A stretch of DNA of 64,000 bases from Escherichia coli (GTDB lineage: Bacteria; Pseudomonadota; Gammaproteobacteria; Enterobacterales; Enterobacteriaceae): NCBI RefSeq assembly GCF_051903065.1, contig NZ_CP178438.1. The stretch is one strand, 5' to 3'. The notes beneath the pieces were generated by a model. It did not search any database, was not told the origin of the DNA, and was given only the letters and a program-made list of their open reading frames with translations. The translations under genes were made by a program, and so were the position numbers. How positions within the stretch are numbered: the stretch's first letter is position 1; the number at the start of each line of letters is the position of its first letter. Shown in pieces: positions 1-64,000 of this stretch.

Positions 1-693
1 CTGGCTGATCTGGCTAACCGCTATGTCGATGAACAGGCTCCGTGGGTGGTGGCGAAACAGGAAGGCCGCGATGCCGACCTGCAGGCAATTTGCTCAATGG
101 GCATAAACCTGTTCCGCGTGCTGATGACTTACCTGAAGCCGGTACTGCCGAAACTGACCGAGCGCGCAGAAGCATTCCTTAATACGGAACTGACCTGGGA
201 TGGTATCCAGCAACCGCTGCTGGGCCATAAAGTGAATCCGTTCAAGGCGCTGTATAACCGCATAGATATGAAGCAGGTTGAAGCACTGGTGGAAGCGTCT
301 AAAGAAGAAGTGAAAGCAGCTGCCGCGCCGGTAACTGGCCCGCTGGCAGATGATCCGATTCAGGAAACCATCACCTTTGACGACTTCGCTAAAGTTGACC
401 TGCGCGTGGCGCTGATTGAAAACGCAGAGTTTGTTGAAGGTTCTGACAAACTGCTGCGCCTGACGCTGGATCTCGGCGGTGAAAAACGCAATGTCTTCTC
501 TGGCATTCGTTCTGCTTACCCGGATCCGCAGGTACTGATTGGTCGTCACACCATTATGGTGGCTAACCTGGCACCACGTAAAATGCGCTTCGGTATCTCT
601 GAAGGCATGGTGATGGCTGCCGGTCCTGGCGGGAAAGATATTTTCCTGCTAAGCCCGGATGCCGGTGCTAAACCGGGTCATCAGGTGAAATAA
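1..693 (+). CDS. metG: Methionyl-tRNA synthetase, C-terminal part (5' end lies outside the window)
   Basis: Reading frame is open from base 1 (same frame as tracked ORF 46..693) to the stop at 691-693; C-terminal tRNA-binding-type domain; lies immediately upstream of the molR/yehI array as in E. coli. Confidence 0.85.
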
Positions 694-702
694 TCCCCCT
701 TC

Positions 703-733
703 AAGGCGCTGCATCGACAGCGCCTTTTCTTTA
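703..733 (+). terminator. Rho-independent terminator after metG
   Basis: 9-bp stem AAGGCGCTG / CAGCGCCTT with a 6-nt loop, followed by a T-rich run TTCTTTAT. Confidence 0.6.
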
Positions 734-833
734 TAAATTCCTAAAGTTGTTTTCTTGTTTGTTCAACGCTCTTAATTTTTTTCATTAACTGCTAGCATCC
801 GCTTATAACTGGATATAAATACAGGGAACGCGG

Positions 834-3800
834 ATGAAGAGTTATATCTATCAGGACGAAAAATCACATAAATTCTGGGCGGTGGAGCAGCAGGGAAACG
901 AGTTGCATATCAGCTGGGGAAAAGTTGGTACCCAAGGGCAAAGCCAGGTAAAAAATTTTGCTGATGTTGCAGCAGCGGAAAAAGCGAAACTGAAGCTTAT
1001 CGCGGAGAAAACGAAAAAAGGCTATGTGGAAAATGCTTCAGCAAACGTGCATATCCCCCCCATTACCAAAGCCACTCCTGAAGTTGAAACTTCCCCTGAG
1101 AGTAAAAACCAACGCCCCTGGCTGGCTGATGATGCGGTCATTCGGCTAACTGACGATATTAATCGATTTGCTTTTCCTCATCGCTCTCGCCCCAGAGAGA
1201 TCAATTATCTGCACAAAGATGGTCAAATATGGCAGCTCATCGCGAATAACACCAGAGCATATGATCCCGCCAACAATTACCGTTCTTATCCAGAAAACTG
1301 GCAGCAGGCTTTTGCTGAGTTACAAATGCGAGTTCAGGGTAATCAACAGACAGGGAGTGTGCAATCTGATGCAGCATTGCTCTGGAGTTTCTGGAACTCT
1401 TACTCTGCAGATGAACTGGTCGATGACTTAGTCATTCGCTGTGGTCTGGAAAGTGCCGTTGAAATTGCCCTTCTCGCTCTTCAACTTAGATATAAACCAG
1501 TAAAAGCCGACGTCACCACCATCATTCCCCCTGATCTCAAAGCAGAATCGCTACCGAACTGGCATCAACGTCTATGTCATCATCTTTCACTCGCTTCAGA
1601 AGATGAGTGGCAACGCTGTGTAGATAAGGTACTCGCGGCTATTCCCTCGCTATCCCCAGCACGGCAACCTTTTGCGGCGTTACTGATCCCTGAACGCCCG
1701 GATATCGCCAATGCTATGGCGCTACATTATGCAGATCAAAACGTTCCGGCGATGACCTGGTTAAGTATGATGGTAAGCGATGATGTTGCCCTGGCCATCC
1801 AGGAAAAATATGGTTTCCCACCGCTATATAATGATTTCCGCAAATATCTGGCTACGTTACTGGCAAATAATGGAATGCGTGGTGTAAGCCGGATTCTTCT
1901 CAAGCTACCTGTCGACTATCCCGTAAAATACACGGACCTTTTCACTCACATACACGCCAATGCTGAAAATCTTGTCAAATGGCTATGGAAAACGAATCAC
2001 CCGGATGCGATTCAAATTCTGATCCTCGGTGTAAATGGCAAGAAAAAGCACCTGGAATACTTAAGCAAAGCCTGCCAAAAACATCCCGCTGCGGCTATTG
2101 CCGCTTATGCTACTTTGCTGGCAATACATGAAAATAATGAGTGGCGTAAAGCGCTTGTCAAACTGATTACCGCCACGCCAGAGTTAGTATGCGAGGTCAT
2201 TCCCTGGGTTAATGCTAAGGCGGCAGGCATCTTATCTGAATGTCGTCCGCTGCCAATAGCTGAAGAATGTGAATATGCCACTGTGGATATGTTGCCGGAG
2301 CTGCTGGTCGCTCCACCGTGGGTAATAAATAAGAAAAAGAATGTCATACCCGTATTTGATTTACCGGTACTTCCCATTCCTGCCGTCACGGATATCACAC
2401 CAGGAATTACAGAGTTAATCAGTCATACTGACATATCCAGATTCAGTGAAATCGCGCAATATCAGGCATCACAGCAAACCTTATTTACCGACCTGCCACT
2501 AATTGAAAAAGAAAGCTGGGAGACATCTTTCATTCCTTTTACACCAGAACAACAAATTCTTTGGCAATTAGGTTTTAATGAATGGCTGCATTGCGAAAAT
2601 GACTTACATGAAAAAAAATATATACCGCAAAGCGCTGTTGATGCCTTGTTGCGCTTTGATTTTTCAGCACTAAAAGCTGAGTTTGCGAAATATCACAACA
2701 ATGCCAACAAAAGCTGGAATCTATCTGCGCTTTGTTACTTACCGGGACAACAGGCGATCTCATTTCTCAACCAAATAATCATTGAGGAGCGATATTCAGG
2801 TGAGAAAGAGATTCTGGCGGTTTTTGGTAGTACGGCCATTCCTGCGTTTATGACCTGCTTGCAACGAGATCATCAACGCCTGTGGATATTCACCCTTTTT
2901 ATTGGAGCCAGTGAACTAGCCTTACCAATGGCGCAGCGGTTACAGAAAAAAATAGCTTACAAGGATGCCGTTAATTGGCTGGCAAATAACCCGCGCCATG
3001 CCGCCGCCGGGCTACTGCCTTTGGCGCTGGGCAAACCGTGCCAAAATCGGGAATATGCCCGCCAGGCACTCCTCCTGCTAGTGAAATTAAACCAGCGAGA
3101 AACGATTGAGGAAATCGCCCAAGGATATAATCAACCTGATGTTTTAGCTGCGCTGGCAACATTATTTGATAGCGACCCACTGGAAGAATATCCTGCAAAA
3201 ATCGCCCCACTGCCCGGCTTTTATCAGTTCCCCTTATGGCGCAGACCTCGGCTTAAAAGTAACAACCTGCCTCTGCCAGATGACGCTATGCGCCACCTCG
3301 GCACAATGTTGAGCTTTCCACGCGACATTACCTCCTACGCTGGGCTGGCGATCATCAAAGAGACCTTCACCCGCGAATCACTGGCTGACTTTGGCTGGGA
3401 TCTCTACACGGCATGGACAGAAGCAGGCGCACCCGCAAAAGAGAACTGGGCATTTACCTCGCTGGGGATTCTAGGCAATGACGACACCGCGCGTAAACTA
3501 ACCCCGCTCATCCGCGCCTGGCCGGGTGAATCCCAGCATAAACGCGCGGTTTACGGGCTGGATGTGTTAGCCAGTATCGGTAGCGACATTGCGCTTATGT
3601 TGCTTAATGGCATTGCGCAAAAGATTAAATTCGTTGCATTACAGGAATATGCCAGCGACAGAATCAATATGGTCGCCGAAAATCGCGGACTGACAATGGC
3701 CGAACTGGAAGATCGCCTGGCACCGGATTTAGGGCTTGATAGCAGTGGCTCGCTAATATACTGGATTTCGGCCCCCGCAAATTCACCGTTGGTTTTGACG

Positions 3801-4636
3801 AAACCTTAAAACCTGTAGTGTGCGATGCAAACGGCAAAGTCCTGAAAGATTTACCTAAGACAAACCAGAGCGATGATAAAACACTGGCAACTGACGCAGT
3901 TAATCTCTTCAAACAGTTGAAAAAAGATGTTCGTGCTATCGCCAGCCAGCAAATTACCCGTCTGGAACAGGCTATGTGCCAGCGCAGACGCTGGACGGCA
4001 GAGCAGTTCCGCCTGTTTCTGGTGGAGCATCCGCTGGTACGTCACTTAACCCGACGGCTGTTATGGGGGGTTTATAACGATGAAAACGCCCTTATCATCT
4101 GTTTTCGCGTGGCAGAAGACAGCACTTACAGCGATGCGCAGGATGAGTTATTCACGCTGCCAGCAGGAAACATCGGTATACCGCATGTGCTGGAAATCCC
4201 CCCTGAATCCGCCGCTGCATTCAGGCAAATTTACGTTGATTACGAACTGCTTCCCCCTTTCCAACAGCTCGAACGTGGTAGTTACCACCTTGCTGATAAC
4301 GAACGTAATGTCCATGAATTGTCACGCTGGAACGGACGTCTCTGCCAGGCCGGACGCATTGTCGGGCTGGAACGCAGAGGCTGGCAACGTCTGGAAGAAA
4401 GCGGCAGCGTCTATGCGATGCGCAAATCTACCCCTTATGGTGCTCTCGAACTTGAAACAGAACCTTTTTCATTAATTTATGGCGAAACGGGGTATAGCGA
4501 CCTGCTGCCTGTCGAAAGCGTAAAAATCACCGCCCCTTATGATCGCTATGGTAAACAATCCTCACCCACTTTCTCCGTGCTCGACGACATCACCGCCAGC
4601 GAGCTGATTAACGACATTGAATCACTGTTTGATTAA
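834..4636 (+). pseudogene. molR: WGR-domain/DUF4132 protein (MolR-type), disrupted by a frameshift near 3750-3765
   Basis: ORFs 834..3809 (991 aa) and 3818..4636 (272 aa) together align colinearly with the intact 1249-aa paralog downstream; shifting frame at about 3757 restores the LDFG.RKFTV.FDETLKP motif seen in paralog 2; N-terminal WGR-like sequence MKSYIYQDEKSHKFWAVEQQ. Confidence 0.75.
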
Positions 4637-4648
4637 AAGGATTTAACA

Positions 4649-7600
4649 ATGAAAACCTATATTTATCAGGACGAAAAATCACATAAATTCTGGGCGGTGG
4701 AGCAGCAGAGAAACGAGCTGCATATCAACTGGGGCAAAGTCGGCACTAACGGGCAAAGTCAGGTAAAAAGCTTTGCTGATGCTGCGGCGGCAGAAAAAGC
4801 GGAACTGAAGCTGATTGCGGAGAAGGTGAAGAAGGGGTATGTGGAAGAATTATCTTCACCATCCCAACCCGCAATCAAAATAGAAACGATCGAAGTAGAT
4901 ACAGCTGACGTGGCAGAAACCAAAGTCGTATTTGACCAAAGTATGGTTGTTGAACCTGCTGAGACACCATGCCCGTGGCTGACAGATGATTCCACTATCC
5001 ATCTATCGGAGAAAAAGTCTCAGGGGGCCTTACCTTCCCGACGTTTTCCTGGGGATGCTGTAAGCGAACCACAAGACAGCCTCCTTATGAATTTAGGTCA
5101 GGATATTCATAATCTATCAGGAAAATTAACAACATACGATTTCAGTGCATGTTCTGCTAACTGGCAGCAGAATATCAATGAAGCTCTCGCTAATGGTCCA
5201 CTTTCTCCTGCTGCGTTGGCTGTACAGGTTGTTCTGGTTTCACGTAAATTCTGGGGCGAATGCCCTGAACTCATGGATGAAATTGTCTATGTCTACGGAC
5301 TAGAATTTGCCGTGGATATGTTTATTGCCATGCAATATATCTCGTTCGATTGCACTTATCACAGAACAAGCATACACATAACTTTTCAGCCATTATTAAT
5401 CCACGCACATTGTGTTACCCCCTTTGACGTTCGACTGCGTAAACATTTGGCTCTAGCAGAAGAAACTTTGTGGCAACGCTGTGTAGATAAATTCATTACA
5501 GCTTTGCCTGATATTCCTCCCGTTCAACAACCGATGGTAGCGCTAATGCTACCGGAACGCCCGGAGATTGCAGAAGAAGTCGCACGACGGTTACTGGAGC
5601 AGAAAAATGGCCACACTGTTGAATGGCTGAAACTTGTTGTACAAGAATCTTCCTTGCTCAAAGCACTGGAATCTTATTGCGCGTACGACCTTTTTAATGA
5701 CTATTACCATGGTTGCATCTGGAATGTCACCGTTTTGCAGGAGCAAGGGATTGCCGGAATCGCTCGCTTCGCCCCCTATGCTTATGCTGATCTTTGCGGA
5801 AGTATTCTCGCAGAGATCAATCACCCACAAGCATTAATGCTACTTATACGTGTGTCTGGCAAAACTAAACGCTGCCATGAACGAATGACTACGGCTTGCG
5901 CTGCGTTCCCACACGCAGCACTGGCAGCACTGGCGGAACTTCTAGTGCAAAAAGAAGAGAATAGTTGGCGCATTATGCTAATGACGATGCTTATCTCGCA
6001 ACCGACACTAGCAGAACAGGTCATTCCCTGGCTTTCGACACCCGCAGTTGCAGTGCTGAAATCATGCCAGCAACAACTGACACAGCCCTCAAACCATGCC
6101 TGCGTCGATCTACTGCCTGCCGTATTAGTCTCACCGCCCTGGCTTTCGAAAAAGAAAAAATCTGTAATGCCGGTATTGGATTTAACGCCATTACCGTTGG
6201 AGTCATGCTGTACATTGACCGAGACGGCAGAAAAAGAGATTCATGCAAGGCATCGCTGGCACGCACATCAAATAGACATCGGCCAAAAAGAGGATATTCA
6301 GAACTACCTGGCACGTCTGGGTTTCAATCGCTGGAATAATGGCCAGTATATGAAAGCGCCTGATGCTGCTATAGAGCTCTGGCAAAGGGGAGATTATTCC
6401 GCGCTGATCAGCGAATTTAAAACCTTCTGGCACTCCTATCAACGGGAATGGCAGCTTTACATGTTAGCCGCCCTGCCTATCGAAAAGACAGCGCAGGCGT
6501 GGAATGTCCTCAGTAAAGAGCCACACGTCGGTGTCGAGTTTGTCATGACGCACCTGCAACTCACTGGGTTACAGGGTTTTATTCACTCCTTTTCACGCTA
6601 CCCGCAAGAAGCTCTGCCTGTAGCACAATATTTTGCGGCTATCGAATTAGCGCCACTGATCGCCCGTGCCTTCAACAAACTCAAAACCCTACGACAAGAC
6701 GCCCGTAGCTGGCTGCTAAAATACCCGGAACACGCCATAACCGGCCTGCTGCCTTCGGCGCTCGGCAAAGCCGGTGAAGCACAGGATAACGCTCGCGCTG
6801 CCTTACGTATGCTTACCGAAAACGGTCATCAGCCATTACTGCAAGAAATCGCCCGGCGTTATAACCAGCCGGAAGTAACCGACGCGGTGAACGCTCTGCT
6901 TGCGCTCGATCCCTTAGATAATCACCCGACAAAAATCCCCACTCTTCCGGCCTTTTATCAGCCATCGCTCTGGACGCGCCCGGTATTAAATACAAACGCC
7001 CAATCACTGCCAGATAGCGCACTCCAGCACCTCGGTGAAATGCTCCGCTTCCCTCAGGAAGAGGCCCTGTATCCGGGATTATTGCAGGTGAAAGATGCCT
7101 GTACCGCCGACTCACTGGCTGAATTTGCCTGGGATCTGTTTACCGCCTGGTTGACTGCGGGCGCACCGTCGAAAGAGAGTTGGGCGTTCACTGCGTTAGG
7201 CGTTCTTGGTAACGATGACACCGCCCGCAAACTGACGCCATTAATACGCGCCTGGCCTGGTGAATCCCAGCATAAACGCGCCACCGTTGGGTTGGATATT
7301 CTCGCCGCTATCGGTAGTGATATCGCCCTGATGCAGCTTAACGGTATTGCCCAGAAACTGAAATTCAAAGCATTACAGGAGCGGGCAAAAGAAAAAATTG
7401 CCGACATTGCCGAAAGCCGCGAACTCACGGTGGCAGAGCTTGAAGATCGGTTAGCACCGGATCTCGGTCTGGATGATAACGGTTCGTTGCTGCTGGATTT
7501 CGGCTCACGCCAGTTCACCGTCAGCTTTGATGAAACCTTAAAACCGTTTGTGCGTGATGTTTCTGGCAGCCGTCTGAAAGACCTGCCCAAACCAAACAAA

Positions 7601-8398
7601 AGCGATGATGAATCACAGGCGAACGATGCTGTTAACCGCTACAAATTGCTGAAAAAAGATGCGCGTACCGTCGCCGCCCAGCAGGTAGCAAGGCTGGAAT
7701 CCGCCATGTGCCTGCGCCGCCGCTGGTCGCCGGAAAACTTCCAGCTCTTCCTGGTTGAGCATCCGTTGGTTCGCCACTTAACCCGCCGTCTGATTTGGGG
7801 TGTTTATAGCGCCGAAAACCAGCTACTGGCTTGCTTTCGCGTAGCGGAAGATAACAGCTACAGTACCGCTGACGATGATCTTTTCACCCTGCCGGAAGGC
7901 GATATCTCTATCGGCATTCCTCACGTTCTGGAAATATCACCAACGGATGCTGCCGCCTTTGGTCAGCTTTTTGCCGACTACGAACTGCTACCACCGTTCC
8001 GTCAGCTTGACCGTAACAGTTACGCCCTGACAGAAGCCGAGCGCAACGCCAGCGAACTGACCCGCTGGGCAGGCAGAAAATGCCCGAGCGGTCGGGTCAT
8101 GGGGCTGGCGAATAAAGGCTGGATAAAGGGCACCCCGCAGGATGGAGGCTGGATCGGCTGGATGATCAAACCTCTCGGTCGCTGGTCGTTAATCATGGAA
8201 ATCGATGAAGGTTTTGCGGTAGGCATGTCGCCAGCCGAACTGAGTGCCGAGCAGCTCTTAAGCAAGCTGTGGCTATGGGAAGGCAAAGCAGAAAGCTATG
8301 GCTGGGGGAGTAATTCAACACAGGAAGCGCAGCTCTCCGTACTCGATGCCATCACCGCCAGCGAGCTGATTAACGATATTGAAGCTCTGTTTGAATAA
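4649..8398 (+). CDS. WGR-domain/DUF4132 protein, intact paralog of molR (1249 aa)
   Basis: Tracked ORF; N-terminal about 65 aa nearly identical to copy 1; conserved C-terminal motif ASELINDIEALFE; start 12 bp after the end of copy 1. Confidence 0.8.
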   Translation: MKTYIYQDEKSHKFWAVEQQRNELHINWGKVGTNGQSQVKSFADAAAAEKAELKLIAEKVKKGYVEELSSPSQPAIKIETIEVDTADVAETKVVFDQSMVVEPAETPCPWLTDDSTIHLSEKKSQGALPSRRFPGDAVSEPQDSLLMNLGQDIHNLSGKLTTYDFSACSANWQQNINEALANGPLSPAALAVQVVLVSRKFWGECPELMDEIVYVYGLEFAVDMFIAMQYISFDCTYHRTSIHITFQPLLIHAHCVTPFDVRLRKHLALAEETLWQRCVDKFITALPDIPPVQQPMVALMLPERPEIAEEVARRLLEQKNGHTVEWLKLVVQESSLLKALESYCAYDLFNDYYHGCIWNVTVLQEQGIAGIARFAPYAYADLCGSILAEINHPQALMLLIRVSGKTKRCHERMTTACAAFPHAALAALAELLVQKEENSWRIMLMTMLISQPTLAEQVIPWLSTPAVAVLKSCQQQLTQPSNHACVDLLPAVLVSPPWLSKKKKSVMPVLDLTPLPLESCCTLTETAEKEIHARHRWHAHQIDIGQKEDIQNYLARLGFNRWNNGQYMKAPDAAIELWQRGDYSALISEFKTFWHSYQREWQLYMLAALPIEKTAQAWNVLSKEPHVGVEFVMTHLQLTGLQGFIHSFSRYPQEALPVAQYFAAIELAPLIARAFNKLKTLRQDARSWLLKYPEHAITGLLPSALGKAGEAQDNARAALRMLTENGHQPLLQEIARRYNQPEVTDAVNALLALDPLDNHPTKIPTLPAFYQPSLWTRPVLNTNAQSLPDSALQHLGEMLRFPQEEALYPGLLQVKDACTADSLAEFAWDLFTAWLTAGAPSKESWAFTALGVLGNDDTARKLTPLIRAWPGESQHKRATVGLDILAAIGSDIALMQLNGIAQKLKFKALQERAKEKIADIAESRELTVAELEDRLAPDLGLDDNGSLLLDFGSRQFTVSFDETLKPFVRDVSGSRLKDLPKPNKSDDESQANDAVNRYKLLKKDARTVAAQQVARLESAMCLRRRWSPENFQLFLVEHPLVRHLTRRLIWGVYSAENQLLACFRVAEDNSYSTADDDLFTLPEGDISIGIPHVLEISPTDAAAFGQLFADYELLPPFRQLDRNSYALTEAERNASELTRWAGRKCPSGRVMGLANKGWIKGTPQDGGWIGWMIKPLGRWSLIMEIDEGFAVGMSPAELSAEQLLSKLWLWEGKAESYGWGSNSTQEAQLSVLDAITASELINDIEALFE

Positions 8399-8407
8399 GG
8401 AAAGAGC

Positions 8408-11400
8408 ATGGACAAGGAATTACCGTGGCTGGCGGATAACGCCCAAGTGGAACTGAAATATAAAAAAGGCAAAACACCACTCAGCCATCGCAATTGGCCG
8501 GGCGAACCGGTGCCTGTTATCACTGAAAGCCTCATCCAGACACTGGGTGATGAATTGCTACAAAAAGCAGAGAAGAAAAAAAACATTGTCTGGCGTTATG
8601 AAAATTTTTCACTGGAGTGGCAGTCCGCCATTACGCAGGCCATCAACTTGATCGGCGAACACAAACCCTCAGTCCCGGCCCGCACAATGGCGGCGCTAGC
8701 CTGTATCGCGCAAAATGACAGCCAACAGTTGCTCGACGAAATCGTCCAACAAGAGGGGCTGGAATATGCGACTGAGGTGGTGATTGCACGCCAGTTTATT
8801 GCACGGTGTTATGAAAGTGATCCTCTGGTAGTCACATTGCAGTATCAGAACGAGGACTATGGCTATGGTTATCGCTCAGAAACCTATAACGAATTCGATC
8901 TCCGACTGCGTAAACACCTCTCTCTGGCAGAGGAAAGCTGCTGGCAGCGTTGCGCCGACAAACTCATTGCCGCACTGCCAGGAATAACCAAAGTTCGCCG
9001 TCCTTTTATTGCGCTGATCCTCCCGGAAAAGCCTGAAATAGCCAATGAACTCGCCAGTCTTGAAAGCTCCCGGTCAAGTCTCCATTCAAAGGAGTGGTTA
9101 AAGGTCGTTGCTACTGATAATACGGCGGTAAAAAAACTCGAACGATACTGGGGCCTGGACGTATTTAGCGATCGCGAAGCCAGCTACATGTCACAAAAAA
9201 ACCACTTCGGCTACGCGGCCTGCGCCGCCCTTTTGCGCGAACAAGGACTGGCAGCCATTCCGCGCCTCGCGATGTATGCCCATAAAGAAGATTGCGGCAG
9301 TCTGTTGGTACAAATTAACCATCCGCAGGTCATCCACACCTTGCTACTGGTGGCTGATAAAAACAAACCCAGCCTGCAACGTGTGGCTAAATACAGTAAA
9401 AACTTCCCCCACGCGACGCTCGCGGCACTGGCAGAACTGCTGGCGTTAAAAGAACCACCAGCCCGCCCTGGTTATCCAATCATCGAAGACAAAAAGCTGC
9501 CTGCCCAGCAAAAAGCACGCGATGAATACTGGCGTACGCTGTTACAAACGCTGATGGCATCGCAGCCACAACTGGTAGAAGAGGTGATGCAGTGGTTAAG
9601 TACTCAAGCCCGGGCAGTACTGAATAGTTATTTATTGGCACCGCCCAAACCGGTTATTGATGGCACCGATAACAGCAATCTGCCTGAAATCCTCGTTTCA
9701 CCACCGTGGCGTAGTAAGAAAAAAATGACAGCTCCACGTCTTGATTTGGCACCGCTCGAATTAACCCCGCAAGTTTACTGGCAACCAGGCGAACAAGAGA
9801 GGCTTGCCTCCACTGAGTCTGCCCGTTATTTCAGCACGGAATCTCTTGCGGAACGCATGGAACAAAAAAGTGGGCGAGTTGTATTACAGGAACTGGGTTT
9901 TGGGGATGATGTATGGCTGTTTCTGAATTATATACTCCCCGGAAAACTGGATGCTGCACGCAATTCACTCATTGTTCAGTGGCATTACTACCAGGGGCGG
10001 GTTGAAGAGATCCTGAATGGCTGGAACTCCCCGGAAGCACAATTAGCAGAACAGGCGCTCCGCAGCGGTCACATAGAAGCGTTAATTAACATATGGGAAA
10101 ATGACAACTACTCACGTTATCGTCCGGAAAAGAGTGTCTGGAACCTGTATTTATTGGCACAGTTGCCGCGTGAGATGGCTTTGACCTTCTGGCTGCGTAT
10201 CAATGAGAAAAAACATCTGTTCGCGGGTGAGGACTATTTTCTCAGTATCCTCGGATTGGATGCGCTACCAGGTCTGCTGTTGGCTTTTTTACATCGTCCA
10301 AAAGAAACATTTCCGTTAATTTTAAATTTTGGCGCAACAGAACTGGCCCTGCCCGTTGCCCGCGTCTGGCACCGTTTTGCGGGCCAGCGTAATCTGGCTC
10401 GCCAGTGGATTTTACAATGGCCGGAACATACGGCTACTGCACTTATCCCTCTTGTCTTTATCAAACCCAGCGATAATAGCGAAGCCGCATTACTTGCCCT
10501 GCGTTTACTGTACGAACAGGGACATGGCGAGTTGCTGCAAACCGTGGCAAACCGCTGGCAACGCGCTGATGTATGGCCTGCCCTGGAGCAGTTGCTTAAA
10601 CAGGGTCCAATGGACATTTACCCGGCACGCATTCCAAAAGCCCCTGATTTCTGGCATCCGCAAATGTGGTCCAGGCCGCGCCTTATCACTAATAATCAAC
10701 CTGTTACCGATGACGCTCTGGAAATTATCGGCGAAATGCTGCGCTTTACCCAGGGGGGACGTTTTTATAGCGGTCTGGAACAACTGAAAACGTTTTGCCA
10801 GCCACAAACGCTGGCCGCTTTTGCCTGGGATCTCTTCACTGCGTGGCAACAAGCTGGTGCCCCCGCAAAAGACAACTGGGCATTTCTGGCGTTAAGTCTC
10901 TTTGGTGACGAAAGCACGGCTCGGGATCTGACGACACAGATCCTCGCCTGGCCACAAGAAGGCAAATCTGCCCGTGCTGTCAGCGGCCTGAACATCCTTA
11001 CCCTGATGAATAATGATATGGCGCTGATGCAGCTGCATCATATATCGCAACGGGCTAAATCCCGCCCCTTACGTGATAACGCGGCGGAATTTCTTCAGGT
11101 GGTCGCAGAAAATCGCGGGCTAAGCCAGGAAGAGCTAGCGGACAGATTAGTCCCAATCCTGGGCCTTGATGATCCGCAGGCGTTGAGTTTTGATTTTGAT
11201 CCCCGGCAGTTTACCGTTCGCTTCGATGAAAACCTCAACCCGGTTATCTTTGATCAGCAAAACGTTCGCCAGAAAAGTGTTCCCCGGTTGCGTGCCGATG
11301 ACGATCAACTGAAAGCGCCCGAGGCACTGGCCCGACTAAAAGGGCTAAAAAAAGATGCTACTCAGGTGAGCAAAAACCTGCTCCCGCGTCTTGAAGCTGC

Positions 11401-12040
11401 CCTACGTACCACCCGACGCTGGTCGCTGGCAGATTTTCATTCTCTGTTTGTTAATCATCCCTTTACCCGCCTGGTTACCCAGCGATTAATATGGGGGGGT
11501 TATCCGGCAAATGAACCGCGTCGTTTACTCAACGCCTTTCGTGTGGCCGCAGAGGGGGAGTTCTGCAATGCGCAGGATGAGCCCATTGACCTTCCTGCGG
11601 ATGCTCTGATTGGCATTGCCCACCCGTTAGAAATGACAGCAGAAATGCGCAGTGAATTTGCACAGCTTTTTGCCGATTACGAAATTATGCCGCCTTTTCG
11701 CCAGTTGTCGCGCCGCACGGTGCTGCTCACACCTGACGAGTCAACCAGTAACAGCCTGACTCGCTGGGAAGGTAAATCCGCTACCGTTGGGCAACTTATG
11801 GGAATGCGATACAAAGGCTGGGAATCAGGCTATGAGGACGCATTTGTCTATGACCTGGGTGAGTACCGGCTGGTCCTTAAGTTTTCACCCGGTTTTAACC
11901 ACTACAATGTTGATAGCAAAGCGCTAATGAGCTTCCGTTCTCTTCGAGTGTACCGTGACAATAAATCCGTCACTTTTGCCGAACTTGATGTGTTTGATTT
12001 GAGAGAGGCGTTAAGCGCACCTGACGTCATTTTCCATTAA
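8408..12040 (+). CDS. yehI: DUF4132 protein, third paralog, lacking the N-terminal WGR module (1210 aa)
   Basis: Tracked ORF; begins at the PWLADNA motif that is about residue 95 of the other two paralogs; start 9 bp after the stop of paralog 2; shares the conserved central and C-terminal blocks (HPLVRHLTRRLIWG-like, DLFTAW..AGAP). Confidence 0.8.
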   Translation: MDKELPWLADNAQVELKYKKGKTPLSHRNWPGEPVPVITESLIQTLGDELLQKAEKKKNIVWRYENFSLEWQSAITQAINLIGEHKPSVPARTMAALACIAQNDSQQLLDEIVQQEGLEYATEVVIARQFIARCYESDPLVVTLQYQNEDYGYGYRSETYNEFDLRLRKHLSLAEESCWQRCADKLIAALPGITKVRRPFIALILPEKPEIANELASLESSRSSLHSKEWLKVVATDNTAVKKLERYWGLDVFSDREASYMSQKNHFGYAACAALLREQGLAAIPRLAMYAHKEDCGSLLVQINHPQVIHTLLLVADKNKPSLQRVAKYSKNFPHATLAALAELLALKEPPARPGYPIIEDKKLPAQQKARDEYWRTLLQTLMASQPQLVEEVMQWLSTQARAVLNSYLLAPPKPVIDGTDNSNLPEILVSPPWRSKKKMTAPRLDLAPLELTPQVYWQPGEQERLASTESARYFSTESLAERMEQKSGRVVLQELGFGDDVWLFLNYILPGKLDAARNSLIVQWHYYQGRVEEILNGWNSPEAQLAEQALRSGHIEALINIWENDNYSRYRPEKSVWNLYLLAQLPREMALTFWLRINEKKHLFAGEDYFLSILGLDALPGLLLAFLHRPKETFPLILNFGATELALPVARVWHRFAGQRNLARQWILQWPEHTATALIPLVFIKPSDNSEAALLALRLLYEQGHGELLQTVANRWQRADVWPALEQLLKQGPMDIYPARIPKAPDFWHPQMWSRPRLITNNQPVTDDALEIIGEMLRFTQGGRFYSGLEQLKTFCQPQTLAAFAWDLFTAWQQAGAPAKDNWAFLALSLFGDESTARDLTTQILAWPQEGKSARAVSGLNILTLMNNDMALMQLHHISQRAKSRPLRDNAAEFLQVVAENRGLSQEELADRLVPILGLDDPQALSFDFDPRQFTVRFDENLNPVIFDQQNVRQKSVPRLRADDDQLKAPEALARLKGLKKDATQVSKNLLPRLEAALRTTRRWSLADFHSLFVNHPFTRLVTQRLIWGGYPANEPRRLLNAFRVAAEGEFCNAQDEPIDLPADALIGIAHPLEMTAEMRSEFAQLFADYEIMPPFRQLSRRTVLLTPDESTSNSLTRWEGKSATVGQLMGMRYKGWESGYEDAFVYDLGEYRLVLKFSPGFNHYNVDSKALMSFRSLRVYRDNKSVTFAELDVFDLREALSAPDVIFH

Positions 12041-12100
12041 AACACAGCGGGCAGTGATGCAACTGCCTGTTATTAACACGACTTACCAGCGGGGAAAGCG

Positions 12101-12418
12101 ATGATCGTGCAAAAAGAGCTGGTTGCTATTTACGATTATGAGGTCCCTGTACCTGAAGATCCGTTTTCCTTCAGACTTGAGATCCATAAATGCTCTGAAT
12201 TATTTACAGGTTCCGTCTATCGACGGGAGCGATTCCGGCTACATCCAACATTTCATCAACGTGATCGAGAAGATGCTGACCCGCTAATAAATGATGCGTT
12301 GATTTATATAAGAGATGAGTGTATTGATGAGCGGAAATTACGAGGTAAATCACCTGAAACTGTAATAGCAATTTTTAATCGTGAACTACAGAATATATTC
12401 AACCAAGAAATAGAATAA
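12101..12418 (+). CDS. yehK: Small uncharacterised protein (105 aa)
   Basis: Tracked ORF in an AT-rich segment; position between yehI and yehL. Confidence 0.6.
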   Translation: MIVQKELVAIYDYEVPVPEDPFSFRLEIHKCSELFTGSVYRRERFRLHPTFHQRDREDADPLINDALIYIRDECIDERKLRGKSPETVIAIFNRELQNIFNQEIE

Positions 12419-12527
12419 TATACTCTAGATAATTCAAGTCGCAGCACATGCAACTTGAAGTATGACGAGTATAGCTTTATTAAAGGGGGAAGCGGTTTTC
12501 CCCCTTAGATGCGTTTCAATTTGCCCG

Positions 12528-12617
12528 TTACTTCAACAAATCAATCAACCGTAACAGAGCCACTAATAACTCCAGTACGGCAATGAGCACGATTAACTTT
12601 TGTGTCAGCGTGTCCAT
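12528..12617 (-). CDS. zorO: Type I toxin, 29-aa hydrophobic peptide MDTLTQKLIVLIAVLELLVALLRLIDLLK
   Basis: Hand translation of the minus strand: ATG at 12617-12615 preceded by AAGGAG Shine-Dalgarno, stop TAA at 12530-12528; matches the ZorO/ZorP peptide as I recall it; assignment of O versus P to copy 1 versus copy 2 is arbitrary. Confidence 0.75.
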   Translation of the reverse strand: MDTLTQKLIVLIAVLELLVALLRLIDLLK

Positions 12618-12798
12618 CCGCTCTCCTTATTAAGGAGCGCAACACCAGCACCTTACCCTTACACTGCCTGTCGATACTGGTTTACGTATGTTGGTACGAA
12701 ACGTTGCTCTCCGGATCAGGGCACCGCCTGCGGCACCACCCGTCCAGCAGCCAGGACTTAAAATTGGTCCGATCCGGCACAACCTCCCAACGGGCAGG

Positions 12799-12826
12799 AT
12801 TATAAATCTCATTCACTGAATTGCAA
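12799..12826 (-). promoter_or_regulatory. Predicted sigma70 promoter for the toxin mRNA (gives a 5' UTR of about 174 nt)
   Basis: Minus-strand -10 TATAAT (plus 12799-12804) and -35 TTGCAA (12821-12826) with 16-bp spacer; TSS predicted near 12791. Confidence 0.5.
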
Positions 12827-12849
12827 TGGAGTGTGGATATGGTTATAAT
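12821..12849 (+). promoter_or_regulatory. Predicted sigma70 promoter for the antitoxin sRNA
   Basis: -35 TTGCAA (12821-12826), 17-bp spacer, -10 TATAAT (12844-12849). Confidence 0.6.
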
Positions 12850-12855
12850 TTATTC

Positions 12856-12938
12856 GTTGGTACGAAATGTTGCACAATCAGCAAGTTAGCGTCACTGTAG
12901 TAAATAAAAGAACCTGCCTCACCAGCAGGTTTTTTTAT
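12856..12938 (+). ncRNA. orzO: Antitoxin small RNA (OrzO-like), about 80 nt
   Basis: Bounded by the consensus promoter and an intrinsic terminator; nt 12856-12873 (GTTGGTACGAAATGTTGC) can pair over 18 nt (one G-U) with the toxin 5' UTR encoded at 12689-12706. Confidence 0.7.
12912..12937 (+). terminator. Intrinsic terminator of the antitoxin sRNA
   Basis: Stem ACCTGC / GCAGGT, loop CTCACCA, followed by TTTTTTT. Confidence 0.75.
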
Positions 12939-13135
12939 TTTCTGCGATCTACTTTCCAGATATTTTTTGCCAATAGCCCACCATAAATATTCACATCCCG
13001 GTCAAATGGTGCGTTGAATATAAAATCGATGAACTTATAAATAAACATGAGTTATATGATGAATTAATAAAAACAGTAATCATTTTATTAAAGGGGGAAG
13101 CGGTTTTCCCCCTTAGATGCGTTTCAATTTGCCCG

Positions 13136-13225
13136 TTACTTCAACAAATCAATCAACCGTAACAGAGCTACTAATAGCTCCAGTACGGCAATGAGCACGG
13201 TTAACTTTTGTGTCAGCGTGTCCAT
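13136..13225 (-). CDS. zorP: Type I toxin, 29-aa hydrophobic peptide MDTLTQKLTVLIAVLELLVALLRLIDLLK
   Basis: Hand translation; ATG at 13225-13223, stop at 13138-13136; differs from copy 1 by one residue (T9 versus I9). Confidence 0.75.
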   Translation of the reverse strand: MDTLTQKLTVLIAVLELLVALLRLIDLLK

Positions 13226-13406
13226 CCGCTCTCCTTATTAAGGAGCGCAACACCAGCACCTTACCCTTACACTGCCTGTCGATACTGGTTTACGTATGTT
13301 GGACCACGATGTTGCACTCCGGATCAGGGCACCACCTGCAGCACCACCCGTCCGGTAGCCAGGACTTGAAATAGGTTCGATCCGGCGCAACGTCCCAACG
13401 GTCTGG

Positions 13407-13434
13407 ATTATAAATCTCATTATCTTAATTGCAA
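13407..13434 (-). promoter_or_regulatory. Predicted sigma70 promoter for the second toxin mRNA
   Basis: Same architecture as copy 1: minus-strand -10 TATAAT (plus 13407-13412), -35 TTGCAA (13429-13434). Confidence 0.5.
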
Positions 13435-13457
13435 CGGGGTCCAGCCGTGGTTATAAT
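13429..13457 (+). promoter_or_regulatory. Predicted sigma70 promoter for the second antitoxin sRNA
   Basis: -35 TTGCAA (13429-13434), 17-bp spacer, -10 TATAAT (13452-13457). Confidence 0.6.
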
Positions 13458-13463
13458 TCGTTC

Positions 13464-13546
13464 GTTGGAACACGATGTTGCACAGGCTGTGGTGTTAGGC
13501 CTGAAAATAGTAAATAAAAGAACCTGCCTCACCAGCAGGTTTTTTT
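13464..13546 (+). ncRNA. orzP: Antitoxin small RNA (OrzP-like), about 80 nt
   Basis: Promoter plus terminator; 13464-13483 (GTTGGAACACGATGTTGCAC) is complementary to the UTR segment encoded at 13298-13317 with one mismatch. Confidence 0.7.
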
Positions 13547-13547
13547 A
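13522..13547 (+). terminator. Intrinsic terminator of the second antitoxin sRNA
   Basis: Stem ACCTGC / GCAGGT followed by TTTTTTT. Confidence 0.75.
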
Positions 13548-13657
13548 TTTACTATGATCTGCTTTCCAGATATTTTTTGCTCAAACAACTAATGCGCCAA
13601 ACATTTATTGCGCGTAAAATATCGTTTATTTCATTAATACATTTCAGGGATGAATAT

Positions 13658-14746
13658 ATGTCACCGCAGAATAATCATCTGCAGCGTCCGCCTGCTGCTG
13701 TGTTATACGCCGATGAACTGGCAAAATTAAAACAAAATGATACCGCACCTTGCCCGCCCGGTTGGCAGTTAAGTTTGCCTGCGGCCCGTGCTTTTATCCT
13801 TGGCGATAGCGCGCAAAATATTAGCCGTAAAGTGGTGATTAGTCCCTCCGCTGTCGAACGTATGTTAGTCACTCTTGCCACCGGACGCGGTTTGATGTTG
13901 GTGGGGGAACCTGGCACCGCAAAATCTCTCCTGTCTGAATTACTGGCAACCGCTATTAGCGGCGATGCCGGGTTAACCATCCAGGGCGGTGCATCTACTA
14001 CCGAAGATCAAATCAAGTACGGCTGGAACTACGCCCTGCTTATCAATCATGGTCCATCAACGGAAGCGCTGGTCCCTGCCCCGCTTTACCAGGGAATGCG
14101 CGACGGCAAAATCGTCCGTTTTGAAGAGATAACGCGTACACCGCTGGAAGTGCAAGACTGTCTGTTAGGTATGCTTTCTGACAGGGTGATGACGGTGCCG
14201 GAACTCACTGGTGAAGCCAGTCAGCTCTATGCGCGAGAAGGCTTTAATATTATTGCCACTGCCAATACCCGCGATCGCGGCGTCAATGAAATGAGTGCTG
14301 CGCTAAAGCGTCGCTTCGATTTTGAAACTGTCTTTCCGATTATGGATTTCGCCCAGGAGCTGGAGCTTGTCGCCAGTGCTTCGGCGCGTTTGCTGGCCCA
14401 TAGCGGTATTCCGCATAAAGTGCCTGACGCGGTACTGGAGTTACTGGTCCGCACTTTCCGCGATCTGCGTGCCAACGGCGAAAAGAAAACGTCAATGGAT
14501 ACACTAACAGCGATTATGTCCACCGCTGAAGCCGTGAACGTGGCCCACGCTGTGGGCGTCCGCGCCTGGTTTTTGGCGAATCGCGCAGGTGAGCCAGCCG
14601 ATCTGGTGGACTGTATTGCCGGAACCATCGTTAAAGATAACGAAGAAGATCGCGCTCGTCTGCGCCGTTACTTCGAACAGCGTGTCGCCACACATAAAGA
14701 AGCTCACTGGCAGGCTTATTATCAAGCCCGCCACCGCCTGCCGTGA
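13658..14746 (+). CDS. yehL: MoxR-family AAA+ ATPase (362 aa)
   Basis: Walker A GEPGTAKS; start chosen at MSPQNNH within tracked ORF 13577..14746. Confidence 0.85.
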   Translation: MSPQNNHLQRPPAAVLYADELAKLKQNDTAPCPPGWQLSLPAARAFILGDSAQNISRKVVISPSAVERMLVTLATGRGLMLVGEPGTAKSLLSELLATAISGDAGLTIQGGASTTEDQIKYGWNYALLINHGPSTEALVPAPLYQGMRDGKIVRFEEITRTPLEVQDCLLGMLSDRVMTVPELTGEASQLYAREGFNIIATANTRDRGVNEMSAALKRRFDFETVFPIMDFAQELELVASASARLLAHSGIPHKVPDAVLELLVRTFRDLRANGEKKTSMDTLTAIMSTAEAVNVAHAVGVRAWFLANRAGEPADLVDCIAGTIVKDNEEDRARLRRYFEQRVATHKEAHWQAYYQARHRLP

Positions 14747-14756
14747 GGAAAGATGC

Positions 14757-17036
14757 ATGAGCGAGCCGTTAATTGTCGGCATCCGGCATCATAGTCCGGC
14801 CTGCGCCCGGCTGGTGAAATCGTTAATCGAAAGCCAGCGGCCACGATACGTGTTGATTGAAGGCCCGGCTGATTTTAATGACCGGGTAGACGAACTGTTT
14901 TTAGCCCACCAGCTTCCGGTAGCTATTTACAGTTATTGCCAGTATCAGGACGGTGCAGCCCCCGGGCGTGGTGCCTGGACGCCATTTGCTGAATTTTCGC
15001 CGGAGTGGCAGGCGCTACAAGCCGCTCGTCGTATTCAGGCACAAACTTACTTCATCGATTTGCCTTGCTGGGCACAGAGTGAAGAAGAGGACGATTCGCC
15101 TGATACGCAAGAGGAAAGCCAGACCTTGCTGCTGCGTGCCACCCGCATGGATAACAGCGATACCCTGTGGGATCACTTGTTCGAAGATGAAAGCCAGCAA
15201 ACTGCATTACCCTCTGCACTGGCGCACTATTTTGCCCAACTGCGGGGCGATTTCCCCGGCGATGCACTCAATCGTCAGCGCGAAGCCTTTATGGCTCGCT
15301 GGATTGGATGGGCGGTGCAGCAAAATAATGGCGACGTGTTAGTCGTCTGCGGTGGCTGGCACGCTCCGGCACTGGCAAAAATGTGGCGCGAATGCCCGCA
15401 GGACATTAACAAGCCAGAATTGCCCTCGCTGGCAGATGCCGTTACAGGTTGTTATCTCACACCCTACAGTGAAAAGCGCCTTGATGTGCTGGCAGGATAC
15501 CTTTCAGGAATGCCTGCCCCGGTCTGGCAAAGCTGGTGCTGGCAGTGGGGCTTACAGCAGGCGGGAGAACAACTGCTAAAAACGGTTCTTACCCGTTTGC
15601 GCCAACACCACTTGCCTGCTTCGACCGCGGATATGGCTGCCGCTCATCTGCATGCGATGGCGCTGGCACAGTTGCGCGGACATAAACTACCGTTACGCAC
15701 TGACTGGCTGGATGCCATAGCAGGCTCGCTGATTAAAGAAGCCCTGAACGCGCCGTTGCCGTGGAGCTATCGCGGAGTTATTCATCCCGACACCGATCCG
15801 ATTCTGCTAACGTTGATAGACACATTAGCGGGTGACGGATTCGGTAAACTTGCCCCTTCTACGCCACAACCGCCTCTGCCAAAAGATGTCACCTGCGAAC
15901 TGGAACGTACCGCAATCTCTCTTCCGGCGGAGCTTACCTTAAATCGCTTTAACCCCAATGGACTAGCGCAAAGTCAGGTGTTACATCGGCTGGCAATACT
16001 GGAGATCCCAGGGATTGTACGCCAGCAGGGAAGCACACTGACACTTGCAGGCAACGGTGAAGAACGCTGGAAATTAACCCGCCCGCTTAGCCAGCATGCG
16101 GCATTGATTGAGGCCGCCTGCTTTGGTGCCACACTCCAGGAAGCCGCACGCCATAAATTAGAAGCCGATATGCTGGACGCGGGTGGAATCGGCAGTATCA
16201 CCACATGTCTTAGCCAGGCGGCGTTAGCGGGTCTGGCGTCCTTCAGTCAACAATTACTGGAGCAACTCACATTATTAATCGCCCAGGAAAATCAATTTGC
16301 CGAAATGGGGCAGGCGCTGGAAGTCCTTTATGCCTTATGGCGGTTAGATGAAATCAGCGGTATGCAAGGCGCGCAGATATTGCAGACGACGTTATGTGCG
16401 GCTATCGATCGCACGCTCTGGCTGTGTGAATCCGACGGCAAACCGGATGAAAAGGAGTTTCACGCTCACCTGCATAGCTGGCAGGCGCTTTGCCATATCC
16501 TGCGCGATCTACATAGCGGCGTTAATTTACCCGGCGTTTCTCTTTCTGCGGCGGTGGCCTTACTGGAACGCCGCAGTCAGGCAATTCATGTCCCGGCGCT
16601 GGATCGCGGCGCGGCTCTTGGCGCACTGATGCGTCTGGAACATCCCAACGCCAGTGCCGAAGCGGCGCTGACAATGCTGGCGCAGTTATCCCCGGCACAA
16701 TCCGGCGAGGCGCTGCACGGTTTGCTGGCGCTCGCCCGTCATCAACTGGCCTGCCAGCCGGCATTTATCGCCGGTTTCAGCAGTCATTTAAATCAACTGA
16801 ATGACGACGATTTTATTAACGCCCTGCCCGATTTACGCGCGGCGATGGCCTGGCTACCACCACGAGAACGCGGGACGCTGGCGCATCAGGTGCTTGAGCA
16901 TTATCAACTGGCGCAACTTCCCGTTTCGGCGCTGCAAATGCCGTTGCATTGTCCACCACAAGCCATTGCACATCATCAACAACTCGAACAGCAGGCACTG
17001 GCATCGCTGCAAAACTGGGGAGTTTTCCATGTCTGA
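14757..17036 (+). CDS. yehM: Uncharacterised protein of the yehLMPQ operon (759 aa)
   Basis: Start MSEPLIVG 10 bp after the yehL stop; no domain I can name from sequence. Confidence 0.8.
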   Translation: MSEPLIVGIRHHSPACARLVKSLIESQRPRYVLIEGPADFNDRVDELFLAHQLPVAIYSYCQYQDGAAPGRGAWTPFAEFSPEWQALQAARRIQAQTYFIDLPCWAQSEEEDDSPDTQEESQTLLLRATRMDNSDTLWDHLFEDESQQTALPSALAHYFAQLRGDFPGDALNRQREAFMARWIGWAVQQNNGDVLVVCGGWHAPALAKMWRECPQDINKPELPSLADAVTGCYLTPYSEKRLDVLAGYLSGMPAPVWQSWCWQWGLQQAGEQLLKTVLTRLRQHHLPASTADMAAAHLHAMALAQLRGHKLPLRTDWLDAIAGSLIKEALNAPLPWSYRGVIHPDTDPILLTLIDTLAGDGFGKLAPSTPQPPLPKDVTCELERTAISLPAELTLNRFNPNGLAQSQVLHRLAILEIPGIVRQQGSTLTLAGNGEERWKLTRPLSQHAALIEAACFGATLQEAARHKLEADMLDAGGIGSITTCLSQAALAGLASFSQQLLEQLTLLIAQENQFAEMGQALEVLYALWRLDEISGMQGAQILQTTLCAAIDRTLWLCESDGKPDEKEFHAHLHSWQALCHILRDLHSGVNLPGVSLSAAVALLERRSQAIHVPALDRGAALGALMRLEHPNASAEAALTMLAQLSPAQSGEALHGLLALARHQLACQPAFIAGFSSHLNQLNDDDFINALPDLRAAMAWLPPRERGTLAHQVLEHYQLAQLPVSALQMPLHCPPQAIAHHQQLEQQALASLQNWGVFHV

Positions 17037-18165
17037 ACTGAACGATCTTCTGACCAACCGTGAGCTACAACGCTGGCGATTAATTCTTGGCGAAGCGGCA
17101 GAAACGACGCTTTGTGGGCTGGATGACAACGCCCGGCAGATAGACCACGCGCTGGAGTGGCTGTATGGGCGCGATCCTGAACGGCTCCAGCGTGGTGAAC
17201 GTTCCGGTGGATTAGGTAGCTCAAATCTCACCACCCCTGAGTGGATCAACAGTATTCACACGCTGTTTCCGCAACAGGTGATTGAGCGGCTGGAAAGCGA
17301 TGCCGTACTGCGCTACGGCATTGAAGATGTGGTGACGAATCTCGACGTGCTGGAACGTATGCAGCCTTCTGAAAGCCTGCTACGCGCCGTTTTGCACACC
17401 AAACATCTGATGAACCCCGAAGTACTGGCTGCCGCCCGCCGGATAGTGCGCCAGGTTGTTGAAGAAATTATGGCTCGACTGGCAAAGGAAGTTCGTCAGG
17501 CTTTTTCTGGTGTCCGCGATCGCCGTCGCCGCTCATCTATTCCACTGGCGCGAAACTTTGATTTCAAAAGTACTCTTCGCGCCAATCTGCAACACTGGCA
17601 CCCGCAACACGGCAAGTTGTATATCGAATCCCCCCGCTTTAACAGCCGCATTAAACGCCACAGTGAACAATGGCAACTGGTCTTACTGGTTGATCAAAGC
17701 GGATCGATGGTGGACTCGGTGATCCACTCTGCGGTGATGGCGGCCTGTTTGTGGCAGTTACCCGGCATTCGTACCCATCTGGTGGCGTTTGACACCAGCG
17801 TGGTTGATCTCACGGCAGACGTTGCCGATCCGGTAGAGTTATTAATGAAAGTGCAATTAGGCGGCGGAACCAATATCGCCAGTGCCGTGGAATATAGTCG
17901 GCAACTTATTGAACAACCAGCGAAAAGCGTCATTATCCTCGTGAGCGATTTTTACGAAGGGGGTTCATCATCATTACTGACGCATCAGGTGAAAAAGTGT
18001 GTCCAGAGCGGCATCAAAGTGCTGGGATTGGCAGCGCTCGATAGCACAGCTACGCCTTGCTATGACCGCGATACGACCCAGGCGCTGGTTAATGTCGGCG
18101 CACAAATAGCCGCCATGACGCCGGGCGAGCTGGCATCATGGCTTGCGGAGAATCTTCAGTCATGA
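17029..18165 (+). CDS. yehP: von Willebrand factor A (VWA) domain protein (378 aa)
   Basis: MIDAS-type motif DQSGSM; start MSELNDLL overlaps the yehM stop by 8 bp. Confidence 0.85.
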   Translation: MSELNDLLTNRELQRWRLILGEAAETTLCGLDDNARQIDHALEWLYGRDPERLQRGERSGGLGSSNLTTPEWINSIHTLFPQQVIERLESDAVLRYGIEDVVTNLDVLERMQPSESLLRAVLHTKHLMNPEVLAAARRIVRQVVEEIMARLAKEVRQAFSGVRDRRRRSSIPLARNFDFKSTLRANLQHWHPQHGKLYIESPRFNSRIKRHSEQWQLVLLVDQSGSMVDSVIHSAVMAACLWQLPGIRTHLVAFDTSVVDLTADVADPVELLMKVQLGGGTNIASAVEYSRQLIEQPAKSVIILVSDFYEGGSSSLLTHQVKKCVQSGIKVLGLAALDSTATPCYDRDTTQALVNVGAQIAAMTPGELASWLAENLQS

Positions 18166-20165
18166 ATTCACTACGTCCGGAATTATTAGAACTGACACCG
18201 CAGGCACTGACGGCGTTAAGCAATGCCGGTTTTGTTAAGCGCAGCCTTAAGGAACTGGAAAATGGCAACGTCCCGGAAATCAGCCATGAGAACGGCGCTT
18301 TAATCGCCACCTTCAGTGACGGTGTCCGTACCCAGCTGGCGAACGGTCAGGCACTGAAAGAGGCTCAGTGCACCTGCGGGGCTAGCGGCATGTGCCGTCA
18401 TCGCGTGATGCTGGTGTTAAGTTATCAGCGACTTTGTGCCACCACCCGGCCCACGGAAAAAGAAGAAGAGTGGCAGCCTGCAATCTGGCTGGAAGAACTG
18501 GCTACCCTGCCCGATGCCACCCGCAAACGTGCACAGGTGCTGGTCGCTAAAGGCATCACCATTGAGTTGTTCTGTGCGCCTGGCGAAATTCCCTCAGCCC
18601 GCTTACCGATGAGCGATGTGCGTTTTTATTCCCGCAGCAGTATTCGTTTCGCCCGCTGTGATTGTATTGAAGGCACACTTTGCGAACATGTCGTACTGGC
18701 TGTGCAGGCCTTCGTCGAGGCCAAAACTCAGCAAGCGGAATTTACTCATTTAATCTGGCAGATGCGCAGCGAACACGTCACATCATCTGACGACCCGTTT
18801 GCCAGCGAAGAAGGCAACGCGTGTCGTCAATATGTTCAGCAATTAAGCCAGGCATTATGGCTTGGCGGCATCAGCCAGCCGCTTATTCACTACGAGGCCG
18901 CTTTCAGCCGCGCGCAGCAAGCGGCGGAACGCTGCAACTGGCGCTGGGTGAGTGAATCGCTACGGCAACTGCGCGCCAGCGTTGATGCCTTCCACGCCCG
19001 CGCCAGCCACTATCATGCAGGAGAATGCTTACGTCAGCTTGCGGCATTAAACAGTCGATTAAATTGCGCACAAGAGATGGCCCGGCGCGACAGTGTTGGT
19101 GAAGTTCCTCCTGTGCCGTGGCGCACGGTCGTTGGCTCTGGCATTGCCGGAGAAGCAAAGCTTGATCATCTGCGGCTGGTGTCTTTAGGTATGCGTTGCT
19201 GGCAGGATATTGAGCATTATGGTTTACGCATCTGGTTTACCGATCCCGACACCGGCAGTATTTTGCACCTTTCGCGCAGTTGGCCGCGAAGTGAACAGGA
19301 AAACTCACCGGCAGCTACGCGTCGGCTGTTTAGTTTTCAGGCTGGCGCACTGGCGGGTGGGCAAATTGTTTCACAAGCAGCAAAACGCAGTGCCGATGGC
19401 GAGCTGCTGTTAGCTACCCGCAACCGCTTAAGCAGCGTTGTGCCGCTGTCGCCTGATGCCTGGCGAATGTTGAGCGCGCCGTTACGCCAGCCGGGCATTG
19501 TGGCTTTGCGGGAATATTTACGCCAGCGTCCCCCCTCCTGCATACGGCCTCTTAATCAGGTCGATAACTTATTTATTCTGCCGGTCGCTGAGTGTATTTC
19601 GCTCGGTTGGGATAGCAGCCGCCAGACGCTGGATGCGCAGGTAATCAGCGGCGAAGGTGAAGATAATCTGCTGACGTTATCACTGCCAGCCTCAGCCAGC
19701 GCGCCTTATGCCGTTGAACGCATGGCGGCGCTTTTGCAACAAACAGACGACCCCGTGTGTCTGGTTTCTGGCTTTGTCAGTTTTGTTGATGGGCAATTGA
19801 CACTGGAACCACAGGTAATGATGACAAAGACTCGTGCCTGGGCGCTGGACGCAGAAACTGCGCCTGTGGTGGCATCACTACCTTCTGCCAGCGTTCTGCC
19901 TGTGCCGTCTACTGCTCATCAGTTGCTGATGCGCTGCCAGGCATTACTTATTCAACTGCTCCATAACGGCTGGCGCTATCAGGAACAGAGTGCTATTGGT
20001 CAGGCAGAGTTGCTGGCGAATGACCTCACCGCGGTGGGTTTTTATCGGCTGGCACATGTATTGGGACAATTTCGTAATACAGAAAGCGAGGCACGGGTAG
20101 AAGCAATGAATAACGGTGTTTTGCTGTGCGAACAATTATTCCCCATGCTTCAGCAACAAGGATGA
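18162..20165 (+). CDS. yehQ: SWIM zinc-finger protein
   Basis: Two CxCx5CxH motifs (CTCGASGMCRH and CDCIEGTLCEH); ATG overlaps the yehP TGA (ATGA); exact start uncertain. Confidence 0.75.
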   Translation: MNSLRPELLELTPQALTALSNAGFVKRSLKELENGNVPEISHENGALIATFSDGVRTQLANGQALKEAQCTCGASGMCRHRVMLVLSYQRLCATTRPTEKEEEWQPAIWLEELATLPDATRKRAQVLVAKGITIELFCAPGEIPSARLPMSDVRFYSRSSIRFARCDCIEGTLCEHVVLAVQAFVEAKTQQAEFTHLIWQMRSEHVTSSDDPFASEEGNACRQYVQQLSQALWLGGISQPLIHYEAAFSRAQQAAERCNWRWVSESLRQLRASVDAFHARASHYHAGECLRQLAALNSRLNCAQEMARRDSVGEVPPVPWRTVVGSGIAGEAKLDHLRLVSLGMRCWQDIEHYGLRIWFTDPDTGSILHLSRSWPRSEQENSPAATRRLFSFQAGALAGGQIVSQAAKRSADGELLLATRNRLSSVVPLSPDAWRMLSAPLRQPGIVALREYLRQRPPSCIRPLNQVDNLFILPVAECISLGWDSSRQTLDAQVISGEGEDNLLTLSLPASASAPYAVERMAALLQQTDDPVCLVSGFVSFVDGQLTLEPQVMMTKTRAWALDAETAPVVASLPSASVLPVPSTAHQLLMRCQALLIQLLHNGWRYQEQSAIGQAELLANDLTAVGFYRLAHVLGQFRNTESEARVEAMNNGVLLCEQLFPMLQQQG

Positions 20166-20289
20166 AATAGTGCTTTTTACTAAGAGTTCTACTCCAGTTC
20201 CGGACTGCTCACGCCACGGTATTAGGCATATCCTATATAGCCCCTGGTGAGAGTCACCAGTTCCTTGATTAAATAAAATGGAGTTTTAC

Positions 20290-20751
20290 ATGAAGGCTTT
20301 CAATAAGCTGTTTTCCCTTGTTGTTGCATCTGTTCTGGTTTTCTCTCTTGCTGGCTGCGGTGACAAAGAAGAATCGAAGAAATTCAGCGCCAATCTGAAC
20401 GGCACTGAAATTGCCATTACCTATGTCTACAAAGGTGACAAGGTGCTTAAGCAATCTTCTGAAACCAAAATTCAATTTGCCTCCATTGGTGCTACCACCA
20501 AAGAAGATGCTGCCAAGACACTTGAGCCGTTAAGCGCCAAATACAAAAACATCGCGGGTGTTGAAGAAAAATTAACCTATACCGATACCTACGCGCAGGA
20601 AAACGTGACTATCGATATGGAAAAAGTGGATTTTAAAGCCCTGCAGGGTATTTCAGGAATCAACGTTTCTGCTGAAGATGCCAAAAAAGGTATCACTATG
20701 GCGCAAATGGAACTGGTGATGAAAGCCGCTGGTTTTAAAGAAGTGAAATAA
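20290..20751 (+). CDS. yehR: Lipoprotein YehR (153 aa)
   Basis: Signal peptide with lipobox LAGC (MKAFNKLFSLVVASVLVFSLAGCGDK). Confidence 0.8.
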   Translation: MKAFNKLFSLVVASVLVFSLAGCGDKEESKKFSANLNGTEIAITYVYKGDKVLKQSSETKIQFASIGATTKEDAAKTLEPLSAKYKNIAGVEEKLTYTDTYAQENVTIDMEKVDFKALQGISGINVSAEDAKKGITMAQMELVMKAAGFKEVK

Positions 20752-20757
20752 TCTGTC

Positions 20758-20783
20758 GGCGGCCATGTTTGCGCATGGCCGCC
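20758..20783. terminator. Bidirectional hairpin between convergent yehR and yehS
   Basis: 10-bp stem GGCGGCCATG / CATGGCCGCC with loop TTTGCG. Confidence 0.55.
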
Positions 20784-20792
20784 ATACCCGTC

Positions 20793-21263
20793 TTAGCTTT
20801 TCTTCACATGCTGGCGCGCTGCCAGTCCACGCAGAAAATAACGTAAAAATTGATCGCCGCATTCGCGGAAGTTTTTATGATCCGGTGCGCGCATCATCGC
20901 TGTAATTTCCGGCATCGAAACGCGGAACTGCTGTTCGGTGAGGATCGCCAGAATGTCATCGGTTTTCAGCGAAAACGCGATGCGTAATTTTTTCAGCACG
21001 ATGTTGTTATTAATGCGACGTTCCGGCTCCAGTGCCGGAGCAGACTCATCCTTGCCGCGTTTTTCATAAATCAGGCCATTGAGGAATGACGACAAAACAA
21101 TGTCCGGACAACGCTGAAAACCCTCTTCGTCTTCTTTACGTAGCCAGACGGCGATCTGTTCCGCGGTGGCTTCGACATTACCCAGCGCCAGAATACGCAC
21201 CAGGTCATTATTATTGGCTTTCAAAATGTAGCGCACGCTGCGCAGAATATCGTTACTTAGCAT
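20793..21263 (-). CDS. yehS: DUF1456-family protein (about 156 aa)
   Basis: Tracked ORF; start chosen at the internal Met (MLSNDILRS); synteny. Confidence 0.7.
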   Translation of the reverse strand: MLSNDILRSVRYILKANNNDLVRILALGNVEATAEQIAVWLRKEDEEGFQRCPDIVLSSFLNGLIYEKRGKDESAPALEPERRINNNIVLKKLRIAFSLKTDDILAILTEQQFRVSMPEITAMMRAPDHKNFRECGDQFLRYFLRGLAARQHVKKS

Positions 21264-21309
21264 GAGGCCTTCAGGTGTTGATGAGGCAAAAAGCCATTTT
21301 AGCAGTCTT

Positions 21310-22029
21310 TTACAGACCAATCGCCTCTTTTAAGCTTTTCAGATAACGGCGGCTGACCGGCACGGTTAAGCCATTACGCAAAATCAACTCGGCCTGGCCG
21401 TTATCTTCCAGACGAATCTCCTGTAAATGCGCGAGGTTAACCAGATACTGACGATGGCAGCGCAGTAGTGGTGTACGACTTTCCAGGGTACGTAATGTCA
21501 ATTCGGTAAAGCCCTCTTTCCCTTCGTGGCTGGTAACGTAGACACCGCTCATCCGACTGCTGACAAATGCCACATCTTTCATTTGCAGCAAATAAATCCG
21601 ACTATGCCCCGTACAAGGGATAAATTTCAGCGCCTGTTGATTTTCCGGTAACAGCGAAACATCCTGCTTGCTGCGTTCCTGACGCAAACGCGTCAGCGTT
21701 TTCTCCAGTCGCGCTTCATCAATTGGCTTCAGCAGATAGTCAAAGGCATGTTCTTCAAAGGCTTTAATAGCGTATTCGTCAAACGCGGTGAGAAAAACAA
21801 TATACGGACGATGTTCCGGGTCGAGCATCCCCACCATTTCCAGACCACTGATGCGCGGCATCTGGATATCGAGAAACAGCACATCCGGGCGCAGTTTATG
21901 CACCGCGCCGATCCCTTCCACGGCGTTTGAACACTCACCAACGATTTCAATATCGCTCTGCTCCTGCAAAAATACGCGCAGGTTCTCCCGTGCTAACGGT
22001 TCATCATCGACAATTAAGACTTTAATCAT
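21310..22029 (-). CDS. btsR: LytTR-family response regulator of the pyruvate-sensing two-component system (239 aa)
   Basis: Receiver domain [18 protein letters not shown]; overlaps the btsS stop; synteny. Confidence 0.85.
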
Positions 22030-23711
22030 GCCTCGTCCCTCCATGGTAGTCGTAACGTTATTCGGGTGTAACTATCAGGCTCACAGGCGACGCTTATCCC
22101 ATAGTCATCGCCAAACCGTTCACGTAAACGCTTATCCACCAGATTCATCCCCAGCCCACTGGCATTGGTTACCGGTTGATACAAACCGGCATTGTCTTCG
22201 ATCTCCAGCATCAAATGTTGCCCCTCACGTCGGGCGCTGATTGCCACTCGCCCTGTATCCAGCAGTTGTGATGTCCCATGTTTAATGGCGTTTTCCACTA
22301 TCGGTTGCAGGGTAAACGCGGGCAATTGCTGCTGGGATAATTCTTGCGGAATAGCAATGTTGACCTGCAACCGCGACTGGAAGCGCGCCTTTTCAATTTG
22401 CAGATAAGCGTTCACATGTTCAATTTCGTCGGCGAGAGTAACAAACTCCGAAGGCCGCTTTAAGTTTTTGCGGAAAAAAGTGGAAAGATACTGCACCAGC
22501 TGGCTGGCCTGTTCGCTGTCGCGGCGGATCACCGCTTTAATGGTGTTAAGCGCATTAAACAAAAAATGGGGATTCACCTGGGCGTGAAGCAGTTTGATCT
22601 CTGACTGGGTGAGCATCGCTTTTTGCCGCTCATATTGCCCGGCAAGGATCTGCGCCGAAAGCAATTGCGCAATCCCCTCACCCAACGTGCGGTTGATTGA
22701 ACTGAACAAACGGTTTTTGGCTTCATACAATTTGATGGTGCCCATCACCCGCTGATTTTCACCACGCAACGGAATTACCAGCGTCGACCCCAGTTTGCAT
22801 TGCGGATGCAAAGAGCAACGGTAAGGTACTTCGTTGCCATCAGCGTAGACCACTTCACCGGTTTCAATCGCTTTTAAAGTATAAGTTGAAGAAATCGGTT
22901 TGCCGGGTAAATGGTGGTCGTCACCAATTCCGGTAAAGGCCAGCAATTTCTCTCGATCGGTAATCGCGACTGCACCAATATCCAGCTCCTGATACAGCAC
23001 CTGAGCCACTTTCATGCTGTTCACTTCGTTAAACCCCTGTCGCAAAATGCCTTCCGTCGAGGCTGCCACTTTCAGCGCAGTGGCAGAAAAAGCCGAAGTG
23101 TATTTTTCAAACATCGCGCGTTTATCGAGCAATATACGCATAAACAGCGCCGCGCCGACGGTATTGGTGACCATCATTGGCGCAGCAATATTACTCACCA
23201 GACGCACCGCATCTTCATAAGGTCGGGCGATCGCCAGGATGATCAACATTTGCACCATTTCAGCGACGAACGTGACGGCACCGGCGGTAATGGGGTTAAA
23301 GACTTTATCAGTGCGCCCGCGGCGGATCAGGATGCTGTGTACCAGGCCACCGAGCAATCCTTCAACGATGGTCGAGATCATGCAACTTAGCGCGGTCATG
23401 CCCCCCATCGAATATCGATGTAACCCGCCGGTCAGGCCAACCAGCCCACCGACGACCGGACCGCCGAGTAAGCCGCCCATTACCGCGCCTATCGCACGGG
23501 TATTGGCAATAGAATCGTCAATGTGCAACCCAAACCAGGTGCCCATGATGCAGAAGATGGAAAAGACGATGTAGCAGAGAAATTTATGCGGCAGACGAAC
23601 CGTGACCTGCATTAACGGTATGAATAATGGCGTTTTACTCATTAACCATGCAATGACTAAAAAAACGCACATCTGCTGAAGCAGCAGCAACACCAGATTA
23701 AAATCGTACAT
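22026..23711 (-). CDS. btsS: LytS-type sensor histidine kinase (561 aa)
   Basis: N-terminal multi-TM domain, C-terminal kinase region; start [11 protein letters not shown]; synteny. Confidence 0.85.
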
Positions 23712-23932
23712 ACCCGCAAACCACACTTCCCTTTAAAACGCGTAACATACATTGCCTGCGTTTAACTTTCTTTGAACTCTTGCAGAAAAATGAGAATTCG
23801 TGAGTACGATCACTCAAAATCGCCAGGCAAAAATAAAATCACCCTATAGATGCACAAAAAACGGGTAAAACTACCTGGTTCGCAAAACTGCGTCTAAAGT
23901 TAAACCGGGACCTCGCGAGCAAGGGTGAGACG

Positions 23933-24664
23933 ATGGCGCTTTACACAATTGGTGAAGTGGCGTTGCTTTGTGATATTAACCCTGTCACGTTACGCGCGTG
24001 GCAGAGGCGTTACGGATTGCTGAAACCGCAACGGACAGACGGCGGTCATCGGCTGTTCAACGATGCCGATATTGACCGGATCCGCGAGATCAAACGCTGG
24101 ATCGACAACGGCGTGCAGGTCAGCAAAGTTAAAATGCTGCTCAGTAATGAAAATGTTGATGTGCAGAACGGCTGGCGCGATCAGCAAGAAACATTACTGA
24201 CTTACTTGCAAAGCGGCAATCTGCATAGCCTGCGAACGTGGATCAAAGAGCGCGGTCAGGATTACCCCGCCCAGACGCTCACCACGCATCTGTTTATTCC
24301 TCTGCGCCGACGGCTTCAGTGCCAACAACCAACTCTCCAGGCGCTGCTGGCGATCCTCGACGGCGTACTGATCAACTACATCGCCATCTGTCTGGCTTCG
24401 GCACGTAAAAAACAGGGTAAAGATGCGCTGGTGGTTGGCTGGAATATTCACGATACCACCCGTCTGTGGCTGGAGGGCTGGATTGCCAGTCAACAAGGAT
24501 GGCGCATTGATGTCCTCGCCCACTCGCTCAATCAACTACGCCCTGAACTGTTCGAAGGCCGTACATTGCTGGTGTGGTGCGGTGAAAATCGAACCTCCGC
24601 CCAACAACAGCAACTCACCAGTTGGCAAGAACAAGGCTATGATATTTTCCCACTCGGCATTTAA
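23933..24664 (+). CDS. mlrA: MerR-family transcriptional regulator (curli regulator MlrA, 243 aa)
   Basis: N-terminal MerR HTH YTIGEVALLCDINPVTLRAWQRRYGLL; synteny. Confidence 0.85.
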   Translation: MALYTIGEVALLCDINPVTLRAWQRRYGLLKPQRTDGGHRLFNDADIDRIREIKRWIDNGVQVSKVKMLLSNENVDVQNGWRDQQETLLTYLQSGNLHSLRTWIKERGQDYPAQTLTTHLFIPLRRRLQCQQPTLQALLAILDGVLINYIAICLASARKKQGKDALVVGWNIHDTTRLWLEGWIASQQGWRIDVLAHSLNQLRPELFEGRTLLVWCGENRTSAQQQQLTSWQEQGYDIFPLGI

Positions 24665-24723
24665 TGATTCGTTAACAAATGCGCTTTACTGTACAATCCT
24701 TTCGTTAACATAAGGAGTGCATT

Positions 24724-24831
24724 ATGCGCATAGCTAAAATTGGGGTCATCGCCCTGTTCCTGTTTATGGCGTTAGGCGGAATTGGTGGCGTCATGCTCGC
24801 AGGTTATACCTTTATTTTGCGTGCTGGCTAA
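24724..24831 (+). CDS. yohO: Small membrane protein (35 aa, [35 protein letters not shown])
   Basis: Hand translation; below the length cut-off of the ORF track; position after mlrA. Confidence 0.6.
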
Positions 24832-25543
24832 GCGCCTGCACCAGCCTTTCAAACAGGCGGTCTGCGATGATCGCCGCCAGTGCCACCAGTAACGCCCCCT
24901 GGATCACATACGCGGTATTAAATCCGCTAAGCCCGATGATGATGGGCGTACCCAGCGTGCTGGCCCCTACCGTTGAGGCGATCGTCGCCGTACCAATGTT
25001 GATAATCACCGAAGTTCGCACGCCCGCCAGAATCACCGGAGCCGCCAGCGGTAGCTCGACCTTACGCAGTCGCTGACCACGACTCATTCCCATACCTTTC
25101 GCAACTTCTGTCACACTGGCATCAATCGCTCCCAGCCCGGCAAGTGTCGCCTGCAGGACGGGCAGCACACCGTAAAGGATCAAGGCGATAATCGCTGGTT
25201 GCAGACCAAAGCCTATCACCGGAACGGCGATCGCCAGCACCGCGACGGGCGGAAAAGTCTGTCCAACGGCGGCAATAGTTTCCACCAGTGGGCGAAATTC
25301 CGCGCCCCACGGGCGAGTGACAGCAATTCCGGCACCAGTACCAATGATCACCGCAAACAAACTCGAAATTCCCACCAGCCAGAAATGAGCCAGCGCCAGG
25401 GCCGCAAAACTTTCTTGCTGATAAACGGGTCTCGGCAGTTGTGGGAACAAGGCAGCAAACAGCGGCTGGCTGTAAGGCAGCCAGAAAATCAGCGCCACAA
25501 AAAGAGCAATGAGCCAGAACAGCGGATCGCGCAACATCTTCAT
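24812..25543 (-). CDS. yehW: ABC transporter permease (osmoprotectant uptake)
   Basis: Tracked ORF, polytopic membrane protein; operon context yehZYXW. Confidence 0.85.
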
Positions 25544-25547
25544 ACGC

Positions 25548-26474
25548 TTACGCCTCCACCAGCAGATCCTGAAAATGCAGCGTGCCGCTAGGCTGGCCCT
25601 GCGTGTTCACCACCGGCAGCACCTCGCATCCCCGCGCGACAAACAGAGAGAGCGCATCGCGTAGCGTCATCTCTTCTGCCAGTGCCTCACCTTCTGCTCG
25701 TTCTTCGCGACGCACGTAATCCGCCACACTACGTAACGAAAGCAGGCGCACACCCAGTTCACTACGTCCAAAAAACTGGCGGACAAAATCATTCGCCGGA
25801 CGAGTCAGCATCGTCAGCGGATTCCCCTGCTGCACCACTTCACCGTGATCCATCAATACCAGATGTTCTGCCAGCCGTAGCGCCTCATCAATATCATGAG
25901 TGACCAGCACAATGGTACGCCCCAGCAAACGGTGAATGCGCGTCATCTCTTGTTGCAACGCGCCGCGCGTTACCGGGTCCAGTGCGCCAAAAGGTTCATC
26001 CATCAGTAAGACTTGCGGATCGGCAGCCAGTGCGCGCGCTACTCCCACACGTTGCTGCTGACCACCGGAAAGCTGATGCGGATAACGCTCACGTAAATTT
26101 GACTCCAGCCCCAGTAGCGCCATTAATTCGTCGATACGATCGTCAATCCTCGCCCGCGACCATTTTTGTAATTGCGGCACGGTGGCAATGTTTTGTGCCA
26201 CGCTCCAGTGGGGAAACAGGCCAATAGATTGAATGGCATAGCCCATCCGGCGGCGCAACTCCAGTACTGGCAGCGAGCGAATTTCTTCTCCGGCAAAGCG
26301 GATCTCTCCGCTGTCATGCTCCACCAGGCGGTTAATCATTTTCAGGGTGGTGGATTTACCGGAGCCAGATGTGCCAATCAGCACCGAAAAACTCCCTTTC
26401 TGAAAATTGAGATTGAGATCGTTAACGGCTTTTTGTGCGCCGAACAGTTTGCTGACATGGCTAAATTCAATCAT
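25548..26474 (-). CDS. yehX: ABC transporter ATP-binding protein
   Basis: Walker [10 protein letters not shown] and ABC signature LSGGQQQRV. Confidence 0.9.
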
Positions 26475-27624
26475 TACGTTTCACCTTCAGCAGTGCGATA
26501 AGCAAATCGAACAGCGCGTCGGTAAGCACCGCCAGAACAATTACCGGGATCACCCCCAGCAACACTAAATCAATGGCGCTGCTTAGCAGCCCCTGGAAAA
26601 CCAGCGCACCAAAACCGCCTGCGCCGATTAACGCCGCAATCACCGCCATGCCTACAGTTTGCACCATCACCACCCGCAGGCTGCGCAGAAATACCGGTAA
26701 CGCCAGCGGTAACTGAACATGCAGGAATCGCTGCGCCCCGCTCATCCCCATCGCTCTGGCGCTCTCCAGCACATCGCGCGGGATCTGGTTCAAGCCTACT
26801 ACCACGCCGCGCACCAGCGGCAGCAAGGCATAGAGCACCAGCGCAATCAGTGCGGGTGTCATTCCGGTTCCTGCTATGCCGAACTTCCCCAGCCACGGAA
26901 AGGCCGTAACCAGTCCGGCAAGCGGCGCAATCAGCAGGCCAAAGAGCGCCACCGAAGGCACGGTCTGAATGACATTGAGCAGAGAAAAAATTGCCCCCTG
27001 CCGCGCAGTGGAAAAGTAGCACCAGATGCCCAACGGCACACCAATCACTAACGCAGGCAGCACCGCACCAAACAGCAACGTCAGATGTTGTGCCAGCGCG
27101 TCGTCAAACACATCCTGACGGTTGGCGTATTCTTTCATTAGTGAGAGATCGTTAAGCGTGCCGGAGTACAGCAACCACAGCGGAATAATGGCAATCTGCA
27201 TATGCAACAACCAGCGCCACAGCGGATGCGTGGAGATTCGGCGGATGGCATCGCTACAGGCCAGCAATGCCAGCGCCGCAGCCAGCCAGAAACCACTGCC
27301 GAGGCTGGTACGCGCCAGCGCACTGCCATTTTGCGCCAGTTGGGTCGCCGCCTTTCCTGCTCCCCACACCAGCAATACGAAGACGAATTGCGCCAGAATG
27401 AGTGCAAAAATGCTGCCTTTTTTAGCGGGAATAAAACAGGCTGTCAGCCAGGCGCAACCAACGCCCACCAGCATCCAAATCGTTTGCGGCCACAGCTGCC
27501 AGAGATGTCGCCCTTCACCCGAGACTAAACGATTAGGCGCGTAGCTGATAAACGGCAGCGCCGCTGCGATTGCCGTCAGCAACAGCAGCAGCGCCAGAAC
27601 AGGATTGATACGTAGATAAGTCAC
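26467..27624 (-). CDS. yehY: ABC transporter permease
   Basis: Tracked ORF, membrane protein; overlaps the yehX start. Confidence 0.85.
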
Positions 27625-27630
27625 GGGAAA

Positions 27631-28548
27631 TTACTTCGTCCACCCTTTTTGTTTCAGGTAGTCGGCAGCCACTTTTTTGGCATCCAGTCCTTCAACTGCA
27701 ATGCTGGCATTCAGTTGCTGCAATGTTTTTTCATCGAGGCTGGCGAAGACTGGCTGTAGCCACTGTGCCATTTGCGGATACTCCTTCAACACCGATTCAC
27801 GCACCACTGGTGCAGGCGCGTAGATAGGTTGCACGCCTTGCGGATCGCTTAAGGTTTGCAGCCCCAGCGCCGCGACCGGACCGTCAGTGCCGTAAGCCAT
27901 TGCGGCATTAACGCCAGAAGTTTGTTGGGCAGCGGCTTTAATCGTTACCGCCGTGTCGCCGCCAGCCAGTGACAGTAACTGATCCTGATCGAGTTTAAAG
28001 TCGTAGGCTTTTTCAAACGCGGGTAACGCATCGGCGCGTTCGATAAACTCTGCCGAGGCTGCCAGTTTGAAGGTGCCACCCTCTTGCAGATAACGACTCA
28101 GGTCAGCAAGCGAAGTGAGTTTGTTTTTCTCTGCCACATCCTGACGCACGGCGATGGTCCAGGTGTTATTTGCAGGTGCGGGCGTCAGCCAGATTAACTT
28201 GTTTTGCTCTGCATCGAGTTTTTTGACTTTCTCGTAACCTTGCTGCGCGTTTTTCCACGCTGCATCGTTTTCATCTTTAAAGAAAAACGCGCCATTGCCG
28301 GTATATTCCGGATAGATATCCAGTTCACCGGAAGTAATCGCCCCGCGCACCACAGGAGTCGTTCCGAGTTGCACTTTATTGACCGTCGGTACGCCGTGGC
28401 TTTCCAGTACCTGCAAAATGATATTGCCGAGCAGCGCGCCTTCAGTATCGATTTTTGAACCGACTTTAACGGGAGAAGCTGCCTGTAGCGGCAGGCTCAC
28501 GGCTGCCAACATAACCAGTGAACCTGCCCAGACCTTTGAGAGTGGCAT
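27631..28548 (-). CDS. osmF: Periplasmic glycine-betaine-type substrate-binding protein
   Basis: Signal peptide MPLSKVWAGSLVMLAAVSLPLQA; first gene of the yehZYXW operon. Confidence 0.85.
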   Translation of the reverse strand: MPLSKVWAGSLVMLAAVSLPLQAASPVKVGSKIDTEGALLGNIILQVLESHGVPTVNKVQLGTTPVVRGAITSGELDIYPEYTGNGAFFFKDENDAAWKNAQQGYEKVKKLDAEQNKLIWLTPAPANNTWTIAVRQDVAEKNKLTSLADLSRYLQEGGTFKLAASAEFIERADALPAFEKAYDFKLDQDQLLSLAGGDTAVTIKAAAQQTSGVNAAMAYGTDGPVAALGLQTLSDPQGVQPIYAPAPVVRESVLKEYPQMAQWLQPVFASLDEKTLQQLNASIAVEGLDAKKVAADYLKQKGWTK

Positions 28549-28690
28549 GATGCTTTCCTCATTCTTTTACTGTTGTTTTCAGCGAATTAAGAGAAAAGCA
28601 TAGTTGATAATGACAGGGTTAGCCTGAGCGGACGGATTCAGTTGCAGAATCAGATAAATACTTAAGAGGCATATTTGGTCCGGCGTTTCC

Positions 28691-28726
28691 TGCCGGATGC
28701 GGCGCGAGCGCCTTATCCGGCCTACA
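28691..28726. repeat. REP element
   Basis: TGCCGGATGCGGCGCGAGCGCCTTATCCGGCCTACA. Confidence 0.8.
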
Positions 28727-28799
28727 AAGGGCGAAAATTCAGCAAGTTAAGATATGAACATCAGGCAAAGGGCGCAAACATCGCGCCCTTGCTAAAGCA

Positions 28800-31097
28800 T
28801 TACAGCAACTCAAACTCGCCTTTCTTAACGCGTGCGGAATCAGTGCCGATAAAGACATTGAACTTGCCAGGCTCGGCGTCATATTTCATCTGTTGATTCC
28901 AGAACTTCAGCGCCTCGATATCAATCGGGAAGCTGACGGTCTGAGTTTCGCCCGGCTTCAGGGTGATTTTCTCAAAGCCTTTCAGCTGCTTCACTGGACG
29001 GCTCATGGAAGCCGTCACATCCTGCAAGTACATCTGCACTACCGTGGCTCCTTCGCGTTTACCGGTGTTCGTCACCTGCACGCTGGCCGTCACTTTGCCG
29101 TCACGCTTCATGGTAGGCGCAGAAAGTTTCACATCAGAGACGGTGAAAGTGGTATAGCTCAGACCATAGCCGAACGGATACAGCGCCCCGTTAGCTTCAT
29201 CAAAATAACGCGAAGTGTATTTGTTCGGCTTGTCGGCATTATACGGACGACCGGTGTTCAGATGGCTGTAGTACACCGGGATCTGCCCGACAGAACGCGG
29301 GAAGGACATCGGCAGCTTGCCGGACGGGTTGTAATCGCCAAACAATACATCGGCAATTGCATTACCTCCTTCAGTCCCCGCAAACCAGGTTTCCAGAATC
29401 GCATCAGCCTGCTGATCTTCTTTCACCAGCGCCAGCGGACGCCCGTTCATCAGCACCAGCACCAGCGGTTTACCGGTCGCTTTCAGCGCCGCAATCAAGT
29501 CACGTTGGCTTTGCGGAATAGTAATATCGGTACGGCTGGAGGCCTCGTGCGCCATCCCCTGTGCTTCACCGACCACAGCCACCACCACATCAGATTGTTT
29601 CGCAGTCTGCACCGCTTCATCAATCATCTCTTGCGGCGAGCGCGGATCGACTTTGACCGCTTCTTCATACTGATTCAGGAAATCGATAATGCCTTTGTCA
29701 CTGGTAACGTTCGCCCCTTTGGCATACAGCACTTTACCGTTTTCACCGACGGCATTTTTAATCCCGGTCAGCACGGTCACGGATTGATCTGCAACACCTG
29801 CCGCCGACCAGCTTCCCATCACGTCACGCTTGCTGTCTGCCAGCGGGCCAACCACCGCAATGGTTGCGGATTTTTTCAGCGGTAACGTTTCGAGACGGTT
29901 TTTCAGCAACACCAGGCTTTCACGCGCCACTTCACGCGCTTCTTTGCGGTGCAAGCGGCTTTCGGCATTGGTATCCACCGGGTCAGACTCTTTCGGACCG
30001 AGATGGCTGTATGGGTCGTTAAACAACCCCATATCATATTTAACGTTCAGTACATGGCGGGCAGCATCGTCCAGCTCTGCCATCGTCACTTTACCGGATT
30101 TAATCAACCCAGGCAGATACTTCGAGTAGTACTCGTCGCTCATGCTCATGTTGATTCCGGATTTCAACGCCACGCGCACCGCATCTTCCGGATCTGCCGC
30201 CGTGCCATGTTTAATCAGCTCTTTGATTGCACCGTGATCGGAAACGGTGATGCCTTTAAAACCCCACTGGTCGCGCAGAACATCTTTCAGCAGCCAGGAA
30301 TCGGAGGTGGCTGGCGTGCCGTTCAGCGAGTTCAGCGCCACCATCACCGCGCCGCTGCCTGCGTCCAGCCCCGCTTTGTACGGCGGCATATAATCATTAA
30401 ACAGGCGCTGCGGACTCATATCGACGGTGTTGTACTCTTTACCGCCTTCTACCGCACCGTATGCGGCAAAGTGTTTGACGCTGGTCATCACTGAGTAGCG
30501 ATCTGCCGGGCTTTTACCCTGCATCGCTTCCACCATGGTTTTACCCATTATTGAGGTGAGATACGTATCTTCGCCAAAACCTTCGGAAGCACGTCCCCAG
30601 CGCGGATCGCGCGAGACATCGACCATCGGTGCCCAGGTCATATTCAGGCCATCATCTGCCGCTTCATAAGCAGAGACACGTCCGACCGTTTTTACTGCAT
30701 CGAGGTTAAAAGACGAGGCCAGACCGAGGCTAATCGGGAACACCGTGCGCTGACCGTGCAGCACGTCGTAAGCAAAGAAAAGAGGAATTTTCAGGCGGCT
30801 TAATTCCATCACCTGATCCTGCATGGCGCGGATATCCTGACGGGTTACGGTGTTGAAAATCGCCCCAACCTGACCGTCTTTGATCATCTCGCGGATCGCC
30901 TCTTTCGGGTTATCCGGGCCGACGCTGATTAAGCGCAGCTGACCAATTTTCTCATCAACTGTCATTTTCTTAAGCAGTTCGGTGACGAACGCATCCCGCG
31001 CTTCAGGCGTTAATGGATGGTTACCGAATAAATCATCCGCCAGTGCTGGCTGCAGGGCCAGACTCACCGCGATTCCTACTGAACATAGCCATTTCAT
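28800..31097 (-). CDS. bglX: Periplasmic beta-glucosidase, glycoside hydrolase family 3 (765 aa)
   Basis: Signal peptide MKWLCSVGIAVSLALQPALA; start chosen at the internal Met of tracked ORF 28800..31169. Confidence 0.85.
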   Translation of the reverse strand: MKWLCSVGIAVSLALQPALADDLFGNHPLTPEARDAFVTELLKKMTVDEKIGQLRLISVGPDNPKEAIREMIKDGQVGAIFNTVTRQDIRAMQDQVMELSRLKIPLFFAYDVLHGQRTVFPISLGLASSFNLDAVKTVGRVSAYEAADDGLNMTWAPMVDVSRDPRWGRASEGFGEDTYLTSIMGKTMVEAMQGKSPADRYSVMTSVKHFAAYGAVEGGKEYNTVDMSPQRLFNDYMPPYKAGLDAGSGAVMVALNSLNGTPATSDSWLLKDVLRDQWGFKGITVSDHGAIKELIKHGTAADPEDAVRVALKSGINMSMSDEYYSKYLPGLIKSGKVTMAELDDAARHVLNVKYDMGLFNDPYSHLGPKESDPVDTNAESRLHRKEAREVARESLVLLKNRLETLPLKKSATIAVVGPLADSKRDVMGSWSAAGVADQSVTVLTGIKNAVGENGKVLYAKGANVTSDKGIIDFLNQYEEAVKVDPRSPQEMIDEAVQTAKQSDVVVAVVGEAQGMAHEASSRTDITIPQSQRDLIAALKATGKPLVLVLMNGRPLALVKEDQQADAILETWFAGTEGGNAIADVLFGDYNPSGKLPMSFPRSVGQIPVYYSHLNTGRPYNADKPNKYTSRYFDEANGALYPFGYGLSYTTFTVSDVKLSAPTMKRDGKVTASVQVTNTGKREGATVVQMYLQDVTASMSRPVKQLKGFEKITLKPGETQTVSFPIDIEALKFWNQQMKYDAEPGKFNVFIGTDSARVKKGEFELL

Positions 31098-31292
31098 ATG
31101 GATTTTTCTTCCTTTGTTGCCCGACGTGGCAGCGAAAATGGTGCAAAAACCGTAGTTTGCCATAAGCATGATGGAGAGAGAAAAAGAATGCTCAGTTTAT
31201 TGTCTGAATTTTCAAAATATTCACTCGCTGAATTGTCATACAAGGCGCTATTCTAGTTTGTGATATTTTTTCGCCACCACAAGGAGTGGAAA

Positions 31293-33008
31293 ATGTCTTC
31301 CATGACAACAACTGATAATAAAGCCTTTTTGAATGAACTTGCCCGTCTGGTCGGTCATTCACACCTGCTCACCGATCCCGCAAAAACGGCCCGCTATCGC
31401 AAGGGCTTCCGTTCTGGTCAGGGCGACGCGCTGGCTGTCGTTTTCCCTGGCTCACTACTGGAATTGTGGCGGGTGCTGAAAGCCTGCGTCACCGCCGACA
31501 AAATTATTCTGATGCAGGCTGCCAATACAGGCCTGACCGAAGGATCGACGCCAAACGGTAACGATTATGATCGCGATATCGTGATCATCAGCACCCTGCG
31601 TCTCGACAAGCTGCACGTTCTCGGCAAGGGCGAACAGGTGCTGGCCTATCCGGGCACCACGCTTTATTCGCTGGAAAAAGCCCTCAAACCGCTGGGACGC
31701 GAACCGCACTCGGTGATTGGTTCATCGTGCATTGGCGCATCGGTCATCGGCGGTATTTGTAACAACTCAGGCGGCTCGCTGGTGCAACGTGGCCCGGCGT
31801 ATACCGAAATGTCGTTATTCGCACGCATAGATGAAAACGGCAAGCTGACGTTGGTTAACCACCTGGGGATTGATCTGGGCGAAACGCCGGAGCAGATCCT
31901 TAGCAAGCTGGATGACGATCGCATCAAAGATGACGATGTGCGTCACGATGGTCGTCACGCCCACGATTATGACTATGTCCACCGCGTTCGTGATATTGAA
32001 GCCGACACGCCCGCACGTTATAACGCCGATCCGGATCGGTTATTTGAATCTTCTGGTTGCGCCGGGAAGCTGGCCGTCTTTGCAGTACGTCTTGATACCT
32101 TCGAAGCGGAAAAAAATCAGCAGGTGTTTTATATCGGCACCAACCAGCCGGAAGTGCTGACCGAAATCCGCCGTCATATTCTGGCTAACTTCGAAAATCT
32201 GCCGGTTGCCGGGGAATATATGCACCGGGATATCTACGATATTGCGGAAAAATACGGCAAAGACACCTTCCTGATGATTGATAAGTTAGGCACCGATAAG
32301 ATGCCGTTCTTCTTTAATCTCAAGGGACGCACCGATGCGATACTGGAGAAAGTGAAATTCTTCCGTCCGCATTTTACTGACCGTGCGATGCAAAAATTCG
32401 GTCACCTGTTCCCCAGCCATTTACCGCCGCGCATGAAAAACTGGCGCGATAAATACGAGCATCATCTGCTGTTAAAAATGGCGGGCGATGGCGTGGGCGA
32501 AGCCAAATCGTGGCTGGTGGATTATTTCAAACAGGCCGAAGGCGATTTCTTTGTCTGTACGCCGGAGGAAGGCAGCAAAGCGTTTTTACACCGTTTCGCC
32601 GCTGCGGGCGCAGCAATTCGTTATCAGGCGGTGCATTCCGATGAAGTCGAAGACATTCTGGCGCTGGATATCGCTCTGCGGCGTAACGACACCGAATGGT
32701 ATGAGCATTTACCGCCGGAGATCGACAGCCAGCTGGTGCACAAGCTCTATTACGGCCATTTTATGTGCTATGTCTTCCATCAGGATTACATCGTTAAAAA
32801 AGGCGTGGATGTGCATGCGTTGAAAGAACAGATGCTGGAACTGCTGCAGCAGCGTGGCGCGCAATATCCTGCCGAACATAACGTCGGTCATTTGTATAAA
32901 GCACCGGAGACGTTGCAGAAGTTTTATCGCGAGAACGATCCGACCAACAGTATGAATCCGGGGATCGGTAAAACCAGTAAGCGGAAAAACTGGCAGGAAG
33001 TGGAGTAA
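31293..33008 (+). CDS. dld: FAD-dependent D-lactate dehydrogenase (571 aa)
   Basis: Tracked ORF with start chosen at MSSMTTTDNK; synteny. Confidence 0.85.
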   Translation: MSSMTTTDNKAFLNELARLVGHSHLLTDPAKTARYRKGFRSGQGDALAVVFPGSLLELWRVLKACVTADKIILMQAANTGLTEGSTPNGNDYDRDIVIISTLRLDKLHVLGKGEQVLAYPGTTLYSLEKALKPLGREPHSVIGSSCIGASVIGGICNNSGGSLVQRGPAYTEMSLFARIDENGKLTLVNHLGIDLGETPEQILSKLDDDRIKDDDVRHDGRHAHDYDYVHRVRDIEADTPARYNADPDRLFESSGCAGKLAVFAVRLDTFEAEKNQQVFYIGTNQPEVLTEIRRHILANFENLPVAGEYMHRDIYDIAEKYGKDTFLMIDKLGTDKMPFFFNLKGRTDAILEKVKFFRPHFTDRAMQKFGHLFPSHLPPRMKNWRDKYEHHLLLKMAGDGVGEAKSWLVDYFKQAEGDFFVCTPEEGSKAFLHRFAAAGAAIRYQAVHSDEVEDILALDIALRRNDTEWYEHLPPEIDSQLVHKLYYGHFMCYVFHQDYIVKKGVDVHALKEQMLELLQQRGAQYPAEHNVGHLYKAPETLQKFYRENDPTNSMNPGIGKTSKRKNWQEVE

Positions 33009-33011
33009 AAA

Positions 33012-33041
33012 TTACGGATGGCAGAGTATCGCCATCCGTAA
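33012..33041. terminator. Bidirectional terminator hairpin between convergent dld and pbpG
   Basis: 11-bp stem TTACGGATGGC / GCCATCCGTAA with an 8-nt loop. Confidence 0.65.
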
Positions 33042-33046
33042 TTCAC

Positions 33047-33979
33047 TTAATCGTTCTGTGCCGTCTGCCCCGCCGCCGCCATTTGGGCGGCTTTTTGTTT
33101 TTTATAGCTCAACGCTGCTGCCGGAACAGGCATCACTTTACCGGTTTCAATCCAGGTACGCAGGCGACTGGCATCGGCAAAATGGGTATATTTGCCAAAC
33201 GCATCCATCACTACCAGCGCCACCGGTTTATTATTGATAACCGTACGCATCACCAGACAATGGCCCGCCGCATTGGTAAAGCCGGTTTTGGTTAGCTGGA
33301 TATTCCAGTTATCGCGATACACCAGATGATTAGTATTGCGGAACGGCAGCGTATACGTCGGGTTAGAGAAGGTTGCCATATCTTCCCGGGTAGTACTTAA
33401 CTGCCCGATCAACGGATATTGTTTGCTGGCAATGAGCAGTTTGGTTAAGTCACGGGCGGTTGAAACGTTATGCACCGACAATCCGGTTGGTTCAACAAAG
33501 CGCGTATTGTTCATTCCGAGTGATTTCGCTTTCGCATTCATCGCCTTAATAAAGGCTTTGTAACCACCGGGATAATGGTGCGCAAGGCTTGCCGCCGCGC
33601 GGTTTTCTGAAGACATCAGCGCCAGCAACAGCATATCTTTACGGCTGATTTCGCTGTTCAGTCGTACGCGCGAATAGACCCCTTTCATCTCCGGCGTCTG
33701 GCTGATATCCACTTTTAGTTTTTCATCCAGCGGCAGTCGTGCATCCAGCACGACCATCGCAGTCATTAATTTGCTGATAGACGCAATCGGACGCACCAGA
33801 TCCGGGTGGTTCGAATAGATCACTTTGTTGGTATTCAGATCAACAATCATCGCGCTACCGGAGGCAATTTCCGGTTGTGAAGCGGTGGTAGCGGCTGCCG
33901 TTTTCGCAACGGCCTGCGGTGCAAAAGGCACAGCCAGCATCAGGGCCAGGCTAAATAAAGAAACTCGAAATTTCGGCAT
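33047..33979 (-). CDS. pbpG: D-alanyl-D-alanine endopeptidase, penicillin-binding protein 7 (310 aa)
   Basis: Signal peptide and SxxK active-site motif SISKLMT. Confidence 0.85.
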
Positions 33980-34152
33980 GATGAGCATTCAGATAGTGGT
34001 TCACGCGCACGGGTTGCGCACCGCCGGAGTAAGGATTTACTGAGGCTAGCGACGCCATCATAACGAGCAAAAAGTGCGATCGTCAAAGGAGAATCGTGTG
34101 GAAATGCTGCATTGCTGACATTTATGCCAGCAATGCAACGTCAAAGAACTTT

Positions 34153-34740
34153 CTAGAACAAACGATAACCGTAGCCCCATAGTATAACGGTAAGGGCGAG
34201 CAGCACTTCCAGTACCAGCACGCCAATCGCCAGCGTCGAACTGGAGAAGCTAAGGCCTTCCTCTTTGTTGATATTCAGGAAGCTCGGAATACCAAGGTAA
34301 AGCAGGTAACCGGTGTAAAACAGTGCCACCGTGCCGACCAGCGCACACAACCAGACCAGCGGATAAAGCGCCACCAGACCGCTTAAAAACAGCGGAGTTG
34401 CAACGTAGCCCGCGAAGACCATGCAGTGCGCAAGTGACGGACGCTGCGGGTAATTGCGCGCCATCCACCAGATGACCCGCCCCATCACCGCAACCCCAGC
34501 CAGCATAACGCCGTAAAACAAGACAGCCAGCGCCAGTCCGGTAAACCAGGATAACTTCAGGATAGTGCCATCGCCAAAATTCCAGCCAATCTGTGTAGTG
34601 CCAATGAAGGCGCAAATCACCGGAATCGCCGCCATCAGCAAAACGTGGTGGGTGTAATGGTGAGAAATCGTTTCGTTTTCGCGATTAATCACCTGCATTT
34701 CACGATCGGGATGGGAAAACAGTCCCCAGACATGGCTCAT
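34153..34740 (-). CDS. yohC: Inner membrane protein (195 aa)
   Basis: Tracked ORF, multi-TM; start chosen at MSHVWGLF. Confidence 0.75.
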   Translation of the reverse strand: MSHVWGLFSHPDREMQVINRENETISHHYTHHVLLMAAIPVICAFIGTTQIGWNFGDGTILKLSWFTGLALAVLFYGVMLAGVAVMGRVIWWMARNYPQRPSLAHCMVFAGYVATPLFLSGLVALYPLVWLCALVGTVALFYTGYLLYLGIPSFLNINKEEGLSFSSSTLAIGVLVLEVLLALTVILWGYGYRLF

Positions 34741-34909
34741 ACCGCCCCCTTGTTGTGAGTTCATGAACCTGACAGTTCAAGTATAAGTCAGCTTGTGATT
34801 ATTTTTTGTTCGCTCATGTAATTTGCACCGTCTGATGTACGTCCTTTTTCAGCGTGAATGATTCACAGGGTGTATGCTTACAGGCAACCAAAGGGAGACA
34901 GACTGGCCT

Positions 34910-35488
34910 ATGGATCTCAATACACTCATCTCACAATATGGTTATGCCGCGCTGGTTATCGGTAGCCTGGCGGAAGGTGAAACCGTGACTTTGCTGGGAG
35001 GCGTTGCGGCACATCAGGGGCTATTAAAGTTCCCGCTGGTGGTACTTTCTGTAGCGCTTGGCGGCATGATTGGCGACCAGGTGCTCTATCTGTGCGGGCG
35101 GCGATTTGGCGGCAAGCTGTTACGCCGTTTCTCGAAACATCAGGATAAAATAGAGCGGGCGCAGAAACTGATCCAACGCCATCCATATCTGTTTGTCATT
35201 GGTACGCGTTTTATGTATGGCTTTCGGGTGATTGGCCCGACGCTGATTGGTGCCAGCCAGCTGCCGCCGAAAATCTTTCTGCCACTGAATATCCTCGGCG
35301 CATTTGCCTGGGCGTTGATTTTTACCACTATCGGTTACGCTGGTGGTCAGGTGATTGCGCCGTGGTTGCACAATCTCGATCAGCATTTGAAGCACTGGGT
35401 CTGGTTGATTCTGGTCGTGGTTCTGGTGGTAGGCGTGCGCTGGTGGCTGAAACGGCGCGGGAAGAAAAAGCCGGATAATCAGGCGTAA
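34910..35488 (+). CDS. yohD: DedA-family inner membrane protein (192 aa)
   Basis: Tracked ORF; start chosen at MDLNTLISQYGYAALVIGSL. Confidence 0.8.
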   Translation: MDLNTLISQYGYAALVIGSLAEGETVTLLGGVAAHQGLLKFPLVVLSVALGGMIGDQVLYLCGRRFGGKLLRRFSKHQDKIERAQKLIQRHPYLFVIGTRFMYGFRVIGPTLIGASQLPPKIFLPLNILGAFAWALIFTTIGYAGGQVIAPWLHNLDQHLKHWVWLILVVVLVVGVRWWLKRRGKKKPDNQA

Positions 35489-35606
35489 AGCAGTTGCCAC
35501 AGATAAGCATTCACACCACATCCGGCACCGGGTGTTCCATGCCTGATGCGACGCTGGCGTGTCTTATCTGGCCTAACCCATTGAAATAACCACGCACCTC
35601 ACTGCG

Positions 35607-36368
35607 CTATTCTGGGTTGAACTGCGGATTCGCCAACATAAAGCCGCCATCCACTATCAACGACTGCCCGGTGGTGTAATTTGCACCCTCCGAACAAAGC
35701 CACGCCACCAGGCTGGCAATCTCATGCGTTGCGCCAAAACGCCGCAGAGGAATCGAAGGCTCCGCGTCGGGCTTCACGTCGCTATCATCCATGCCGTTCA
35801 TTGGCGTAGCGATCGCCCCAGGTGCGACTGCGTTCACCAAAATCTTATGCCTGACCAACTCCAGCGCCATTGCTTTGGTTAACCCGCCGAGCGCATGTTT
35901 AGCGGCTGTGTAGGCGCTGGCATCCGGCAGCGGCGTATGTTCATGTACCGACGTAATGTTGATGATGCGACCACCCTGCCCTTGTTTCACCATCTGGCGG
36001 GCCGCAATTTGCGAGCATAAAAATGCACCATCGACATCAACGGTAAAAATCTTGCGCCACTCATCGAAAGCCATATCAAGAAACGGCGCTTTGGTCATTG
36101 CGCCCGCATTATTCACCAGCACATCAATACGCCCCAGCCGTTGAATGAGTTTCTCCAGCGCCTGCGCACCTTCTGGCAGATTGCCGAGATCCAGTTGCAC
36201 GATCTCCGCACGTACGCCGTGGCTAACCACCTCACGCGCGGTATCTTTTGCCCCTTCTTCATCAGAGTGCCAGGTAATGCCAATATCAAACCCCTGCTGC
36301 GCCAGTAATAATGCGCACTCTTTGCCGATCCCCGAATCGGAGGCGGTAATTATCGCGACCTGTGCCAT
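35607..36368 (-). CDS. yohF: Short-chain dehydrogenase/reductase (253 aa)
   Basis: Nucleotide-binding motif TASDSGIGK near the N-terminus. Confidence 0.8.
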   Translation of the reverse strand: MAQVAIITASDSGIGKECALLLAQQGFDIGITWHSDEEGAKDTAREVVSHGVRAEIVQLDLGNLPEGAQALEKLIQRLGRIDVLVNNAGAMTKAPFLDMAFDEWRKIFTVDVDGAFLCSQIAARQMVKQGQGGRIINITSVHEHTPLPDASAYTAAKHALGGLTKAMALELVRHKILVNAVAPGAIATPMNGMDDSDVKPDAEPSIPLRRFGATHEIASLVAWLCSEGANYTTGQSLIVDGGFMLANPQFNPE

Positions 36369-36420
36369 CGAGTTCTCCACTTAACGCTGAATAAACGTTA
36401 AGTATAGAAGGCGCATATCA

Positions 36421-37857
36421 TCAGCGTTTGTAACCCCCGCCCAACGCACCAGTGAGTTGAATGGAGGCATCCAGCCACTGCCCTTGCAATAACAGGCCAT
36501 TGGCCCGCTCACGCAGCGCGGGGATTCTGGCTTCGCTGACGCGGGAACCAGCAATGATGCCCGCGTTAAAGCGCGCCTGCGCAAGACCTACCACACGCAA
36601 GGCATCGCGCTCAATTTGCGCCTGATGCTGGTTTTTCTCCGCCAGTGTCTGAACCTGACTGGCTGCCCGCGCCACGTCATTCACCGCTTCAACCACCGCT
36701 TTGTTGTAGCTGGCGATAGACAAGTTGCTTTCGGCTTTTGCGATATCGAGATTGGCGTTAAGACGACCACTATCGAAAATGGGTAGCGTCAGGCCTGCCG
36801 TAACGCCCATTTGCTGCGCGGAATGACGGAACAGATCGCTTAAGTGCAACGCATCCTGTTGCAGGAAGGCCATCAGGTTGATGTCAGGATAAAATGCCGC
36901 TTTTGCCGCATCAATGGTGCTTAGCGATGACTCAACGTACCAGTGCGCCGCCTGCAAATCTGCCCGCCGGGCCAGTAAGGAGTACCCCAGTTCATCAGGA
37001 AGCTGGCTTGCCACTTTCGGCAACGCGACCGGTTTAAGCTTCAATGACTTTGTCTGGTGATTTGTAAGTGCGCTTAACCGTGCCTCAATAATTTTCATTT
37101 TCCCCGCGACATCGTTGAGCTGCTGCCGGGTTTTGCTGGCATTAATATCGGTTTCCACACCTTCAACTGAAGAAGTAATCCCGTTCTGATATAGCTGGCG
37201 ATCGGTCGCGATAATGGTGTTCTGCTCTTTTTCTATTTGCTGCAAGACCGTGTTTAACGCCGCCTGGGTTTGCCACTCCCAGTACAGGCGGGCTACGCTG
37301 CCAGCCAGCAATTGGCGGGTTTGCTCGCGTTCCGCCGCCCGTGCTTTAACCGTACCCAGGCGGGCAGTAACCTCCGCCCGATTCTTTCCCCAGATATCGA
37401 GATGCCAGCCCGCCGTTAAGCCAAAAGTTCCGTTGGTGTACCACGGACCGGTCGTACCTGCGGCCGGATCGTTCAGAGCAAACGGCCCCATTAAGCCTTC
37501 TGCCGACATTTTTTGCCGCTCCATATCCGCAGAAAAGTCGATCTGCGGACCATCCTGAGTAGCAACTGCCTTCGCCTGGGCTTCAGCTAGCTGAATGCGC
37601 TGTTCAGCCACCTGCATATCCGGTGCGTTCTGTAGTGCATTGTTAATTAATGAAGTGAGTTGATTATCGTGATACTCCAGCCACCATTGGCTGTCTGGCC
37701 AACCATTTTTCAGCGCCGTGGGTAATGCGGTGTCAACTTGTGCAGCGGGCGTTTGCTGGCTTAACGCCTGGCGGGTTTCATGCATAGGCGCACACCCGGC
37801 CAGCATCAGTAACAGCGGAAAACAGGCGATGGCTGGATAAAAGGAATCACGATTCAT
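36421..37857 (-). CDS. mdtQ: Outer-membrane efflux lipoprotein, NodT/OprM-like, apparently intact here
   Basis: Lipobox LLMLAGC after start MNRDSFYP; continuous 478-codon frame. Confidence 0.75.
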   Translation of the reverse strand: MNRDSFYPAIACFPLLLMLAGCAPMHETRQALSQQTPAAQVDTALPTALKNGWPDSQWWLEYHDNQLTSLINNALQNAPDMQVAEQRIQLAEAQAKAVATQDGPQIDFSADMERQKMSAEGLMGPFALNDPAAGTTGPWYTNGTFGLTAGWHLDIWGKNRAEVTARLGTVKARAAEREQTRQLLAGSVARLYWEWQTQAALNTVLQQIEKEQNTIIATDRQLYQNGITSSVEGVETDINASKTRQQLNDVAGKMKIIEARLSALTNHQTKSLKLKPVALPKVASQLPDELGYSLLARRADLQAAHWYVESSLSTIDAAKAAFYPDINLMAFLQQDALHLSDLFRHSAQQMGVTAGLTLPIFDSGRLNANLDIAKAESNLSIASYNKAVVEAVNDVARAASQVQTLAEKNQHQAQIERDALRVVGLAQARFNAGIIAGSRVSEARIPALRERANGLLLQGQWLDASIQLTGALGGGYKR

Positions 37858-38080
37858 GGGGGAATAATCAGGTAAGAAAAGGTGCGCGGAGATTACCGTG
37901 TGTTGCGATATATTTTTTAGTTTCGCGTGGCAATACATCAGTAGCAATAAAACGACATATCCAGAAAAATATACACTAAGTGAATGATATTCTCCGATTT
38001 ATCTTAATCGTTTATGGATAACGGCAAAGGGCTTCGTTTTTTCCTATACTTATTCAGCACTCACAAATAAAGGAACGCCA

Positions 38081-38164
38081 ATGAAAATTATACTCTGGGC
38101 TGTATTGATTATTTTCCTGATTGGGCTACTGGTGGTGACTGGCGTATTTAAGATGATATTTTAA
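38081..38164 (+). CDS. yohP: Small membrane protein (27 aa, MKIILWAVLIIFLIGLLVVTGVFKMIF)
   Basis: Hand translation; below the ORF-track cut-off; GGA-containing ribosome-binding region upstream. Confidence 0.6.
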   Translation: MKIILWAVLIIFLIGLLVVTGVFKMIF

Positions 38165-38229
38165 AAATCAGATATGGCATATAAGTTGTCAGGTCAGGAA
38201 CTAGATATTTTGTGTACTTGATTTGCAAA

Positions 38230-38510
38230 CAGCTCCGGTGTTGGTGGCGTCAAAATCGCTGAAGCGTTCCCCGAAGGCCGGGGCAGCCCACATGGATGTG
38301 GGCTGAGGGCGCGTCTTACAAGGACGTTACCTCGCGCCCGACCCGGTAGCCGAAGGGGATAAGCTGAAGGTACCGCGCAGCGGCGATTTTGTTCGCCAGA
38401 GCCCGGGGGTGCAGGGGGAGGAGGCGATTGTCCTCCCCCTGCGCGCTCCTTGCGCCAGTGGCAATATGTGGCTTAGCTCATGAAAGGAGCGCAACAAGAT
38501 GATGAAGCTG
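38230..38510. other. GC-rich, hairpin-rich intergenic element of unknown identity
   Basis: Perfect inverted repeats CAGCCCACAT/ATGTGGGCTG (about 38296-38317) and CAGGGGGAGGA/TCCTCCCCCTG (about 38411-38440); no convincing ORF. Confidence 0.4.
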
Positions 38511-38551
38511 AATAAGCGATTCATTGTCTCTGATAAACTGCGATTCCACTA

Positions 38552-39502
38552 TTATCGCAGCTTATCGATATCAATTGCCTGAATAGCCCTTGCAATATCA
38601 TGGGAATTATTCAACACCCGAACATGCTGAAATAATTCCGTTGCTTCATCGTATTCTTTACGCAAATAACTCAACCACTGTTTAATCCGCGCTACGTGAT
38701 ATAACCCGGTATCGCCCTGCTTTTCCAGACGGGTATATTTTTGCAGCAAAGCAACCACCTCCGGCCACGGCATTCGCGGTTCGTTATATTTTACTACCCG
38801 GCTCAGGTTGGGAATATTGAGCGCCCCGCGACCAATCATCACTGCGTCGCAGCCGCTGATCGCCATGCATTGTTGCGCACTCTGCCAGTCCCAGATTTCA
38901 CCGTTGGCAATCACCGGAATATTCAGCTGCTGGCGAATCTCGCCAATCGCCTGCCAGTCAATATGCTCCGCGCGGTAACCCTGCTCTTTTGTCCGCCCAT
39001 GCACCACCAGCTCCGTAGCGCCAGCCTGTTGAACCGCATCGGCGATTTCAAATTTCTTCTCACCGCTGTCCCAGCCCAGACGCACTTTCACGCTGACGGG
39101 CAAATGCGCCGGTACAGCTTCACGCATCGCTTTTGCACCCTGGTAGATGAGTTCAGGATCTTTGAGTAACGTCGCCCCACCACCGCTACCGTTGACCGTT
39201 TTCGACGGGCAGCCGCAATTGAGATCCACGCCCCAGGAACCTAATTCCACCGCACGGGCGGCGTTCTCTGCCAGCCATTGTGGGAACTGACCTAACAACT
39301 GAACGCGCACCAGCGTACCGGATGGTGTCCGGCTGGCGTTTTGTAACTCAGGGCAAATGCGATGAAAGACTTTTACCGGCAGCAGTTGATCCACCACGCG
39401 GACAAACTCGGTGATGCACAGATCGTAGTCGTTAACTTCGGTCAGCAATTCACGCACCAGAGAGTCAAGCACTCCCTCCATCGGTGCCAGTAACACACGC
39501 AT
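38552..39502 (-). CDS. dusC: tRNA-dihydrouridine synthase C
   Basis: Tracked ORF; start chosen at [11 protein letters not shown] (Dus family N-terminus). Confidence 0.85.
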
Positions 39503-39661
39503 ATCATCACCCGCAAAAAAATGAGGCGCTATGTTAGCGCCTCCTGTGTTTGCAGACAAACTGACTTACTGATTAATTCGGGCAAGATTTTTACCCTCAC
39601 CCTAACCCTCTCCCGAAGGGGCGAGGGGACCGCCCGTGCGCCTGATTGGGTGAAGAAGTGC

Positions 39662-40855
39662 TCAGCGTGGTTGCAAACAGTTATCTTCTTTCCAGCCGTA
39701 CAACCACTCCATGCCGCGATAAAATTCTGCCTGCGATTTCCCTTTCCACAGCAGATTACGTACCTGGCGTTCTACCCCTGCGGCGTGGTAAACCCGCCCC
39801 ATTTCACGGGTCGACCAGACGATGCGCGCGGTGCGCGGAATTCGTACCGACTCATACAGCGCAAAGGCCTGCGCCGCATCACCCTCACACTGCGCCAGCG
39901 CCTTACCCAGCGTTACTGCATCTTCCAGCGCCATACAGGCTCCCTGCGCCATATATTGCGCCACCGGATGGGCCGAATCGCCCACAAGCGTTATGCGCTT
40001 CGTTCCCCACTTCGCCACCGGTTCACGGTCAGCGGTTGACCAGCGTCGCCATGAAGTCGGTTTATCCAACATCTGGCGCGGACGGGGGTGAATCCCTTCA
40101 AAGTAAGAGAGCACTTCCTCTTTACTACCATCCTTCACGCCCCACTCTTCCTGCTGGCGGCTGTGGAATGTTACCACCAGGTTATACTGCTTGCCGCCGC
40201 GCAAAGGGTAATGCACCAAGTGACAATGCGGCCCCGCCCACAGTACCGGTGCGTTAATGCGCAAATCTTCCGGCATATCGGCACGATCGATAACCGCACG
40301 GTAGACAACATGTCCGGTGACACGCGGCGCATCGCCCAATAAGCTCTGGCGCACCACTGACTTCACGCCGTCACAGCCAATCAGAATATCGCCGGTCCAG
40401 CTATTGCCGCGATCGTCAAACACGGTGACATCGTCTTCCGTCTCGCGAATATCCACGACGTTGGTGGAGGTGTGATATTCCACGTCCGGATGCGTCAGTA
40501 CCGCTTCCCACACCGAGGCGTGAATATCAACCCGGTGGATCACCGCGTAAGGGCCGCCGAAATGGTCACGAAAGGCCTGCCCGGTTTCAATGCACACCAC
40601 TTCTTCGGCGTTCACCGCATCCATCATGGTAATGTGATCGGTAAACACCGCGCGCTGGCGGGCAACTTCGCCGACGCCGAGGCTGTCCAGCGCCGAAAAC
40701 GCATTTGGCCCCAACTGGATGCCCGCGCCAATCTCACCGATCTCATGCGCCTTTTCCAGCAGCACCACTTTGATCCCCAGGCGGGCCAGTGACAGCGCAG
40801 TTGCCGCACCGCCGATCCCGCCTCCCACAATTACTGCGCGTGTCACTTTCGTCAT
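39662..40855 (-). CDS. mhbM: FAD-dependent aromatic monooxygenase, probable 3-hydroxybenzoate 6-hydroxylase
   Basis: FAD-binding GxGxxG motif VIVGGGIGGAATALSL; last gene of a gentisate-pathway cluster. Confidence 0.7.
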   Translation of the reverse strand: MTKVTRAVIVGGGIGGAATALSLARLGIKVVLLEKAHEIGEIGAGIQLGPNAFSALDSLGVGEVARQRAVFTDHITMMDAVNAEEVVCIETGQAFRDHFGGPYAVIHRVDIHASVWEAVLTHPDVEYHTSTNVVDIRETEDDVTVFDDRGNSWTGDILIGCDGVKSVVRQSLLGDAPRVTGHVVYRAVIDRADMPEDLRINAPVLWAGPHCHLVHYPLRGGKQYNLVVTFHSRQQEEWGVKDGSKEEVLSYFEGIHPRPRQMLDKPTSWRRWSTADREPVAKWGTKRITLVGDSAHPVAQYMAQGACMALEDAVTLGKALAQCEGDAAQAFALYESVRIPRTARIVWSTREMGRVYHAAGVERQVRNLLWKGKSQAEFYRGMEWLYGWKEDNCLQPR

Positions 40856-40869
40856 TATAGTTCTCCTGG

Positions 40870-41517
40870 TCAGGCTGAAATTTTATCTTGTTGATTTTCT
40901 GGCGCTGCGGCAATGAACGCTGGCAGCTGTGTGCAGGCGTCGTACACCGCTTTGCAGCGTGGATACCCGCTCAAATCGCAGTTCATGCGTAGCGCGTTCG
41001 CCCACTGCGGGACAAGGCAGCAATCTGCCAGCGTCGGCGTCTCGCCCACACAAAATTGCCCCGACTGGTTCTGGCGCAACAGTTGTTCCACCGCGCTTAA
41101 CCCTTGCTGGATCCAGTGCGCATACCAACGTTTTTTTTCTTCTTCACTGACGTTCAGTTCTTCGGTCAGGTAGCGCAGCACGCGCAAGTTATTCAATGGA
41201 TGAATATCACAAGCAATGGCATAGACAATTTCCAGCACCTTGTTGCGGGCCGGCTCTTCCTGCGGCACCAGCGGAACTTGCGGGTAGTGCCTCTCCAGCC
41301 AGTCAATAATCGCCAGCGATTGTCCGAGTGATTCGCCCTCGTCAGTCAGCAGCGTCGGCACCAGCCCGACCGGATTCATCCGCCGATAGGCCAGTTCATT
41401 TTGCTGACCAATACGGATATTCACCCCTTCGGTCTGGTAATTAATGCCTTTCAGCGCCAGCGCAATGCGTACCCGGTACGACGCTGAACTATTAAAAAAA
41501 CTGTACAGCTTCATCAT
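40870..41517 (-). CDS. mhbI: Maleylpyruvate isomerase (zeta-class glutathione S-transferase fold)
   Basis: GST-like N-terminus MKLYSFFNSSASYRVRIALALKG; cluster context. Confidence 0.65.
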   Translation of the reverse strand: MMKLYSFFNSSASYRVRIALALKGINYQTEGVNIRIGQQNELAYRRMNPVGLVPTLLTDEGESLGQSLAIIDWLERHYPQVPLVPQEEPARNKVLEIVYAIACDIHPLNNLRVLRYLTEELNVSEEEKKRWYAHWIQQGLSAVEQLLRQNQSGQFCVGETPTLADCCLVPQWANALRMNCDLSGYPRCKAVYDACTQLPAFIAAAPENQQDKISA

Positions 41518-41522
41518 GCACC

Positions 41523-42224
41523 TCAGACAATCTTCACCGCGATAGGCGTTAAGCCCTCGACGTTGCCTGTGATCACATCACCTTTCACTACCGGGCCAAC
41601 CCCTTCCGGCGTACCGGTGAAGATCAGATCGCCCGGTTGCAGCTCAAAGAAGCCTGACAGATAGCTGATGGTTTCATTCACCGACCAGATGAGATGGCGA
41701 ATATCGCTGCGCTGATGATCTTCGCCGTTAACCTGTAACCAGATTGGCGCATTATCAATACCGCCAATATCGCGGGCTTTGTGCAGCGGCGCGATGGGCG
41801 CTGAGAGATCAAACGCTTTACCGATTTCCCACGGGCGGCCCATCTGGCGCATTTCCATTTGACGGTCACGCCGAGTCATATCAAGACCCGTGGCATAACC
41901 CCAGACATATTCATGGGCGTGTTCCAGCGGGATATCGCTGCCTTTTTTACCAATCGCCACCACCAGTTCAATTTCGTAATGGTAGTTATCGGTCTGTGCC
42001 GGATACGGCAGCGCCAGCGTTTCACCAGCGGCAACCGGAACAACGGCATCCGCCGGTTTGCAGAAGAAGAATGGCGGTTCACGATCCGGATCAAAGCCCA
42101 TTTCGCGGGCGTGAGCGGCATAGTTACGTCCGACGCAGTAAACGCGGCGCACGGGGAATTGTTCATCACTGCCAACAACCGGTACGGTAACGGGCGCTTG
42201 CGGTTCGAATACGTATTGAGTCAT
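41523..42224 (-). CDS. mhbH: Fumarylpyruvate hydrolase (fumarylacetoacetate hydrolase family)
   Basis: FAH-family sequence; cluster context. Confidence 0.65.
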
Positions 42225-42238
42225 TTTTCTCTCCTAAA

Positions 42239-43267
42239 TTAATAACGCGCTTCGCGGAACAGCCCCAGGGCTTCTTGTACCGGTCTGTCCGAAAAACTAA
42301 ATAAAACGGAATCTTGCGTGGTCTGGAACGACACGCCATGCCAGGTCGGCACCACGAAGATATCTTTTGCACTAAAGCTGAAGGTTTCATTGCCGATGAT
42401 GACCTGCCCGCTACCTTCCACCACATGGTAGATGGTGCTGTCAGTGGTACGCGCAACGCGTGAGGCAAACCCTTTCGGCAGCAGTTGCAGGAAAGCGCCC
42501 ATCGACGGCATCGGATAGCCGCCGGTGACCGGGTTGACGTAGCGCATTTTGTAGCCATCCCACTCGTCGGCATCGCCCAGTCGGGTTAAATCGTGCAGCA
42601 CTTCGCGGCTGCGGTCATAACGATAGTTAAAGATCGGCGAGGAGTTCCCCGTCTGATGCCGCAGCGGCAACATATTGGCAGCGTAACGCGGCAGATAATC
42701 TCCCTCTTTACGCGTTACCGGTTGTTGCTCTTCCGGATAATCTTCGGCAAAACCGCAGCCCAGAATATTCACTAATGGCAGATCCAGCCCATCGAGCCAG
42801 ATAACCGGTTCGTCGCCAGGGTTACCGTGATCGTGCCAGCGCCACTGCGGGGTCAGGATAAAATCGCCTTCATTCATTGGCGTGCGTTCGCCATCAACGG
42901 CGGTAAATGCCCCTTTGCCTTCAACAATAAAACGCAGCGCCGACTGATTATGACGATGACTCGGTGCCACTTCGCCCGGCATGATCAGTTGCAAACCGGC
43001 ATATAAAGTCGCGGTAATGGAAGACTGCCCGCGCAGCGCCGGGTTTTCCAGCACCAGCACGCGGCGCACGGCCTCTTTCGCACCAATCAGGCCGCCGCTC
43101 TCCAGTAGCAGCGGGCGGATCTCCTGATAATTCCAGTACGCTGGCGCACAGTTAGCGTTGGGCGTTTTCGGCACCAGATGGTGCAGTGACTCCCACAGCG
43201 GGGTCAGGTTTTGCCCGGAAATATGCTGATAAAATTGCTCGCGGCTATTTTGATTGTTATCAGTCAT
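42239..43267 (-). CDS. mhbD: Gentisate 1,2-dioxygenase (bicupin)
   Basis: Cupin metal-binding region [14 protein letters not shown]; size 342 aa. Confidence 0.75.
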
Positions 43268-43278
43268 TGGGATGCTCC

Positions 43279-44637
43279 TTATTCGTTCACAACGCCTGCG
43301 CGAGGCAGTGAGTCAGGGACAGAGGTCGACTGGCGAACCACGGTAATCAGCAGGGTTAACATCACCGCACTGATCGCCGCAGGCACAGCGATAATGAAAA
43401 ACAGGGTGTCGAAAGAGAAATTCATCGCCATCATCACGCCGCCAGACAGCGAACCAACAATCGCGCCGCAGCGGCCGATAGCATTTGACCAGCTCACGCC
43501 CGTGGCGCGACTTTGTGTTGGATAAAGTGTTGCGGTCAGCGCATTCAGCCCCACCTGCGATCCGCTAATGCCAATGCCAGTGCCGAAAATCGCCAGCGCC
43601 ATCAACCATAATCCATCCTGGCTTAAGCCAATCATCACGATGCATATAGCGCCTATGGCATAGCTCAGCGCCAGCACGCGGAAAGGATTGAACTTATCCA
43701 TCAGCACACCCAGCGCCAGCGCGCCTAACGTACCACCAATCTGGAACGCGGCGGTGACCCAGGACGCGTGTTGCAGGTCGATGCCGCGATGGTTCAGTAG
43801 CGTCGGCATCCAGCTTGAGAGCAGGTAAATAATCAGCAGGCTCATAAAGAACACTACCCACAGCATCAACGTGATGGGTAACTGACGTCCCATAAACAGT
43901 TGACGAATGCTGCCTTTTGTAACGGAGGCTGATTCAATGAGATAAAAGTGGGTATCGACATAACGCTCGCGGGTGATGGCGCTGACGGTTTTCGCAATCA
44001 CCGCCTGCGGTAGCTGGCGGCGCACCTGCCAGCGTGGCGATTCCGGCAGAACTACCAGCAGTGCGACAAACAGCATCAGCGGTAACACGCCCCCCAACAC
44101 CAGAATGCCGTGCCAGCCAATCACCGGCACCAGCTGCGCACTGACAATCCCGCCAAACGCCGAACCCAGCGTAAAGCCGCAAAACATCAGCGTCACCAGC
44201 GCGCCGCGGCGGCGGGCAGGCAGATACTCCGAGGTCATGGTGATGGTGTTCGGCATCGCGCCGCCCAGACCCAGGCCGGTGAGAAAGCGCAGGAAGACCA
44301 GCGTTTGCAGATCCGGTGAGAAAGCCGAGGCGAGGCTTAACGCGCCAAACAAAAAGACGCACAGCTCAATCACCCGCTTGCGACCAAAGCGATCGGACAA
44401 CGGGCCACAAAGCAGTGCGCCTGCGGTTAATCCTAGCAGACCCGCGCCAAAAAGCGGGGCGAGATCGCCTGCGGTGAGTTGCCAGTGAGTGCGAATATCA
44501 GGGGCGATAAATCCGATAGCCGCGGTGTCAAAACCATCGAGCATTACCACCAGAAAACAGCAGATGATAACGCGCCACTGCATCTTGCCGACCGGAGCAG
44601 CATCGATAAGTGCTTGTAAATCACGTCGTTGAGTCAT
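43279..44637 (-). CDS. mhbT: MFS transporter, probable 3-hydroxybenzoate/aromatic acid importer
   Basis: Twelve-helix MFS-like hydrophobic profile; cluster context. Confidence 0.65.
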
Positions 44638-44763
44638 AGTAAATGCCTCAGTGCAGGTAAGGTAGATGTTTCTTTTGTTTTGTATATGTTGCGATATTGT
44701 GATTAAAGAGATGAGATGTACAATGGCATTTCGGGCAGAGAGATAACCTGGAGGTTATGGCAA

Positions 44764-45672
44764 ATGGCGAACTGGGCGCAAAAATTAAAACTACATCACC
44801 TTGAAATGCTGGTGGCGCTGGGTGAACAGGGCAATCTAACCCATGTCGCACGAATGATGAATATCACCCAACCTGCGCTTTCGAAATGGTTGTCACAACT
44901 CGAAGATGAGATTGGAATCACACTTTTTGAGCGGCACAGCAAAGGATTACGTCCGACTGAAGGCGGCAAATTGTTATTGCAACATGCCCAACGGTTAATC
45001 AATGACATGGAGCGATCGCAACATGAACTGGCCCGTTTTAAACAAGGTGGACTGGTCGGCAGTCTGAAAATTGGCTGTTCTCCCGTCGCCACTGACTGCG
45101 TATCCCAGGCGATTTTGCATTTGCTTACGAAGATGCCAACTCTACACCTGAATATCGAAGAGAAGGTGATGACCCCATTGCTGCAAGATCTATTGGCAGG
45201 TTCTGTCGATGTGGTCGTTGGGCGAATTGGCGGTCGCGCATTGCAGCTGCCACTGAATTATCAGGTGCTGTACACCGAGCCAGTATGCTTTGTCGCCCGC
45301 CCTGAGCACCCACTGGCGAAATACGCCACCCTCAGCTGGAATGATCTTGCCAACTGGCGCTGGATCGTCTGGCCGACGGGTACCCCCATTCGCATTAGTA
45401 TTGATAATGCGCTGGTAGACCACGGCGTAATGCTGCCAGAAAACACGATTGAGTCGGCGTCGATGAACGTCAGTACCAACCTGTTACAAAGCAGCGATAT
45501 GATCTCTATTTTGTCATTACGCCTGGCGCAACGTTATGCCAGCCAGGGACAACTGGTGATACTCAACCTGCCAAAGATAGAACAGAAAGGTAGCGTCGGT
45601 GTGTTCTGGCGCAATAACGAAACGCCTTCTTATGCTTTAAGTCAGTTTCTGCACTTTTTACAGCAGAATTAG
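44764..45672 (+). CDS. mhbR: LysR-family transcriptional regulator, divergent from the catabolic operon
   Basis: N-terminal HTH LEMLVALGEQGNLTHVARMMNITQPALSKWL; GGAGG Shine-Dalgarno 9 nt before the ATG. Confidence 0.7.
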   Translation: MANWAQKLKLHHLEMLVALGEQGNLTHVARMMNITQPALSKWLSQLEDEIGITLFERHSKGLRPTEGGKLLLQHAQRLINDMERSQHELARFKQGGLVGSLKIGCSPVATDCVSQAILHLLTKMPTLHLNIEEKVMTPLLQDLLAGSVDVVVGRIGGRALQLPLNYQVLYTEPVCFVARPEHPLAKYATLSWNDLANWRWIVWPTGTPIRISIDNALVDHGVMLPENTIESASMNVSTNLLQSSDMISILSLRLAQRYASQGQLVILNLPKIEQKGSVGVFWRNNETPSYALSQFLHFLQQN

Positions 45673-45766
45673 TGTGCTGAACGGGGCGCTCGCCCGAGGT
45701 TACCTCCCTAAAATTCAACTATGCTGAGAATTCTTAATGTGATCGGTAGCACGTTTTACGAATTAA

Positions 45767-46893
<1,127 letters not shown>

Positions 46894-46897
46894 AATT

Positions 46898-46913
46898 TGC
46901 GATGCGTCGCGCA
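46898..46913 (+). promoter_or_regulatory. CRP binding site (distal, cdd CRP-2 position)
   Basis: TGCGA-N6-GCGCA half-site pattern about 50 bp upstream of the proximal site. Confidence 0.5.
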
Positions 46914-46947
46914 TTTTTGATGTAAGTTTCACGCGTTGCATAATTAA

Positions 46948-46963
46948 TGAGATTCAGATCACA
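46948..46963 (+). promoter_or_regulatory. CRP binding site (proximal, about -41 of the cdd promoter)
   Basis: TGAGATTCAGATCACA, close match to TGTGA-N6-TCACA; a TAAACT -10-like hexamer lies about 20 bp downstream. Confidence 0.6.
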
Positions 46964-47022
46964 TATAAAGCCATAACGGGTTCGTAAACTGTTATCCCAT
47001 TACATGATTATGAGGCAACGCC

Positions 47023-49018
<1,996 letters not shown>

Positions 49019-49211
49019 TATTTTCTCTTTTCTGTTAATTATTGAGAATAATTATTACTTCACTCAATAAGCTGCGGATATAACATTCTGAACCGCAGCT
49101 ATTTGTGAATCCTTTCACAGTTTAAATTTCCCCACGCGCATAGCCTTAATATCAGCACGCAATATTTATTTAGCGTTCGCCTTAATTACTCATAGCATTA
49201 AGGAAGATCAC

Positions 49212-50450
49212 ATGCCGCAACAAAATTATCTGGATGAACTCACTCCGGCTTTTACGCCGTTACTGGCGATTAAAGAAGCCTCTCGCTGTTTATTATGTCA
49301 CGACGCTCCCTGTAGTCAGGCTTGCCCGGCACAGACCGATCCGGGGAAATTTATTCGCTCAATCTACTTTCGTAATTTTAAAGGCGCTGCCGAGACAATT
49401 CGCGAAAATAATGCCCTCGGTGCCGTTTGTGCCAGAGTGTGCCCGACGGAGAAATTATGCCAAAGCGGTTGTACCCGTGCCGGTGTTGATGCTCCCATTG
49501 ATATCGGCCGCTTACAGCGTTTTGTTACTGATTTTGAACAACAAACCGGGATGGAAATTTATCAGCCCGGTACTAAAACGCTCGGCAAAGTCGCGATTAT
49601 TGGCGCAGGTCCTGCCGGATTGCAGGCCAGTGTGACACTGACAAACCAGGGTTATGACGTCACGATTTATGAGAAAGAAGCGCACCCCGGTGGCTGGTTG
49701 CGTAACGGTATTCCGCAATTCCGGTTACCGCAATCAGTGCTGGATGCAGAGATCGCCCGTATTGAAAAAATGGGCGTGACCATTAAGTGCAATAACGAAA
49801 TCGGTAAAACACTCACCCTGGAGCAACTGAAAGCGGAAAACCGCGCGGTACTGGTCACCGTGGGGTTATCAAGCGGTTCCGGGCTACCGCTGTTTGAGCA
49901 TAGCGACGTTGAGATTGCCGTCGACTTCCTGCAACGTGCACGACAGGCGCAAGGCGATATCAGCATTCCACAAAGCGCATTAATTATCGGCGGCGGTGAT
50001 GTCGCGATGGACGTAGCCAGCACGCTGAAAGTTCTCGGCTGTCAGGCGGTAACTTGCGTAGCGCGTGAAGAGTTAGATGAGTTTCCGGCAAGCGAAAAAG
50101 AGTTTGCCAGCGCCCGGGAGCTGGGCGTTTCGATCATCGATGGATTCACGCCAGTAGCCGTGGAAGGCAATAAAGTCACGTTTAAGCATGTACGGTTATC
50201 GGGCGAACTGACGATGGCGGCAGATAAAATTATTCTCGCCGTCGGTCAGCATGCCAGACTGGATGTCTTTGCGGAGTTAGAGCCGCAGCGTAACACCATC
50301 AAAACACAAAATTATCAGACCCGCGATCCGCAAGTCTTTGCTGCTGGCGATATTGTAGAGGGTGACAAAACCGTGGTCTATGCCGTGAAAACCGGGAAAG
50401 AAGCCGCCGAGGCGATTCATCACTATTTAGAGGGAGCTTGCTCATGTTAA
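49212..50450 (+). CDS. preT: NAD-dependent dihydropyrimidine dehydrogenase subunit PreT
   Basis: Dinucleotide-binding motif [11 protein letters not shown]; overlaps the preA start. Confidence 0.85.
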
Positions 50451-51679
50451 CGAAAGATCTTTCGATTACTTTTTGCGGCGTGAAGTTTCCCAACCCGTTC
50501 TGCCTCTCTTCTTCGCCGGTAGGCAACTGCTATGAGATGTGTGCCAAAGCCTACGACACAGGTTGGGGCGGTGTGGTGTTTAAAACGATCGGCTTTTTTA
50601 TCGCCAACGAAGTCTCGCCGCGTTTTGATCATCTGGTGAAAGAAGATACCGGTTTTATCGGCTTCAAAAATATGGAGCAGATTGCCGAGCATCCGTTGGA
50701 AGAGAATCTGGCCGCCCTGCGTCGGCTGAAGGAAGATTACCCGGACAAAGTATTGATCGCTTCGATCATGGGGGAAAATGAGCAGCAATGGGAGGAGCTG
50801 GCGCGCCTGGTGCAAGAAGCTGGCGCGGATATGATCGAGTGTAACTTCTCCTGTCCGCAAATGACTTCTCATGCGATGGGTAGCGATGTCGGGCAAAGCC
50901 CGGAGCTGGTAGAAAAATATTGTCGGGCAGTGAAACGGGGTGCCACGCTGCCAATGCTGGCGAAGATGACGCCGAATATCGGTGATATGTGCGAAGTGGC
51001 GCTGGCGGCGAAGCGCGGCGGCGCAGATGGCATTGCGGCGATTAACACCGTTAAATCCATCACCAATATCGATCTTAATCAGAAAATCGGTATGCCGATC
51101 GTTAACGGAAAATCGAGTATTTCCGGATATTCCGGTAAAGCGGTAAAACCGATCGCCCTGCGCTTCATTCAGCAAATGCGCACCCATCCAGAACTGCGCG
51201 ATTTCCCAATCAGCGGTATCGGCGGCATTGAAACCTGGGAGGATGCGGCGGAGTTTTTATTGCTCGGCGCAGCAACGTTACAGGTCACCACCGGCATTAT
51301 GCAGTACGGCTATCGCATCGTAGAAGATATGGCGAGCGGGTTATCGCATTATCTCGCCGATCAGGGATTTGATTCGTTGCAGGAGATGGTAGGTCTGGCG
51401 AATAACAATATTGTCCCGGCGGAAGATTTAGACCGCAGTTATATTGTCTATCCCCGTATCAATCTTGATAAATGTGTTGGCTGTGGACGCTGTTATATTT
51501 CCTGTTACGACGGCGGTCACCAGGCGATGGAATGGAGCGAGAAAACCCGCACACCGCATTGTAATACCGAGAAATGTGTGGGTTGTCTGCTTTGTGGTCA
51601 CGTCTGCCCGGTGGGTTGTATTGATCTCGGAGAAGTGAAGTTTAAGAAGGGAGAGAAAGAACACCCGGTAACGTTGTAA
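50444..51679 (+). CDS. preA: NAD-dependent dihydropyrimidine dehydrogenase subunit PreA
   Basis: C-terminal 4Fe-4S cysteine clusters CVGCGRC and [12 protein letters not shown]; start [12 protein letters not shown]. Confidence 0.85.
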
Positions 51680-51689
51680 AACCAGAGAC

Positions 51690-51866
51690 GCATCCGGCAT
51701 TTGGCACCGATTGCCGGATGCGGCTTGAACGCCTTATCCGGCCTACAAAACCATACAAATCAGTATGTTGAGCTCATTGTAGGCCGGATAAAACGCGCCA
51801 GCGTTGCATCCGGCATTTGGCTCCTGTCGCCGGATGCGGCGTGAACGCCTTATCCGGCCTACAAAA
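51690..51866. repeat. Cluster of REP elements (BIME)
   Basis: Repeated GCCGGATGCGGC...GCCTTATCCGGCCTACA units in alternating orientation between preA and mglC. Confidence 0.8.
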
Positions 51867-51921
51867 CCACACAGATCATGATGTTATGTGCGTTTATGAC
51901 CGAATGCGGACCACAATCACA

Positions 51922-52932
51922 TCACTTCTTACGCGCGTATTTCAGTGAATCCAGCGCTACGGCGAAGATAATAATCGCCCCTTTGATGATGTACTGCCAG
52001 TATGGGTTTACGCCGATATACGTCAGGCCATAGTTGATGACGGTAAAAATAATTACCCCGGTCACCACGCCAATCACCGTCCCCACACCGCCGCTGAACG
52101 ATACACCGCCTACCACGCACGCCGCGATAGCATCCAGTTCATACATAAAGCCGAGGTTGTTGGTGGCAGAACCGATACGTCCGGCTTCTAACATCCCGCC
52201 GAAGGCATAGAACACACCAGACAACGCGTAGATCATCAGCAGGTTCAGGCCGACGTTGACACCAGATACTTTTGCCGCTTCCGGGTTACCGCCAATGGCA
52301 AAAATGTTCTTACCGAAGCGGGTTTTGTTCCACAACACCCAGACGAACGCCACCGCAATCAACGCGTAGAAGGTGATGTAAGAGAGACGGAAATTCCCCA
52401 GCGCGACAAAGCCCTGAGCAAAGGTAGAGAAGCCACTGTCAAAACCAGAAATTGGCGACGCCCCGACAAAGTCGTAATAGAGCGAGTTGATGCCATAGAC
52501 GATGATCATCGTGCCGAGCGTGGTAATGAACGGCGTCACGTTGAGATAAGCGATAATCAGACCGTTGATCAAACCGATCACCGCACCAATGGCACAGACA
52601 ATCAGAATAACCAGCGCAATCGGCATCGTCGCCATTTCCGGGAACACTTTGTTGGCGTTATCCATGGACTGCAATAACGTCGCCGCTACTACTGCCGCCA
52701 GCCCCACCTGGCGACCTGCAGAAAGGTCGGTCCCCTGGGTGACAATTAACCCTGCCACACCGAGCGCGATAATAATACGCACCGATGACTGGGTGAGAAT
52801 ATTACTTAAGTTCAACAGACTTAAAAATGTTGGGTCCTGGAAAATAATAATCGCCAGCAAAACTAAAAGAACGACGTAAATACCGCCCTCTTTCAGGTAA
52901 GTAAGAAAACTTTTCTTATTTAACGCACTCAT
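51922..52932 (-). CDS. mglC: Galactose/methyl-galactoside ABC transporter permease
   Basis: Tracked ORF, membrane protein; mglBAC operon order. Confidence 0.9.
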   Translation of the reverse strand: MSALNKKSFLTYLKEGGIYVVLLVLLAIIIFQDPTFLSLLNLSNILTQSSVRIIIALGVAGLIVTQGTDLSAGRQVGLAAVVAATLLQSMDNANKVFPEMATMPIALVILIVCAIGAVIGLINGLIIAYLNVTPFITTLGTMIIVYGINSLYYDFVGASPISGFDSGFSTFAQGFVALGNFRLSYITFYALIAVAFVWVLWNKTRFGKNIFAIGGNPEAAKVSGVNVGLNLLMIYALSGVFYAFGGMLEAGRIGSATNNLGFMYELDAIAACVVGGVSFSGGVGTVIGVVTGVIIFTVINYGLTYIGVNPYWQYIIKGAIIIFAVALDSLKYARKK

Positions 52933-52947
52933 GGGAAGCCCCTAATC

Positions 52948-54468
52948 TTAAAGGTGCAAAGACGCAAGACGCAGAATTTCGTTTTGCGTTGTTGTTTTTG
53001 TATCGACAATTCCGGAAACGAGACCATTGCTCATGACCAGAATACGGTCTGTTATCCCTAACAACTCAGGCATTTCAGAGGAGATAATAATAATCCCCTT
53101 GCCTTTCTTCGCCAGTTCGGCAATTAACTGATAGATCTCAAACTTCGCCCCGACATCAATACCGCGCGTCGGTTCATCGAGCATTAATATTTCCGGTTGC
53201 GTTAGTAGCCAGCGCCCAATAATCACCTTTTGCTGATTACCACCTGAGAGCGAACCAATTTGCGTCCGATGCCCCGGTGTTTTTACCCGCATCGAATCAA
53301 TCACCCACTGGGTATCGCTTTTCATCCGCGAGTTATCCAGTAAACCAACTTTATTTTTGTAGTTGCGAATATTGGAAATTAACGAGTTAAAACCAATATC
53401 CAGATAGGCATAAATTCCTGTTGAGCGGCGCTCCTCAGTTACCAGTGCAAATCCGTGGTTTATGGCTTCGTTGGCATTATAGTTATTGATCTTTTTGCCG
53501 TGCAACGTAATGGTGCCAGCCGATTTCTCGCGAATACCAAATAACGTCTCAACAATATCGGTACGTTTCGCCCCCACCAGACCGGCAATACCGAGGATCT
53601 CCCCTTTATGCAGATCAAACGAGACATCACGGATCGACGGCTGGCGCAGTGACGTCAGGTTACGCACCTCGAGGATGACTTCGCCCGGCTTGTTTTCTTT
53701 GTCAGGGAAACGCTGGTTAAGAGAACGCCCAACCATCATGGCGATGATCTTATCCATCGTCAGTCCTGCCAGCGGTTCGGTGGCGATCCACTGACCGTCG
53801 CGCAATACGGTAACTTCATCACATAACTGGAAGATTTCTTCCATTTTATGCGAGATATAAACAATACCGCAGCCGCGCTCTTTTAATTTACGAATAATAG
53901 TGAACAGATGATTGACCTCTTTTTCGGTTAACGAAGAAGTCGGTTCATCCATAATCACAATTTTCGCGTTATAGGAAAACGCTTTGGCGATTTCGATCAT
54001 CTGCATTTGCGAAACAGATAATGTGCCGACGCGCGCACGCGGATCGATATCAATATCCAGTTCATCAAAAATCGCTTTGGTTTCGCGGTACATTTTGTCC
54101 TGATCGACAAACATGCCTTTGGTGGGATATCGCCCCAGCCACATGTTATCCATCACCGAACGTTGTAATACCAGGTTTAACTCCTGGTGTACCATCGAAA
54201 TACCATTTTCCAGGGCTTCTTTTGCAGAATGGAAATCGATCTCTTTACCCTGGAATAAAATGGTGCCGGAGTCTTTTTGATAAATACCAAACAGGCATTT
54301 TAATAATGTCGATTTTCCTGCACCGTTTTCCCCCATTAATGCATGGATAGAATGTGGCCGGACTTTTAAATTAACGTTATCAAGTGCCTTAACACCAGGA
54401 AAGGACTTGTTGATACCGCTCATTTCCAACAAGTATTCCCCGGAGGACGGAGTCGTTGAGCTGACCAT
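52948..54468 (-). CDS. mglA: Galactose/methyl-galactoside ABC transporter ATP-binding protein (two ABC domains)
   Basis: Walker [10 protein letters not shown]; 506 aa. Confidence 0.9.
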
Positions 54469-54528
54469 ATAATTTTACCTTGTTGGTCATACAATAAGGG
54501 CGCAGTAATAGACTGCGCCCAATCAGTC

Positions 54529-55527
54529 TTATTTCTTGCTGAATTCAGCCAGGTTGTCTTTATCTACGCCAACATAAGGTACGCGGACCACTTTGTTGTC
54601 GATTTTCCAGTTGGTGCCATCAGCCGCACCTTTGCCATCGGCCAGGTTTTTCGCCAGATCAAAGGTCGCTTTCGCCTGGTTGTTAGCATCGTTCAGTACG
54701 GTGCCCGCCAGTGCACCGGATTTCACCAGCGCCAGCGCTTCTGGCAGCGCATCAACGCCAAACACCGGAATGCTGGACTTGTTGTGTGCTTTCAGCGCTT
54801 CAACCGCGCCCATTGCCATCGCATCGTTGTTGGCGATAACCACTTCGATTTTGTTGGCGTTCGGGCCAGACAGCCAGGCGTCCATCTTATCTTTCGCCTG
54901 AGCGGTATCCCACATAGCGGTATCTAACTGTAACTGTTCAGTTTTAATGCCTTTGTCGTTCAGCTCTTTAATCACGTAAGTGGTACGTGCTTCTGCATCC
55001 GGATGGCCCGGTTCACCTTTCAGCAGTACGAATTGAATCTGACCGTCTTTATTCAGATCCCAACCCTGATTCGCCGCCCAGTGTTTAGCAATCAAATCGC
55101 CCTGAATAATGCCGGACTCTTTGGAGTCAGTGCCAACGTAGTAGGCTTTGTCGTAGCTATCCAGCGCCTTACGAGACGGTTCTTTGTTGAAGAAAACCAC
55201 CGGCACGTTTTGCCCACGCGCTTTCTCAATCACCGTACCCGCAGCTGCCGGGTCAACCAGGTTGATTGCCAGTGCCTTCACCCCTTTCGCCAGCAATACG
55301 TCAATCTGATCGTTCTGCTTGGACTGGTCATTCTGAGAATCATTCATCAGCAGCTGAACATCTGGCGCGGCTTTCGCATCTTGCTCAATAGCCTTGCGCA
55401 CTACAGACATAAAGTTATCGTCGTACTTATAGATTGTTACACCAATGCGAGTATCAGCAGCGTGTGCAGCGGCACCGAATAACATGCTGGCCATCACAGC
55501 AGACAGGGTTAACACCTTCTTATTCAT
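54529..55527 (-). CDS. mglB: Periplasmic D-galactose/D-glucose-binding protein
   Basis: Signal peptide [23 protein letters not shown]; 332 aa. Confidence 0.9.
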
Positions 55528-55778
55528 GGTATCTCCGGTTTTTCTTATGCAGGGTAGTGCTTGAGATAAATGCTCGGCGGGGCAGTAAAGTTAATGAAGT
55601 GTTACTGAACGCCGAAGCTCACTTTTTAAAATTCGTTCTTCCATGCCCGGTAACGCTCCAGAAAACGGCTTTAATTGTTGTTATGACGCTATTACCTCGG
55701 TGAAAGTGATTATTCACTGTTACATACGGGTTACAACGTTAAAACGGTGCAATCATAGCTATCACATTGTTAAGATAC

Positions 55779-55794
55779 TGTGAAATCACTCACA
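55779..55794 (-). promoter_or_regulatory. CRP binding site upstream of mglB
   Basis: TGTGAAATCACTCACA matches TGTGA-N6-TCACA exactly; minus-strand -10-like TATGAT at plus 55753-55758 fits a class II arrangement. Confidence 0.6.
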
Positions 55795-55806
55795 GATTGA
55801 AAGCGG

Positions 55807-56847
55807 TTACATCGCCTGATTTGTTGAGTTAGTGATCGCCGCCGCATTCTGGCGCGTTGCGACAGAATGGCGACGCACTAACGTCGGCATAAAACAGTGG
55901 CTGGCACGAGGATCAATATTGCCTGCTGCACCCTGCAAGGCCAGTTCGGTGGCTAATTTAGCCATTGAAGCAATGGGATAACGCACGGTCGTTAATTGCG
56001 GGTCGGTGTAACGGGCGATGGGAATATCATCGAAACCGATGATTGAGAGATGTAACGGAATCGCAATGCCATTATCTTTTAATGCTGTCAGTGCGCCAGC
56101 GGCCATATTGTCGTTATAAGCAAATACAGCGGTAAGTTGTAGATTGCGCCCCAGCAGTTCAACCATCGCCGCCTCACCGCCCGGCATGTCCGGCGTGCCA
56201 GTGCCAATCCAGCTTTCCGGCGGAATAATATCCTGCTCTTTCAACGCACTCATCCAGCCTGCTTTACGCATGGCGTCATCTTCAATGCCGTGACTGGAAG
56301 AAAGATAACCAATACGTTGATGACCGTTATTCAGCAACATGCGCGTTGCCATTCGGGCACCGCTGAGATTATCCAGGCAAACGCAACGATGGGCGTACCC
56401 CGGTACAACGCGGTTGATTAACACCATACCGGGAATGTTATCCATAAATTGTGCCAGTTCATCGTCACTCAATGCTTTTGAGTGAACAATCAACGCATTA
56501 CAACGCTGGTGAATTAACACCTCAATGGCGTGACGCTCTTTTTCCGCTTCATGATAGCTATTGCCGATTAGCACGTATTTCTGATGCTGCTGAGCGACCA
56601 GATCCACCGCTTTTACCAGCGCGCCGAAAAACGCATCAGAAACGTCCATCACCACCACGCCAATGGTGTCGCTAACCTGAGTTGCCAGCGCCTGGGCATT
56701 GGCGTTTGGCCGATAATCCAGCTCACTCACGGCTTTCATTACTGCTTCACGCGTGTCGGCACTGACCAGCGTGCTGTTATTGAGCACCCGGGAAACCGTT
56801 GCCACAGAGACGCCAGCCTGACGCGCTACATCACGAATGGTGATCAT
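55807..56847 (-). CDS. galS: LacI-family repressor GalS (346 aa)
   Basis: N-terminal [27 protein letters not shown]. Confidence 0.85.
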
Positions 56848-56923
56848 ATTCACTACCTGTTATGAGATTGCAGTAAATGACTGCTTGCTGCCGGCTATTT
56901 TGTCAGCACTGAATACAGGACTT

Positions 56924-56939
56924 CGTGAATCGAGTCACA
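56924..56939 (-). promoter_or_regulatory. CRP binding site in the galS promoter
   Basis: CGTGAATCGAGTCACA, one mismatch to TGTGA-N6-TCACA. Confidence 0.5.
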
Positions 56940-56942
56940 GCA

Positions 56943-56958
56943 ATGGAAACGGTTACAG
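56943..56958 (-). promoter_or_regulatory. GalR/GalS operator-like site
   Basis: ATGGAAACGGTTACAG resembles the gal operator pattern (GTGNAANCGNTTNCAC); centred about 60 bp upstream of the TSS inferred from the CRP site. Confidence 0.45.
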
Positions 56959-56988
56959 CCGTTTTGTTAACGAATGTGATCCAGATCG

Positions 56989-58146
56989 TTATCTTGATGT
57001 TTTAGATATTGCCGGTCCGGCAGCACGCAAAGTTAACTGACGCCAGAGCCATTCCACCGGCCCCTGGCGGAAGTAACGCAGCCAGATAACAGAGAAGAGG
57101 ATATTCGCCAGCCATACCGGAATAACAAACGCCAGCAATTCCAGACGGTCAAACTGCATAAACAAACCGAGGTGATAAAAAAGCGTGGTACAAATCAGCG
57201 TTTGCAATAGATAGTTGGTCAGCGCCATCCGTCCGACGCAGGCGATCGCAACCACCAGCTTAAAGCGGCTCAATTGCGGCCAGAAGCCATAAAACAGCGA
57301 CGCATAGCCAATCGCCTGAAACGGCGCACTCAGTTCCCGCGGTATCTGAAGTAAGAAGGCACACCAGCGATATGTCCAGTCCAGCTGCCATTGCAGGGCG
57401 ATGGCAGGAAGGTTAATGGTCACCCCAATCGCCACCAGCACAAAACCAGTACGACGATAGTGACGTAAGCTGAACTGCCCTTTCAGCCAGCCGCTGCGTA
57501 TCAGCGCCGCACCAATGAGCATCATCCCTGCCAGTTGCCAGCCATACTGTGCGCCCAGTGCCAGTAAACTGTTGCCAACACCATCGGCACGATTACTGAT
57601 CGCTTCAACGCCGCCGTGAAGCTTCCAGTATTTTTCATACAAAATAGCCGATGCATCCGGCGTCCAGGCGCGGCTGGTCTGGCTGTCGGAAATCAACCCC
57701 AATAACAGCAAAACGCCAAGCCCCACCAGATAAAGCATGACGCCGGTATTAAACAGGCTTTTTACCGATGGCGCATCGCGCACCAGCCGCCAGCAGATTA
57801 AGCCCACCAGCCCGTAAGCCAGCAGAATATCGCCGTCCCAGAACAGTAAACCGTGAATAAAGCCCAGCAAGACTAACAGCGTTAACCGCGACTGGATCCA
57901 GCGTCTGCCACGGGGCAGCAACATTTGCAGGCCAGCACCAAACAGCAGCGCAAAAAGCGTGAGGAATTTCACCTGGCCGATGAGATCGAGAAATGCCCAG
58001 GTCCATGCATCCTGCGGCGTAATAGCACCGTACCAGGCGGGATTGAGATAAGCCGCCTTTGGTAGCCCAAAGGCGCTGATGTTTAATAGCAGGATCCCCA
58101 GAATGGCGACGCCGCGAACAAAATCGAGCGTGACGTTGCGCTCCAT
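56989..58146 (-). CDS. yeiB: DUF418-family inner membrane protein
   Basis: Tracked ORF, polytopic; synteny. Confidence 0.8.
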   Translation of the reverse strand: MERNVTLDFVRGVAILGILLLNISAFGLPKAAYLNPAWYGAITPQDAWTWAFLDLIGQVKFLTLFALLFGAGLQMLLPRGRRWIQSRLTLLVLLGFIHGLLFWDGDILLAYGLVGLICWRLVRDAPSVKSLFNTGVMLYLVGLGVLLLLGLISDSQTSRAWTPDASAILYEKYWKLHGGVEAISNRADGVGNSLLALGAQYGWQLAGMMLIGAALIRSGWLKGQFSLRHYRRTGFVLVAIGVTINLPAIALQWQLDWTYRWCAFLLQIPRELSAPFQAIGYASLFYGFWPQLSRFKLVVAIACVGRMALTNYLLQTLICTTLFYHLGLFMQFDRLELLAFVIPVWLANILFSVIWLRYFRQGPVEWLWRQLTLRAAGPAISKTSR

Positions 58147-58162
58147 GGTTCCTGCCTTTTAA

Positions 58163-58831
58163 TCAGTTGTGATGACGCACAGCGCGCAGAAACTCGTGGC
58201 GCGTATTCTGACTGGATTTGAACAATCCACCAAGAGAGGTCGTTGTCGTGGCACTGGTTGCATCGCGGATGCCACGCGCCTTCACGCAGTAATGCACCGC
58301 GTCGATAGAGACAGCCACGTTATTGGTGCCCAGCAGCGTTTGTAGCGCAATGAGAATTTGCTGCGTCAGACGTTCCTGCACCTGCGGACGCTGGGCAAAG
58401 AACTGCACGATACGGTTAATTTTTGACAGACCGATCACCGAATCTTTCGGGATATAAGCCACCGTCGCTTTGCCATCGATGGTAACAAAATGGTGTTCAC
58501 AGGTACTGGTCAGAGTGATATCGCGCACGGTGACCATTTCATCGACCTTCATTTTGTTTTCAATGAGGGTGATTTTCGGGAAGTTGGCGTAATCCAGACC
58601 GGAGAAAATTTCATCGACATACATTTTAGCGATGCGATGCGGCGTTTCCATCAAACTGTCATCAGCCAGGTCGAGATTCAGCAGCTGCATAATTTCGGTC
58701 ATATGACCAGCAATAAGGCTTTTGCGCGTTTCGTTATCCATTTCATGCACGGGCGGGCGCAGCGGTGTTTCCAGTCCTCGCGCAACTAACGCTTCATGAA
58801 CCAGGGCCGCTTCTTTACTGAGTGATGGCAT
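58163..58831 (-). CDS. folE: GTP cyclohydrolase I
   Basis: Tracked ORF of 222 aa; FolE-like sequence ending RHHN; synteny. Confidence 0.9.
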
Positions 58832-59055
58832 TTATGATTTCTCCTGCAGGTGTGACGCCTCCGCCCTACGTGGGGGCAAAGTTATTAAGCTGATTTACAG
58901 CCTGATTATTGTGCGTGAGGCGGCGCACATAATCCAGTATTCACAGCGATAATTATTGTAATTGCCGCTGCCTTTCATCAGCAGATGTTAAAACATCGTT
59001 ATGCAAATACGGAAGTGAAAGTTACTCACAGCACATTGAATAAACGGTATGATGA

Positions 59056-59925
<870 letters not shown>

Positions 59926-59930
59926 AAGTC

Positions 59931-59946
59931 CGCCCGGTTCGCCGGG
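59931..59946. terminator. Hairpin between convergent yeiG and cirA
   Basis: GCCCGG-TTCG-CCGGGC perfect stem-loop. Confidence 0.5.
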
Positions 59947-59956
59947 CATCTTCTCA

Positions 59957-61936
59957 TCAGAAGCGATAATCCACTGCCATAAAGTAACGACGTCCGTCTT
60001 CGTTATAGCTGTAGTCGTCACGACTGAGATCCTTGTCGCCAAGGTTCAGCACGCCTGCGCGCAGTTTGACGTCTTTAGTCACCTGCCAGGCCGCGCCGGT
60101 ATTCCAGATGGTATAACCGCCCGGTGTTTTAGCCGTCGCGCTGTCGGCTCGTTTCTGCCCGGTATAGTGACCAGAAACATAGAATGACCAGTCTTCCAGC
60201 GCCAGCGGTTTCCAGTCCAGCGTACCGTTAGCGGTATGGAACGGCAGATCGGATAGCGGTTTGTTTTCGCCGTTGCTGACATCACGACCATCGTTGTAGG
60301 TGTAGTTGAGTGACAGTTTCCATTCATCGTTGAACGGAATTTTCAGCTCGGTTTCCACGCCCTGAATACGTGCTTTGTTAACGTTGTAGTAGCTAAATAC
60401 CGGCACACCGTTCGCTGTAAAACCAACAAAGTTTTGGTAGCCCGGTGCAGCATTGACGTCAGACGTACGGCTGATGCTGATACGATCTTTCACATCGTTA
60501 CGGAAAACGGTAACGCTGGATTCAACCCCTTCCAGCCAGCCTTCTTCACCCATGTAGTAAAGCCCCAGCTCCCAACTTTCGCTGGTTTCTGGTTTCAGAT
60601 CCGGGCTACCCACAATCTTACATGCGCCACGGCAGGAATTGCTCGTCCAGTCAGGGCTAAGTTGCAACAGAGAAGGTGCTTTAAATGCCGTCGCCCAGCC
60701 CCCTTTCACCGTTACGGTGTCGGTGGCGTTATAAACCAAGTAGGCACGCGGACTCCAGTGTTCACCGTAGGTTTCGTGATCGTCCATACGCACGCCGGTC
60801 GTCAGCGCCAGCGGCTCGAAGATCCGCCATTCATCTTCCACAAACAGCGCGTACTGGCTGGCAGACGTTTTGGAGCTGGTTCCCCCGGTCAGGTTCACCG
60901 CATCGCTAAGTTTGTCGTGACGCCATTCACCGCCAACCGTGAGAAACTGATTAATCGCCGTCAGCGGCAACGTGTATTTGCCGTCGACCGTATTGCTTTC
61001 GGAAGTTATCGGGCTGCTGTTGCCAGGGTTTTTGTTCTCGACTTTCTCACCGTAGTATTTCAGTTCGCTGGTGCCGTAATCCCAACGCCCATTATGGCTG
61101 ACGGAGTAGTTCTGGCGTTCCAGGCGGTTTTTGTCCAGCGAGTCGGAATCACGATCCTGACGGTCGAAACCGTATCCGGCAGTAAAATCGTGATTTTGAT
61201 TCGGTGTCCAGGCAAATTCGACATTGCCGTCGCGGCTGGAGAATCCTTCAATACGCGGCGTTTCTCCGGTATCGGTGGTCGTTGAGTTTTGCGGGTCATC
61301 CTTTTCACGTTTTGCCAGGCTGCCGTAAGCTTTCATTCCCAGCACACCATCAATTAATGGTCCACTGGTAAAGAACTGACCGTTATAGGTATCACCGCGA
61401 TCGCGATGTTCCTGAATGGTGGTATCGACGGTAACGGTACCCGACCATTTCTGACCGATTTTTTTGGTGATGATATTCACTACACCGCCGAGCGCATCGG
61501 AACCGTACAGCGACGACATCGGGCCACGGACCACTTCAATACGTTCGATGGAATCGACCGGGATCCAGTTCAGATCGAAATCATTGTGGCGGAAGACGGC
61601 ATTGCGGGAGTTAACGCGTTTACCGTCGACAAGAATCAGGGTGTAGCTGCTGTCCAGACCACGAATACTAACGCCCTTACGGTTATCCCCTTCGTTCGTC
61701 AGTTGTACGCCAGGCACTTCTTTGAGGACATCCTTCAGATTCTGTACCGGTTTTCGCTGCAGGTCTTCCTGGGTAATGACGCTGATACTGGCGGGTGCAT
61801 CTTTAAGGTTTTGTTCAACGGAAGATGCAGTGACAACCATCGTTTCGCCATCATCATCGACCGCTAACACAGGCCATGCACAAGAAATAGCGGACAAACA
61901 CAGCCCGACCCGTACGAAAGGGTTCAACCTAAACAT
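59957..61936 (-). CDS. cirA: TonB-dependent outer-membrane receptor for catecholate siderophores/colicin I
   Basis: Signal peptide, TonB-dependent receptor C-terminal aromatic residue (…VDYRF); synteny. Confidence 0.85.
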
Positions 61937-62105
61937 TCCATATCTCCATGAGGTAACTACGAAAATAAAATGGGTTATCGCTCACATCTTCTTCACGTCC
62001 CCTTGCGTACGGCAGCATCGCGGTGGACTTATTTGTATGCAGGTGATCATCCCAGAAAGCCGGACCAGCCTCTGATTTGTCAGCCTTTTTTGATTGCGGC
62101 GCAAC

Positions 62106-62130
62106 GATAATGCAAACGATAACAATTATC
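62106..62130. promoter_or_regulatory. Fur box upstream of cirA
   Basis: GATAATGCAAACGATAACAATTATC contains the GATAAC-N-ATTATC core of the Fur consensus. Confidence 0.55.
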
Positions 62131-62180
62131 AATCCAAATGTTAAATTTTATATCCGCATGATTTGTCAGGGAAATGGAAT

Positions 62181-62209
62181 TGAAAAAGCCCTCTCGGTTG
62201 AGAGGGCTT
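62181..62209 (-). terminator. Rho-independent terminator of lysP
   Basis: On the minus strand, stem AGCCCTCTC / GAGAGGGCT with a 4-nt loop followed by a T-run. Confidence 0.65.
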
Positions 62210-62227
62210 AGCAAGGAAGGGAGAAAC

Positions 62228-63697
62228 TTATTTCTTATCGTTCTGCGGGAACTTCATTTCGCTGTAGCGTACGAAGTGGGTTCCTTTAATCAGCTTGTAG
62301 CCGAACCAAATAATCAGGAACAGCGGGATACCAATATACGTTGCCGCTACGCCGCCCCAGTCAATGGTATCTTTCAGGAATGCTTCGTAGTTCTGGCCCA
62401 AAGTGATAATCAGACACAGAATGAATGCGAAGATCGGACCCAGTGGGAAGAAACCTGAACGGTACGGCAGATCGTTAATGTCGTGTCCCTGCAATACGTA
62501 ACCGCGACGGAAGCGATAGTGGCTAATGGCAATCCCCAGCCAGGCGATAAAACCGGTCATCCCGGAGGTGTTCAGCAGCCACAGGTATACCGTCTGGTTG
62601 CCAAACATGGAGGTCAGGAAGCACAGACCGGCAATCACCGTCGTCGCATACAGCGCATTACGCGGCACGCCACCACGCGACAGTTTAGCGAAAATGCGCG
62701 GCGCTTTACCGTCACACGCCAGGGTGTACAGCATACGAGTAGACGCATACATACCGGAGTTACCCGCTGACAGCACCGCCGTCAGAATAACTGCGTTCAT
62801 CACCGCCGCCGCAGAGAGCAGACCCGCGTGCTGGAACACCAGGGTGAACGGACTAACGCTGATGTCTTTAACATCGTTACGTAGCAGGCTTGGATCGGTG
62901 TACGGAATAATCAGGCTGATAATCAGGATCGCGAACACATAGAACAACAGGATTCGCCAGAACACCTGACGTACCGCGCGTGGAATGTTTTTCCCCGGAT
63001 CTTCGGACTCGCCTGCAGCAATACCGATCAGCTCGGTTCCCTGGAAAGAGAAGCCGACAATCATAGCTACGCCGATCATCGCCGCAAAACCACCAGCAAA
63101 CGGCGCTTCGCCGATTGTCCAGTTGCTCCAGCCCGCAGGCTGCGCGCCTTTGAAGATACCGATAATCATCAGCACGCCAACGATGATAAAGACAATAACT
63201 GTCGTGACTTTGATCAGTGAGAACCAGTATTCCGCTTCACCAAAGCCGCGAACAGAGATGTAGTTCAGCAGGAAGATAACGCCGAGGAACAACGCACTCC
63301 AGATCCAGCCCGGTGTATCCGGGAACCACCAGCTCATGACCAGCTGAGCTGCAACCAGGTCAACGGCAATAGTCACCGCCCAGTTGTACCAGTAGTTCCA
63401 GCCCAGCGCGAAGCCAAAGCCTTCTTCAACATAGTTCTGACCGTAAGTGGCAAACGAACCGGAAACCGGCATATATGCAGCCAGTTCACCGAGACTGGTC
63501 ATCAGGAAGTAAACCATCAGGCCAATCAGCATATACGAGAGCAATGCCCCGCCCGGACCTGCCTGAGAAATCGTTGCGCCAGAGGCAACAAAAAGACCTG
63601 TACCGATGGAACCGCCAATGGCAATCATCGTCAGGTGACGCGCCTTTAATTCACGGCGTAAGCCCGGCGCTTCTGTGGTTTTAGTTTCGGAAACCAT
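62228..63697 (-). CDS. lysP: Lysine-specific permease (APC family)
   Basis: Tracked ORF of 489 aa with twelve hydrophobic segments; synteny. Confidence 0.9.
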   Translation of the reverse strand: MVSETKTTEAPGLRRELKARHLTMIAIGGSIGTGLFVASGATISQAGPGGALLSYMLIGLMVYFLMTSLGELAAYMPVSGSFATYGQNYVEEGFGFALGWNYWYNWAVTIAVDLVAAQLVMSWWFPDTPGWIWSALFLGVIFLLNYISVRGFGEAEYWFSLIKVTTVIVFIIVGVLMIIGIFKGAQPAGWSNWTIGEAPFAGGFAAMIGVAMIVGFSFQGTELIGIAAGESEDPGKNIPRAVRQVFWRILLFYVFAILIISLIIPYTDPSLLRNDVKDISVSPFTLVFQHAGLLSAAAVMNAVILTAVLSAGNSGMYASTRMLYTLACDGKAPRIFAKLSRGGVPRNALYATTVIAGLCFLTSMFGNQTVYLWLLNTSGMTGFIAWLGIAISHYRFRRGYVLQGHDINDLPYRSGFFPLGPIFAFILCLIITLGQNYEAFLKDTIDWGGVAATYIGIPLFLIIWFGYKLIKGTHFVRYSEMKFPQNDKK

Positions 63698-63859
63698 ACA
63701 AAAATGCTATCCATCTAAAAAATGAGGCGCGATTGTAGCAGACGATTGGCAATCCTTCCGGCAGAAATACACGGTTATAAGACACCTTCATGATCGCCCA
63801 GGGATTATAAGTAAAGCAGCCAATCTCTTTTCTGGCGAATGCATGCTGAAGGCGCTGCG

Positions 63860-64000
63860 TCACGAAATCGACACAGCACCAGCATGTTCTTGTACAGCAA
63901 CTAACGCGGCACATTTGCGGGATCGCAATAGTCCAGAAAGCGCCGTAGCGCGTTGGAAAGGTGTTTTTGCCGATGATGTATACGCCACAACGTACGCATC
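63860..64000 (-). CDS. 3' end of a gene running off the right edge, possibly the LysR-type regulator yeiE
   Basis: Minus-strand frame open from the window edge to a TGA at 63862-63860 (…[18 protein letters not shown]); identity based only on expected position. Confidence 0.35.

Follow-up and report, generated by a model that had tools for sequence, protein, structure and literature searches.

Does an uninterrupted mdtQ gene set an E. coli strain apart from others, and what would the encoded protein do in the cell? E. coli has three TolC homologues, among them MdtQ (formerly YohG), whose gene is counted in the E. coli core genome despite being annotated as a pseudogene (2025 TolC review, PMC11762307). 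Both questions are raised by the mdtQ locus in the stretch of E. coli DNA analysed here (64 kb in full; referred to as the window), for which an initial annotation, made from the letters alone, had described an intact mdtQ and had suggested that the strain keeps a functional efflux channel that the reference strain K-12 lacks.

The mdtQ frame runs on the minus strand from an ATG at 37857 to a stop codon at 36421-36423 and comprises 478 codons plus the stop. As given from this ATG, the frame opens with MNRDSFYPAIACFPLLLMLAGCAPMHE, and the N terminus of the protein reads MNRDSFYPAIACFPLLLMLAGC. A mechanical ORF list places the start at a TTG further upstream (37947; 508 amino acids, aa). We rejected this extension as not biological, because the ATG-AAT-CGT start is shared by the Salmonella and Citrobacter orthologues, in which in-frame stops lie just upstream, and because residues 1-478 of MdtQ align with positions 1-478 of the NCBIfam MdtQ equivalog profile NF008524. 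The score against that profile (1025.6 bits vs a cut-off of 650) supports a firm, profile-based assignment of the predicted protein to the MdtQ equivalog family. Furthermore, the 1701-nt mdtQ locus is 100% identical to the annotated mdtQ of strain Res13-Sevr-PER07-33, and the position of the gene between dusC/yohP and yohF/yohD follows the same order in K-12, an annotated pig isolate, Salmonella and Citrobacter. The coordinates, the length of 478 codons and the lipobox LLMLAGC given by the initial annotation all proved exact. The features of the locus are collected in Table 1. Taken together, the window very probably carries the wild-type, intact allele of mdtQ, which belongs to the chromosomal core genes of Escherichia, Salmonella and Citrobacter and whose product is an outer-membrane factor lipoprotein of the NodT type.

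Table 1. Features of the mdtQ locus (positions refer to the window).
Feature	Positions	Strand	Basis or remark
mdtQ (yohG) CDS, intact	36421..37857	minus	ORF and translation; NF008524; two Pfam OEP stretches; identical annotated locus
Lipoprotein signal peptide, residues 1-21, with lipobox L-A-G-C	37792..37857	minus	translation
A5 run (T5 on the plus strand), codons K50-N51; A4 in K-12	37706..37710	minus	alignment with NC_000913 b2139
Conserved motif TGTATTGCCACGCGAAACTAAAAAA, 25 nt	37913..37937	minus	55-80 nt before the mdtQ ATG
yohF (SDR oxidoreductase)	35607..36368	minus	ORF list; annotation of identical locus
yohP (small membrane-protein gene), divergent from mdtQ	38081..38164	plus	annotation of identical locus; sequence

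Global alignment with mdtQ of K-12 MG1655 (NC_000913.3, b2139, 2227323-2228758), which bears a pseudogene flag and measures 1436 nt vs 1437 nt in the window, revealed a single indel: one A has been lost from a run of five (A5 → A4, gene positions 148-152). K-12 mdtQ is frameshifted because it carries A4 instead of A5 at codons 50 and 51. Besides this indel, the two genes differ by seven substitutions, one of which is non-synonymous (H267N; His in the window, Asn in K-12). On the 3' side of the lesion the K-12 gene is open in the shifted frame, which accounts for its former annotation as two genes. In another O16:H48 genome, mdtQ is annotated as 'frameshifted'. The disruption of the K-12 gene mentioned in the initial annotation is thus borne out by the pseudogene flag and by the 1-nt deletion at the A5 run, and the K-12 alignment that it had proposed as a check found the window allele intact and the K-12 allele frameshifted rather than both intact.

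We then asked which of the two states is usual in the species. Of 5426 complete E. coli genomes, 5421 contain the mdtQ locus (1701 nt); in 5407, the match covers 80% or more of the locus. For the allele test, an exact 61-nt probe centred on the A5 run was compared with its K-12 version, one base shorter (60-mer): the 61-mer of the window matched exactly in 4587 complete genomes and the A4 60-mer in 355, with about 465 genomes that carry substitutions in the probe region falling outside both exact-match classes. Among the A4 matches listed, 60 out of 60 were laboratory strains or their derivatives, nearly all of them named K-12 and including MG1655, C600, DH5alpha, DH1, J53, NCM3722 and AG100. 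An evenly spaced sample of full-length matches gave a similar picture, with 37 of 39 having the length found in the window and two being one base shorter, and mdtQ is likewise intact in O157:H7, ST131, Nissle 1917 and a canine isolate. An intact mdtQ is therefore the norm in E. coli; what departs from it is the K-12 laboratory lineage. Accordingly, the factual elements of the initial suggestion hold, the gene being intact here and broken in K-12, but its framing is the wrong way round: the strain is not special, since it shares the species norm.

Pairwise comparison of five phylogenetically spread intact alleles, that of the window included, yielded dN/dS ratios of 0.03-0.11 at dS values of up to 0.10, which indicates that the MdtQ protein is under purifying selection. 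It is from this selection, and from the published expression of orthologues described below, that we infer the window protein to be functional. Losses occur sporadically: a different 1-nt deletion interrupts mdtQ in strain AHS8C65RI, an IS5-family element replaces the gene in CFSAN061769, and independent truncations have been reported in Salmonella Typhi and Paratyphi A (PMC9241588). These independent losses suggest that mdtQ is dispensable in some niches.

An intact frame may nonetheless be silent, and the alternative that fares best is that mdtQ is intact yet cryptic, being transcribed or translated too poorly to contribute, with its intactness merely tolerated. Features of the upstream region could be taken in this sense: no Shine-Dalgarno sequence precedes the mdtQ ATG within 15 nt, no sigma-70 match rose above the shuffled background at the mdtQ locus, the conserved upstream motif included, and neither the function nor the promoter of mdtQ has been established experimentally (PMC11762307). 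Moreover, loss of the gene in K-12 and in some natural isolates carries no reported cost. No Rfam element scored above threshold in the mdtQ leader. Against a cryptic gene stand the low dN/dS ratios, which mark the protein sequence as selected, and the motif TGTATTGCCACGCGAAACTAAAAAA, which is kept across genera: in a comparison of four orthologous loci it is retained in E. coli, Salmonella, Citrobacter and an orthologue of 59% identity, whereas its flanks diverge. Judged from this conservation, the motif may be a promoter or an operator, and it could equally serve the divergent yohP. Published data on orthologues point the same way as the selection, as the YohG orthologue has been detected in the outer-membrane proteome of Klebsiella pneumoniae ST258, and Salmonella yohG transcripts are stress-responsive, rising in a ciprofloxacin-selected mutant and under hypochlorite. 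On balance, we consider it unlikely that the gene is cryptic.

The predicted protein has the features of its family throughout. The NodT subfamily model TIGR01845 (TC 1.B.17) matched MdtQ with 274.1 bits vs a cut-off of 210.05, and Pfam PF02321 (OEP) matched two stretches with 106.6 bits. More specific models were not reached: MdtQ scored 356 bits against the MdtP family model NF007390 (cut-off 597), stayed below the cut-off of the CusC-type model, and obtained 53.8 bits with the TolC type I secretion model TIGR01844 (cut-off 225). Within the lipobox, Cys22 is invariant in an alignment of 46 homologues with identities down to 26%. By established lipoprotein rules, the mature protein would begin with a lipidated Cys22, followed at position +2 by Ala23, which is no inner-membrane retention residue and would permit sorting by the Lol system.

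An AlphaFold2 model built on the 46-sequence alignment (mean pLDDT 83.8, pTM 0.78) places beta-strands at residues 105-116, 139-153, 325-336 and 348-357, together with helices of 60-70 residues. The best Foldseek matches of this model were OprN, VceC, CusC, OprJ, SilC, OprM and TolC, with E values of about 1e-22 for the lipoprotein channels (OprN, VceC, CusC and OprM). Among the named NodT-type channels, the target-normalised TM-score (TMt) ranged from 0.73 to 0.88; TolC (1ek9), a more distant match, had a TMt of 0.74. The protomer is thus predicted to adopt a TolC/OprM-like fold and, as judged from profiles and model together, MdtQ is a standard outer-membrane factor lipoprotein. TIGR01845, NF008524, the OEP stretches and the structure model all agree with the full-length NodT/OprM-like outer-membrane factor of the initial annotation.

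A channel of this kind would need an inner-membrane partner, and we looked for one in the surroundings of the gene. The neighbours of mdtQ are yohF, yohD, yohC, yohP and dusC; a paper on YohP places yohP between dusC and what it calls 'the mdtQ pseudogene' (PMC12719787). Downstream, yohF lies on the same strand after a gap of 52 nt (36369-36420), in which a promoter and terminator scan of the locus detected no terminator-like site, and an SDR gene is also located 3' of mdtQ in Salmonella and in a metagenomic locus (L016), though not in Citrobacter. The two genes may be co-transcribed as an operon. By tblastn, no homologue of MdtN, MdtO, YtcA, AaeA, AaeB or AaeX was detected in the 64-kb window. 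The window is collinear with the annotated pig isolate at 96-99% identity, apart from one divergent block, and the annotation of that isolate, used solely as a collinear guide backed by the tblastn search, lists importers only in this stretch (YehWXYZ/OsmF, MglBAC and MhbT), without an efflux adaptor or pump. Hence the initial remark that no cognate pump gene is adjacent holds for the full window. The orphan arrangement is old: Salmonella, Citrobacter and the metagenomic orthologue (59% identity) share it, with no flanking pump gene in Salmonella or Citrobacter.

Several other features of the window were observed. Between dusC and yohJ, the window holds a 6.2-kb 3-hydroxybenzoate/gentisate catabolic cluster (39543-45727) comprising 3-hydroxybenzoate 6-monooxygenase, maiA, a fumarylacetoacetate-hydrolase-family gene, gtdA, mhbT and a LysR regulator, where K-12 has only 123 bp; because Salmonella and Citrobacter have the same cluster at the same position, it was lost from K-12 rather than gained by the window strain. 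In the yohP-dusC interval (38241-38512), a TRIP1c-type repeat is inverted relative to K-12, with 89% identity. TRIP1 copies are known in both orientations, with recombination between copies (PMC10888264). The yohD-yohF interval contains a sub-threshold match to Rfam naRNA4 (35500-35573; 35.5 bits vs a gathering threshold of 59.5, the match being clipped at the edge of the searched segment), which is probably a REP-type repeat. A run of very large ORFs (834-12040; 991, 272, 1249 and 1210 aa) has DUF4132 genes, yehI and its paralogues, as counterparts in the collinear genome, and positions 4846-7005 were not aligned to that genome by megablast, indicating a block that is strongly divergent between strains.

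We scanned 1.84 billion cluster representatives in full with MdtQ, using HMMER. After the orthologue at 59-60% identity there is a large gap, the next full-length relatives having 35-42% identity. The loci of ten relatives were looked up: five adjoin FUSC-family pumps, three of these within complete YtcA-adaptor-FUSC-channel operons; two lie in MFS-channel-adaptor operons; one is the orphan orthologue at 59-60% identity, followed by an SDR gene; and in two the flanks were too short to be read. In the eight loci with readable flanks, neither an RND nor an ABC pump was next to the MdtQ relative. The FUSC-linked neighbours were rejected as direct evidence for the MdtQ partner, since the relatives concerned are MdtP orthologues: in BLAST comparisons they share 40-54% identity with E. 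coli MdtP vs 35-40% with MdtQ, and the adaptors beside them are MdtN-like (54-69% identity). For the two MFS-linked relatives, BLAST scores are slightly higher with MdtQ than with MdtP, which weighs against the partner proposed below. A tree of 471 columns, built by neighbour joining with 300 bootstraps, grouped the MdtQ clade with 100% support, the MdtP clade with 92% and both together with 97%, leaving the MFS-linked proteins outside; this tree is small and its taxa are the best matches to MdtQ, so that its sampling is biased. Every member of the MdtP clade with readable flanks adjoins a FUSC gene, with or without MdtN-like and YtcA genes. On these comparisons, the most fitting description of MdtQ is that of an orphan lineage, sister to the MdtP-type channels.

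From this kinship with channels of ytcA-mdtN-mdtO-mdtP operons we propose, with low confidence, that the likeliest partner is a FUSC (PET) or MFS pump with an adaptor of the MdtN/AaeA/EmrA type, rather than an RND or ABC pump. One candidate in E. coli is AaeAB, whose outer-membrane partner is given as '?' in a 2021 review (PMC8277102). We rejected AaeAB as an obligate partner, because it works in MG1655 (PMC11481567), where mdtQ is frameshifted. More generally, no pump that has been characterised in K-12 depends obligately on MdtQ; this lineage is without the MdtQ protein yet has no known defect.

By analogy with characterised channels, the MdtQ precursor would be exported by Sec, lipidated at Cys22 and then carried by the Lol system to the outer membrane. 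There it would trimerise, the four beta-strands of each protomer forming a 12-strand barrel and the long helices a periplasmic tunnel, whose tip would dock on the membrane-fusion adaptor that serves an inner-membrane pump, the pump being encoded at another place in the genome. Because K-12 manages without it, MdtQ is probably a conditional or redundant substitute for TolC or MdtP. A bolder version, which we put forward as a long shot, is that natural Enterobacteriaceae use MdtQ as a TolC-independent exit duct with a FUSC/PET-type pump, either MdtNO, where it would take the place of MdtP, or AaeAB. If this is true, a TolC-independent FUSC/PET efflux route has been missed because nearly all of the genetics has been done in K-12, in which the channel is frameshifted.

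MdtQ might instead have no part in drug efflux, serving as the duct of another envelope system (type I secretion or metabolite export) or in a pump-independent role, for instance as a receptor or an envelope-stress protein. Such a role would fit the absence of a partner gene near mdtQ in any genus examined, the slightness of the reported antibiotic phenotypes and the possible co-transcription with the oxidoreductase gene yohF. However, every close relative with readable context lies beside an adaptor and a FUSC or MFS efflux pump, both the sequence and the predicted fold match those of efflux outer-membrane factors, and the score against the TolC type I secretion model is far under its cut-off. 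We therefore regard a role outside efflux as very unlikely, and an outer-membrane factor of an efflux system is the reading that we retain.

Two further alternatives concern the alleles themselves. That the window allele carries a subtle disabling missense change despite its open frame is highly improbable: its exact 478-aa sequence is found on 957 contigs under the name 'MULTISPECIES: MdtQ [Escherichia]', it differs from the O157 and ST131 alleles by just two residues, and the family-invariant residues C22, W58, W59, G226, R298, P324, P359, G473 and G474 are all present. That K-12 mdtQ might be equally intact, as could be read from one DH5alpha assembly (NZ_CM135829.1) that aligns over 1701 nt rather than the 1700 expected of K-12, possibly through a homopolymer sequencing error, is already refuted by the flagged and shorter NC_000913 gene, the 'frameshifted' O16:H48 assembly and the 355 genomes with the exact A4 version.

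The finding of an intact mdtQ is thus correct, ordinary and already documented in databases and in the 2025 review: the gene and its name had been recorded before, as had its status as a K-12 pseudogene and its conservation across E. coli. What the finding underlines is that K-12 is an imperfect reference: E. coli has four TolC-family channels, and the study of one of them in K-12 requires that a single base be repaired first. This bears on the phenotypes attributed to the gene. The 2025 review describes a heightened sensitivity of mdtQ null mutants to puromycin, acriflavine and tetraphenylarsonium (PMC11762307), and an increased drug susceptibility of mdtQ/yohG null mutants is also cited in PMC9241588. 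A phenotype of a yohG deletion would be puzzling in a K-12 background, where mdtQ is frameshifted at codon 50; if the null mutants were K-12, the phenotype needs another cause, for instance a polar effect on yohF or noise in the measurements.

Among known systems, the window protein is itself MdtQ/YohG of E. coli and other Enterobacteriaceae (NF008524; UniProt Q8X659 in O157:H7), with the same synteny, dusC-yohP-mdtQ-yohF. The top solved structure by sequence is VceC of Vibrio cholerae (PDB 1yc9; 139.6 bits), the channel of the VceAB MFS pump, which is also second-best by fold (TMt 0.84), although its identity to MdtQ is just 25%. The VceC match was rejected as a pointer to an MFS partner, since MdtP matches VceC about equally (149 bits). 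MdtQ is predicted to have the general fold of a trimeric channel in common with TolC of E. coli (TMt 0.74, with a Foldseek probability of 1.00), but the identity between the two is 13%, TolC is not a lipoprotein whereas MdtQ has a lipobox, and TolC works promiscuously with most E. coli pumps whereas for MdtQ no partner is known (PMC11762307). The closest paralogue is MdtP (YjcP/SdsP), likewise a NodT lipoprotein, with 35% identity. [quoted passage not shown]

Follow-up and report, generated by a model that had tools for sequence, protein, structure and literature searches.

The TRIP1 repeat between yohP and dusC of Escherichia coli: a conserved single-strand fold with two GGA loops and a possible link to CsrA

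The TRIP1 repeat of Escherichia coli was first described by Rudd in 1999 (Res Microbiol 150:653), as cited in the recent survey of Li et al. (2024, Genes 15:236, PMC10888264). According to the latter, the K-12 chromosome (NC_000913.3) carries TRIP1a at 915016-915281 with aqpZ and ybjE (lysO) as neighbours, TRIP1b at 1080855-1081000 next to putP and ycdN (efeU) and with a 125-bp internal deletion, and TRIP1c at 2229122-2229394, 43 bp away from the stop codon of yohI (dusC). Two further loci were added, TRIP1d (alx/sstT) and TRIP1e (copA/ybaP). The copies are 264-273 bp long and GC-rich (62-65%), their RNAfold structure is a stable "double-Y", and their neighbours are for the most part transporter genes. 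At TRIP1a and TRIP1c the repeat occurs in either orientation, in 2952 versus 2789 genomes at the latter locus, and 156 rearrangements between TRIP1 copies, a 1.3-Mb inversion among them, have been reported; the role of the repeat was called unclear (all PMC10888264). Our literature search found no other paper that mentions TRIP1 repeats and none that prints the TRIP1 sequence itself, and the RefSeq records examined, MG1655 included, show no annotated feature at TRIP1 sites.

The closest described RNA is the TwoAYGGAY motif, defined by two AYGGAY loops and a P1 stem that is "often very large" (Weinberg et al. 2010). In the alignment of these authors it is multi-copy in Psychromonas, where the loops read ACAUGGAUGU and ACAGGGACGU. 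Rfam places TwoAYGGAY and CsrB in one clan (CL00106), and Gardner and Eldai proposed that TwoAYGGAY is a CsrA-binding RNA (PMC4333381). The SELEX consensus of CsrA, a global regulator, is RUACARGGAUGU, with the GGA in a 6-nt loop closed by AC/GU; the stems of the selected ligands mostly have ≤4 bp, and a single CsrA dimer spans a pair of sites separated by 10-63 nt (PMC7652899).

Identity, orientation and age of the element

The window analysed here is a stretch of 64,000 nucleotides of E. coli contig NZ_CP178438.1 (assembly GCF_051903065.1). Judged by its sequence, the segment that lies in it between yohP (38081-38164, +) and dusC (38552-39559, −) is almost certainly a TRIP1 copy at the yohP/mdtQ-dusC (TRIP1c) locus. 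The whole copy extends over 38213..38506 on the + strand, in the orientation opposite to K-12 and convergent with dusC. Its identity is 91.1% over 304 nt to TRIP1a of K-12 (lysO-aqpZ) and 89% over 272 nt to TRIP1c of K-12 (yohP-dusC, opposite strand), and an nhmmer profile of the family matches 38215-38504. Li et al. (2024) assign a sequence to TRIP1 by similarity over ≥80% of its length to TRIP1a, b or c of K-12, and the window copy shows such similarity; it also occupies the fixed TRIP1c site between yohP and dusC, and its fold is GC-rich, very stable and branched as in TRIP1. No difference from the TRIP1 of E. coli was found in it. The "RSA" repeat of older surveys, which we had presumed to be a candidate identity, was superseded by this identification.

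The original prediction had described the segment as an uncatalogued, GC-rich insert that was not a REP/BIME sequence, held no plausible open reading frame and might be a structured RNA or a repetitive extragenic element. The words "uncatalogued" and "insert" have to be dropped, because the element belongs to a known repeat family, named TRIP1 by Rudd in 1999 and resurveyed by Li et al. in 2024, and because K-12 holds the same element, inverted, in its own yohP-dusC interval of 372 bp. Other parts of the description were borne out. The GC content of the core is 0.64 versus 0.52 for the window, Rfam matches to naRNA4/REP fall at the other sites that had been named as REPs, and the extragenic repetitive character is evident from a megablast and blastn survey of the segment against 5426 complete E. 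coli genomes, which located it in 5425 of them at 1-10 places per genome (median 3). As to open reading frames, a 65-aa ATG frame does exist on the − strand; the absence of a plausible gene holds insofar as the longest frame is not conserved between copies, since it switches strand and frame from one copy to another. Together with 1-nt indels in the alignment, this shifting of the frame ruled out a protein-coding element.

The three K-12 copies comprise a full one at lysO-aqpZ, one with an internal deletion at efeU-putP, and a full one at yohP-dusC on the strand opposite to the window. The element of the window begins about 48 nt past the yohP stop codon on the same strand, and no terminator is predicted between the two; the K-12 element at this locus follows dusC on the sense strand, likewise without a predicted terminator. 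The sense-strand distance from stop codon to element is 33-48 nt in the window and in K-12. TRIP1a and TRIP1b of K-12 lie antisense to their neighbouring gene. Across genera, the contexts examined mostly have the 3' end of the element pointing towards that of a convergent gene.

The orientation of the window is found at yohP-dusC in 1998 of the 5426 complete E. coli genomes (~37%), O157:H7 and many extraintestinal strains included, and the opposite one in K-12, ATCC 8739 and O104:H4. The boundary between the two alleles reaches the last dusC codons (...IDIDKLR* in the window versus ...IDIEKL* in K-12). Within the element the two alleles share 89% identity, compared with 98-99.6% for the flanking genes; the dimorphism is therefore old or imported and not a recent flip. 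A simple site-specific inversion was ruled out: the alleles are just 89% identical, flanking inverted repeats are missing, and the opposite-orientation alleles at lysO-aqpZ and yohP-dusC differ in both spacers. Other genera, namely Atlantibacter, Mangrovibacter, Kluyvera and an MGYG genome, carry divergent pairs of two different TRIP1 subtypes whose 5' ends are separated by 40-170 bp. The idea that E. coli lost one or the other member of such an ancestral pair was rejected as an explanation of its dimorphism, since it lacks the second subtype (one partial match in 5426 genomes). Opposite orientations at fixed loci with non-homologous spacers are a separate puzzle of genome evolution.

Outside E. 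coli, one genome per species was scanned with an invariant 18-mer, followed by profile and covariance model searches. The family is present in Escherichia spp., Klebsiella, Raoultella, Enterobacter, Kluyvera, Citrobacter, Atlantibacter and Mangrovibacter and in one further Enterobacteriaceae genome; one Klebsiella chromosome carries TRIP1 at 13 places, and Entomohabitans gave weaker matches. The 18-mer matches outside the Enterobacteriaceae were chance hits and not family members. At sbcC-mak and artJ-rlmC, Citrobacter and Atlantibacter carry syntenic copies, which therefore predate both genera.

Origin from a mobile element was pursued along several lines. A phage source was rejected, as a search of 50,697 phage records gave no match. 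The plasmid matches examined, together with the very large ones listed, proved to be chromosomal pieces picked up by plasmids or chromosomes with a plasmid label, and every one was typed non-mobilizable. An all-against-all comparison of flanking open reading frames, which would have revealed a linked transposase, reverse transcriptase or integrase, gave nothing beyond syntenic neighbouring genes and frames from within the element. Transposition, including a MITE, was likewise ruled out by the missing terminal inverted repeats, target duplication and precise empty site. Where alleles differ, the whole spacer has been replaced and not an element added, and the alx-sstT alleles without TRIP1 have unrelated sequence there, including a boxC-like repeat.

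A conserved fold on one strand

The minimum free energy of the + strand is -145.5 kcal/mol (z = -5.7) and that of the − strand -126.7 kcal/mol (z = -4.7), and on either strand none of 200 shuffles was as good. An alignment of 34 copies from nine genera gave a consensus structure of 67 pairs, in which 97.8% of cells are standard pairs and 33 of the 67 pairs show compensatory changes on both sides. None of 500 column shuffles reached the observed pairing values, and when the 3' partners were slid by 1-3 columns as a control, pairing was 39-44% with 4-9 double-change pairs. On the core of the window copy, a covariance model built for the 158-nt core scores 188 bits; at full length and with 43-136 bits it also finds two more and much more diverged subtypes. 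Pairing in this wider, model-fitted set of three subtypes amounts to 94.1% of cells, with double changes at 34 of 48 pairs. Wobble pairs count 38 G·U versus 13 A·C cells in favour of the + strand of the window, and the conserved loops are asymmetric, which supports the + strand as the one probably selected. The comparative data show TRIP1 to be an old, vertically kept element of the Enterobacteriaceae whose single-strand fold is under selection.

The copy opens with a 5' leader (38213..38244) that is partly conserved between copies at different loci in the alignments. The core domain (38245..38398), as defined by the consensus structure and the covariance model, is closed by the covarying stem P1 (38245-38258/38384-38398), which comprises 13 pairs plus stacked inner stems at 38259-65/38363-69, 38268-72/38355-59 and 38277-82/38342-50. 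An invariant mini-hairpin, CCGC-GCA-GCGG, occupies 38373-38383. Hairpin 1 (38284..38305) has a 9-bp stem and the loop sequence ACAUGGAUGU (38290-38299) with GGA at 38294-38296; compensatory changes were counted at five of eight pairs, with pairing in 99.6% of cells. Hairpin 2 (38307..38339) consists of the outer stem GGGCGCG/CGCGCCC and an inner AC/GU pair below the loop ACAAGGACGU (38318-38327), with GGA at 38322-38324, and both of its helices (7 and 8 of the consensus) covary. Downstream of the core, hairpin 3 (38411..38442) is formed by a perfect, GC-rich 12-bp stem with an 8-nt loop, and in its helices (10 and 11) four pairs have changed on both sides and nine G-U cells occur at one pair. 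Hairpin 4 (38443..38492) pairs GCGCUCCU with AGGAGCGC around a variable 34-nt loop, and a conserved AAC comes next. Compensatory changes are seen at five of the eight pairs of this hairpin; Atlantibacter and Citrobacter, for instance, have CGUUCGC/GCGAACG. No stretch of the element is more strictly invariant than ACCGCGCAGCGGCGAUUUUG, which is no GGA loop.

The inverted repeats on which the original prediction was built are real and all lie inside 38213-38506 (+). The perfect 10-bp repeat CAGCCCACAT/ATGTGGGCTG is found at 38284-38293/38296-38305, the one given as 11 bp is in fact a perfect 12-bp repeat (GCAGGGGGAGGA/TCCTCCCCCTGC, 38411-38422/38431-38442), and the further stem CCCCGAAGGCCGGGG is present at 38271-38285; read earlier as a local stem, CCCCGAAGGCCGGGG is split between two longer-range stems in the consensus structure. 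Two stems had escaped notice, GCGCTCCTT/AAGGAGCGC (38443-51/38484-92) and a long-range one (38251-66/38376-91). That the dense stems are more than simple terminators was supported, with a conserved single-strand structure seen by covariation and no terminator predicted. The suggestion of a structured RNA stands as far as selection on a single-strand fold is concerned, which the covariation supports. The proposed comparison with Rfam returned no family at gathering score and TwoAYGGAY alone below that threshold. An SD-like AAGGAG plus ATG near the 3' end had to be considered as a ribosome site and was discarded because AAGGAG is one strand of the covarying stem of hairpin 4, replaced in other genera by GCGAACG with a matching partner.

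Two GGA loops and the possible roles of TRIP1

The central motif of the core is a long closing stem around the hairpins ACAUGGAUGU and ACAAGGACGU, 28 nt apart; the second loop reads ACAGGGAUGU in K-12 and most other copies. In the 34 aligned copies CA.GGA.G of hairpin 2 is invariant (34/34) and CA.GGAUG of hairpin 1 invariant or nearly so. The two-site pattern with a spacing of 27-29 nt was found in 32 of 34 copies; of the other two, one has an N within its second site and one has the first hairpin deleted. Across the 64-kb window ACANGGAYGT matches twice, both times at the TRIP1 loops. Csr/Rsm RNAs are thought to grow by gaining hairpins of this kind, and one copy of Atlantibacter hermannii has a 75-nt insertion with a third hairpin, GGCCC-AUGGAU-GGGCC. 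The loops match the SELEX consensus of CsrA almost letter for letter; the hairpin stems are longer than in typical SELEX ligands.

The best Rfam match on the window copy is TwoAYGGAY (RF01731), full length at 38250-38389 with 28.4 bits and E = 0.05. It is also the top match, with 33.7-37.8 bits, on copies from Citrobacter, Atlantibacter, Mangrovibacter and the MGYG genome, which represent all three subtypes. All scores on TRIP1 copies (28-38 bits) fall short of the family's gathering score, 43. An Rfam scan of the whole window at E ≤ 0.5 did not report TwoAYGGAY; in the region and in the window no family reaches its gathering score, and none besides TwoAYGGAY comes near. The structural hallmark of the motif, a large P1 enclosing two hairpins, is present in TRIP1. 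Loop 1 reads AUGGAU, with AGGGAU as a variant of some copies, and loop 2 reads AAGGAC or AGGGAU (ARGGAY).

The signals expected of a Csr/Rsm RNA, namely its own promoter, a UvrY/GacA box and a Rho-independent terminator, were not found at TRIP1. In a sigma-70 scan of 17 copies no hexamer pair was found at a conserved position; some E. coli copies have a weak -10-like box (GATATT/GACAAT) 32-36 nt upstream of P1, and the promoter scan of the window gave none on the + strand. The UvrY/GacA box TGTAAG-N6-CTTACA was absent from the 5' flanks of 17 copies with ≤3 mismatches allowed, and no intrinsic terminator was predicted at the element, with no U-tract after any hairpin. Genomic SELEX promoter lists merely name the lysO, sstT and dusC promoters. 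The many GGA motifs of the Csr/Rsm RNAs are lacking too: TRIP1 has two conserved loop sites, and three in the one A. hermannii copy. A search with the TRIP1 covariance model gave no match at the csrB locus. In the K-12 CsrA CLIP-seq data (Potts 2017, PMC5694010), none of the tabulated peaks includes CAUGGAUGUGGG, and dusC and ybjE were scored "No" (unbound). Low expression in exponential phase or the removal of multi-mapping reads could explain the missing signal.

Taken together, this copy of an already known repeat carries a functional reading that seems plausible from its sequence. TRIP1 most likely acts as an RNA, and in the window it may form the 3' part of the yohP message, given that no terminator separates yohP and the element. 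On this transcript the core would expose the loops ACAUGGAUGU and ACAAGGACGU 28 nt apart within the long closing stem, and their geometry and sequence would suit capture by one CsrA dimer. TRIP1 could thus be a two-site CsrA-binding module of the TwoAYGGAY/Csr-Rsm kind that serves as a small decoy or tethers CsrA to the host transcript. We propose this decoy or tether role tentatively, at something short of an even chance, and grant the whole chain from TRIP1 identity to CsrA binding a probability likewise somewhat below one half. The promoter, UvrY/GacA box and terminator searches that found none, the CLIP-seq table, the number of GGA sites (two), the long stems, the sub-gathering TwoAYGGAY scores and an orientation that varies relative to the neighbours speak against this reading. 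Nor would binding of CsrA account for the two 3' hairpins or for ACCGCGCAGCGGCGAUUUUG, which is invariant.

Some of these observations are also what would be expected if TRIP1 mattered as DNA alone, as a neutral or selfish, GC-rich palindromic repeat that forms cruciforms or single-stranded DNA hairpins and serves mainly as a substrate of homologous recombination, with the GGA loops being incidental. The published rearrangements between copies (156, the 1.3-Mb inversion included), a copy number of 1-10 per genome, both orientations at fixed loci and the lack of a promoter or terminator at the element would all fit, and hairpins in DNA are also preserved by compensatory changes. We nevertheless consider this improbable: cruciforms are strand-symmetric, yet the wobble pairs favour one strand by 38 to 13, the asymmetric purine-rich loops are invariant across genera, and the fold is a multi-branched junction and no simple palindrome. 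Copies that are syntenic between genera, hence old and retained, and the lack of terminal inverted repeats, target duplication, a clean empty site, a transposase or any other linked gene argue against a selfish repeat as well. If the element is transcribed, its position still leaves room for a module at the 3' end of messages that has no specific protein partner and whose very stable stems, much like REP/BIME, block exonucleases, terminate transcription weakly or insulate convergent genes from one another. Its 3' end facing the convergent gene in most contexts examined, its place 33-48 nt past a sense-strand stop codon with no other predicted terminator in the window and in K-12, and its extreme folding energy would be in keeping with such a module. 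A barrier, however, needs no invariant loops, no conserved junction and no 270 nt, no hairpin is followed by a U-tract, and TRIP1a and TRIP1b of K-12 are antisense to the upstream gene, so that we regard this explanation as quite unlikely.

A functional structured RNA could also have a partner other than CsrA, a protein or an RNA contacted for example through ACCGCGCAGCGGCGAUUUUG and the junction, or could play a catalytic or architectural role. That the most strictly invariant stretch is outside the GGA loops, that the 3' hairpins and the junction covary too, that CLIP-seq is without a CsrA signal and that the function of TwoAYGGAY is itself unproven would agree with this; the loops nevertheless fit the CsrA consensus almost letter for letter, and TwoAYGGAY is the sole Rfam family that comes near, and we assign a low probability to a different partner. 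The CsrA-binding module can be widened to the statement that TRIP1 is an enterobacterial branch of the TwoAYGGAY/Csr-Rsm RNAs, that is, a conserved, multi-copy, two-site module that annotation has missed, carried in window-type strains in the starvation-induced yohP message and arranged in other genera as divergent two-subtype pairs. In this full form the proposal is rather doubtful.

As a sequence feature TRIP1 is ordinary, a family named 25 years ago and resurveyed in 2024. The comparative evidence lifts it beyond a foldable GC-rich repeat and yields a concrete and cheap hypothesis in the best-studied bacterium, and the CsrA reading, if true, would also give the TwoAYGGAY motif class a function. 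The presence outside E. coli, the support by covariation and the strand assignment go beyond the published descriptions of TRIP1, as do the two GGA hairpins, the resemblance to TwoAYGGAY and the divergent two-subtype pairs (this study).

Comparison with known systems

With REP/BIME and naRNA4 sequences TRIP1 shares its nature as a GC-rich, extragenic palindromic repeat that is often found between convergent genes and serves as a recombination substrate. The sequences are unrelated, however, REP units measure 35 bp versus ~290 bp in TRIP1 and occur in hundreds of copies versus 1-10, and the REPs of the window were detected separately. ERIC/IRU elements and enterobacterial MITEs are similarly non-coding and intergenic, occur in either orientation and are polymorphic in presence and absence, but TRIP1 differs from them in lacking terminal inverted repeats, a TA or other target duplication and a precise empty site.

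The CsrA-sequestering sRNAs CsrB, CsrC and RsmX-Y-Z (CL00106) resemble TRIP1 in their loop GGA motifs, which in TRIP1 have CsrB-like flanks of the CAGGAUG type, and the two sites of TRIP1 are spaced such that a CsrA dimer could bridge them. CsrB and CsrC contain 13-22 GGA sites versus two in TRIP1, and the UvrY/GacA box, terminator and CLIP-seq signal that we searched for are absent from the latter. TwoAYGGAY differs from TRIP1 in its second loop, AYGGAY instead of ARGGAY, and TRIP1, a GC-rich element, scores below the gathering score of that family, interposes additional junction stems between P1 and its hairpins and has two added conserved 3' hairpins. In common they have a large closing P1, two adjacent hairpins with the loops ACAUGGAUGU and ACAGGGAYGU, and a non-coding, multi-copy existence in a gamma-proteobacterium.

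Spacer alleles at yohP-dusC and two further loci

The spacers of the two yohP-dusC orientation alleles, compared here between the window (38165-38551) and K-12 (NC_000913.3 2229066-2229437, corresponding to 3067-3438 in the extracted stretch L008), are strongly diverged, with a TRIP1 identity of approximately 89% against 98-99.6% in the flanking genes. The allele boundary also alters the C-terminus of DusC, which ends with ...IDIDKLR* in the window and with ...IDIEKL* in NC_000913.3. Whole-spacer dimorphism of this kind is also present at lysO-aqpZ and alx-sstT, and no mechanism behind it was found for these three loci. In alx-sstT alleles lacking TRIP1d, the element is replaced by a boxC-like repeat (CCCTCTCCC...GGGAGAGGG...GGGGTGAGGG), located in the spacer of K-12-like strains at about 700-1050 of stretch L110.

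Further features of the window

Directly beyond dusC, where K-12 and strain 2013C-3264 carry yohJ, the window harbours two minus-strand ORFs (39662-41517) encoding an FAD-monooxygenase-like protein of 397 aa and a GST/maleylpyruvate-isomerase-like protein of 215 aa, probably an accessory insertion for aromatic catabolism. The minus-strand mdtQ (36421-37947) is an intact ORF of 508 aa, whereas the K-12 MG1655 gene carries a pseudogene annotation. Rfam matches on the plus strand are the OrzO/OrzP antitoxin RNAs (RF02083), which belong to the type I toxin-antitoxin pair zor-orz, at 12863-12936 (88.8 bits) and 13471-13546 (99.9 bits), and on the minus strand a Peptidase-S11 RNA motif (RF03039; gathering score 34.8) at 33984-34064, scoring 72.8 bits.

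TRIP1-like elements and their neighbours in other genera

E. coli possesses a single subtype only. TRIP1-like elements of two diverged subtypes form divergent pairs (<- ->) in Atlantibacter, Kluyvera, Mangrovibacter and one MGYG Enterobacteriaceae genome (L059 6559-7196, L076 1816-2451, L077 4595-5234, L074 1442-2106, L099 3-571, L042 55-1321 and L054 4796-5403). The 5' ends are separated by 40-170 bp, which suggests a bidirectional control region shared by both members.

A TRIP1-like copy in Atlantibacter hermannii (L078 5067-5411) contains an insertion of about 75 nt that adds a third hairpin, GGCCC-AUGGAU-GGGCC. The element occurs at 13 places in one Klebsiella pneumoniae chromosome. At L009 2989-3701 of this species, two TRIP1-like copies lie in tandem, 437 bp apart, each preceded by a REP-like palindrome (GCCGGGTGGCGG...CCCGGC).

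Across the E. coli loci and stretches L074, L075, L042, L077, L078 and L009, the genes next to TRIP1 very frequently encode transporters or channels of the inner membrane, namely YohP, LysO, AqpZ, Alx, SstT, EfeU, PutP, TsgA, ClcA, NarK and UlaA-like, MscS-like and amino-acid permease proteins. This neighbourhood has already been remarked for the E. coli copies (Li et al. 2024, Genes 15:236, PMC10888264), and it seems to extend beyond E. coli to other genera.

What the first reader, a model, noticed from the sequence alone, without database searches (positions are those of the whole stretch)
51690..51866. BIME-type REP cluster fills the preA-mglC convergent intergenic region
At least three REP units in alternating orientation occupy most of the 240 bp between two convergently transcribed operons; such clusters stabilise upstream mRNA and bind DNA gyrase or IHF. 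Noted mainly so that it is not mistaken for something else.
Basis: established knowledge. Interest (0 to 1): 0.15.

Follow-up and report, generated by a model that had tools for sequence, protein, structure and literature searches.

The report
REP/BIME repeat cluster between preA and mglC
The stretch is an ordinary, already catalogued cluster of E. coli's common short palindromic repeats (REPs) between two genes that face each other; it most likely forms hairpins that protect the ends of both messenger RNAs.

Summary
Observation confirmed; interpretation correct; nothing new. The window is E. coli. The 242-bp spacer between convergent preA (stop 51677-51679) and mglC (stop 51922-51924) holds three complete REPs in alternating orientation:
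- Y, 51712-51746
- Z2-type, 51779-51815
- Y, 51829-51862

A truncated Z2 head (51680-51699) and a decayed REP-like fragment (51898-51912) flank them. The Y units match the published consensus with 1 and 0 mismatches; shuffles give none.

The linkers are two 12-13-nt head-to-head "l" motifs and a 32-nt tail-to-tail "L"-like motif. The L-like motif carries a one-mismatch IHF core in the same register as K-12 BIME-1 elements. The cluster is therefore an "atypical" BIME (Y-L-Z2-l-Y), arranged as a 116-bp duplication.

Rfam's naRNA4 model scores the Y-l-Z2 unit above threshold, but it also scores other K-12 BIMEs.

A published gyrase map lists this 149-bp element with zero cleavage sites, and not among BIME-1.

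About 52% of 5,426 E. coli genomes carry this allele. About 44% of sampled chromosomes carry a 70-bp allele with no complete REP. Citrobacter has a bidirectional intrinsic terminator here instead.

Most likely roles: a 3'-hairpin barrier for both mRNAs, and a recombination-prone repeat.

The parts
51680..51699 (+). Truncated Z2-type REP. Only the head half survives (AACCAGAGACGCATCCGGCA), in the same orientation as the complete Z2 unit. It abuts the preA stop codon.
   Evidence: It aligns with the 3' part of the complete Z2 unit inside the 116-bp direct repeat. Rfam naRNA4 gives a partial hit at 51680-51743(-), 44.6 bits, with the Z2 hairpin truncated.
51689..51722 (+). Inter-REP hairpin: the remnant head pairs with the head of the first Y unit across the l linker. 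The stem is 11 bp and starts 9 nt after the preA stop codon.
   Evidence: RNA fold of 51686-51724 gives -24.9 kcal/mol, z -5.6; inverted repeat I4.
51700..51711 (.). Head-to-head linker 1, 'l' type (TTTGGCACCGAT).
   Evidence: It aligns to the linker of the Rfam naRNA4 (Y-l-Z2) consensus AAcGGUGCCGACU. It differs from K-12 at 5 positions.
51712..51746 (-). REP-A, Y class (GTAG foot on the - strand; reads ...CCTAC on +).
   Evidence: 1 mismatch to the published Y consensus; 33/34 identity to Y, against 27-28 identical positions to Z1/Z2. Hairpin -19.4 kcal/mol (+ strand) and -19.9 kcal/mol (- strand).
51747..51778 (.). Tail-to-tail linker, 32 nt, 'L'-like (AAAACCATACAAATCAGTATGTTGAGCTCATT). It carries the IHF-like core AATCAGTATGTTG at 51758-51770.
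   Evidence: The core has 1 mismatch to WATCAANNNNTTR. It starts 11 nt after the Y unit's CCTAC, as in the K-12 BIME-1/RIP linkers of cueO-gcd, yaaX-yaaA and mutT-yacG (11-12 nt).
51779..51815 (+). REP-B, Z2 class (GTAG foot on the + strand).
   Evidence: By my base-by-base count it is 32/36 identical, without gaps, to K-12 Z2 GCCTGATGCGACGCTGGCGCGTCTTATCAGGCCTAC; the scripted alignment gave 31/36 because it used a string shifted by one base. The 4 differences form two compensatory pairs, T-A to G-C and G-C to A-T. Hairpin -21.2 kcal/mol (+ strand) and -20.5 kcal/mol (- strand).
51816..51828 (.). Head-to-head linker 2, 'l' type (TTTGGCTCCTGTC).
   Evidence: Rfam alignment; direct repeat D1.
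51829..51862 (-). REP-C, Y class (GTAG foot on the - strand).
   Evidence: 0 mismatches to the published consensus. Hairpin -21.6 kcal/mol (+ strand) and -21.1 kcal/mol (- strand).
51863..51897 (.). Second, degenerate copy of the L-like linker (AAAACCACACAGATCATGATGTTATG...). Its IHF core has 2 mismatches.
   Evidence: It is the right part of direct repeat D1. No core with 1 mismatch or fewer is found there.
51898..51912 (.). Possible decayed REP head fragment (GACCGAATGCGGACC).
   Evidence: Read from the sequence; 9 of 13 positions match GCCGGATGCGGCG. It reads CCGGATGCGA in strain TUM13754. Weak evidence.
51782..51859 (-). Y-l-Z2 two-hairpin unit that matches Rfam RF02564 (naRNA4). It lies on the mglC-sense strand.
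   Evidence: 85.8 bits against a gathering score of 59.5, model positions 1-77 of 77.
51682..51885 (+). Two-copy direct repeat with 116-bp spacing (51682-51769 and 51798-51885, 86% identical). This is the duplicated BIME unit: Z2 head - l - Y - L.
   Evidence: the repeat finder family D1. A one-unit allele, exactly 116 bp shorter, exists in E. coli strain 134.

Best explanation
The feature is an 'atypical' bacterial interspersed mosaic element (BIME) of E. coli. Its layout is: [Z2 remnant]-l-Y-L-Z2-l-Y-[degenerate L]-[decayed REP]. It amounts to a 116-bp duplication of one Z2/Y unit, and it fills the spacer between the convergent preTA and mglBAC operons.

Shown here: the REP identities and classes, the alternating orientation, the linker types, the strong hairpin potential on both strands, the high copy number of the family in E. 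coli, and the variation in unit number between strains.

Inferred mechanism:
- Neither strand has an intrinsic terminator, so both convergent transcripts run into the cluster.
- Their REP hairpins (about -20 kcal/mol each) then act as barriers to 3'-to-5' exonucleases and fix stable 3' ends. This is the classical REP-stabiliser role. The BIME may also attenuate read-through.
- In Escherichia the BIME occupies the place where Citrobacter keeps a bidirectional intrinsic terminator.
- As DNA, the cluster is a recombination-prone substrate, through slippage between repeats or the REP-associated transposase TnpA-REP. That explains the alleles with 0, 1 and 2 units and the variant allele.

IHF binding to the L-like linker is possible but unproven. 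Strong gyrase cleavage is not seen in published data.
For: - Identity: Y units with 1 and 0 mismatches to the published consensus, none in shuffles. The middle unit matches K-12 Z2 at 32 of 36 positions by my base-by-base count (31/36 in the scripted alignment, which used a string shifted by one base), and the four differences form two compensatory pairs.
- Linkers: the l linkers align to the Y-l-Z2 consensus. The L-like linker has its IHF core in the same register as three K-12 BIME-1 linkers.
- BIME classes are as defined in PMC3333891.
- Structure: whole-spacer RNA folds give z -7.0 on the + strand and -9.0 on the - strand. Single REP hairpins are -19 to -22 kcal/mol.
- No terminator: the scan finds no more terminator-like sites than shuffles do, and no promoter.
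- Copy number: a median of 35 matching places per E. coli genome.
- Alleles: spacers of 242, 126, 258 and 70 bp.
- Outgroups: five Citrobacter species have a ~55-bp spacer with an A6-stem-T6 hairpin and no REP. E. albertii and two divergent Escherichia lineages have BIMEs with other unit numbers.
- Prior listing: the element is listed as a 149-bp interval in Sutormin et al. 2019, table DS3.
Against: - No transcript 3'-end or RNA half-life data for preTA or mglBAC could be retrieved, so the RNA-level role rests on family knowledge.
- About 44% of sampled E. coli chromosomes lack every complete REP here, so the cluster is dispensable. The short allele does keep a -29.9 kcal/mol hairpin.
- The published gyrase map shows 0 cleavage sites.
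- The IHF core has a mismatch at a conserved position. One-mismatch cores occur about once per kb in this window: 67 found against 54 expected.
Confidence: 0.85

Rival explanations
1. The cluster is essentially selfish or neutral repeat DNA. On this view it is spread and resized by the REP-associated transposase or by slippage, and it has no locus-specific function for preTA or mglBAC.
For: - Presence/absence polymorphism: about 52% of genomes have the two-unit allele, and about 44% of sampled chromosomes have an allele with no complete REP.
- Several further unit-number variants exist.
- Differences from K-12 are patchy and concentrated in one linker.
- TnpA-REP cleaves and recombines BIMEs in vitro (PMC3333891).
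Against: - All alleles, the short one included, keep a strong hairpin directly after preA.
- The two differences in the Z2 stem are compensatory.
- The ancestral terminator is gone in Escherichia, so something must define the 3' ends.
Confidence: 0.3
2. The cluster is an IHF-binding element (RIP/RIB, BIME-1-like). IHF would bend the DNA at the L-like linker between the first Y unit and the Z2 unit.
For: - The core AATCAGTATGTTG (51758-51770) has 1 mismatch to WATCAANNNNTTR.
- It lies 11 nt from the Y unit's CCTAC, the same register as in K-12 BIME-1 linkers.
- The A-rich start AAAA is shared.
Against: - The mismatch is in the conserved ATCAA block.
- One-mismatch cores are common by chance: 67 in 64 kb against 53.6 expected.
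- The element is not in the BIME-1 list of Sutormin's table DS3.
- The partner REP is Z2, not Z1.
- No IHF ChIP table was available.
Confidence: 0.25
3. The cluster encodes a naRNA4-like nucleoid-associated small RNA. A Y-l-Z2 two-hairpin RNA, processed from the mglBAC 3' UTR, would work with HU in DNA condensation.
For: - The Rfam RF02564 hit at 51782-51859(-) scores 85.8 bits against a gathering score of 59.5, over the full model length.
- Qian et al. 2015 report that most REP elements are transcribed and that two-hairpin RNAs act with HU (PMC4550694).
Against: - The model recognises any Y-l-Z2 unit. It also hits mutT-yacG (twice) and nlpE-yaeF in K-12 at 77.8-92.8 bits.
- naRNA4 proper comes from REP325, between yjdM and yjdN.
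- No expression or HU-binding data exist for this locus.
- The unit is absent from about 44% of sampled strains.
Confidence: 0.1
4. The cluster is a bidirectional Rho-independent terminator for the two convergent operons.
For: - Strong GC-rich hairpins on both strands.
- The same position holds a true bidirectional terminator in Citrobacter.
Against: - No hairpin is followed by a U-run on either strand. The scan gives one weak site, no more than shuffles, and its T-run lies inside the Z2 stem.
- From general knowledge, REPs are at best weak terminators.
Confidence: 0.05

Closest known systems
Atypical BIME of E. coli (Bachellier/Gilson classification, as summarised in PMC3333891), for example the K-12 mutT-yacG element Y-l-Z2-L-Y-l-Z2
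   Same: - Alternating Y and Z2 REPs.
- 12-13-nt 'l' head-to-head linkers.
- A ~32-nt tail-to-tail linker with an IHF-type core 11 nt from the Y foot.
- Tandem unit duplication.
- Location at the 3' ends of genes.

   Different: - Here the IHF core has one mismatch; the mutT-yacG core is perfect.
- The Z2 unit carries a Y-like CCGG outer stem through a compensatory change.
- The left-most Z2 is truncated at the preA stop codon.
BIME-2 (Y + Z2; gyrase-cleaved, for example sucB-sucC, eco-mqo, nrdA-nrdB)
   Same: - Y and Z2 units with an l linker.
- Variable tandem copy number between strains.
- Listed under 'BIMEs2' in Sutormin et al., table DS3.
   Different: - The tail-to-tail linker is the long L-like type, not the short S type.
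- There are 0 gyrase cleavage sites in Topo-Seq under ciprofloxacin, rifampicin + ciprofloxacin, microcin B17 and oxolinic acid, against 2-11 with ciprofloxacin at the cited BIME-2 loci.
BIME-1 / RIP / RIB (Y-L-Z1; IHF-binding)
   Same: A Y unit followed by a ~32-nt linker with an IHF-like core in the same register. The span from Y through the linker to the Z unit is ~102 bp, against the typical 97 bp.
   Different: - The partner REP is the long Z2 form, not the short Z1.
- The element is duplicated rather than single.
- It is not in the published BIME-1 list.
- The core is imperfect.
naRNA4 / REP325 (Rfam RF02564)
   Same: The same Y-l-Z2 two-hairpin unit, scoring above the family's gathering score.
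   Different: - Different locus: preA-mglC, not yjdM-yjdN.
- One complete unit rather than six.
- No evidence of a discrete RNA or of HU binding.
- The model hits BIMEs generically.

Membership tests
REP / palindromic unit (PU) of E. coli | A ~35-nt imperfect palindrome that matches the REP consensus | tested here: met
   51829-51862 has 0 mismatches and 51713-51746 has 1 mismatch to GCCGGATGCGGCGTGAACGCCTTATCCGGCCTAC (consensus quoted in PMC12306157). Shuffles give 0.
REP / palindromic unit (PU) of E. coli | Conserved GTAG (CTAC) tetranucleotide at the foot of the hairpin, and a mismatch or bulge in the stem | tested here: met
   CTAC at 51743-51746 and 51859-51862; GTAG at 51779-51782. The folds show the internal unpaired positions. 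The features are as defined in PMC3333891.
REP / palindromic unit (PU) of E. coli | Extragenic location and high copy number in the genome | tested here: met
   The cluster lies wholly between the two stop codons.
BIME (generic) | Two or more REPs in alternating orientation, Y alternating with a Z type, separated by conserved linker motifs | tested here: met
   The units are Y(-) / Z2(+) / Y(-), plus a Z2 remnant. The linkers are l, L-like and l.
BIME-1 (RIP/RIB) | Y paired with the short Z1 REP across the L linker, present as a single copy | tested here: not met
   The partner matches Z2 at 31/36 positions in the scripted alignment (32/36 by my corrected count) and Z1 at 25/36. The unit is duplicated. 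It is absent from the 78-element BIME-1 list of Sutormin's table DS3.
BIME-1 (RIP/RIB) | An IHF binding site in the L linker | tested here: inconclusive
   The core has 1 mismatch and sits in the canonical register. Such cores occur by chance about once per kb, and no binding data were available.
BIME-2 | Y and Z2 REPs with s/l/r head-to-head motifs | tested here: met
   The Rfam Y-l-Z2 alignment covers the full model length at 85.8 bits.
BIME-2 | A short 'S' tail-to-tail linker | tested here: not met
   The tail-to-tail linker is 32 nt and L-like. The definition is from PMC3333891.
BIME-2 | In vivo cleavage by DNA gyrase | tested here: not met
   This rests on published data, not on a test run here. 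The interval 2240991-2241140 in table DS3 of PMC6379681 has 0 sites in all four conditions. The coordinate mapping was verified by the 3,798-bp spacing to the neighbouring REP and by the 149-bp length. Caveat: read mapping in repeats can hide sites.
Atypical BIME | A chimera of BIME-1 and BIME-2 motifs (y, z2, L, l) in more than one copy | tested here: met
   The layout is Y-L-Z2-l-Y, with a 116-bp duplication. The definition is from PMC3333891.
naRNA4 (Rfam RF02564) | A score at or above the family's gathering threshold | tested here: met
   85.8 bits against 59.5. However, the model also hits other BIMEs.
naRNA4 (Rfam RF02564) | A discrete transcript that binds HU and condenses DNA, originating from REP325 | not testable with these tools
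   The locus is preA-mglC, not yjdM-yjdN. No expression data were available.
Rho-independent terminator | A GC-rich hairpin immediately followed by a U-run | tested here: not met
   The scan finds 1 weak site against 0.7 expected, and its T-run lies inside the Z2 stem. By contrast, Citrobacter has the A6/T6-flanked hairpin.

The most novel reading that the evidence does not exclude
In the Escherichia lineage a BIME replaced the bidirectional intrinsic terminator that Citrobacter still has between preA and mglC. Today's near 50:50 polymorphism (two-unit BIME against a 70-bp REP-poor allele) may make measurable lineage-specific differences. These could affect 3'-end formation, mRNA stability or read-through of preTA and mglBAC. 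They could also include translational damping of PreA by the 11-bp hairpin that starts 9 nt after its stop codon, which is inside the <16-nt rule of Liang, Rudd and Deutscher as quoted in PMC12306157.
Probability: 0.2. Interest if true: 0.3.

Novelty: already known. Interest (0 to 1): 0.08.

Why it matters
It matters mainly as a negative result. The strong palindromes, the 116-bp duplication, the small REP-derived ORFs and the above-threshold Rfam sRNA hit here are all explained by one well-known repeat family. None of them should be annotated as a new gene, terminator or regulatory RNA.

Two modest side points follow:
- The locus is a clean natural example of a BIME standing where a sister genus keeps a bidirectional terminator.
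- The roughly 50:50 allele split in E. coli offers ready-made material for testing what REP clusters do to flanking gene expression.

Tried and rejected
1. RefSeq NC_000913 as held here carries no REP repeat_region features. K-12's own REP number could not be read, so I used table DS3 of Sutormin et al. instead.
2. Tandem Repeats Finder reports nothing. The second copy of the 116-bp unit is incomplete and only 86% identical. The repeat finder does show it.
3. Supplements that might have given locus-specific data were not held or had no entry:
   - Qian 2015, REP transcription lists.
   - Prieto 2012, IHF ChIP.
   - Dar & Sorek 2018, 3' ends.
   - RepRanger.
   - Liang et al. 2015 is not in the library.
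4. A literature search for preA/mglC together with REP found nothing relevant.
5. Sigma-70 promoter in the spacer: none. An independent sRNA gene is therefore unlikely.
6. The ORFs of 47 aa (51701-51844) and 43 aa (51817-51948) that run through the REPs were rejected as coding. They start with TTG, consist of repeat sequence, and are missing from the short allele that about 44% of sampled chromosomes carry.
7. The terminator scan failed to flag the obvious Citrobacter terminator, probably because its A-run and T-run can pair. Direct reading and folding show it. Because of this weakness, I also checked the E. coli sequence by eye for U-runs and found none after any hairpin.
8. The other weak Rfam hits (mir-944, mir-2796 and others, E 0.2-1) are palindrome artefacts.

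Full report
**What the region is.** The window is Escherichia coli. A 381-bp query around the finding is 100% identical to strain ECNB21-M121 and 96.6% identical to K-12. RefSeq annotation of those records names the flanking genes preA and mglC. preA encodes the NAD-dependent dihydropyrimidine dehydrogenase subunit; it is on the + strand and its stop is at 51677-51679. mglC encodes the galactose ABC transporter permease; it is on the - strand and its stop is at 51922-51924. The genes converge, and the spacer 51680-51921 is 242 bp.

**Checking the observation.** The published E. coli REP consensus is GCCGGATGCGGCGTGAACGCCTTATCCGGCCTAC (quoted in PMC12306157).
- It occurs with 0 mismatches at 51829-51862 and with 1 mismatch at 51713-51746. 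With up to 3 mismatches there are only two other hits in the 64 kb, and none in 100 shuffles.
- The looser pattern GCCGGAT-N14-26-ATCCGGC adds a third unit at 51783-51814. Expectation from shuffles is 0.02.
- The outer two units end in CCTAC on the + strand. The middle one begins with GTAGG, so orientation alternates.

**Anatomy.** From left to right:
- 51680-51699: a truncated REP head (AACCAGAGACGCATCCGGCA). It corresponds to the 3' part of the middle unit.
- 51700-51711: a 12-nt head-to-head linker.
- 51712-51746: REP-A, class Y.
- 51747-51778: a 32-nt tail-to-tail linker.
- 51779-51815: REP-B.
- 51816-51828: a 13-nt head-to-head linker.
- 51829-51862: REP-C, class Y.
- 51863-51897: a degenerate second copy of the long linker.
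- 51898-51912: a possible decayed REP fragment.

The block remnant-l-Y-L is repeated directly with 116-bp spacing (51682-51769 and 51798-51885, 86% identical).

**Class of REP-B.** REP-B is of the long Z2 class. It matches K-12 Z2 (GCCTGATGCGACGCTGGCGCGTCTTATCAGGCCTAC) at 32 of 36 positions without gaps by my base-by-base count. The scripted alignment used a string shifted by one base and gave 31/36 for Z2, 27/36 for Y and 25/36 for the short Z1. The four differences are two compensatory pairs in the hairpin: T-A to G-C and G-C to A-T (Rfam alignment). This keeps the structure and gives the outer stem a Y-like CCGG.

**Linkers and BIME class.** PMC3333891 defines the classes as follows:
- BIME-1 is Y + Z1 across a long L linker that often carries an IHF site.
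- BIME-2 is Y + Z2 with a short S linker and s/l/r flanks.
- Atypical BIMEs are multi-copy chimeras of these motifs.

The short linkers here align to the 'l' linker of the Y-l-Z2 consensus. I compared the long linker with L motifs that I fetched from K-12 elements listed as BIME-1 (cueO-gcd, yaaX-yaaA, mutT-yacG).
- Read from the Y foot, all begin with AAAA and place an IHF-type core 11-12 nt in.
- Ours reads AAAACCATACA|AATCAGTATGTTG|AGCTCATT, with one mismatch (A6 to G) to WATCAANNNNTTR.

The element is therefore Y-L-Z2-l-Y, an atypical BIME. Its closest relative among the loci I examined is mutT-yacG (Y-l-Z2-L-Y-l-Z2).

The IHF core is weak evidence by itself. Cores with one mismatch or fewer occur 67 times in the window, against 53.6 +/- 8.7 in shuffles.

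**Structure.**
- Each REP folds as a hairpin of -19 to -22 kcal/mol on either strand.
- The whole spacer folds far better than shuffles: + strand -104.7 kcal/mol, z -7.0; - strand -119.7 kcal/mol, z -9.0.
- An extra 11-bp hairpin forms between the remnant head and the head of REP-A (51689-51722, -24.9 kcal/mol). It starts 9 nt after the preA stop. That is within the <16-nt distance at which REPs were reported to lower translation of the upstream gene (Liang et al. 2015, as summarised in PMC12306157). This is a lead, not a result.
- The scans find no sigma-70 promoter, and no more terminator-like sites than chance gives. None of the hairpins is followed by a U-run.

**The Rfam hit.** RF02564 (naRNA4) matches 51782-51859 on the - strand at 85.8 bits (gathering score 59.5) over the full model. 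naRNA4 is the Y-l-Z2 unit of REP325, between yjdM and yjdN (PMC4550694). The model also hits other K-12 BIMEs: mutT-yacG twice and nlpE-yaeF, at 77.8-92.8 bits. The hit therefore identifies the repeat unit, not a specific sRNA gene.

**Published locus-specific data.** Table DS3 of Sutormin et al. 2019 (PMC6379681) lists K-12 REP/BIME intervals with their gyrase cleavage sites.
- The row 'BIMEs2 2240991-2241140, 149 bp' is this element. It is 3,798 bp from the row 2237193-2237226.
- That is exactly the spacing between the cdd-sanA REP and REP-A in MG1655, in W3110 and in the window. 149 bp is the span from REP-A to REP-C.
- The row has 0 cleavage sites with ciprofloxacin, rifampicin + ciprofloxacin, microcin B17 and oxolinic acid.
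- The element is not among the 78 BIME-1 intervals.

So the element is already catalogued, and the generic statement 'binds gyrase or IHF' has no locus-specific support.

**Variation within E. coli.** Of 5,426 complete genomes, 2,847 have a match covering at least 80% of the query. In an evenly spaced sample of 57 chromosomes:
- 30 carry the 242-bp two-unit allele.
- 1 carries a 126-bp one-unit allele, exactly one 116-bp unit shorter (strain SC516; the same allele was read in strain 134).
- 1 carries a 258-bp variant, Y-L-Z2-L-Z2-l-minipalindrome (APEC17).
- 25 carry a 70-bp allele with no complete REP. It consists of the Z2 remnant, an l linker and a 23-nt perfect palindrome, TGCCGGATGCGACGCATCCGGCA (strain 405). 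This allele still folds at -29.9 kcal/mol.

The window differs from K-12 at 9 spacer positions. Five of them lie in the first l linker, where the window carries the version found in the short allele. This looks like patchwise exchange. [quoted passage not shown] It is attributed to recombination, possibly through the REP-associated transposase (PMC3333891).

**Outgroups.** I scanned one genome per species for a conserved MglC peptide-coding pattern and analysed the downstream sequence.
- Five Citrobacter species keep preA and mglC convergent, with a ~55-bp spacer. It contains a textbook bidirectional intrinsic terminator, A6-GCCGGTGCAG-loop-CTGCACCGGC-T6 (-26.2 and -22.2 kcal/mol), and no REP.
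- E. albertii has Z2 remnant-L-Z2-l-Y.
- Two divergent genomes titled E. coli have two and four REPs.

The BIME is therefore a feature of the genus Escherichia at this site. It stands where a terminator sits in the sister genus. Salmonella did not appear in the capped result list, so the time of gain is not resolved.

**Mechanism.**
- Shown: identity, classes, hairpin potential, absence of an intrinsic terminator, unit-number polymorphism, and absence of published gyrase cleavage.
- Inferred from family knowledge (PMC3333891 introduction and its references 2-9): both convergent transcripts enter the cluster. The REP hairpins block 3'-to-5' exonucleases and set stable 3' ends. The BIME may attenuate read-through. 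The DNA is a substrate for slippage or for TnpA-REP-mediated gain and loss of units.
- Rivals: a purely neutral repeat, an IHF site, a naRNA-like RNA, and an intrinsic terminator. I rank them 0.3, 0.25, 0.1 and 0.05. The first three are not mutually exclusive with the main reading.

**Verdict.** This is a known, catalogued atypical BIME. The only mildly interesting points are the terminator-to-BIME replacement relative to Citrobacter and the balanced presence/absence polymorphism.

Noticed in passing
window 12863-12936 and 13471-13546 (+): Two Rfam OrzO-P antitoxin RNA hits (88.8 and 99.9 bits; gathering score 60). This looks like a tandem zor-orz type I toxin-antitoxin pair. From memory, that pair is described in O157:H7 and is absent from K-12.
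   Followed up: no
window 33984-34064 (-): Rfam Peptidase-S11 RNA motif, 72.8 bits (gathering score 34.8). It is a cis-regulatory candidate upstream of a D-Ala-D-Ala carboxypeptidase-type gene.
   Followed up: no
window 28692-28725 and 47915-47948 (+): Two isolated Y-type REPs, with 2 and 3 mismatches to the consensus. The second lies in the cdd-sanA spacer and served as the anchor for mapping this locus onto the published Topo-Seq table.
   Followed up: partly
window 51700-51711 compared with K-12 (L001 5522-5534): Five of the nine spacer differences between this strain and K-12 lie in one 12-nt linker. The window's version (TTTGGCACCGAT) is the one carried by the 70-bp allele and by the right end of the APEC17 allele. 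This looks like a small gene-conversion patch.
   Followed up: partly
L015 6960-6993 (Citrobacter werkmanii); also L024, L050, L060, L072: In Citrobacter the same convergent preA-mglC pair is separated by ~55 bp that carry a classic bidirectional intrinsic terminator and no REP. The consensus terminator scan misses it, probably because its A-run and T-run can pair and extend the stem.
   Followed up: yes
L003 381-450 (E. coli strain 405, short allele): The REP-poor allele contains a 23-nt perfect palindrome, TGCCGGATGCGACGCATCCGGCA, made of two REP head halves. It has no GTAG foot, so it is not a canonical REP. How it arose is unexplained; a deletion between inverted heads is one possibility.
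   Followed up: partly
L006 3041-3298 (E. coli APEC17): A fourth allele, 258 bp, has two consecutive Z2 units in the same orientation separated by an L-like linker (Y-L-Z2-L-Z2-l-minipalindrome). This breaks the strict alternation of orientation.
   Followed up: partly
window 51701-51844 and 51817-51948 (+): Two TTG-start ORFs of 47 and 43 aa run through the REPs and encode near-identical peptides (MAP.AGCG.NALSGLQNHT...). They are by-products of the repeat, not genes.
   Followed up: partly

Follow-up and report, generated by a model that had tools for sequence, protein, structure and literature searches.

The mglBAC-galS control region of Escherichia coli: class II CRP promoters, a long leader with a Spot 42 complement, and candidate CRP-type dyads at -93.5

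The closest described counterpart of the promoters treated here is P1 of galETK, at which CRP is centred at -41.5, the external operator OE at -60.5 and the internal operator OI at +53.5, the gal internal site also being annotated between about +46.5 and +52.5. The textbook figure for the separation of the gal operators is 114 bp. A second related arrangement is that of the CytR-type tandem-CRP promoters (cdd, deoP2), where a repressor of the LacI family lies between one CRP dimer at about -41 and a second at about -91 to -93; unlike the situation at those promoters, GalS and CRP are not known to act cooperatively. At the level of mRNA, the relevant group comprises the feed-forward targets of the small RNA Spot 42 (spf), among them galK, srlA and fucI, and mglB resembles these in being a CRP-activated sugar-uptake gene.

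The window analysed is a stretch of 64,000 nucleotides of an E. coli chromosome, in which mglA, mglB, galS, yeiB and folE follow one another in that order, all on the minus strand. mglB occupies 54529-55527 (A of the ATG at 55527) and galS 55807-56847 (stop codon 55807-55809), and the yeiB stop codon lies at 56989-56991. The sequence was matched in 5425 of 5426 complete E. coli genomes, in which mglB, galS and yeiB are annotated, and all regulatory sites over 55480-57060 are identical to those of K-12 MG1655. The region is the control region of the galactose-transporter operon mglBAC and of the repressor gene galS, an identification that is correct but ordinary: its CRP sites, Gal operators, start sites, ArcA box, long leader and Spot 42 control have all been published already. 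The present analysis computed the positions of the sites, their statistics and conservation, the absence of structure in the leader and the complementarity to the seed; start sites, protein binding and regulation were taken from the literature. It is very probable that two CRP-activated, GalS/GalR-repressed sigma-70 promoters of the gal regulon drive mglBAC and galS, and that mglB mRNA carries a 218-nt leader controlled by Spot 42. At each promoter a cAMP-CRP dimer near -42 (class II) would activate RNA polymerase, which would use a good -10 element (TATGAT at mglB, extended at galS) and no real -35, while a GalS or GalR dimer bound 1.5-2 helical turns further upstream (-59.5/-61.5) would repress when galactose is absent. 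Additional elements of the scheme are an internal operator at galS, at about +92, and an ArcA-P box over the CRP site at mglBp.

Three motifs quoted in the original prediction, two CRP-type sites and an operator-like palindrome, are present where it placed them on the plus strand (55779-55794, 56924-56939 and 56943-56958). The first, TGTGAAATCACTCACA on the plus strand and TGTGAGTGATTTCACA on the minus strand, is CRP site I of mglBp, a class II site centred at 55786.5 (-41.5). It agrees with TGTGA-N6-TCACA throughout the core (10 of 10 positions), neither half-site varies in 79 species, and the core lies 252 bp (near edge) or 259.5 bp (centre) from the mglB ATG, in keeping with its earlier description as a perfect site about 250 bp upstream of the start codon. 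The mgl operator for GalS/GalR is found at 55797-55812, over the galS stop codon and centred at 55804.5 (-59.5); on the minus strand it reads ATGTAACCGCTTTCAA, an exact match to TGNAANCGNTTNCA that is likewise invariant in 79 species. RegulonDB, as quoted in the Reg-Seq supplement, gives -41.5 for CRP and -59.5 for GalR/GalS at mglBp, and GalR binding at mglB was inferred at TTGAAAGCGGTTACA in the ChIP-chip study. Published mutations also map to these sites: an adaptive CRP-site mutation from chemostat evolution, at 2,238,630, corresponds to position 55787 of the window, a C residue, and an operator-constitutive mutation at 2,238,647 corresponds to position 55804, 3 bp from the galS end. Chemostat evolution has repeatedly selected C>A changes at both places, in the operator centre (55804) and in the CRP site (55787), and the one in the operator centre sweeps glucose-limited chemostats.

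An ArcA-P box (TTGTTAAGATACTGTGAAATC, plus strand, 55767-55787, -42 to -22) overlaps CRP site I in its promoter-proximal half. It was first visible in the conservation alignment as an invariant TTAACA at -28 to -23. Readings of TTAACA as a misplaced -35 hexamer, an antisense extended -10 element or a Gal half-operator all fail on spacing. Its reading as part of an ArcA direct repeat is confirmed by the supplement of Park et al. 2013, which lists an ArcA ChIP peak at mglB, places the exact box at '-42 to -22' and has mglBAC changing 29-fold when arcA is mutated. The -10 hexamer TATGAT (55752-55757, minus strand, -12 to -7) was read from the sequence and is kept in 79 species, as it is in divergent loci from metagenomes. 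The mglBp transcription start was placed at 55745 on the minus strand (K-12 U00096.3 position 2,240,566) because the annotated positions of CRP (-41.5), the operator (-59.5) and ArcA (-42 to -22) converge on that one base.

At galSp, CRP site I (CGTGAATCGAGTCACA on the plus strand, TGTGACTCGATTCACG on the minus strand) lies at 56924-56939 with its centre at 56931.5 (-42.5). It agrees with the CRP core at 9 of 10 positions, the one mismatch being in TCACG; TGTGA and TCACG are invariant in 80 species, in which the spacer takes 26 forms. The external operator OE (ATGGAAACGGTTACAG on the plus strand, CTGTAACCGTTTCCAT on the minus strand) occupies 56943-56958, centred at 56950.5 (-61.5), and is an exact 14-mer match; it is also conserved. 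Its centre is 19 bp upstream of the CRP centre (-60.5/-61.5), and a gap of 3 bp separates the two sites. The claim that a CRP-like site at galS adjoins an operator about 60 bp upstream of the start describes an annotated arrangement: RegulonDB, again as quoted in the Reg-Seq supplement, gives -42.5 for CRP and -61.5 for GalR/GalS, and ChIP-chip binding of GalR at galS was inferred at ATGGAAACGGTTACA. The transcription start was placed at 56889 on the minus strand (K-12 U00096.3 position 2,241,710), giving a 42-nt leader, because of the annotated -42.5 and -61.5 positions together with a listed 'mRNA start -42'. An extended -10 element (TGACAAAAT, 56897-56905, minus strand), read from the sequence, fits this start, and its pattern CTGnCAnAATAG is kept in the 80 species. 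The internal operator OI (GTGGCAACGGTTTCCC on the minus strand, 56790-56805, centre 56797.5, about +92) lies inside the helix-turn-helix codons of galS and departs from the operator pattern at two positions; its annotated position is +91.5/+92.5, and the ChIP-chip study, which lists it as OI(galS), infers its site as GTGGCAACGGTTTCC. An ArcA site at TTGTTAACGAATGTGA upstream of galS was considered and rejected, since the repeat spacing is 10 bp and not 11 and galS is absent from the Park 2013 supplement.

Both promoters thus have a CRP-consensus site whose centre falls near -41.5 over the -35 region, as in class II promoters, with starts taken from the literature annotation; the class II positioning that had been predicted corresponds to the annotated -41.5 and -42.5. 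The operators conform to the 16-bp dyad GTGNAANC.GNTTNCAC with a central CG, the consensus of the GalR ChIP-chip study, the 14-bp core being exact in the mgl operator and in galS OE and carrying two mismatches in galS OI. An exact TGTGA-N6-TCACA occurs twice in the 64 kb where 0.08 are expected, and an exact TGNAANCGNTTNCA twice where 0.16 are expected; of the latter, the mglB copy and the galS copy each precede a CRP site by 18-19 bp on the upstream side. If two mismatches are allowed, the operator pattern is no commoner than chance (29 found, 37 expected), which would suit a reading of the motifs as chance matches to a loose consensus, without function. The exact matches, however, are 12- to 25-fold over expectation and recur at a fixed spacing at two promoters, and the CRP sites and operators of both promoters have essentially invariant half-sites across 80 Enterobacteriaceae species, in which the spacer of the galS CRP site is free to vary. 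According to the literature the activity of both promoters increases with cAMP, Reg-Seq recovered activator footprints at both CRP sites, and GalR ChIP-chip peaks with inferred sites are reported at all three operators (mgl, galS OE and galS OI). The GalR/GalS operators of mglBp and galSp went undetected in the Reg-Seq reporter; these are supported by ChIP and genetics. With ChIP, genetic and reporter data behind the sites, the chance reading is already refuted by the cited data and its probability is negligible.

Compared with galETK P1, the two promoters share the regulators, the class II CRP position and an operator one to two turns upstream of CRP, and galS also has an internal operator. 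The suggested likeness of the galS operator to the external gal operator is borne out by their positions (-61.5 and -60.5). The two galS operators are 153 bp apart, against about 110 bp for the two annotated gal operators. Unlike galETK, mglBp has just one operator, promoter-proximal, and lacks a second promoter of the P2 type, and mglB carries a 218-nt leader.

The mglB 5' leader extends over 55528-55745 on the minus strand. A leader of about 220 nt had been proposed, and with CRP at -41.5 and the start at 55745 it measures 218 nt; its length is kept at 196-220 nt in about 80 Enterobacteriaceae species, and the mglBAC 5' UTR has been described as 'about 250 bp' (mBio 2011). Transcription from 55745 would yield an mRNA with a genuine leader of this length. 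The original prediction had allowed for either an unusually long leader or additional downstream promoters, and the first of these stood. On the second reading the CRP-dependent start is real, but mglB is expressed mainly from one or more added promoters inside the 218-bp region, so that the working leader is short. A match in the leader, TTGTAA-16-AATAAT (minus strand, 55736-55709, 9 of 12 positions), could be taken for such a promoter, but two matches of this quality occur in the region where 2.1 are expected by chance, and its -35-like part lacks conservation (conservation digits 5210079). According to Reg-Seq, one mutation at about +30 of mglBp suffices to produce a consensus -10 and a new start site; since it takes a mutation to make that start, the native sequence does not act as a promoter. 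In one divergent metagenome locus the leader is as short as about 35 nt; the length conserved in about 80 species argues for the long form. The K-12 RefSeq record has no feature between galS and mglB, and the Reg-Seq supplement holds only mglBp and mglBp2, with identical genomic coordinates. A downstream promoter as the main source of mglB mRNA is accordingly improbable, and the long leader is retained in what follows.

A long leader of conserved length with several conserved blocks might alternatively be a cis-acting structured RNA (a riboswitch, leader-peptide attenuator or thermosensor) that senses a signal directly. The leader contains a 17-codon ORF with its ATG at 55643; this ORF was rejected as a leader peptide, as it has no start codon outside Escherichia, the triplet being ACG or AAG in most genera. 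Segments GUAAC, GUUAC and GUAAC could pair alternatively, but these putative helices are without covariation evidence because they never vary. Explicit pair counts for two hairpins produced no convincing case: support is weak for one of 5 bp, at +29 to +42, in which 85% of cells are paired and a few changes occur on both sides. Against a structured element, an Rfam scan of the leader returned no family match at E <= 1, the folding energy is no better than that of shuffles (z = -0.58), and RNAalifold on 30 diverse mglB leaders gave no consensus structure (-1.06 kcal/mol, 3 pairs). Neither of the marks of a known cis-regulatory RNA, a covariance-model match or a covarying structure, was found, and there is no terminator-like hairpin on the minus strand in the leader. 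The Yersinia leader is equally long and unrelated (mBio 2011). We consider a signal-sensing structure even less probable than a downstream promoter. The scan for small-RNA sites or attenuators that had been proposed for the leader thus succeeded in its first half, with a Spot 42 complement, and turned up no attenuator, Rfam family or fold. The leader would instead serve as a platform for trans-acting post-transcriptional control, and not as a riboswitch or attenuator.

The Spot 42 complement UACCCUGC lies at 55549-55556 on the minus strand, 22-29 nt upstream of the AUG, and pairs with nt 1-8 of Spot 42 (GUAGGGUA), one of the pairs being G-U; E. coli genomes confirmed the Spot 42 sequence used. 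A seed-restricted duplex search placed the 5' end of Spot 42 there, and in it 53 of 500 shuffles reached equal energy, so that the energy is not significant alone. ACCCTGCAT is nearly invariant in 80 species, and divergent loci keep ACCCU[G/A]C, both variants of which still pair with Spot 42. UACCCUGC therefore has the conserved seed complementarity near the translation start by which Spot 42 targets are recognized. In Salmonella, Spot 42 represses mglB by pairing with its 5' UTR, as established with compensatory mutations (Holmqvist et al. 2016), and in E. coli mglB falls on spf over-expression; we infer that the site in the present strain is the published one. As in the other feed-forward targets, mglB mRNA is repressed by a CRP-repressed small RNA through a single-stranded seed, with the seed complement conserved beside the ribosome-binding site. 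The mglB site differs from them in lying in an unusually long leader that is also a UhpU target, and in having its direct validation in Salmonella; the UhpU small RNA represses mglB, and the long leader has been reported as its target. In the proposed mechanism the most conserved leader block, just upstream of the ribosome-binding site, would pair with the Spot 42 5' end with the help of Hfq, and this pairing of a CRP-repressed RNA would close the CRP/Spot 42 feed-forward loop. Full-length Spot 42/leader duplexes were discarded as unrealistic (120 nt) and no better than shuffles, and matches of Spot 42 seed regions II and III at CAUGGAAGA were unconvincing. Elsewhere, the leader has further conserved blocks: AUGUAAC at +22, CUGGAGCGUUACCG, CA(C/U)GGAAGA and CAGUAAC.

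What lies outside the existing annotation is a pair of conserved CRP-type dyads, one at each promoter and both centred at -93.5, which corresponds to K-12 U00096.3 positions 2,240,659.5 at mglBp and 2,241,803.5 at galSp. The mglBp candidate, TGCGG-CGGCGA-TCACT (minus strand, 55831-55846, centre 55838.5), is unannotated and falls in galS codons 334-339. It has the form TG[TC]GG-N6-TCACT with a free spacer in 79 species, and keeps a fixed distance from the operator in loci with GalS identity down to 66%. Third-codon positions 55846, 55843 and 55834 are invariant, as against 7.5% of galS third positions overall; three such positions in six codons have a probability of about 0.007 per six-codon stretch, at which about one such cluster is expected somewhere in galS, and the case for this candidate does not rest on the codon-position statistic alone. 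The galSp candidate (AACGATCTGGATCACA, minus strand, 56975-56990, centre 56982.5) is also unannotated and lies over the yeiB stop codon. It matches 15 of 22 positions of the CRP 22-mer consensus, which puts it among the six best in the window; only two central bases vary in 80 species, and divergent loci have AATGA-N6-TCACA in the same register with a free spacer. The left half-sites of both candidates are weak (TGCGG at mglB, AACGA at galS). A recent Reg-Seq preprint describes, for galSp and not for mglBp, an 'unidentified activator' at about -95, and the galSp candidate coincides with it. When the -105 to -73 block of galS was compared by eye with consensus sequences for DnaA, IHF, Fis, Cra, FlhDC and FNR, only CRP/FNR-type geometry fitted.

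From these sequence comparisons, mglBp and galSp may both carry a second CRP site at -93.5 (TG[TC]GG-N6-TCACT and AA[CT]GA-N6-TCACA), so that CRP dimers spaced 51-52 bp apart would flank the GalS/GalR operator in the way they flank CytR at cdd and deoP2; we put this reading just short of probable. If the candidates bind CRP, the likeness to the CytR-type promoters would extend to the presence of a LacI-family repressor, GalS or GalR, between the dimers. The cdd promoter lies in the same window, with one CRP-like dyad at 46898-46913 and another at 46948-46963, at a distance of 50 bp. No CRP-like dyad is present at -93.5 of galETK P1, upstream of galE, in which mglBp and galSp differ from it. 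A literature search gave no usable CRP ChIP-exo results for galS, and a metagenome scan for mglB promoters that lack galS upstream met with galS in all untruncated loci.

As it stands the whole architecture matters little, being made of known parts throughout. Promoter architecture with the correct geometry could be recovered from a reading of the raw sequence without tools: the RegulonDB positions were reproduced exactly, and the Reg-Seq CRP footprints and GalR ChIP-chip agree with them. The mgl operator, the galS internal operator and the ArcA box over the mglB CRP site had been overlooked, but the original observation is confirmed, and its interpretation is supported, if incomplete. The -93.5 dyads, if they are CRP sites, would make the Reg-Seq activator at about -95 of galSp CRP, a concrete explanation for that footprint, and might help explain the preferential GalS control of mglBp and galSp, unlike galETK. 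Should CRP bind there, a classic model regulon would have tandem-CRP control at its two GalS-preferring promoters, where the repressor would be enclosed by activators on either side.

The window is chromosomal E. coli DNA. A 1.7-kb query across the mglB-galS region matched 5425 of 5426 complete E. coli genomes, and mglB (54529-55527), galS (55807-56847) and yeiB (56989-58146) are annotated there, all on the minus strand. In an alignment of 55480-57060 with K-12 MG1655, all regulatory sites discussed here were identical and the differences outside the galS coding sequence were limited to a few leader bases; because the sites are identical, the K-12 literature was treated as directly applicable to the window. 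Window positions were converted to K-12 coordinates by addition of 2,184,821 (U00096.3) or 2,182,843 (U00096.2). Conservation was assessed in 80 loci, nearly all of them in Enterobacteriaceae genera, recovered by a GalS scan of species-representative genomes. All species but one have their galS and mglB starts 1299-1321 bp apart; in the exception, Citrobacter amalonaticus (locus L015), the mglB leader carries an insertion of 194 bp, the sole large length change among the 80 species.

The three sequences quoted in the original prediction were found exactly at the places it gave, with TGTGAAATCACTCACA at 55779-55794 upstream of mglB, and CGTGAATCGAGTCACA (56924-56939) and ATGGAAACGGTTACAG (56943-56958) upstream of galS. 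The first is a perfect TGTGA-N6-TCACA CRP core, of which the window contains 2 against 0.08 expected. The only other perfect core, TGTGAATCCTTTCACA (49104-49119), has its centre ~100 bp ahead of the ATG that opens a 412-aa ORF (49212-50450), which we take to be yeiT/preT, and further strong matches to the 22-bp CRP site were found at 44782-44803, 44904-44925, 45735-45756 and 61968-61989. Exact copies of the 14-bp Gal operator core TGNAANCGNTTNCA numbered 2 against 0.16 expected; under looser matching the operator pattern occurred at chance frequency in the window. One exact copy is the galS operator already named in the prediction, and the other, TGAAAGCGGTTACA (55798-55811), absent from it, sits 18 bp further upstream than the mglB CRP site and spans the galS stop codon. 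A copy with two mismatches inside galS (56791-56804) is the annotated internal operator. A further sequence with two mismatches to the core, GTGCACCGGATTTCAC at 54711-54726 within the mglB coding sequence, was listed as the GalR operator "O (mglB)" by Qian et al. (2016) from 3C and in silico analysis. In most genera GalS ends in ITN followed by a stop (window 55807-55830 region); in E. coli this stop is the sense codon TCA, the protein is longer by six residues (STNQAM), and the galS reading frame enters the mgl operator only in species with such a C-terminally extended GalS.

Published site positions were taken from RegulonDB annotations, as tabulated in supplementary material to a recent Reg-Seq preprint; these place CRP at -41.5 and the GalR/GalS operator at -59.5 of the mglB promoter (mglBp), with no downstream operator listed, and CRP at -42.5, the operator at -61.5 and a downstream operator at +91.5/+92.5 of the galS promoter (galSp). 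Given transcription starts at 55745 and 56889, all five positions are reproduced by the site centres in the window (mglB: CRP 55786.5, operator 55804.5; galS: CRP 56931.5, operator 56950.5, internal operator 56797.5). The class II CRP placement and the operator near -60, a position shared with the external gal operator, are thus borne out, and the mglB leader, predicted at about 220 nt, comes to 218 nt with the start at 55745. The galS mRNA start tabulated at -42 from the gene by Kinnersley et al. (2009) agrees with this geometry, and the ArcA box "-42 to -22" of mglBAC given by Park et al. (2013), TTGTTAAGATACTGTGAAATC, falls at 55767-55787, again implying an mglB start at 55745. GalR ChIP-chip peaks yielded the inferred sites TTGAAAGCGGTTACA for mglB and ATGGAAACGGTTACA and GTGGCAACGGTTTCC for galS (Qian et al., 2016). 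In glucose-limited chemostats, C>A changes sweep repeatedly at 2,238,647 in the GalS site and are followed by C>A at 2,238,630 in the CRP site; these convert to window 55804, the central operator C located 3 bp from the galS end (in agreement with Kinnersley et al., 2009), and to 55787 in the CRP site, both C on the plus strand. Since the annotated positions and these independent checks agree, the geometry inferred earlier is correct: the observation is confirmed and its interpretation supported. Both this geometry and the long leader are already known from the literature; the mglBAC 5' UTR was described as "about 250 bp" in mBio in 2011.

Across the 80 loci the CRP half-sites were invariant at both promoters, including the TCACG "mismatch" half-site of galS, and the galS spacer took 26 different forms, a classical CRP footprint. 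Both operators and both -10 elements, that of galS being an extended -10 (TGACAAAAT), were also conserved. At -28 to -23 of mglBp the sequence TTAACA is invariant and makes no sense as a -35 element; taken on the opposite strand together with the CRP half-site, it forms an ArcA direct repeat (55767-55787) overlapping the CRP site. The supplement of Park et al. (2013) reports a strong ArcA ChIP peak with exactly that box at mglBAC, and lists mglBAC as changed 29-fold when arcA is mutated.

The mglB leader gave zero Rfam matches at E <= 1, an ordinary folding energy (z = -0.58) and no consensus structure across 30 diverse leader sequences; one 5-bp hairpin found weak support. A 17-codon ORF, MEERILKSELRRSVTLH (55590-55643, minus strand, start at 55643), was rejected as a coding frame, its start being ATG only in Escherichia and ACG or AAG outside, and the CA(C/U)GGAAGA block around it is conserved at the level of sequence rather than of reading frame. 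A promoter inside the leader was likewise rejected: the sole promoter-like match did not exceed chance expectation and lacked conservation in its -35 part, and in Reg-Seq a start inside the leader appeared only after a point mutation near +30. Leader conservation instead takes the form of primary-sequence blocks, the strongest being ACCCTGCAT, 20-30 nt upstream of the mglB AUG. The others are AUGUAAC at +22 (as AUGUAAC(R)G, 55700-55725), CUGGAGCGUUACCG (55646-55664), CAYGGAAGA and CAGUAAC (55600-55610), all on the minus strand. AUGUAAC(R)G equals the left half of Gal operators. Alternative pairings among the GUAAC, GUUAC and GUAAC segments are possible; these segments never vary and so offer no covariation. 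Divergent metagenome loci (L131, L114, L119 and others; GalS identity 66-78%) keep the promoter module with leaders of ~35 nt to 265 nt, so the long leader is typical of Enterobacteriaceae and not universal.

The proposed scan of the leader for sRNA targets returned a conserved site: UACCCUGC (55556-55549) is the complement of nucleotides 1-8 of Spot 42, the sRNA product of spf, whose sequence was verified against E. coli genomes. In the divergent metagenome loci the block reads ACCCUGC or ACCCUAC, both of which pair with Spot 42, and it persists even where the leader is only ~35 nt. Compensatory mutations in Salmonella established that Spot 42 pairs with the mglB 5' UTR at a position downstream of an Hfq peak and thereby represses the gene (Holmqvist et al., 2016). 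In E. coli, spf over-expression lowers mglB. Another published repressor of mglB is the sRNA UhpU; the sRNA question had therefore already been answered in the literature.

A block at -105 to -73 upstream of galS (56962-56994, minus strand), upstream of the external operator, was almost invariant in the 80 species, exceeding the neighbouring yeiB coding sequence in conservation. Besides a CRP-type dyad, it contains the stop codon of yeiB and two GATC sites. The candidate dyad, AACGATCTGGATCACA (56975-56990, minus strand; centre 56982.5, or -93.5 of galSp), agrees with the 22-bp CRP consensus at 15 of 22 bases and ranks in the top six of ~64,000 window positions. Its variation is limited to two central bases, and in divergent loci it reads AATGA-N6-TCACA in the same register with a free spacer. 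The dyad coincides with an "unidentified activator" placed at ~-95 of galSp by the Reg-Seq preprint and seen in stationary phase, on acetate and on galactose, all of them high-cAMP conditions.

A second candidate, TGCGG-N6-TCACT, lies at 55831-55846 (minus strand; centre 55838.5), also -93.5 from its start, at mglBp and inside galS codons 334-339. It is found as TG[TC]GG-N6-TCACT in 79 species, and its distance to the operator is fixed in loci with GalS identity down to 66%. No change occurs at third-codon positions 55846, 55843 and 55834, a degree of conservation shared by only 7.5% of galS third positions, and at codon 334 the third base is kept while the amino acid changes; this statistic is weak alone, as a gene should hold about one cluster of this kind by chance. 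Shared position, dyad form and deep conservation together are what make this putative site worth noting. Reg-Seq gives no footprint at it in E. coli, which has TGCGG, the weaker form of the left half-site. A dyad of this type was looked for at galETK P1 and was absent. The cAMP Hill coefficient was estimated at ~2 for galS versus ~1 for galE (Kaplan et al., 2008), which is compatible with two CRP sites at galS and far from proof.

In mglBp and galSp the LacI-family repressor at -60 would stand between a CRP-type site at -93.5 and CRP at -42, a layout that resembles the CytR-regulated promoters of cdd and deoP2. The same window contains what we take to be cdd (47023-47907), its translation agreeing with Cdd, and just upstream of it two CRP-like dyads 50 bp apart (46898-46913 and 46945-46966), which presumably correspond to CRP-2 and CRP-1, the known sites of the cdd promoter. 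We put the chance that the -93.5 dyads are real CRP sites at roughly even. The pair is the only residue missing from the annotation of these promoters and, if true, would be of modest interest.

Follow-up and report, generated by a model that had tools for sequence, protein, structure and literature searches.

The cir control region of Escherichia coli K-12 contains two promoters, p1 and p2, and a Fur operator (Griggs & Konisky 1989; reanalysis in Chen et al. 2007, PMC2189734). The cir DNase footprint covers NC_000913 positions 2244957-2244999 and contains three overlapping predicted sites (20.7 bits); the sites are 6 bp apart, and the cluster is centred at -189 from the gene start (Chen et al. 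2007, PMC2189734). Other Fur clusters in that analysis, for example those at oppA (-233), yebN (-300), and nohA (-233), are likewise over 150 bp upstream of the start codon, since their promoters lie that far out. What distinguishes cirA from oppA, yebN, and nohA is that the footprint, both transcription start sites (TSSs), and the small RNA (sRNA) sites in the leader have all been defined experimentally.

Transcripts from p1 and p2 carry leaders of 173 and 160 nt, respectively, in K-12, as given by Guillier & Gottesman (2008, PMC2588501) with reference to Griggs et al. RyhB pairs with this 5' UTR, activates translation, and raises cirA ribosome occupancy (Wang et al. 2015, PMC4666370). Direct pairing between RyhB and cirA is also documented in Waters 2017, and papers citing Salvail et al. 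2013 (EMBO J) credit that study with RyhB activation of cirA translation. As cited there, Hfq alone binds near the cirA ribosome binding site (RBS) and represses; RyhB displaces Hfq. It is already known that cirA is an unusual RyhB target, activated rather than repressed. The shiA 5' UTR, which belongs to the other RyhB-activated mRNA, resembles the cirA leader: it too is long, and RyhB pairs with it upstream of the RBS. The two differ in mechanism: at shiA, an RNA-only anti-antisense interaction opens a hairpin that sequesters the RBS, whereas the literature assigns cirA activation to Hfq displacement.

Two further sRNAs, OmrA and OmrB, pair with the cirA leader at -35 to -10, where compensatory mutations identify residues -19 to -10 as critical (Guillier & Gottesman 2008, PMC2588501). 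They need Hfq to repress cirA translation, and they also trigger decay that depends on RNase E (same source). In enterohemorrhagic E. coli (EHEC), the island-encoded sRNA Esr41 represses cirA 7.6-fold and confers resistance to colicins Ia and Ib (Waters 2017).

The literature, with experiments made on other strains, thus supplies the footprint and TSSs, the proof of pairing by compensatory mutation, and the part played by Hfq. Here we describe the sequence anatomy, sRNA complementarity, conservation, and start-codon position of cirA in a 64-kb stretch of E. coli DNA (the window). The locus very probably carries the textbook cirA control region: Fur over p1 and p2, followed by a long, sRNA-regulated leader.

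The region is the lysP-cirA-yeiG segment of the E. coli chromosome. A 2.4-kb query from it matches 5425 of 5426 complete E. coli genomes, with 100% identity in three and 99.9% identity in O157:H7-type strains. The cirA coding sequence (59957-61936, minus strand; 659 aa) specifies the catecholate siderophore and colicin Ia-Ib receptor; RefSeq annotates this open reading frame in an identical genome as "catecholate siderophore receptor CirA," with the same start. The intergenic span is bounded by the lysP stop (62228) and the cirA ATG (61936). Its upstream part is occupied by the lysP intrinsic terminator (62186-62209, minus strand; a 10-bp stem and T-run found by a terminator scan), which sets the 5' bound of the cirA control region. 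Rfam reports a Phe_leader match over the lysP stop and terminator (62180-62239, minus strand; E = 0.072); its 25.3 bits fall well short of the gathering score, 55, and it is almost certainly a chance resemblance to the terminator hairpin.

Conservation was assessed in 80 cirA loci, drawn from one scan of species-representative genomes that extends from Escherichia to Rahnella, Erwinia, and Mixta.

The Fur operator and promoters p1 and p2

An earlier note on this DNA had placed a Fur-like core within 62106-62130, far from the ATG. The coordinates are right: this stretch lies 170-194 bp upstream of cirA. Within it, plus-strand positions 62118-62130 read GATAACAATTATC, 182-194 bp upstream of the cirA ATG.

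Taken one at a time, Fur sites in this window are not impressive. A search with the 19-bp Fur consensus, allowing at most three mismatches, finds 0 matches in the whole 64 kb; mismatch distributions and a phased-cluster statistic were used instead. The best local 19-mer matches the consensus at 14 of 19 positions (62112-62130), a score reached by about half of random 64-kb sequences, so the single cirA site is not significant alone. The 7-1-7 model performs better: CGATAACAATTATCA at 62117-62131 scores 12/14, and the window holds two such sites versus 0.27 expected. The phased arrangement is the most distinctive feature. Three 19-mer matches begin at 62106, 62112, and 62118, a 6-bp phase, and together score 39 (12 + 14 + 13), the top cluster in the window. 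This score is reached by 11 of 300 simulated 64-kb sequences, and by one of 2000 simulated sequences of intergenic size. The cluster (62106-62136) lies 170-200 bp upstream of the ATG.

The earlier note had also called this the only strong Fur-like sequence. That description holds for the intergenic region, where the next best match is 12/19, but not for the window, which has two 15/19 matches in coding sequence. One of these is in the lysP coding sequence (63155-63173); the other is at 13406-13424. A 14/19 match at 58948-58966 lies about 120 nt upstream of the yeiG ATG. All three are probably due to chance, because no phased cluster beats that of cirA.

The K-12 footprint extends from -208 to -166 relative to the ATG, and maps to window positions 62101-62143 once a 1-nt deletion in the leader is allowed for. 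This interval, the Fur operator, holds the three 6-bp-phased boxes along with the palindromic core. By alignment, then, the cluster at 62106-62136 is the footprinted cir operator. The block from 62200 down to 62103 is identical to that of K-12, and the three boxes and their distance from the ATG are alike, save for the 1-nt leader deletion. The one difference within the footprint is at its downstream edge: position 62102, between the p2 -10 element and the TSS, is G here and A in K-12.

A promoter scan of the minus strand finds both promoters. The p1 promoter (62116-62144) comprises a -35 element TTAACA (62144-62139), a 17-nt spacer, and a TG-extended -10 element TATCGT (62121-62116). The p2 promoter (62104-62132) comprises a -35 element TTGATA (62132-62127), a 17-nt spacer, and a -10 element TATCGT (62109-62104). 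Transfer of the K-12 leader lengths through the K-12 alignment, with its 1-nt indel, places the TSSs in this strain at approximately 62108 (p1, 172-nt leader) and 62095 (p2, 159-nt leader). These positions are inferred, but the -10 elements from the scan sit 7-8 nt upstream of the TSSs that the published leader lengths imply. Together, the published leader lengths and the scanned -10 elements put the Fur cluster over the p1 -10 element and TSS, and over the p2 -35 and -10 elements.

The cirA 5' untranslated leader accordingly spans 61937-62108 (minus strand) from p1, and begins near 62095 from p2. It differs from the K-12 leader only at 62102, 62065, and 62035, and by the 1-nt deletion beside 62035. 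None of these four differences touches the Fur core, the RyhB site, or the OmrA/B site; from about -101 to the ATG, this strain and K-12 agree throughout.

The premise that a Fur box belongs near the ATG is mistaken. Repression by Fur works through promoter occlusion, and the overlap with both promoters here is the ordinary geometry for it; the operator is distant from the ATG because the promoters are. Fur boxes track promoters, not start codons.

Might the upstream box nevertheless be inoperative, cirA being controlled instead by another promoter and Fur site near its ATG, with most of the leader an untranscribed spacer? The region is AT-rich, and contains a weak Fur-like 19-mer (12/19) at 61961-61979. 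That score is background, however, being reached by 77 sites in the window. The blind promoter scan reveals no further σ70-like site on the minus strand between 62104 and the cirA ATG, and the mapped elements, namely the published footprint and TSSs, are the upstream ones. Moreover, the sRNA sites at -58 to -10 were proven by compensatory mutation, so this interval must be transcribed. Finally, the upstream block of promoters and Fur boxes, TTAACAATTnAATTGATAATnnTTATCnTTTGCnTTATC, is the most conserved non-coding element across genera. An operative promoter and Fur site near the ATG is thus exceedingly improbable in this strain.

Comparison among the 80 loci extends the case for the promoter-linked operator. 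ATTGATA(A) is present upstream of cirA in 65 of them, versus about 1.8 expected. Distances between the Fur cluster and the ATG sort into groups: most genera have about -185 to -200, others -167 to -178 or -109 to -138, and two Leclercia genomes -91. Every locus in which a Fur box is recognisable has it at least about 90 nt from the ATG, with the exception of one Erwinia. (No recognisable ATTGATA was found in 14 other distant loci, from Rahnella, Cedecea, Pantoea, Mixta, and others.) In the exception, Erwinia typographi, the 230 nt upstream of cirA contain the terminator of the upstream gene and then, directly, TGTGAGC; the sole ATTGATA (ATATTGATATCA) is just 41 nt from the ATG, so that the leader of this species may be short and its Fur box promoter-proximal.

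One database entry deserves a separate remark. CACSKA010000001.1, labelled "Chryseobacterium sp. 18061," carries an Enterobacteriaceae-type cirA (81% amino acid identity) whose Fur cluster is identical to that of Pseudocitrobacter. The entry is probably mislabelled or contaminated.

The start codon and the length of CirA

The distance between operator and ATG had also raised the suspicion that the true start codon lies further upstream. In this reading the leader would be shorter, and CirA would be about 663 aa rather than 659 aa long. The figure of about 663 aa behind it is sound, since K-12 CirA does have 663 aa. The remaining evidence is all on the other side. An in-frame TGA (61982-61984, minus strand) lies 16 codons upstream of the ATG (61934-61936, minus strand), and the frame has no ATG, GTG, or TTG between this TGA and 61936; an N-terminal extension is therefore excluded. 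BLASTP alignment with K-12 CirA gives 656 identities over 663 positions, and the N-terminal 506 residues are identical. The 4-residue shortfall comes from an internal indel at residues ~507-513, where a 10-residue stretch stands against GFETGANGRRIPVF; relative to K-12, the 4-aa deletion is at window positions ~60418-60404 (minus strand), codons ~507-511. The same ATG is used in K-12 and is annotated in RefSeq. Among the 80 loci, the ATG is kept in all 80 and the Shine-Dalgarno (SD) context CTCATGGAG, with its GGAG, in 72, whereas the sequence further upstream diverges and carries indels. The probability that the annotated start is wrong is close to nil. The mature N-terminus, for its part, carries no information on the start codon, as CirA has a cleaved signal peptide, with a putative cleavage site just ahead of VDDDGE.

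The 4-residue-shorter CirA allele is common to O157:H7-type genomes (99.9-100% identity). The indel probably falls in a surface loop and, because CirA is the colicin Ia/Ib receptor, could alter recognition of that receptor.

Small RNA sites and a candidate Hfq site in the leader

The alternative suggestion in the earlier note, of a long regulatory leader that might be an sRNA target, is correct, and for RyhB, OmrA/B, and Esr41 it had already been published. The note called for a search of the leader for complementarity to iron-responsive sRNAs. Such a search recovers the RyhB site at -58 to -40.

For these comparisons, sRNA sequences were taken from the K-12 genes and the target was the leader of the window itself. 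Duplexes between full-length sRNAs and the leader were dropped, as they gave unrealistic end-to-end hybrids; local duplexes combined with opening energies were substituted. RyhB nucleotides 40-58 pair with the leader at 61976-61994 (minus strand), with a 12-bp core, GAUGUGAGCGAU, at 61988-61977. The energy is -16.8 kcal/mol including the cost of opening the mRNA, and none of 100 shuffled seeds is as good. The compensatory oligonucleotide JW5381 changes TGTG to GTAT (Wang et al. 2015, Fig. S3, PMC4666370). The TGTG that it alters corresponds to 61986-61983, inside the predicted core. The site is identical to that of K-12, as is everything from 61994-61976 through the ATG, and no sequence-level difference from the K-12 system of RyhB and Hfq control (Salvail 2013; Wang 2015, PMC4666370) was detected here.

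The RyhB core is widely shared: GTGAG occurs between -35 and -75 in 65 of the 80 loci (3.1 expected), mostly at -45 to -58, and the longer TGTGAGC is nearly invariant in the leader alignment (A2).

The OmrA/OmrB site occupies 61945-61970 (minus strand; -34 to -9), with the critical -19 to -10 residues at 61955-61946. It includes a U-rich tract (61970-61961), and overlaps the SD sequence GGAG (61944-61947, minus strand; -11 to -8), which was named as such in PMC2588501 and is invariant in alignment A2. The best predicted site for the 5' ends of OmrA and OmrB is the published one, at -34 to -9. The pairing energy is not better than that of shuffled sequences (36/100 and 40/100), and support for the OmrA/B site is therefore experimental, not computational. 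Relative to OmrA/OmrB repression of K-12 cirA (PMC2588501), no difference is seen: the -35 to -10 sequence is identical and the best duplex alike.

The stretch at 61970-61961 is U-rich and A/U-rich, while A-rich tracts occupy 62040-62027 and 62094-62085. The U-rich tract is a candidate Hfq-binding region, near the RBS as the literature on Hfq would have it.

These elements suggest the following scheme. When iron is plentiful, Fe2+-Fur on its three overlapping boxes (62106-62136) would block RNA polymerase at p1 and p2, two closely spaced σ70 promoters. Hfq near the RBS would repress cirA translation. During iron starvation, RyhB (itself Fur-repressed) would pair with 61994-61976, displace Hfq, and activate translation, so that RyhB and Fur would form a feed-forward loop on cirA. 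The EnvZ/OmpR-dependent sRNAs OmrA and OmrB would pair with -35 to -10, over the SD, leading to translational repression and RNase E decay. In EHEC, Esr41 adds further repression.

An RNA-only switch, in which RyhB frees the RBS through an anti-antisense mechanism, was considered and rejected. RNAalifold pairs the invariant GUGAG with CUCAU beside the SD. The probability of this helix is approximately 0 in the E. coli ensemble, in which the SD pairs locally with UUUCGU at -28 to -23 (p ~0.87). Both GUGAG and CUCAU are invariant and therefore offer no covariation evidence for the helix; pairing with RyhB and OmrA/B, together with the SD context, accounts for their conservation. Blocking the RyhB site in silico makes opening of the RBS 1.5 kcal/mol more costly, not less (ΔΔG +1.5). 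RNA thermodynamics alone thus fail to reproduce activation, and the mechanism rests on the published Hfq-displacement model. As modelled, the folding test is consistent with protein-mediated displacement of Hfq, not with an anti-antisense interaction.

Another candidate role for these residues concerns CRP. Expression of cir is regulated by cAMP-CRP, and TGTGA has the form of a CRP half-site. This assignment was also rejected: the sequence is at about +115 from the TSS, its second half-site is poor, and the compensatory mutations tie these bases to RyhB.

Leader modules and their variation across genera

From 5' to 3', the leader elements are arranged in the order HP1, A-rich linker, HP2, TGTGAGC, U-rich tract, ACCTCATGGAG (the OmrA/B site and SD), and ATG. 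HP1 (62041-62086, minus strand) is a 5' hairpin predicted in the minimum free energy (MFE) structure, and its sequence varies between genera. The A-rich linker (62027-62040, minus strand) precedes HP2 (61999-62026, minus strand), a hairpin directly 5' of the RyhB site whose structure is kept while its sequence changes. HP1 has been deleted in Enterobacter, Atlantibacter, Citrobacter freundii, and Escherichia sp. ESNIH1 lineages. HP2 is missing, together with the RyhB core, in Citrobacter sp. 18056 and Trabulsiella. The leader of Leclercia sp. 29361 is reduced to the RyhB core and the translation initiation region. The cirA leader, as read from the aligned loci, is long but modular, with two variable hairpin modules that are lost in some lineages.

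Covariation in HP2 was computed on the MAFFT alignment A2, which was not fitted to the structure. The HP2 score is 0.329, versus 0.08-0.19 for slid partners, and none of 500 shuffles reaches it. All nine pairs have changed on both sides, with 75 both-side cells versus 32-53. The E. coli version of HP2 is weak and 1 nt out of register.

Such features invite the idea of a cis-acting leader (riboswitch, leader-peptide attenuator, or regulatory uORF), instead of or besides one that serves as an sRNA target. Apart from the HP2 covariation, it draws on two sets of small ORFs. In the window, a 22-codon ATG ORF, MITCIQISPPRCCRTQGDVKKM, runs from 62050 to 61982 (minus strand); it shares the cirA frame, and its stop is the TGA at 61984-61982. 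In many leaders outside Escherichia, a conserved GGATGAAGCCAC is associated with tiny ORFs. The E. coli ORF was rejected as a uORF: its frame is broken by a 1-nt indel between this strain and K-12, and a conserved peptide is unlikely because the extra A of K-12 near 62036 shifts the frame. The ATG of the motif found in other genera is missing in Escherichia. No Rfam family is found in the leader at E <= 1 (61700-62400 searched); the only matches are Phe_leader, which is outside the leader, and mir-598, on the wrong strand, both at chance level and far below their gathering scores. The leader folds no more stably than shuffled sequences (z = +0.6 from p1 and +0.1 from p2), and the terminator scan finds no terminator-like hairpin within it. 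Lastly, HP1 and HP2 are each deleted in some lineages. Control in cis is very unlikely on this evidence, and the leader is best regarded as an sRNA target.

The motif in other genera merits description for itself. Leaders from Klebsiella, Raoultella, Kluyvera, Pseudocitrobacter, Citrobacter, Pluralibacter, and Trabulsiella share GGATGAAGCCA(C/A) about 20-25 nt in. The associated ORFs (in loci L010, L011, L031, L033, L036, L037, and L060, among others) are tiny and variable in length, with products beginning MKPLP or MKPIS. At the equivalent place Escherichia has GGCTGACAAATC, in which the ATG is absent (GGCTGAC). The shared GGATGAAGCCA could represent either an RNA motif or a small uORF since lost from Escherichia.

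Structures near the start of the coding region form another side observation. The potential for a CCC...GGG hairpin at 61909-61924 (cirA codons 5-10) is kept across genera, as ACCC..GGGU in Escherichia and UCCC..GGGA elsewhere; it may reflect constraint on the codons or, alternatively, structure in this part of the mRNA. The E. coli MFE fold pairs leader residues -77 to -64 (CCGUACGCAAGGG) with +14 to +27 (CCCUUUCGUACGG). The terminator scan also flags 61907-61891, in the early cirA coding region.

Might the approximately 100 nt comprising HP1, the A-rich linker, and HP2 hold an additional, undescribed regulatory element? We consider this unlikely, if less so than control in cis. HP2 and the linker, which remains A-rich and resembles ARN-type sequences, could together constitute a structured platform and Hfq distal-face site that presents the RyhB target. 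Alternatively, the two could be targeted by another sRNA or by RNase E. The leader segment from -149 to -54, which contains HP1, is dispensable for OmrA/B control (deletion delta-1; PMC2588501). If such an element were present, the lineages that independently lost HP1, or HP2 together with the RyhB site, would be ones with rewired post-transcriptional control of cirA.

The distant Fur operator and sRNA-regulated leader of cirA are real but ordinary, known since 1987-2013; the canonical arrangement is confirmed in this window, and no new biology is added. Two practical points follow for sequence annotation. A Fur box far from an ATG is reason to look for a promoter and a long UTR, not to re-annotate the start; and a discrepancy in protein length is reason to check first for internal indels. 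The way in which leader hairpins have come and gone as modules across Enterobacterales is a minor comparative point, of possible interest to sRNA specialists.

Control of cirA by Fur, RyhB, Hfq, OmrA/B, and Esr41 is a well-studied model of layered transcriptional and sRNA regulation. Besides being a catecholate-siderophore receptor, CirA is the gate through which colicins Ia and Ib enter, and siderophore-conjugated antibiotics such as cefiderocol use the same route. The level of CirA expression therefore sets both iron uptake and susceptibility.
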